A stretch of DNA of 16,769 nt from NCBI GenBank assembly GCA_038207085.1, contig JBBRAE010000047.1, positions 1-16,769 on the forward strand. The letters run 5' to 3'. Shown in pieces: positions 1 to 16,769 of this stretch. The translations under genes and the position numbers were made by a program. The DNA comes from Armatimonadota bacterium (lineage in GTDB: Bacteria; Armatimonadota; UBA5829; DTLH01). The notes beneath the pieces were generated by a model, which made no database searches, was not told where the DNA came from, and saw nothing but the letters and a program-made list of their open reading frames with translations. Position 1 is the first letter of the stretch. Each line of letters opens with the position of its first letter.

Positions 1-110
1 CTATAGAGGCCGTCGTGGAACATCGTTCGACCGGCCCCGGCGATTGGGAACCGTATCTGAAGAGTCTGAAGAAGTTGGATGCGACACCTACCCAACCGAC
101 AACTGAGTGA
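1..110 (+). CDS. Probable 3' end of a gene entering from the left edge
   Basis: Frame from position 3 is open and reads IEAVVEHRSTGPGDWEPYLKSLKKLDATPTQPTTE to TGA at 108-110. It would overlap the convergent hicB-like gene by 23 nt. No family recognised. Confidence 0.35.
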   Translation, partial: IEAVVEHRSTGPGDWEPYLKSLKKLDATPTQPTTE

Positions 111-306
111 TGTAAACCTCGCCACACGACCTCTGTGACACTTCCTCTGGTGACGCCGTCTCGAAGAAAAGCTCCAAAGCTTCCTTCAAGTTAGCAAGTG
201 CATCTTCAACGGTCGCGCCCTGACTGGCAATATCCAGTTCAGGACAAAGCGACACATAGGCATCGTCTTCCCGCCTGGTTATGCTCATTAGTCTTTGGAA
301 GCTCAC
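88..306 (-). CDS. hicB: HicB-family antitoxin-like protein (short form, no DNA-binding domain)
   Basis: 72 aa with typical HicB N-domain pattern REDDAYVSLCPELDIASQGATVEDALANLKEALELF. GTG start overlaps the upstream TGA (GTGA). Confidence 0.85.
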   Translation of the reverse strand: MSFQRLMSITRREDDAYVSLCPELDIASQGATVEDALANLKEALELFFETASPEEVSQRSCGEVYITQLSVG

Positions 307-479
307 AGCATCGACCCCTTGCCGCCGTCGAGGTGGCTCTTCATAAAACCCTGCTCCTGCTTTTCGATCTCAGGGATCAGCCGCTCTTTGATGAATGCGA
401 GGGCTTCGACCGGGTCGCGATCCATTGCGATTACCTTGAGGCGCAGGATGTCCTCATCGGTCAGTGTGACGGTTGCCAC
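303..479 (-). CDS. Small hypothetical protein, 58 aa, absent from the ORF track
   Basis: GTG at 479 directly follows the anti-sigma TAA (480-482) with GGAG upstream. Reads MATVTLTDEDILRLKVIAMDRDPVEALAFIKERLIPEIEKQEQGFMKSHLDGGKGSML; TGA at 303-305 overlaps the hicB GTG. Fills the gap exactly. Confidence 0.8.
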   Translation of the reverse strand: MATVTLTDEDILRLKVIAMDRDPVEALAFIKERLIPEIEKQEQGFMKSHLDGGKGSML

Positions 480-1169
480 TTATTCTCCAGTCCCCTCCCC
501 TTGCGGCTCTTCGGGAAGCGCAGGCCACACGGGATCAATCGCAGTCGTCTCCTGCGCTTCGGGAGCGGATTGGTTCTCTATGATATTTCCGACCGGCGAA
601 GACTCGGCCATCTGCACTCCTGGAACTGAGGCGTTGGCATCCGGCTCTTCTTCCTCGTGCCGACGAACTACACCCGAGCCGCTGCGAGAGGTCTCCACAC
701 CGTATGGGCGGCGGAACGGGTCGGCCGCGTAGAGCGTCTTTGGCTCTGAGGGAATGCTGACATCACTGGCGGCCACATGCTTCTGCGACCTCTCGGGGAC
801 GTATTTGACTATCACCTTCGCAGGCTTCGCCCGCACCCCGTAAAGCGCGCCGAAACCAAAAGCTGAGCCAACAACCATAACGATTGCAAACCCCTTGATC
901 GCGGCAAACGCAAAGACCCGAAGCCGACTTGCCTCACTCTTTGCCCGAACAGCGCCCTTGACGGCCCACGTGACCCGCAGGCGTTCTTCGTCGGTGAGCT
1001 TGGGGAGATCGCTTGGGACGAGCGCAACAGTCCTTCTGAGCGCCTCGACCTCGATTCGGCAGGCGTCGCATGTGTCGGCGTGTGTGCGCACCCGACGCAT
1101 CTCGTCGAGCGCAAGATCGCCGTAGACGTACGCGCCGAGAAGGTCAGATATCTTTCTGCATTCCTTCAT
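480..1169 (-). CDS. Zinc-binding anti-sigma factor (zf-HC2/ZAS), single transmembrane segment
   Basis: From ATG 1169 (GGGAGG upstream): MKECRKISDLLGAYVYGDL...HADTCDAC (HxxxCxxC), hydrophobic segment VFAFAAIKGFAIVMVVGSAFGFGALYG, acidic Pro-rich C-terminus. Immediately downstream of the ECF sigma. Confidence 0.9.
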   Translation of the reverse strand: MKECRKISDLLGAYVYGDLALDEMRRVRTHADTCDACRIEVEALRRTVALVPSDLPKLTDEERLRVTWAVKGAVRAKSEASRLRVFAFAAIKGFAIVMVVGSAFGFGALYGVRAKPAKVIVKYVPERSQKHVAASDVSIPSEPKTLYAADPFRRPYGVETSRSGSGVVRRHEEEEPDANASVPGVQMAESSPVGNIIENQSAPEAQETTAIDPVWPALPEEPQGEGTGE

Positions 1170-1170
1170 A

Positions 1171-1767
1171 TTATTGGACCTCCCTAACCACAAGCTCGAC
1201 GTAACCTGCAAGCGTGCTGCGAAGGTGGGAGGTAGCGCGGGAGAGGTGTGACTTCACAGCCCCGACCGAACACCCCATCGTCTCCGCAATCTCGATCAGC
1301 GACAGGAACTGGTAGTGCCTCAGGATAAACGCGAACCGTTGCCGCTCTGGAAGCTCGTCGACCGCCGATCTGATCGCGTCGCGCAGTTCCCGATTGCCCA
1401 GGTTCCACGACGGATCCCCTTCGTCGCCGCCCTGCAACCGGTCCCATTCGTCCTCAGTAAGCTCCAGTTCGCTGCTGCTCGACCTTCGTTTGACGTCGAT
1501 ACAGTGGTTGAGACAGACCCGATAGAGCCACGCCGACAGGTTCCCTCCGCAGTCGAACTTCGGAAGCATCCGGTGCAGCTTAATAAACACCTCCTGTGCC
1601 GCGTCAAGCGCCTCCTCCCGGTTGTGCATCACGCTCCATGCCAGGCCAAACACTTGATCCATATGAAGCGCCATCAACCGGTCAAAAGCCTCAGCGTCCC
1701 CGGCCCGAAACCGCGATATAAGCAGTTCATCTTCGCCAGTCAGCACAGTTCCATCATCCTTCGGCAA
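1171..1767 (-). CDS. ECF-family RNA polymerase sigma-70 factor
   Basis: Region 2 (GDAEAFDRL...DAAQEVFIKL...SAWLYRVCLNHCID) and region 4 (LPERQRFAFILRHYQFLSLIEIAETMGCSVGAVKSHLSRA). TTG at 1767 preferred over 1800 because GAGGAG lies 9 nt upstream. Confidence 0.95.
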   Translation of the reverse strand: MPKDDGTVLTGEDELLISRFRAGDAEAFDRLMALHMDQVFGLAWSVMHNREEALDAAQEVFIKLHRMLPKFDCGGNLSAWLYRVCLNHCIDVKRRSSSSELELTEDEWDRLQGGDEGDPSWNLGNRELRDAIRSAVDELPERQRFAFILRHYQFLSLIEIAETMGCSVGAVKSHLSRATSHLRSTLAGYVELVVREVQ

Positions 1768-1789
1768 TTTGTCTGTCTCCTCAGTGGTA

Positions 1790-1818
1790 TAAACGATCAA
1801 GCACGACGAAAGGTTTAC
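1790..1818 (-). promoter_or_regulatory. Putative ECF-type (autoregulatory) promoter
   Basis: Minus strand GTAAAC-N17-CGTTTA matches the AAC/CGT ECF pattern, just upstream of the sigma gene RBS. Confidence 0.55.
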
Positions 1819-1853
1819 CCGTTTTTGGATTTCTCCATAACTCCACGCATTCG

Positions 1854-1862
1854 TGGTATAAT
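1854..1862 (+). promoter_or_regulatory. Extended -10 promoter for the small gene at 1879
   Basis: TGgTATAAT, followed by AGGAG and ATG 1879. Confidence 0.65.
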
Positions 1863-1878
1863 TGTATAGGAGAATGAT

Positions 1879-2064
1879 ATGGCTTCACTTCGCAAAACAA
1901 ACCCGAACCTGAGCGATCCCGAGCGACTATCGTGGATGATAGCCCGAAACGCCTATCAATCCTCGGTGTTCGAGGGCGCGTCACCTCGTTCTTTGTCAAA
2001 AGCCAAGGAACTCGCATATCCGCGCGCCAAAGCCTCCTCGAAGAAGACTACCAAGGCTGAATAG
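1879..2064 (+). CDS. Putative Fic antitoxin (VbhA/FicA-like inhibitory helix), convergent with and overlapping fic
   Basis: 61 aa with RBS and promoter; ARNAYQSSVFEG contains (S/T)xxxE(G/N) at residues 28-33 (nt 1960-1977); basic C-terminal tail. Confidence 0.7.
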   Translation: MASLRKTNPNLSDPERLSWMIARNAYQSSVFEGASPRSLSKAKELAYPRAKASSKKTTKAE

Positions 2065-2640
2065 TCCTGATAATACCCTTTGACCACTGCTTCCAAATAC
2101 TGAGACTGCGTAGATTTCGCACGCTTGCCGATAAAGCCATAGTCCGGCACCGTCAACCCGGCTTGAGCAAACATCAGATCAAGCAATCCACCTGGCCAAC
2201 CTGCCATTTCCTTCCCGGAACGGATGTATCAGAAGTAACTCCGCATGAACCTGGGCTACTGAACTACATACGACAGACACATCGTTGGGTTCACAGGGAG
2301 TGAGCCTGCTCAACAATTCACTCTCGAACGTGTTCATGTTGTCAGGGATCAGATATGCTGGAGGAAAGGTGAATCCACCTTTGGAAACATCGACGGTTCG
2401 ATAGGCCCCAGCCCATTCATATATGCCACCCAGCCAGTCGCGGTGCATCTGGCGGATGAGACCCGCAGTGAAAACAGTGTCACTTGTAACTATATCATCG
2501 CGAACATATACGGTCTGCGCGTGAACAAGCGCACTGAACTCCGCTTCATCCGTCGCCAATTTCGTCTTTATCCCCAACTTATTCCTGAGCACCCGATTGT
2601 GCGATCCAGGTTCATACCCAGCCTCAGGGCCGATGGGCAT
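1956..2640 (-). pseudogene. fic: Fic-family AMPylase split by a 1-nt frameshift (pseudogene or sequence error)
   Basis: Canonical HPFREGNGRLAR motif, then TGG ATT GCT TGA. Removing one T at 2181/2182 gives WIADLMFAQAG..., joining the 1956..2207 frame into a 227-aa protein. Confidence 0.85.
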
Positions 2641-2678
2641 CCTCTATACCTGTTCACTGTCCCTCCACCCCACATACC

Positions 2679-2713
2679 AAAAAGGACCGCATCCCATTAC
2701 AGAACACGGTCCT
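2679..2713 (-). terminator. Intrinsic terminator after gyrB
   Basis: Minus strand AGGACCGTGTTCTG-TAA-TGGGATGCGGTCCT stem (several G-U pairs) followed by TTTT. Confidence 0.7.
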
Positions 2714-2722
2714 ATCATATCC

Positions 2723-2750
2723 TAATAGCTAAAAGCTAACAGCTAATAGC
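2723..2750. repeat. Tandem heptamer repeat (TAANAGC)x4
   Basis: TAATAGC TAAAAGC TAACAGC TAATAGC, between the gyrB stop and its terminator. Confidence 0.9.
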
Positions 2751-2756
2751 TTGAAT

Positions 2757-4947
<2,191 letters not shown>

Positions 4948-5081
4948 GTCTGAGCCCCGTCTTGCCCGGGCACGGGAGTAGCAAAGGAGCTGAGCAATAT
5001 ACGAAGCATTGCGAATAACCAGTGACGCGCAAACAACAACTGTTCACACTTGTCAAGGAGGAAGAAATGCGACTGAGCAGG

Positions 5082-5618
5082 CTATCGACCCACGCGCCGC
5101 TTGTCCCATTTCCTGTACGGCAGCCCAAGCTCCCGGAGCCGGACGCGCATCGCGGCGATCGACACCCCGAAGCGCTCGGCCATAATAGCCACTCTGTGCT
5201 CTTCGTTTGCCCGCAGGTCTTCAAACCACTCTCGCACAAGCGCCTCGGGCATCAGAAGAAGCGCGGCGAAGCGGTCGCAGGCACGTTCGAGCCTGTTCTT
5301 GCGCGTGCCAACGCCGTCAACGCAGAAGACACCGGGGCGATAGTGGCCGAGCAGGTGGTGGCCCATCTCGTGGGCGAGCGTAAACCTCTGCCTGGCAAGC
5401 GGCTTCAGGTAGCTTGAGTTGATCGCGACCAGCGGGGTGTTGTCCTCGGGGTGACGGGTATAGAACCCATCGATCTCCTCCAGAAACTCCACCCTGTCAA
5501 CCGTAATACCAAGCCTCTGGGCGACGTAATCGAGGTCTACCGGCGGCTCAAGTTTCAGCGTTTCCCATGCCTGGTGCGCGAGGCGCTCCGCGTCGGTTTC
5601 GAAGTATATACCGGCCAA
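5082..5618 (-). CDS. ImmA/IrrE-family zinc metallopeptidase (peptidase M78/DUF955)
   Basis: PPVDL, RQRFTLAHEMGHHLL (HExxH), ERACDRFAALLLMP, C-terminal helical MAERFGVSIAAMRVRL. TTG start 2 nt after the XRE gene stop, with GAGG upstream. Confidence 0.93.
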   Translation of the reverse strand: MAGIYFETDAERLAHQAWETLKLEPPVDLDYVAQRLGITVDRVEFLEEIDGFYTRHPEDNTPLVAINSSYLKPLARQRFTLAHEMGHHLLGHYRPGVFCVDGVGTRKNRLERACDRFAALLLMPEALVREWFEDLRANEEHRVAIMAERFGVSIAAMRVRLRELGLPYRKWDKRRVGR

Positions 5619-5620
5619 GA

Positions 5621-5977
5621 CTAACCTCGCTTGGAGGTTTTGCTCATCTTGCCCATTACATAGTCGATGATCTGCTGTTTGGCCTCATCGGAAAGATCGG
5701 TCTGGCAGCGAAGGATGACCCCCACAGCCGTAGCCGAATCCACTTGGTCGGGCTTGGGAACGTATCCCGCCGACATCAAAAGCTCAACCTCGCTCAAGCC
5801 GTCATACGACTGCGCCATACGCTTGATGACTTCTTCTGAAGGCACGCGACCATCGGACATGTCTTTCCAGTAGGCCGCGCTGATGCTCGATTGCAGCCCC
5901 GCTGCCCGAAACGTCAAACCCTGCCCCTGCAAAAAACTCTTTACAAGCTTACCGAATTCCGGCGATACTCTGCTCAT
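5621..5977 (-). CDS. XRE-family HTH transcriptional regulator, 118 aa
   Basis: From ATG 5977 (AAGGAG upstream): FGKLVKSFLQGQGLTFRAAGLQSSISAAYWKDMSDGRVPSEEVIKRMA...ELLMSAGY; coupled to the ImmA/IrrE gene. Confidence 0.8.
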   Translation of the reverse strand: MSRVSPEFGKLVKSFLQGQGLTFRAAGLQSSISAAYWKDMSDGRVPSEEVIKRMAQSYDGLSEVELLMSAGYVPKPDQVDSATAVGVILRCQTDLSDEAKQQIIDYVMGKMSKTSKRG

Positions 5978-6008
5978 AACTAACTGTCTCCTTAGTTCAC
6001 TACTTCTT

Positions 6009-6037
6009 AACATAACACAGAGGCACACACCTGTCAA
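6009..6037 (-). promoter_or_regulatory. Sigma-70-type promoter of the XRE-ImmA operon
   Basis: TTGACA-N17-TATGTT with extended TG, shortly upstream of the XRE RBS. Confidence 0.75.
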
Positions 6038-6328
6038 TAGAAAAATACAGCCTTTATGTGGAGTGCGGCGCGCAAGCGCCAAATTATCGCCATGCGTGGA
6101 GATTTGTGAAAGCGGCTCTCGCAAGCCGCACTCTAAATCGAGATTGACCGCTGCCAACAATTCTTATGTCCCTCGCATTTCGGCCAGTTTTCCAATAAAA
6201 CCAGCAATTCTCACCGGACACATTGCCCCACCAATGCCGAATACTACATGTATGAACGCGATATGCCCGTCTACTGGTAACTTGGCGGGTTGTTCGTGAA
6301 AACTAGTAACGCTGCTGGGCAAAAATAA

Positions 6329-6358
6329 TGAAACGGTACGACCTCTGCAGCAGTCTAA
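6329..6358 (+). promoter_or_regulatory. Possible ECF-type promoter
   Basis: TGAAAC-N17-AGTCTAA, about 70 nt upstream of ATG 6430. Confidence 0.4.
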
Positions 6359-6429
6359 TCATGTAGGGAAAGGTAAATGGCAGAACCGCCATTTGCTATG
6401 GAGTGCAGCTCAACGTGGAGGTGGTCACA

Positions 6430-7434
6430 ATGAAAAAGTTAACATTGACTCTTTTGGCCATCGCGTGTGTGGCTTGCTCCGCCCGGATAACCTCCGCGAC
6501 GTCAAGCGTTGTCTACCAGAAGGTGGTCGTCTACTCGACCCCGGTCCATGTCGTGTATGCGGATTTGAACGACAAAGACGTTAAAGTAACCGTGGCTATC
6601 AGCAAACGAGGCCGCGGCTCAAGCGAACCTGCGTCGTCCATTGTCTCAAGAACGCGCCCGACCGCAGCAATCACAGGCACGTTTTTCGACACCCGCACTC
6701 TTATTCCTACTGGTGATATCCAGATCTGCGGCACCCGGGTGCACTCCGGGTGTGTCGGCTCCGCGCTCTGCATCACGAAAGACAACCAGGCAAAGGTCAT
6801 CCCCTGCAAGCAAAGAAGCGAATACAAAAACGCGCCCTACGAAACAGTCCTGCAGGCGGGGCCTACTCTAGTTATGGACGGACGAATCTCGATGAACCCC
6901 CGCGCCGAAGGGTTCAAAGACCCGAGGCTCTTTGCAGCGACAAAGAAGACCGCAGTCGGCGTCACTGCCACCAACAAGATCGTGCTGGTGTCGGTGAACA
7001 CTCCGGTCAGCATGCGCAAGCTCGCGAAGATCGTCCAGCGTCTGGGATGCACCCAGGCCATACTCCTCGACGGCGGCACATCGACCGCGATGTACGCTGG
7101 CGGTCGGTTCGTATCCAGGCCCGGACGAAGACTCACAAACCTGCTCCTGGTCTACCAGACCGCCGAGTCGTACCGACTCGCAAGCGCGCAGCTTGCGCCG
7201 ACGCTTCTTTCACGGGCGAGCAATGCGACCGAACCGGTCGCCCTCGCCAAACTACCCAACCTGACCCCCTGGCATGGACAATTGGTTGAAGTAAAAGCCG
7301 ACACAGGGACTCTTCCATCGCTTGCCGAAGAGTATCCAGTCTCGACCGATCTCGGCATGCCCGAGTCCAACGCCTATCGAATCGAACCGGCGGCCGACTA
7401 TCGGTCTAAAGAAATGCCAGCGGATGCACGATAA
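6430..7434 (+). CDS. Secreted phosphodiester glycosidase (NAGPA/DUF2233)-family protein
   Basis: GGAGGTGG RBS, signal peptide MKKLTLTLLAIACVACSA; motifs AAITGTFFD, QAGPTLV, KTAVGVT, LGCTQAILLDGGTSTAMY. Confidence 0.85.
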   Translation: MKKLTLTLLAIACVACSARITSATSSVVYQKVVVYSTPVHVVYADLNDKDVKVTVAISKRGRGSSEPASSIVSRTRPTAAITGTFFDTRTLIPTGDIQICGTRVHSGCVGSALCITKDNQAKVIPCKQRSEYKNAPYETVLQAGPTLVMDGRISMNPRAEGFKDPRLFAATKKTAVGVTATNKIVLVSVNTPVSMRKLAKIVQRLGCTQAILLDGGTSTAMYAGGRFVSRPGRRLTNLLLVYQTAESYRLASAQLAPTLLSRASNATEPVALAKLPNLTPWHGQLVEVKADTGTLPSLAEEYPVSTDLGMPESNAYRIEPAADYRSKEMPADAR

Positions 7435-7659
7435 TTATTGAACTACGCACCCCATTGTTGTTACTTGCACGGGTTGGGTAACGGAAGCCCGATGGGAGCA
7501 TAGCGAGATTGGCGAGTGGCTGGACGCCGGCATCCACCCCGGAGGAAGCCTGGGCCGACTGACCGTGGACATCGCGCCTCACGGGTTCGCGCTGTTCAAG
7601 TTCGGGAAGCAGGGACAGGGGGTTAGCTTCGGGGAGATTGGTGGGTGTCGAGGGTTTGG

Positions 7660-7799
7660 GTGGAGCGCACGTTTCGAGAGCCTCAACGTGATTGGTTTAG
7701 GTTGATCTATAGTTGAGAGATTGGTGGTCGCGGTACAATCCCTCACACATTCACCCAAGCCAACCCATCACCCTGAGGCTCTCGAAGGGTGCGCTCCAC
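7660..7799. repeat. Inverted pair of 33-bp REP-like palindromic units (7660-7692 and 7767-7799)
   Basis: Reverse complement of copy 1, ATCACGTTGAGGCTCTCGAAACGTGCGCTCCAC, versus copy 2, ATCACCCTGAGGCTCTCGAAGGGTGCGCTCCAC: 29/33 identical; between convergent genes. Confidence 0.85.
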
Positions 7800-7830
7800 A
7801 AATCAAAGGGCGTACTACAACAAATAGAAG

Positions 7831-8793
7831 CTACCCTAACCCACCAAGTCTCGCCATCCCCGCCGCAACCGCAGCCAAATCCTGTGTCCGGTCCCCAAGC
7901 GGCGTAGCCACAATCTCAAGACCCGCGCGAATCTCCGGCCAAACTTCTTCTTCGACTGTTCTCAGTAGTTCGAGTAAGAGCAGATCCCCCGCGTGGACAG
8001 CCATCGTGCCGAGGGTAATAAGCTCGGGGTCAAACGCGTGCGCGGCGATCGAGACCGCTCGGCCCATCGCCCGTGCCGCGCCCTTTAGCACTTCGATAGC
8101 AAACTCGTCCCCTGCCCTCGCAGCTTCACAGACTGCCAGGCCATCAATCTCGTCCAGACGCGACAGAGCCGTTTGAATACCGTCTGCGACACCCTCGGTA
8201 GCGATCCGAACGATTGATGAACCCGATGCGTAAGCCTCGATGCAGCCGCGTTTGCCACAGCCGCAGGGCCTCCCGCCAGGCACGTAGGTCGTGTGGCCGA
8301 TCTCGCCTGCAAGTCCCCTTGTTCCCGAATAGAGACGGCCGCCGATGATTATCCCGGACCCTACACCCGTGCCCCAGGTGAACGAGACGATGTTCTGCTT
8401 GCCCCGTCCCGCCCCAAAGAGAAATTCGGCCAGGGCGGTTGCGTCGGCGTCGTTTAGAAGAGTTGCGGGACGGCCGAGTCCGCGCTCGACTATCTCGACC
8501 ACGGGCACAGGGTTCCAACCCGGCAGGTTCGCCGGGCCGAGGATCACCCCGGAGGCAGAGTCAAGCGGCCCCCCGCAGCAGACGCCGACGCCGTCAATAT
8601 CTGAGACAGAAAGCCCACGCGCGGCGACAATAGAACGTGTGTCACGGATCAATCGAGCGAGCGTAGCCATCGGGCCAAGCTCGATTTCAGTCCTCGCGCT
8701 AACGCGATCTATGAGCTCGCCCGTACGCGTTGCTAAAATAACAGATGATTTCGTCCCACCTATGTCGAACCCTGCGATATAACCCGATTCCAT
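7831..8793 (-). CDS. ROK-family sugar kinase (glucokinase-like)
   Basis: GFDIGGTK phosphate loop, NDADATALAE, WGTGVGSG, AGEIGH, CGCGKRGCIE zinc motif; no N-terminal HTH from ATG 8793. Confidence 0.92.
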   Translation of the reverse strand: MESGYIAGFDIGGTKSSVILATRTGELIDRVSARTEIELGPMATLARLIRDTRSIVAARGLSVSDIDGVGVCCGGPLDSASGVILGPANLPGWNPVPVVEIVERGLGRPATLLNDADATALAEFLFGAGRGKQNIVSFTWGTGVGSGIIIGGRLYSGTRGLAGEIGHTTYVPGGRPCGCGKRGCIEAYASGSSIVRIATEGVADGIQTALSRLDEIDGLAVCEAARAGDEFAIEVLKGAARAMGRAVSIAAHAFDPELITLGTMAVHAGDLLLLELLRTVEEEVWPEIRAGLEIVATPLGDRTQDLAAVAAGMARLGGLG

Positions 8794-8800
8794 AATGCAC

Positions 8801-8829
8801 ATACTACAACGACATGCGCGCAAGGTCAA
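8801..8829 (-). promoter_or_regulatory. Sigma-70-type promoter implying a leaderless ROK mRNA
   Basis: TTGACC-N17-TAGTAT, then 7 nt to the ATG; no Shine-Dalgarno. Confidence 0.6.
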
Positions 8830-8893
8830 CCGTCGGTTACGGCGCGCGGCAATCGGGGTAAATATACCAGAACCTAAGCAGGAGGACACACTG

Positions 8894-10099
8894 ATGGCTG
8901 AACAGCCTTACGATTACATAATCATCGGCGGAGGGCTCGCGGGCGCAATGGCGATCGACGGGATCCGGGAGATCGACGAAGACGGGTCGATATTCCTCAT
9001 CGGAAAAGAGACGCACAACCCCTACGACCGCCCGCCACTTTCAAAGAAGCTATGGTTCGGCCAGAAAAAGGTCGAAGAGATCACGGTGCATGACCAGGGG
9101 TTCTTCATGGAAGCGAACGTCGACACGCTCTTTGGCGTCGAGATCGCCCTTATCGAACCTCGTAAGCGACTGATCGCCGACAGCCGGGGCGGCGTCTACC
9201 GCTTCGACAAACTCCTGATCGCCACCGGCGGAACACCGCGCAGGCTCGATATCCCCGGCGGCGACCTAGAAGGTATCTGCTACTACCGCACGCTCGACGA
9301 CTACCAGGCGACACGCGCAATGGCCGCTGAAGGCAAGTCGGCGGTGGTGATCGGCGGCGGGTTCATCGGCTCGGAGATGGCGGCGGCGCTTCGGATAAAC
9401 AAGCTCGATGTGACGATGGTCTTCCCGGACCCCTACCTGCTCCAGCGCGTCCTCCCCGAGAGCCTCGCCCAGGCGATTCAGGCCGACTACATTGAGCGCG
9501 GAGTCAAGGTGCTCGCCGAGGACGCTCCGGTCGCATTCGAGAAACGAGGCGAGAAGTTCGTCACCCGCACCGGGGCTGGGCAGGTGATAGAGTCTGATAT
9601 CGTGATCGTAGGGATCGGCATTCGGCCATCGACTGAGCTTGCCGAAAAGGGCGGGCTCAAGATCGAAAATGGGATCGACGTCGATGAGTTCCTCCAGACC
9701 TCCGAGCGCCATGTCTACGCCGCAGGCGACAACGCGTATTTCCCCTACAAGGCGCTCGGGCAGAAGACCCGGGTCGAGCACTGGGACAACGCACAGAGCC
9801 AGGGCACGCACGCCGGGCGCAACATGGCGGGCGCACTGCAGCCGTTTACCTATATGCCCTACTTCTTCTCTGACCTCTTCGACTTTGGCTTTGAAGCAGT
9901 CGGCGAAGTCGACTCCCGACTCGACACCTTCCTCGACTGGCAAGAAGAGAACAAATCCGGGGTAATCTATTATTTGAAGAACGAAAAGGTGCGCGGCGCG
10001 ATGATGTGCAACGTCTGGGACAAAGTCGAGGCGGCGCGCAATATGATCAAACGAGGCAAGAAGGCAACGCCCGAATATCTGACCGGCGCGATCAAATAG
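8894..10099 (+). CDS. FAD/NAD(P)H-dependent oxidoreductase, ferredoxin reductase/AIF-like
   Basis: AGGAGG RBS; IIIGGGLAG, PYDRPPLSK, LIATGG, VIGGGFIGSE, YAAGD, RVEHWDNA, PYFFSDLF. Confidence 0.92.
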   Translation: MAEQPYDYIIIGGGLAGAMAIDGIREIDEDGSIFLIGKETHNPYDRPPLSKKLWFGQKKVEEITVHDQGFFMEANVDTLFGVEIALIEPRKRLIADSRGGVYRFDKLLIATGGTPRRLDIPGGDLEGICYYRTLDDYQATRAMAAEGKSAVVIGGGFIGSEMAAALRINKLDVTMVFPDPYLLQRVLPESLAQAIQADYIERGVKVLAEDAPVAFEKRGEKFVTRTGAGQVIESDIVIVGIGIRPSTELAEKGGLKIENGIDVDEFLQTSERHVYAAGDNAYFPYKALGQKTRVEHWDNAQSQGTHAGRNMAGALQPFTYMPYFFSDLFDFGFEAVGEVDSRLDTFLDWQEENKSGVIYYLKNEKVRGAMMCNVWDKVEAARNMIKRGKKATPEYLTGAIK

Positions 10100-10107
10100 G
10101 GGGATAT

Positions 10108-10437
10108 ATGCAACTAAACGAACAAAAATGCGAGGCATGCCGAGTCGGCGCCCCGACGCTTACAACCCAGGAGGCCGAAAGCCTGCTAAAGGAAATTCCG
10201 GGCTGGACATTGAAGGAACACTCGATAGAGCGGGAATACAAGTTCAAAGACTTCCCCGAAGCGATCGGCTTCATAAACAAAGTCGCAGAGATCGCAAACG
10301 AAGAAGACCATCACCCGGATATCTATAACTCCTACAGCACGGTAAAGATCGAGCTCTGGACGCACAAAATCGGCGGGCTATCGAAGAACGACTTTATTGT
10401 GGCGGCAAAGATAATCAAACTGGGAGAAAGTAGCTAG
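10108..10437 (+). CDS. phhB: Pterin-4a-carbinolamine dehydratase
   Basis: KCEAC N-terminus, FKDFPEAIGFINKVAEIANEEDHHPDI, WTHKIGGLSKNDFIVAAKI; GGGG upstream of ATG 10108. Confidence 0.93.
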   Translation: MQLNEQKCEACRVGAPTLTTQEAESLLKEIPGWTLKEHSIEREYKFKDFPEAIGFINKVAEIANEEDHHPDIYNSYSTVKIELWTHKIGGLSKNDFIVAAKIIKLGESS

Positions 10438-10464
10438 TAGTAGCCAGTTATATATGGAGAACAC

Positions 10465-11211
10465 ATGCCTATCTACGAGTTGAAAGACAAAGTGGCTCTT
10501 GTCACCGGTGCGGCAAAGCGCATCGGACGGGCGACTGCCATCGCGCTCGCCGACGCCGGGGCGAACGTCATCGTCCACTACAACACCTCGCGCGACGAGG
10601 CGGCTGATCTCGTCGCCGAGCTTGAAGAAAAGGGTGTGCGCGCGTGGATGGTGCAGGCGGACTTCGCCCGTCCCGAAGAATACGGCACGCTTATTCAGAA
10701 AGCCGTCGGGGTCGCGGGTTCGCTTGATATTCTCGTCAACAACGCCTCGATCTTCCCGCGCGAGACTATGGATGAGGTCGATTTCGGGAGCTTCAACGAG
10801 AACATGCAGGTAAACGCCTGGGCTCCCTTTGTCTTCGCCCGCTCGTTCGCAAAAGAGCTCTGCCGCGGCAAGATCATCAACATGGTCGACAGCCGCATCA
10901 CGAGCACGGACTGGACGCATGTGGGCTATATCTGGAGCAAACATGTAATCAACGAGATGACCCGGATGATGGCGCTTGCCTGGGCCCCGGATATCACCGT
11001 GAACGCCGTCGCACCGGGGCTGATCCTCCCCCCACCCGGGCAGGATCAAAGCTACATCGAGCGCCTGACCAACACGGTCCCATTGAAAAAGCACGGCGAA
11101 CCCGAGGACATCGCCCGGGCGATCATGTTCCTGCTTGAAAGCGATTTCATAACCGGACAGGTCATATTCGTCGACGGTGGCCGACACCTTAGGGAGTTCA
11201 ACGTTGGATAA
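10465..11211 (+). CDS. folM: Pteridine reductase-like SDR (FolM/PTR1 type)
   Basis: TGAAKRIG (Arg typical of PTR1/FolM), HYNTS, NNASIF, MVDS, YxxSK, VNAVAPG; embedded among pterin genes. Confidence 0.8.
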   Translation: MPIYELKDKVALVTGAAKRIGRATAIALADAGANVIVHYNTSRDEAADLVAELEEKGVRAWMVQADFARPEEYGTLIQKAVGVAGSLDILVNNASIFPRETMDEVDFGSFNENMQVNAWAPFVFARSFAKELCRGKIINMVDSRITSTDWTHVGYIWSKHVINEMTRMMALAWAPDITVNAVAPGLILPPPGQDQSYIERLTNTVPLKKHGEPEDIARAIMFLLESDFITGQVIFVDGGRHLREFNVG

Positions 11212-11554
11212 AATCCTGATCAAAGACCTGATGCTCCGCTGCGTGATCGGCATCAGAGACGACGAACGGCGCGAAAAGCAGGACGTAGTGATCAACATCG
11301 CCCTCTCAGCCGACCTGACAAAGCCGGGACAGACCGACGAAGTCGCCGACACCGTCGACTACAGCGAGATCAAGAAACGCATCGTAGCGCTTGCAGAACA
11401 CTCAAGCTTCTTTCTGGTAGAAGCCCTCGCCGAAGCGATCGCCGCGATTTGCCTCGACTACCCGATGATAGAGCAGGCGCAGGTGACGGTAGAGAAGCCG
11501 TCGGCGCTCCGGTTCGCCCGAAGCGTAGGGGTGGAGATCACGAGACACAGGTGA
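11204..11554 (+). CDS. folB: Dihydroneopterin aldolase/epimerase (FolB/FolX family)
   Basis: TTG start with AGGGAG, overlapping the SDR stop; MDKILIKDL..IG..E...Q, DTVDY, LVEALAE, VEKPSA. Confidence 0.88.
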   Translation: MDKILIKDLMLRCVIGIRDDERREKQDVVINIALSADLTKPGQTDEVADTVDYSEIKKRIVALAEHSSFFLVEALAEAIAAICLDYPMIEQAQVTVEKPSALRFARSVGVEITRHR

Positions 11555-11563
11555 CAGGGTAGC

Positions 11564-12103
11564 ATGACTCAAGTGTTTGTCTCCATAGGCTCGAATATCG
11601 ATCCTGATCGAAACGTTCGGGCTGTTCTGCGGATGCTTTCTGAGCGGACACGGCTCGTCGGCGTGTCGACCGTCTACTGCAGCGAGCCTGACGGCCCGAT
11701 CGACCAGCCCATGTTCTTCAACGCCGTCGCAGAGATTGTAACCGAGCTTGCCGCGTCAGAACTCAAGTTTGGGGTGCTGCGAAAGATCGAAGACGAGCTC
11801 GGGCGCATTCGCACGGGGGATAAATATGCCCCGAGAACGGTCGATCTTGATATAATAGTCTATGGCGACGAAATTGCGCGCTCTGAGGAGCTTGAGATAC
11901 CCGATCCCCAGATCGAGAGCCGGGCGTTTCTCTCGGTCCCGCTCTGTGAGCTTGCGCCTGAGCTGGTCGTCCCCGGACATGGGCCGATAAAAGAGACTGC
12001 AGCCCGGCACAGGGACCACAGTATGACCGCGCTCCCAGAGCTTACGGCGGATATACGAAAGGACTTGAAAGATGAACCACGAAAGAGTGCAGGAGCTCGT
12101 TAA
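11564..12103 (+). CDS. folK: 6-hydroxymethyl-7,8-dihydropterin pyrophosphokinase
   Basis: [38 protein letters not shown]. Confidence 0.95.
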
Positions 12104-12638
12104 AGAGCTTTTGATAGAACTTGGGGAAGACCCGAACCGCGAAGGACTGCTCAAGACCCCGCACAGGGTCGCGCAAGCCTACGATTTCCTCACGTCCGGC
12201 TACCACGTGGACAAAGACAAGGTGATCAACAACGCGATCTTCACCCAGGAAACCAACAACATGGTCATCGCGCGCGACATCGAGATCTACAGCCTGTGCG
12301 AACACCATATGCTGCCGTTTTTCGGCCGCTGCCACATCGGTTACATCTCCAATGGTAAAGTTTTTGGAGTAAGCAAGCTTGCGCGGCTCGTCGACATGTA
12401 CGCCCGCCGCCTGCAGATCCAGGAGCGCCTGACCGAACAGATTGCCCGGGCGATCAAGGACACCATCGGCGCGGAAGGCGTCGGCGTGATAATCGAGGCC
12501 CAGCACCTCTGCATGATGATGCGCGGAGTCCAGAAACAGAACTCGATGATGACCACATCAAGCGTCCTCGGCAGCTTCCACGACTCTCTCGCCACCCGCA
12601 ACGAGTTCCTGTCGCTTATCAGCAGGCCGAGACCATAG
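12072..12638 (+). CDS. folE: GTP cyclohydrolase I
   Basis: [51 protein letters not shown]; overlaps folK by 32 nt. Confidence 0.97.
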
Positions 12639-12657
12639 GACCGCAAGGTAAATCTTC

Positions 12658-13155
12658 ATGAGCCAGATGTGGGGAATCAGCTTTCCGTGGTGGCAATTTG
12701 TCCTACGGGCGATAGTGGTGTATGGGTCGATCATCTTCCTACTTAGGCTCGCAGGGAAGCGGCAGATCGGTCAGATGAGCACCGGTGAGTTCGTAGCGAT
12801 CCTGCTTATCAGCAATGCTGTCCAGAACTCGATGAACGGCGGGGACAACTCGATAACCGGTGGTCTCATCCTTGCCGTTGTGATCATCGGCATCAGTATA
12901 CTGGTTGACTATGGAACATACAAGTCCCGTAAGTTAGAGCACCTGATACAGGGAAGGCCTACGCTGCTAATCCACAATGGTGTCGTTCTCGAAGATCGCA
13001 TGCGCAAGGAGCTGCTGAGCGACTACGAACTGAAGACCATTCTGCGAAAGCAAGGGATTCATACCTACGAGGACATCGCAGCGGCCATAATGGAAAGCGA
13101 CGGCTCGGTGAGCGTGATAAAGAAGTCCGAACTGTCGCACCCGAATAACGGATAA
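12658..13155 (+). CDS. DUF421 (YetF-like) membrane protein
   Basis: LLRLAGKRQIGQMS, ISNAVQNSM, GRPTLLIHNG, LRKQGI, MESDGSVSVI. Confidence 0.9.
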   Translation: MSQMWGISFPWWQFVLRAIVVYGSIIFLLRLAGKRQIGQMSTGEFVAILLISNAVQNSMNGGDNSITGGLILAVVIIGISILVDYGTYKSRKLEHLIQGRPTLLIHNGVVLEDRMRKELLSDYELKTILRKQGIHTYEDIAAAIMESDGSVSVIKKSELSHPNNG

Positions 13156-13197
13156 TTACCAGGACGGCTAACCGACTAACTTAATCACGCGCGTATA

Positions 13198-13291
13198 CCG
13201 CAGCAGGTGTTATATGCTGCGGGAACTTCATTGTTGGGGTGGCGATTTCCGAATCACTACCCCAAAGCTAAGACGGGATTTCCAAATCCCG
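13198..13291. repeat. Cluster of three hairpins, two sharing GATTTCCRAATC
   Basis: CCGCAGCA-N9-TGCTGCGG (13198-13222); TTGGGGTGGCGATTTCCGAATCACTACCCCAA (13234-13265); CGGGATTTCCAAATCCCG (13274-13291). Confidence 0.7.
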
Positions 13292-13372
13292 AATGGCGTA
13301 ATGCATGGCAATTGGCCCACTATTTGAAGACGACCAGTCTGTGCAGGGCGGCGTTCTCGCAGCATACGCAAC

Positions 13373-13453
13373 TTGGAGGCGAACCTTCAAGACCTCTCAG
13401 CAAGGCTTGCACGTGGAGCGTATCACGCCAAGCCAGTGAGACGGGTGTATATC
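13373..13453 (+). pseudogene. Group II intron reverse transcriptase fragment (RT0-RT1)
   Basis: LEANLQDLSARLARGAYHAKPVRRVYI, a characteristic intron RT segment broken off before PK. Confidence 0.8.
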
Positions 13454-13620
13454 GAAGAACGCGCGAATGTCTATATCGAGTACCCAGTTCACCTTCTTCC
13501 TCTGGATCGAGAGCGCCAACGCATCCAGAGTTTGATGCTGGCAGCGTCGCGGTCTGAACCCGTAGGAGAAGTCCTTGAAGTCGACTTCATAGACCGCCTG
13601 CATTACTTCAGCACTACTGC
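13451..13620 (-). pseudogene. Group II intron reverse transcriptase fragment (RT2-RT3), inverted
   Basis: EVMQAVYEVDFKDFSYGFRPRRCQHQTLDALALSIQRKKVNWVLDIDIRAFFD, with SYGFRP and DIxxFFD motifs; no YADD region present. Confidence 0.88.
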
Positions 13621-13843
13621 AGTTCAAATTACAGTCAGCGTAGGCAGAGCCTTTCAGTCTGCTGGCTTGTGTTTTGGTTCATCACTCAAAAGCCGCCACT
13701 GTGGGCATCACCACTCACCGTGCTTGGTCATGGTCTATACCCCTTTTCACTGCCCAACTGGCCCCAATACCGCCCGCCCCATAGTGTGTATGTCAGTTTG
13801 CATGCCAGACATGTCTGGGTAAACGCCAGTTGAGGTAACTATA

Positions 13844-14659
13844 GTGGCACCACAATCCGCACGCGAGGCAGTCAGACAGAAACGCCGGCTTGAGCAGGAG
13901 GAACTGTTGGTGTCTGCCCAGGGGCTCCTTGAGATCCCTATGGTCATTCTCTCACTTGTCATGATTGTTGTGTTCGTGATTGAGGTGAGCGCCCATGTGT
14001 CTCCTGGAGTCGCGCGCGTCCTTGACCTGATACAGTGGGCAATCTGGGTCGCCTTTGTTATCGAGTTTGCCGTCAAAGTGGCACTTGCCCCCGACAATAC
14101 ACAGTTCATCAAAAGCAACTGGCTTATGGTAATTGCAATAATTCTGCCAGCTTTCCGAATTTTCAGGATAGCTCGCGCAGCGCAGGCACTGCGCTCTATT
14201 GGGGCGCTTAGAGTCATAACACTTGGCAACCGCACAATCAGCAAGCTTGAAATCCTGTTTGCCCGCAGGCGCCTACAGTACGTGATGGCTGTCGTGGCGG
14301 CCATGTCAGTCCTCTCAGGAGCGGGGATCTACTACCTGGAGAAGGGTGCCCCTGGAGCGACAATCAGGACCCTGGGCGACGGGCTCTGGTTTGCAAGCGG
14401 GATCGTCACCACAGTCGGCACAGAGCTCTACCCCGTGACTGCCGAAGGACGAGTGCTCAGTCTAATCGGAATGGTCTTTGGTGTCAGTGTCTTTGGATAC
14501 CTCGCCGGCTCACTTGCAAGCTTGTTCGTTGACATAGATAGAGCCGACAAGGAAGAAGATGAGTCCGTGGATGAGAGCCAAGTCGAGGCGCTTACCCAAG
14601 AGATTGAGTCACTGCAGCAAAGAATTGCGGAGCTAACTGCCAGGTTTGGCGAGCGATAG
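13844..14659 (+). CDS. Potassium-channel-superfamily ion channel with voltage-sensor-like domain and atypical filter
   Basis: GAGGT RBS and GTG; Arg-periodic PAFRIFRIARAAQALR; pore region GDGLWFASGIVTTVGTELYPVTAEGR; C-terminal coiled-coil-like segment. Confidence 0.88.
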   Translation: MAPQSAREAVRQKRRLEQEELLVSAQGLLEIPMVILSLVMIVVFVIEVSAHVSPGVARVLDLIQWAIWVAFVIEFAVKVALAPDNTQFIKSNWLMVIAIILPAFRIFRIARAAQALRSIGALRVITLGNRTISKLEILFARRRLQYVMAVVAAMSVLSGAGIYYLEKGAPGATIRTLGDGLWFASGIVTTVGTELYPVTAEGRVLSLIGMVFGVSVFGYLAGSLASLFVDIDRADKEEDESVDESQVEALTQEIESLQQRIAELTARFGER

Positions 14660-15604
14660 GTGGAGGGTACATCTGTGGACACACTGCGGAATTGGTTTTC
14701 CGGCACTACTGCAGTCCAAATTGCAGTTAGCATAATCGGTATAGTCGTCATCCTGATCGCAGTGCGCCTAGCACGGCGGGCCATCATTCTTTATGTGGAG
14801 GAGCCAGCTGCCCGTTACCGAGCAAGGAAACTCGTCACTCTTGGAGCATACATGCTGATGCTCCTTGTGCTCTCACTTGTCTTTCGCACCCGCCTTGCCG
14901 GGCTCACTATCTTCTTTGGAGCCGCAGGCGCAGGGATCACCATTGCGCTTCGTGAGGTCATACTAAGTGTTGCCGGCTGGCTCACGATCACCTTCGGAGG
15001 CCTCTACTCAGCAGGCGACAGAATCCAGATCGCGGGAGTCAGAGGTGACGTGATTGATGTTTCTATCCTTAGAACCACGGTAATGGAGATAGGAGAGTGG
15101 GTGGAGGCAGATCTCTACACCGGGCGCACCGTGCGCGTCTCAAACAGCTTTGTATTTCAGCAGCCGGTTTTTAACTACTCCGGTGACTTTCCGTTCCTGT
15201 GGGATGAAGTAAGGGTGCCGATAAAGTACGGCTGTGACCGCGCGCTGGTGCGTGAGATCCTCACACGAGTCACAAACGAGGTGGTCGCGGATTACACTAT
15301 AGAGGCAAAAGAAGACTGGAGACACATGCTGCGGCGCTTCAGGGTTGAGCCAGTCACAGTAGAGCCCGTCGTGACCCTGATCGCCAATGACAACTGGCTT
15401 GAGTTCACAGCGCGCTATGTTGTGAGCTACAAGAGGCGAAGGCTGACCAAAGATGCGATCTACACCCAGATACTCGACGAGTTTGATAAGACCGATGGGC
15501 GTGTCCGCATTGCCTCACAGACTCACGACATTGTCGGCTTTCCTGACATTACAGTAGACTTAAGAGACGGTGCACAGCGACCCAATACCGGTGCAGACGG
15601 TTAG
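14660..15604 (+). CDS. MscS-family small-conductance mechanosensitive channel
   Basis: GAAGAGITIALREVI, GDRIQIAGVRGDVIDVSILRT, NSFVFQQPVFNYS; GTG directly after the channel TAG. Confidence 0.92.
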   Translation: MEGTSVDTLRNWFSGTTAVQIAVSIIGIVVILIAVRLARRAIILYVEEPAARYRARKLVTLGAYMLMLLVLSLVFRTRLAGLTIFFGAAGAGITIALREVILSVAGWLTITFGGLYSAGDRIQIAGVRGDVIDVSILRTTVMEIGEWVEADLYTGRTVRVSNSFVFQQPVFNYSGDFPFLWDEVRVPIKYGCDRALVREILTRVTNEVVADYTIEAKEDWRHMLRRFRVEPVTVEPVVTLIANDNWLEFTARYVVSYKRRRLTKDAIYTQILDEFDKTDGRVRIASQTHDIVGFPDITVDLRDGAQRPNTGADG

Positions 15605-15681
15605 CCCGCTTTATTCGTGAAGCGAATACAGCTCTCGCTAACAGAGCATTATTCACGAGAAGCGTGAATAATGCGGGTTAG
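15601..15681. repeat. Nested inverted repeats after mscS
   Basis: Perfect 12-bp IR GCATTATTCACG-AGAAG-CGTGAATAATGC (15646-15674) flanked by CTAAC/GTTAG, plus a degenerate third arm TTAGCCCGCTTTATTCGTG (15601-15619). Confidence 0.75.
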
Positions 15682-15830
15682 TGCCAATACCGTTTACTTA
15701 GGTACAAGGCTGATTGCCTAAGAATCTTGATCTGCGGTGTAGACTCTCGCAGCCGAACCCGAACAGGCATCGTCCAAGAACTGAAGTCACAAATACTGGT
15801 TGGTTATATCTCCTGTGAGAGGTGAATGCT

Positions 15831-16463
15831 ATGCCCAGGGTCAGCAACTCAAACACGCAGTTTCACGGCAAGACCGCCCTCGACTTCGACGATATCAGCT
15901 TTATAATCGTTTCAAGTGTTCTGGCGTCTGTTGCACTGCTGTCACACTCGGTTCCCGTATTGATAGGCGCGATGATTCTTGCACCCGTCTTCGACCCACT
16001 TATCGCCATTCCATTCGGACTCGTCAACGCTGACTGGAGGCTGGCACTGCGGGGACTGGGCAACTCACTGCTACTCCTTTTGATATCTTCGGTTGTGTGC
16101 TTTGGGACAGTGTGGGCCGCGCTTTACCTTGATGCCATCCCCGCAACCATGACAAAACTCGGGCCGGATATGGTGACCGAGAGGCTGATAGTAGGCTGGC
16201 ACAGCTTCATCACGGCCCTTGCCGCCGGAGTGGGCGGCGCACTGGCATTTGCCTCCAACCGACGGGAAAATATCGTCGGGGTAGCGGTTGCTCTGGCACT
16301 TATCCCTGCGCTTGCCGCGACGGCGATAGGGTTCCACTACCAATTGCCTGGACGCTTAGGGGGCCTTGCTCTGGTCGCAGTCAACGTCGGCGGCATAGTG
16401 CTTGCGGGGATTGCGGCGCTGTTCCTGCGCGGAACGCTAAAGCGCACACCGAACAACGACTGA
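15831..16463 (+). CDS. DUF389-family membrane protein
   Basis: GAGGTGA RBS before ATG 15831; VLIGAMILAPVFDPL, ALAAGVGGALA, GVAVALALIPALAATAIG. Confidence 0.85.
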   Translation: MPRVSNSNTQFHGKTALDFDDISFIIVSSVLASVALLSHSVPVLIGAMILAPVFDPLIAIPFGLVNADWRLALRGLGNSLLLLLISSVVCFGTVWAALYLDAIPATMTKLGPDMVTERLIVGWHSFITALAAGVGGALAFASNRRENIVGVAVALALIPALAATAIGFHYQLPGRLGGLALVAVNVGGIVLAGIAALFLRGTLKRTPNND

Positions 16464-16704
16464 GCACACAGCCTGTGCCGGGAGATCAGCTCTTTTGATG
16501 CTGCGGCTCTCGGTTTGTTGAGCCACGACACACGCTACACTGCGCGACAGCCTTCGGGCGATGTACCTGCTCACCTATGATGGCGGCCACAGTCGACGAT
16601 CATGGGGCTTCGGGACGGAAGAGCTGTCCCGAAGCATCAAAAGCATCAAGACAACGCTTGGCAATCTGCTTGAGTGATCGCTCGAAAGTCAGTAATTACC
16701 TCAC

Positions 16705-16739
16705 AAAAAATGGGCCCACCAAGAGACCAGGTGGGCCCA
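16705..16739 (-). terminator. Intrinsic terminator for a minus-strand unit beyond the right edge
   Basis: 10-bp perfect stem TGGGCCCACC/GGTGGGCCCA, 9-nt loop, followed by T6 on the minus strand. Confidence 0.8.
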
Positions 16740-16769
16740 AATCAGAAACTTTCCGGCCACTACACCGGA

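Follow-up and report, generated by a model that had tools for sequence, protein, structure and literature searches.

Background

Fic enzymes add AMP to proteins, switching them off. According to the rule that has been followed so far, a class I Fic toxin is guarded by a small protein encoded just upstream of it, in the same operon. This is the arrangement given in the excerpts of two reports consulted here, which place the described ficA genes immediately upstream of fic (PMC5033356, PMC13327609), and in E. coli yhfG also lies upstream of fic, on the same strand. The alpha-inh mechanism of Fic inhibition is set out in the first of these excerpts (PMC5033356), and a class I complex with deAMPylase activity, Fic-1-AntF, in the second (PMC13327609).

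The locus analysed here lies in a window of 16,769 nt (the window being the whole stretch of DNA under analysis, from an Armatimonadota bacterium), in which a fic gene and a small gene converge and overlap at their 3' ends. It had been presented in a preliminary description as a tail-to-tail Fic toxin-antitoxin module. We consider it likely that the small protein represents a widespread, unnamed family which is the dedicated inhibitory partner of a subfamily of VbhT-like, single-domain Fic enzymes.

The gene pair in the window

The coordinates of the features are collected in Table 1. The plus-strand ORF found in the ORF listing at 1879-2064 encodes 61 aa, MASLRKTNPNLSDPERLSWMIARNAYQSSVFEGASPRSLSKAKELAYPRAKASSKKTTKAE. 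The elements attributed to it at the outset, namely a TGGTATAAT promoter box of its own, an AGGAG, a 109-nt overlap with the 3' end of fic (computed from the ORF coordinates) and SSVFEG codons opposite the last codons of fic (whose stop codon is at 1956-1958), were all recovered at the positions given for them.

Table 1. Features of the fic locus, with positions counted from the first nucleotide of the window.
Feature	Position	Strand	Basis
Extended -10 promoter box TGGTATAAT of the small gene	1854-1862	+	Direct sequence reading
AGGAG, Shine-Dalgarno-like motif, 6 nt 5' of the ATG	1868-1872	+	Direct sequence reading
Small gene, 61-aa candidate trans-acting inhibitory-helix protein, Fic antitoxin-like	1879-2064	+	ORF, family, pN/pS, complex model
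Antiparallel coding overlap, 109 nt, third codon positions of both genes coinciding	1956-2064	both	ORF coordinates
3' piece of fic, second frame, last helices and 17-residue tail ending ...RGDAPSNTED	1956-2207	-	Fic profile positions 156-214
SSVFEG codons, match to the [S/T]xxxE[G/N] inhibition motif	1960-1977	+	Sequence; family alignments
5' piece of fic, 153 aa, ending HPFREGNGRLARWIA, in-frame TGA at 2179-2181	2179-2640	-	Pfam PF02661; profile positions 8-157
Catalytic FIC motif HPFREGNGRLAR	2191-2226	-	Translation; invariant in 17/17 intact relatives
Intrinsic terminator of gyrB, ~40 nt upstream of the fic start	2683-2713	-	14-pair stem, then TTTTT
gyrB, context only	2757-4811	-	ORF and translation; adjacency to fic not conserved

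The promoter box was absent from the output of a two-hexamer promoter scan because it has no -35 match. Since it ends at 1862, the transcript start is predicted at about 1869-1870, within AGGAG, and the mRNA leader of the small gene may therefore be very short; judging from the position of the -10 box, AGGAG may sit at or 5' of the transcript start. Both the ATG and the -10 box are conserved among related loci. A TA[ATC]A[AT]T box, often (T)GGTATAAT, is found at most 60 nt 5' of the small ORF in 19 of 29 of them, and in 5 relatives 5-9 nt separate the end of the -10 box from the ATG, a spacing compatible with a leaderless mRNA. The AF2 model of the small protein consists of two short N-terminal turns, helices 14-31 and 40-46 and a tail (47-61) of low confidence; the S28-G33 motif follows helix 14-31.

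On the minus strand, positions 2182-2640 match PF02661 (E 4.5e-15, 56.7 bits against a cut-off of 24). The catalytic sequence HxFx(D/E)GNGRxxR that defines the Fic/DOC family is present as HPFREGNGRLAR and recurs in all 17 intact relatives. The gene itself is interrupted by the stop codon at 2179-2181: its two pieces abut on the Fic profile, with a shift of frame at about 2179-2185. The split sequence is identical (0 differences) in a second assembly, likely from the source sample. For positions 1500-3000 a look-up of sequencing runs gave no RNA run and a single DNA run, probably the source; contigs of the latter cover 1700-2751 without a difference, which confirms the assembly only. The window Fic also lacks the conserved N-terminal RY, whose tyrosine is invariant in relatives.

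A programmed +1 frameshift, through which full-length Fic would still be made, was considered as an explanation of the break, since a Shine-Dalgarno-like AGGTGG 3 nt before GCT TGA resembles the frameshift site of prfB. However, AGG TGG are codons of a conserved Arg-Trp, all 17 intact relatives stay in one frame at this site, the other split Fic genes break elsewhere on the profile (76/75, 122/118, 82/83, 150/148, 153/154 and 134/136), and the invariant N-terminal tyrosine is missing in addition. This explanation, to which hardly any probability is given, was rejected on these grounds. The window fic is a pseudogene, and the module has decayed here with the small gene intact; the pair therefore cannot act as a live toxin-antitoxin module in this genome. 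The proposal of a tail-to-tail Fic module, in which the small partner would provide an (S/T)xxxE(G/N) inhibitory helix in trans, is supported by the conservation of the pair, the codon-level selection, the complex model with its controls and the position of the motif at the end of a helix.

Occurrence and naming of the small-protein family

If the pair is a module, a conserved antisense ORF with the motif should accompany homologous fic 3' ends, as the preliminary description had proposed to check. This was observed throughout: all 7 close relatives have the same ORF and motif in convergent orientation to fic, and the small ORF is present at 28 of 30 loci selected through Fic, the 3' end of fic lying off the contig in the other two, so that the count is 28 of 28 for the assessable Fic loci of the phylum sample. 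Loci of the small protein in Planctomycetota, Chloroflexota, Ignavibacteriota, Elusimicrobia and others carry a convergent Fic or a piece of one. The Fic partners of the small gene are VbhT-like single-domain enzymes, in Armatimonadota, Planctomycetota, Chloroflexota and other phyla.

It had been expected that gene callers would tend to drop the small ORF as a shadow of fic. This did not hold in general, as clustering at 90% gives 92 called proteins of the family and clustering at 50% gives 468 representatives, all of them unnamed. The inhibition motif is present in 91 of the 92 proteins, and E32 and G33 are invariant in two family alignments (A1 and A3).

Comparisons with named families gave the following results. 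The small ORF of the window has no Pfam match at E<=1, and 8 + 68 family members have no match to a Pfam antitoxin family at E<=10; two of the 68 matched Fic_N at E 0.017, which was regarded as noise. PF10832 (YhfG) has no match anywhere in the genome at E<=10. Nothing was found in a PDB sequence search with the small protein, Foldseek of its model against the PDB gave no match at E<=0.001, and among the PADLOC models the small partner protein is without a match. An alignment of the family with E. coli YhfG using hhalign covered only 13 motif columns (probability 0.64%). The nearest named atlas cluster is YhfG (score 0.83), which is taken as a lead only, and an NCBIfam match to TarF (E 0.051) was rejected as chance. 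By these sequence comparisons, the small protein is without detectable homology to FicA, VbhA or YhfG.

Overlap geometry and codon-level selection

The coding overlap measures 55-127 nt in nearly all loci in which the 3' end of fic is present, and its length equals 1 modulo 3 in 46 of 52 related loci; in three distant loci the overlap is 12 nt, 26 nt or none. The stop codon of the small ORF is the antisense of an invariant tyrosine codon of Fic. In this phase the wobble positions of the two genes coincide, and each gene therefore constrains the other little. When Fic codons were shuffled synonymously in short-overlap loci, the antisense frame was open in ~100% of trials, so that the open tail is no evidence of selection. 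For the most part the coding overlap is passive, the small ORF running on into fic until it meets the antisense of that tyrosine codon. In most family members it is only the unstructured tail of the small protein's frame that enters fic, with the motif lying outside, and the basic SSKKxxK of this tail mirrors the last Fic helix (FFEE...). The motif is opposite fic codons only in the subclade of the window, whose Fic has a 17-residue extension (predicted to be disordered in a relative, with pLDDT <50 over residues 218-233) and a tail, RGDAPS, that mirrors the motif region EGASP. A hairpin that a terminator scan flagged at 1971-1988 on the plus strand was rejected as a terminator, since it consists of the EGASPR codons and the 5 sister sequences do not conserve it.

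The last 20-36 codons of the small ORF mirror Fic (SSKK opposite FFEE) in a frame that is open by default, and their pN/pS of 0.46 is no better than that of the fic frame (0.37, 22 loci). Taken alone, they would suit an untranslated shadow ORF on the plus strand, whose conservation only mirrors the 3' end of fic or a regulatory region. The first ~40 codons, including the motif, argue against it, for they are outside fic in most loci and show amino-acid conservation with free third positions. Outside fic, the lowest pN/pS is that of the small frame (in 29 loci, 0.37 over aa 2-13 and 0.52 over aa 15-36, and in 22 short-overlap loci 0.46; the other frames lie at 0.51-2.1), and over the motif in 6 long-overlap loci pN/pS is 0.10 in the small frame against 0.20 in the fic frame, all values being pooled over non-independent pairs with pS near saturation. 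Against a shadow ORF stand also the conserved ATG and -10 box, the uninterrupted small ORF at loci where Fic is reduced to a remnant, a 51-aa homologue which stands alone inside a phage operon (L117, L118), and the complex model described below, with its high score and a confidently folded small protein. Already contradicted by selection, conservation, homologue and model, the shadow-ORF explanation is extremely unlikely. The small ORF is a real gene, and the codon statistics indicate that the antidote frame is under protein-level selection.

Predicted complex and mode of action

The complex of an intact pair from a relative was modelled in three runs, with ipSAE values of 0.91, 0.92 and 0.91 (controls 0.42, 0.17 and 0.01). 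The pLDDT of the small partner was at least 81, and the runs agreed in at least 92% of contacts. Of solved complexes, 116 of 157 attain the ipSAE pass mark, as against 2 of 215 mismatched pairs; these rates apply only roughly here, since the modelling used own alignments. The modelled interface consists of Fic residues 32-59 (alpha-1), 149, 151-152 and 155-156 and of residues 1-35 of the small protein; S28 and S29 of the relative touch Fic G151, R152 and R155, and E32 is inside the interface. The pass may reflect memory of solved Fic-antitoxin complexes, in which case the model would speak for likeness and not for binding.

The Fic of the relatives is 215-236 aa long, and the best structural match of the Fic model is VbhT (3shg_A, E 6.6e-9), followed by EfFic, EcFicT and Fic-1. 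In 15 of 17 intact relatives Fic is without any [ST]xxxE[GN]; the other two have TRGAEG, within the non-conserved last residues.

In the mechanism that we propose, the N-terminal 35-45 residues of the small protein, in which a short segment MASLxETNPYL is joined by a long helix with SSxFEG at its end, would bind alpha-1 and the active-site loop of Fic, with the motif placed, according to the prediction, on the two GNGRxxR arginines. If the invariant glutamate acts as it does in class I Fic antitoxins, it would block productive ATP binding, so that Fic is off; the complex might also turn into a deAMPylase, as for Fic-1-AntF. The small gene carries a -10 promoter of its own, is oriented against fic and extends into the 3' end of fic. 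From the features of the locus, their conservation, the codon-level selection and the predicted interface, we infer that the small protein binds and inhibits Fic, and that free Fic would be toxic through a presumed target. Very probably, then, the small gene makes a protein plug that keeps Fic off.

Decay of fic beside an intact small gene

A set of 61 unique loci was found through the small gene, and decay of the small gene is for this reason not countable in it. Fic is intact in 32 of these loci, split in 14, partial in 6 (with 2 more cut by the locus end) and not found in 7; a decayed Fic beside an intact small gene is seen in ~40% of loci. The small ORF is intact even where Fic is a remnant only. 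In the set selected through Fic, an intact Fic lacking the small ORF was never seen. Some of the split Fic genes, which are from long-read MAGs, could be sequencing errors. An intact small gene with a frequently broken Fic is a pattern fitting a harmful enzyme with a protective partner.

GyrB is a known target of FicT, class I toxins being characterised by growth inhibition through AMPylation of GyrB/ParE that the antitoxin relieves, and a link between fic and gyrB was considered for the locus. It was rejected as a general feature because related loci have different genes upstream of fic; uvrB, for instance, is found upstream of fic only in one Capsulimonadaceae clade.

The small protein could also be a partner of Fic without being mainly its inhibitor, serving as a deAMPylase cofactor, a chaperone or a target-specificity subunit, in which case the pair would reversibly regulate a housekeeping target instead of being an addiction module. 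Chaperone roles have been proposed for BiaA (excerpt of PMC8401265), and the loci are chromosomal, beside housekeeping genes such as gyrB and uvrB, as such a regulator might be. The decay pattern points the other way, an intact small gene being frequent beside a broken Fic and the opposite case never being seen, and the neighbouring genes vary, as with mobile modules. A role of this kind is considered improbable, and a protective, inhibitory role of the small protein is preferred.

Possible control at the RNA level

Protein inhibition is compatible with a further layer of control, which would add to it. The transcript of the small gene could also be a cis-antisense RNA on the 3' end of the fic mRNA (through duplex formation and RNase III cleavage), or the convergent promoters could interfere with each other, in either case setting the toxin:antitoxin ratio. 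Such hybrid control is possible, if on balance doubtful. In its favour, full-length mRNAs of the two genes must share complementary sequence at least across the coding overlap (55-127 nt in nearly all loci with a fic 3' end), the genes converge in all the phyla seen, and the small gene has its own promoter box. Moreover, a scan for hairpins followed by T-runs in the window and 17 intact loci gave no consistent or convincing intrinsic terminator between the genes on either strand, and the transcripts therefore probably extend further into each other. Co-regulation of a type II system by an antisense RNA is reported in PMC9325379.

Against hybrid control, an open antisense frame over fic is what chance would give (as in ~100% of the synonymous shuffles of short-overlap loci), the three distant loci have little or no overlap (12 nt, 26 nt or none), and fic lies 5-8 nt behind uvrB, without a promoter of its own, in several lineages. 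In addition, pS in the overlap (0.70-0.73) is as high as outside it (0.69-0.81), a comparison that cannot test pairing because cis-antisense pairing survives any substitution. A dual-function antidote, whose protein would plug the active site of Fic (type II-like) and whose antisense transcript would destabilise or silence the fic mRNA (type I-like), is put forward tentatively, as the less likely course. If true, the head-on layout would be a ratio controller, in which less transcription of the antidote gives more toxin mRNA and less inhibitor. As a corollary of the dual function, the orphan 51-aa phage homologue would be a phage-borne anti-Fic factor, which is noted as a lead.

Implications

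The unnamed inhibitor family would depart from the upstream-operon rule in a conserved way, in several phyla. Searches restricted to the upstream side of fic, or a treatment of fic as a single gene (PDC-S04), would miss the partner, and expression tests with Fic alone or with a trimmed 3' flank would mislead. The pair would be a natural case of interacting proteins whose genes share one piece of DNA on its two strands, the phase permitting both to evolve, and a system for asking whether protein-level and antisense-level control are combined in one toxin-antitoxin module.

Comparison with known systems

No description of a convergent or overlapping Fic antitoxin was found in the open-access literature searched. 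Conserved convergent overlapping gene pairs, also called 'excludons', are known in prokaryotes. The present pair resembles them in that its coding regions overlap tail to tail by tens of bases, in one relative after another, and differs in that the products are predicted to bind each other and that the phase and the stop position are explained by one invariant tyrosine codon.

Type I systems with a convergent, 3'-overlapping antisense RNA include TxpA/RatA and BsrG/SR4 of Bacillus subtilis. Opposing transcription and complementary 3' ends are shared with these and with the antisense-co-regulated type II system RelBE (PMC9325379). In type I systems, however, a non-coding RNA serves as antidote to a small membrane or hydrophobic peptide, whereas here a conserved protein is the antidote to an enzyme.

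In PADLOC, the nearest entry is PDC-S04, a single-gene Fic candidate: the Fic of a relative matches PDLC04839 (E 1e-59, residues 1-210 on profile positions 1-203/205). PDC-S04 is treated as a single gene and a candidate defence system, and the small partner gene is absent from the model; one test in a native host showed no defence, according to an excerpt of bioRxiv 10.1101/2024.12.20.629700.

Class III enzymes (NmFic and E. faecalis Fic) are likewise small and single-domain, similar in size and sequence, with the same glutamate motif, and the best PDB sequence match of Fic is E. faecalis Fic (5nv5, E 1.1e-11). In class III the motif is in the C-terminus of Fic itself, whereas here the same DNA encodes it on its other strand. 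A class III reading, in which the Fic tail would inhibit its own enzyme, was rejected, as the motif is missing in 15 of 17 relatives and the tail is predicted to be disordered.

The closest systems are those of class I (VbhT/VbhA, EcFicT/EcFicA, that is Fic/YhfG, and Fic-1/AntF). Common to both are a single-domain Fic with HPFx(D/E)GNGRxxR and no inhibitory helix of its own, and a separate small protein with [S/T]xxxE[G/N] at the end of a helix, predicted here to sit on alpha-1 and the active-site arginines. Neither in sequence nor in fold is homology of the small protein to VbhA, YhfG or AntF detectable. FicA-type antitoxins consist of three antiparallel helices (excerpt of PMC8401265), whereas one long helix, one short helix and a disordered basic tail are predicted here. 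The gene order differs as well, class I ficA genes being directly upstream in the operon, whereas at every locus examined the small gene is downstream of fic, on the opposite strand and overlapping it, with its own promoter. By analogy, the small protein would work like a class I Fic antitoxin, without detectable homology to FicA.

The convergent small gene and its interrupted fic partner

The positions given in the preliminary description for the 61-aa ORF facing fic, its promoter box, AGGAG and SSVFEG codons agree with the sequence and the ORF listing. The window Fic matched Pfam PF02661 (E 4.5e-15, 56.7 bits for a cut-off of 24), and its NCBIfam matches (VbhT, NmFic, PRK10347, 'mobile mystery protein B') were weak and all far under their cut-offs. 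The gene is read in two pieces which abut on the family profile (positions 8-157 and 156-214), so the lesion shifts the frame by one base rather than removing a segment; it lies outside any homopolymer run, in a short-read assembly. An N-terminal tyrosine, invariant in 17/17 intact relatives, is also missing from the window Fic. Since the region 1700-2751 is identical (0 differences, depth 12.5) in another assembly, made from what is probably the source sample, the break is not an artefact of one assembler, the sample not being independent. Between fic and gyrB lies a low-complexity word of about 30 bases (ctaatagctaaaagctaacagctaatagc), common to several short contigs of run X1, at which two long contigs of this run meet and depth passes from 12.5 to 30-35; the word is thus repeated in the assembly graph, and the gyrB-fic junction crosses it.

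Features of the fic region and its neighbours in the window
Feature	Positions	Strand	Basis
Two overlapping ORFs, 72 and 58 aa	88-479	-	
zf-HC2 anti-sigma factor	480-1211	-	
ECF sigma factor	1171-1800	-	
TGGTATAAT (-10-like box)	1854-1862	+	sequence read directly
AGGAG	1868-1872	+	sequence read directly
Small ORF, 61 codons	1879-2064	+	ORF listing
SSVFEG codons	1960-1977	+	within small ORF
fic piece in other frame	1956-2207	-	ORF listing
Coding overlap small ORF/fic, 109 nt	1956-2064	both	ORF coordinates
fic piece ending ...HPFREGNGRLARWIA then stop	2179-2640	-	ORF listing
gyrB terminator	2683-2713		
Low-complexity word	2722-2752		
gyrB	2757-4811	-	
Peptidase_M78 and HTH_31 genes	5082-6160	-	

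Conservation and coding constraint of the small gene

The small ORF is a real gene. Fic was matched in 11 of the 41 genomes around the window's genome, seven of them close (60-72% identity) and all seven uninterrupted; a convergent ORF of the form MASLxxTNxxL...SSxFEG... is found in 7/7, a pattern of the type (TNPxL...SSxxEG) that the preliminary description proposed to look for antisense to the 3' ends of close Fic homologues. A family profile built from 8 sequences (the window and these seven relatives) matched 92 proteins (E<=0.01; 595 candidates, 90%-clustered collection), of which 91 contain [ST]xxxE[GN] and none bears a name beyond 'hypothetical protein' or Pfam domains. When 1.84 billion representatives were searched in full with HMMER, 468 matched the family at E<=0.001 (130 at E<=1e-10), the best 150 being 49-177 aa long. 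The expectation that gene callers would tend to lose the ORF as a shadow ORF is thus not borne out: family members are present in protein collections (92 called proteins and 468 representatives, all without a name), so the ORF is called and only the name is absent.

Using Nei-Gojobori counts pooled over all pairs (which are non-independent, with pS near saturation), the small-ORF frame had the lowest pN/pS of the frames wherever it lies outside fic: 0.37 for aa 2-13 (29 loci), 0.52 for aa 15-36, 0.46 for aa 2-36 (22 short-overlap loci) and 0.44 for aa 2-25 (6 long-overlap loci). The second-lowest value always belonged to the antisense frame having the same wobble positions, which is a mirror effect. 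A -10-like box is present within 60 nt 5' of the small ORF in 19/29 loci (~8% expected at equal base frequencies); in 5 loci it ends 5-9 nt ahead of the ATG, a distance that suggests a leaderless small-gene mRNA.

Association with Fic and asymmetric decay

At the loci examined, the small gene accompanies Fic, and the two genes consistently meet tail to tail. Among 401 genomes sampled across the phylum, the small protein had a match in 38 and Fic (E<=1e-20) in 32; the convergent small ORF is present at 28 of the 30 Fic loci fetched, and the remaining two contigs stop before the fic 3' end. A pattern scan (one genome per species) yielded 43 loci, some of them in the Armatimonadota families Capsulimonadaceae, Chthonomonadaceae and Armatimonadaceae and others in MAGs labelled Planctomycetota, Chloroflexota, Binatia, Deltaproteobacteria, Ignavibacteriota, Bacteroidetes, Elusimicrobia, Gammaproteobacteria, Legionellaceae and Sumerlaeota; at these loci, too, a convergent Fic or Fic piece was found. 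The genes around the module vary by locus, the pattern expected for a mobile module.

Of 61 unique loci, all found through (and hence selected on) the small gene, 32 have an intact Fic and 14 a Fic split into frames (some from long-read MAGs, where indel errors occur). Only the 3' part is left in 4, to which 2 loci truncated by the locus end are added; 2 have some other partial Fic, and in 7 the profile detects none, although three of these seven keep a short ...DYDDLA.FFEE... remnant under an intact small ORF. The breaks fall at differing positions and are therefore independent events. Among 28 assessable loci, none had an intact Fic and lacked the small ORF, and the sole small ORF without the glutamate (locus L082) adjoins a Fic in three pieces. 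This asymmetry, an intact small gene beside a broken Fic, would be a sign that Fic is harmful.

Two viral contigs, at L117:3001-3156(+) and L118:847-1002(+), encode a small-protein homologue of 51 aa (…ETNPYLRDPE…SSAAIEG…, profile E 6.7e-14); they are the only such loci found in the viral collection. The homologue stands alone, with no Fic nearby, in a same-strand phage operon between ORFs of 232 and 977 aa, and could be a phage-borne anti-Fic factor.

Predicted structure and proposed mode of inhibition

The full catalytic Fic motif is present in 17/17 intact relatives, and 15 of these lack an inhibitory motif of their own. The Fic model (pLDDT 87.4) had VbhT as best structural match (3shg_A, E 6.6e-9, TM 0.79 on target), followed by E. 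faecalis Fic, EcFicT and Fic-1. In the small-protein model (pLDDT 84), S28..E32-G33 stands where a long helix (14-31) ends; a short helix (40-46) and a tail of low confidence follow.

The complex was predicted in a single job for the intact natural pair of locus L014, using our own alignments of 17 and 68 sequences. It reached ipSAE of 0.91, 0.92 and 0.91 (controls 0.42, 0.17 and 0.01), with partner pLDDT of at least 81 and contact agreement of at least 92%; the benchmark mark is reached by 116/157 solved complexes and 2/215 mismatches, a rough guide only, given these alignments. The predicted interface comprises residues 1-35 of the small protein and, in Fic, 32-59 (helix alpha-1), G149, G151, R152, R155 and W156, S28 and S29 being placed against R152 and R155. 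This predicted geometry is that of class I antitoxins, which, according to PMC8401265 and PMC5033356, bind alpha-1 and contact the active site and its second arginine with the motif serine and glutamate, the latter blocking productive ATP binding. In Fic-1-AntF, the glutamate is also described as turning the complex into a GyrB deAMPylase (PMC13327609). As Fic-antitoxin complexes have already been solved, the model score may reflect memory; it shows likeness, not binding.

Coding overlap and transcription

The overlap measures 55-127 nt in nearly all of those among the 61 loci that keep the fic 3' end (typically ~61-73 nt in most of the family), and 46/52 loci have an overlap length of 1 mod 3; in the window, both genes use the same bases (coordinates 0 mod 3) as third codon positions. 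The placement of the motif opposite fic codons, put forward in the preliminary description, is real in the window's subclade but local: in most of the family the motif and the entire structured part lie outside fic, which is overlapped by just the last ~20 small-ORF codons. The stop codon is the antisense of an invariant Fic tyrosine codon (DY or RY ahead of the last helix), and the basic end SSKKxxK mirrors Fic's FFEE; in this tail the fic frame has the slightly lower pN/pS, 0.37 against 0.46 for the small-ORF frame. In the window's subclade (6 loci, plus L025 with a different extension sequence), Fic carries 17 additional residues and spans the motif. Since the small frame is there more constrained (0.10 vs 0.20) and the Fic extension is predicted disordered (pLDDT <50, residues 218-233), the conserved Fic ...RGDAPS... 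is best understood as mirroring ...EGASP..., and the motif-over-fic overlap is a local feature, probably secondary.

In most of the family, the small-ORF tail within fic is a passive run-on. An added RNA layer, whereby the facing transcripts would exert an antisense effect on top of protein inhibition, seems unlikely: full-length mRNAs of both genes are necessarily complementary across the overlap, and no clear terminator was seen between them (tool scan plus hairpin/T-run scan of the window and 17 intact loci), but the antisense frame stays open in ~100% of synonymous reshufflings of Fic codons (short-overlap loci), so that the coding overlap persists without need for selection.

In five loci of Capsulimonadaceae and kin (L027, L030, L031, L032, L048), fic starts 5-8 nt after the uvrB stop codon, on the same strand and without its own promoter, and would be co-transcribed with this DNA-repair gene; the window fic begins ~40 nt past the gyrB terminator. 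The transcription mode of fic thus varies, and the facing small promoter stays. Directly upstream of fic in the window is gyrB, with a clean terminator, and GyrB is a published target of FicT toxins; a general gyrB-fic link was rejected, as upstream genes differ and uvrB occupies this place only in one Capsulimonadaceae clade.

Just past the small gene, on the fic strand, are genes for an ECF sigma factor and a zf-HC2 anti-sigma factor, and the window scan found no terminator between fic and these genes; a transcript that continued past fic would run head-on into the promoter of the small gene. Beyond them, the 72- and 58-aa ORFs may form another small toxin-antitoxin-like pair, the former having a weak DUF7387 match (E 2.4e-4, under cut-off) and, by eye, a HicB-type antitoxin look. 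On the other side, an ImmA/IrrE-type metallopeptidase (Peptidase_M78, E 3.4e-19) adjoins a weak HTH_31 protein; such pairs are typical regulators of mobile elements and defence islands.

Comparison with known Fic antitoxins

The small protein had no match in Pfam, NCBIfam, PADLOC and PDB sequence searches or, with its model, in Foldseek, and the YhfG model had none in the window's genome. Alignment to E. coli YhfG (hhalign) covered only 13 motif columns (RSTYESSLFEGAS with RNFQASRRLEGVE, probability 0.64%); weak leads are YhfG as nearest named atlas cluster (score 0.83) and a Fic_N match in 2/68 family members (E 0.017). In E. coli, yhfG precedes fic on one strand and overlaps it by 11 nt, and this order of described Fic antitoxins is reversed here, the small gene being downstream on the opposite strand. 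Given the opposite order and the absence of matches, the small protein is filed as class I-like without family membership: from the model, it would work like a class I antitoxin, and it appears to fall outside the FicA, VbhA and YhfG families. No convergent or overlapping Fic antitoxin was found described in the literature searched, subscription papers being mostly outside the scope of the search, and their supplements could list cases. PADLOC holds the same Fic subfamily as a single-gene, unverified candidate (PDC-S04). What is new relative to these systems is a probable inhibitor family together with a conserved arrangement of the two genes for class I-type control of Fic, of which the window contains a decayed copy.
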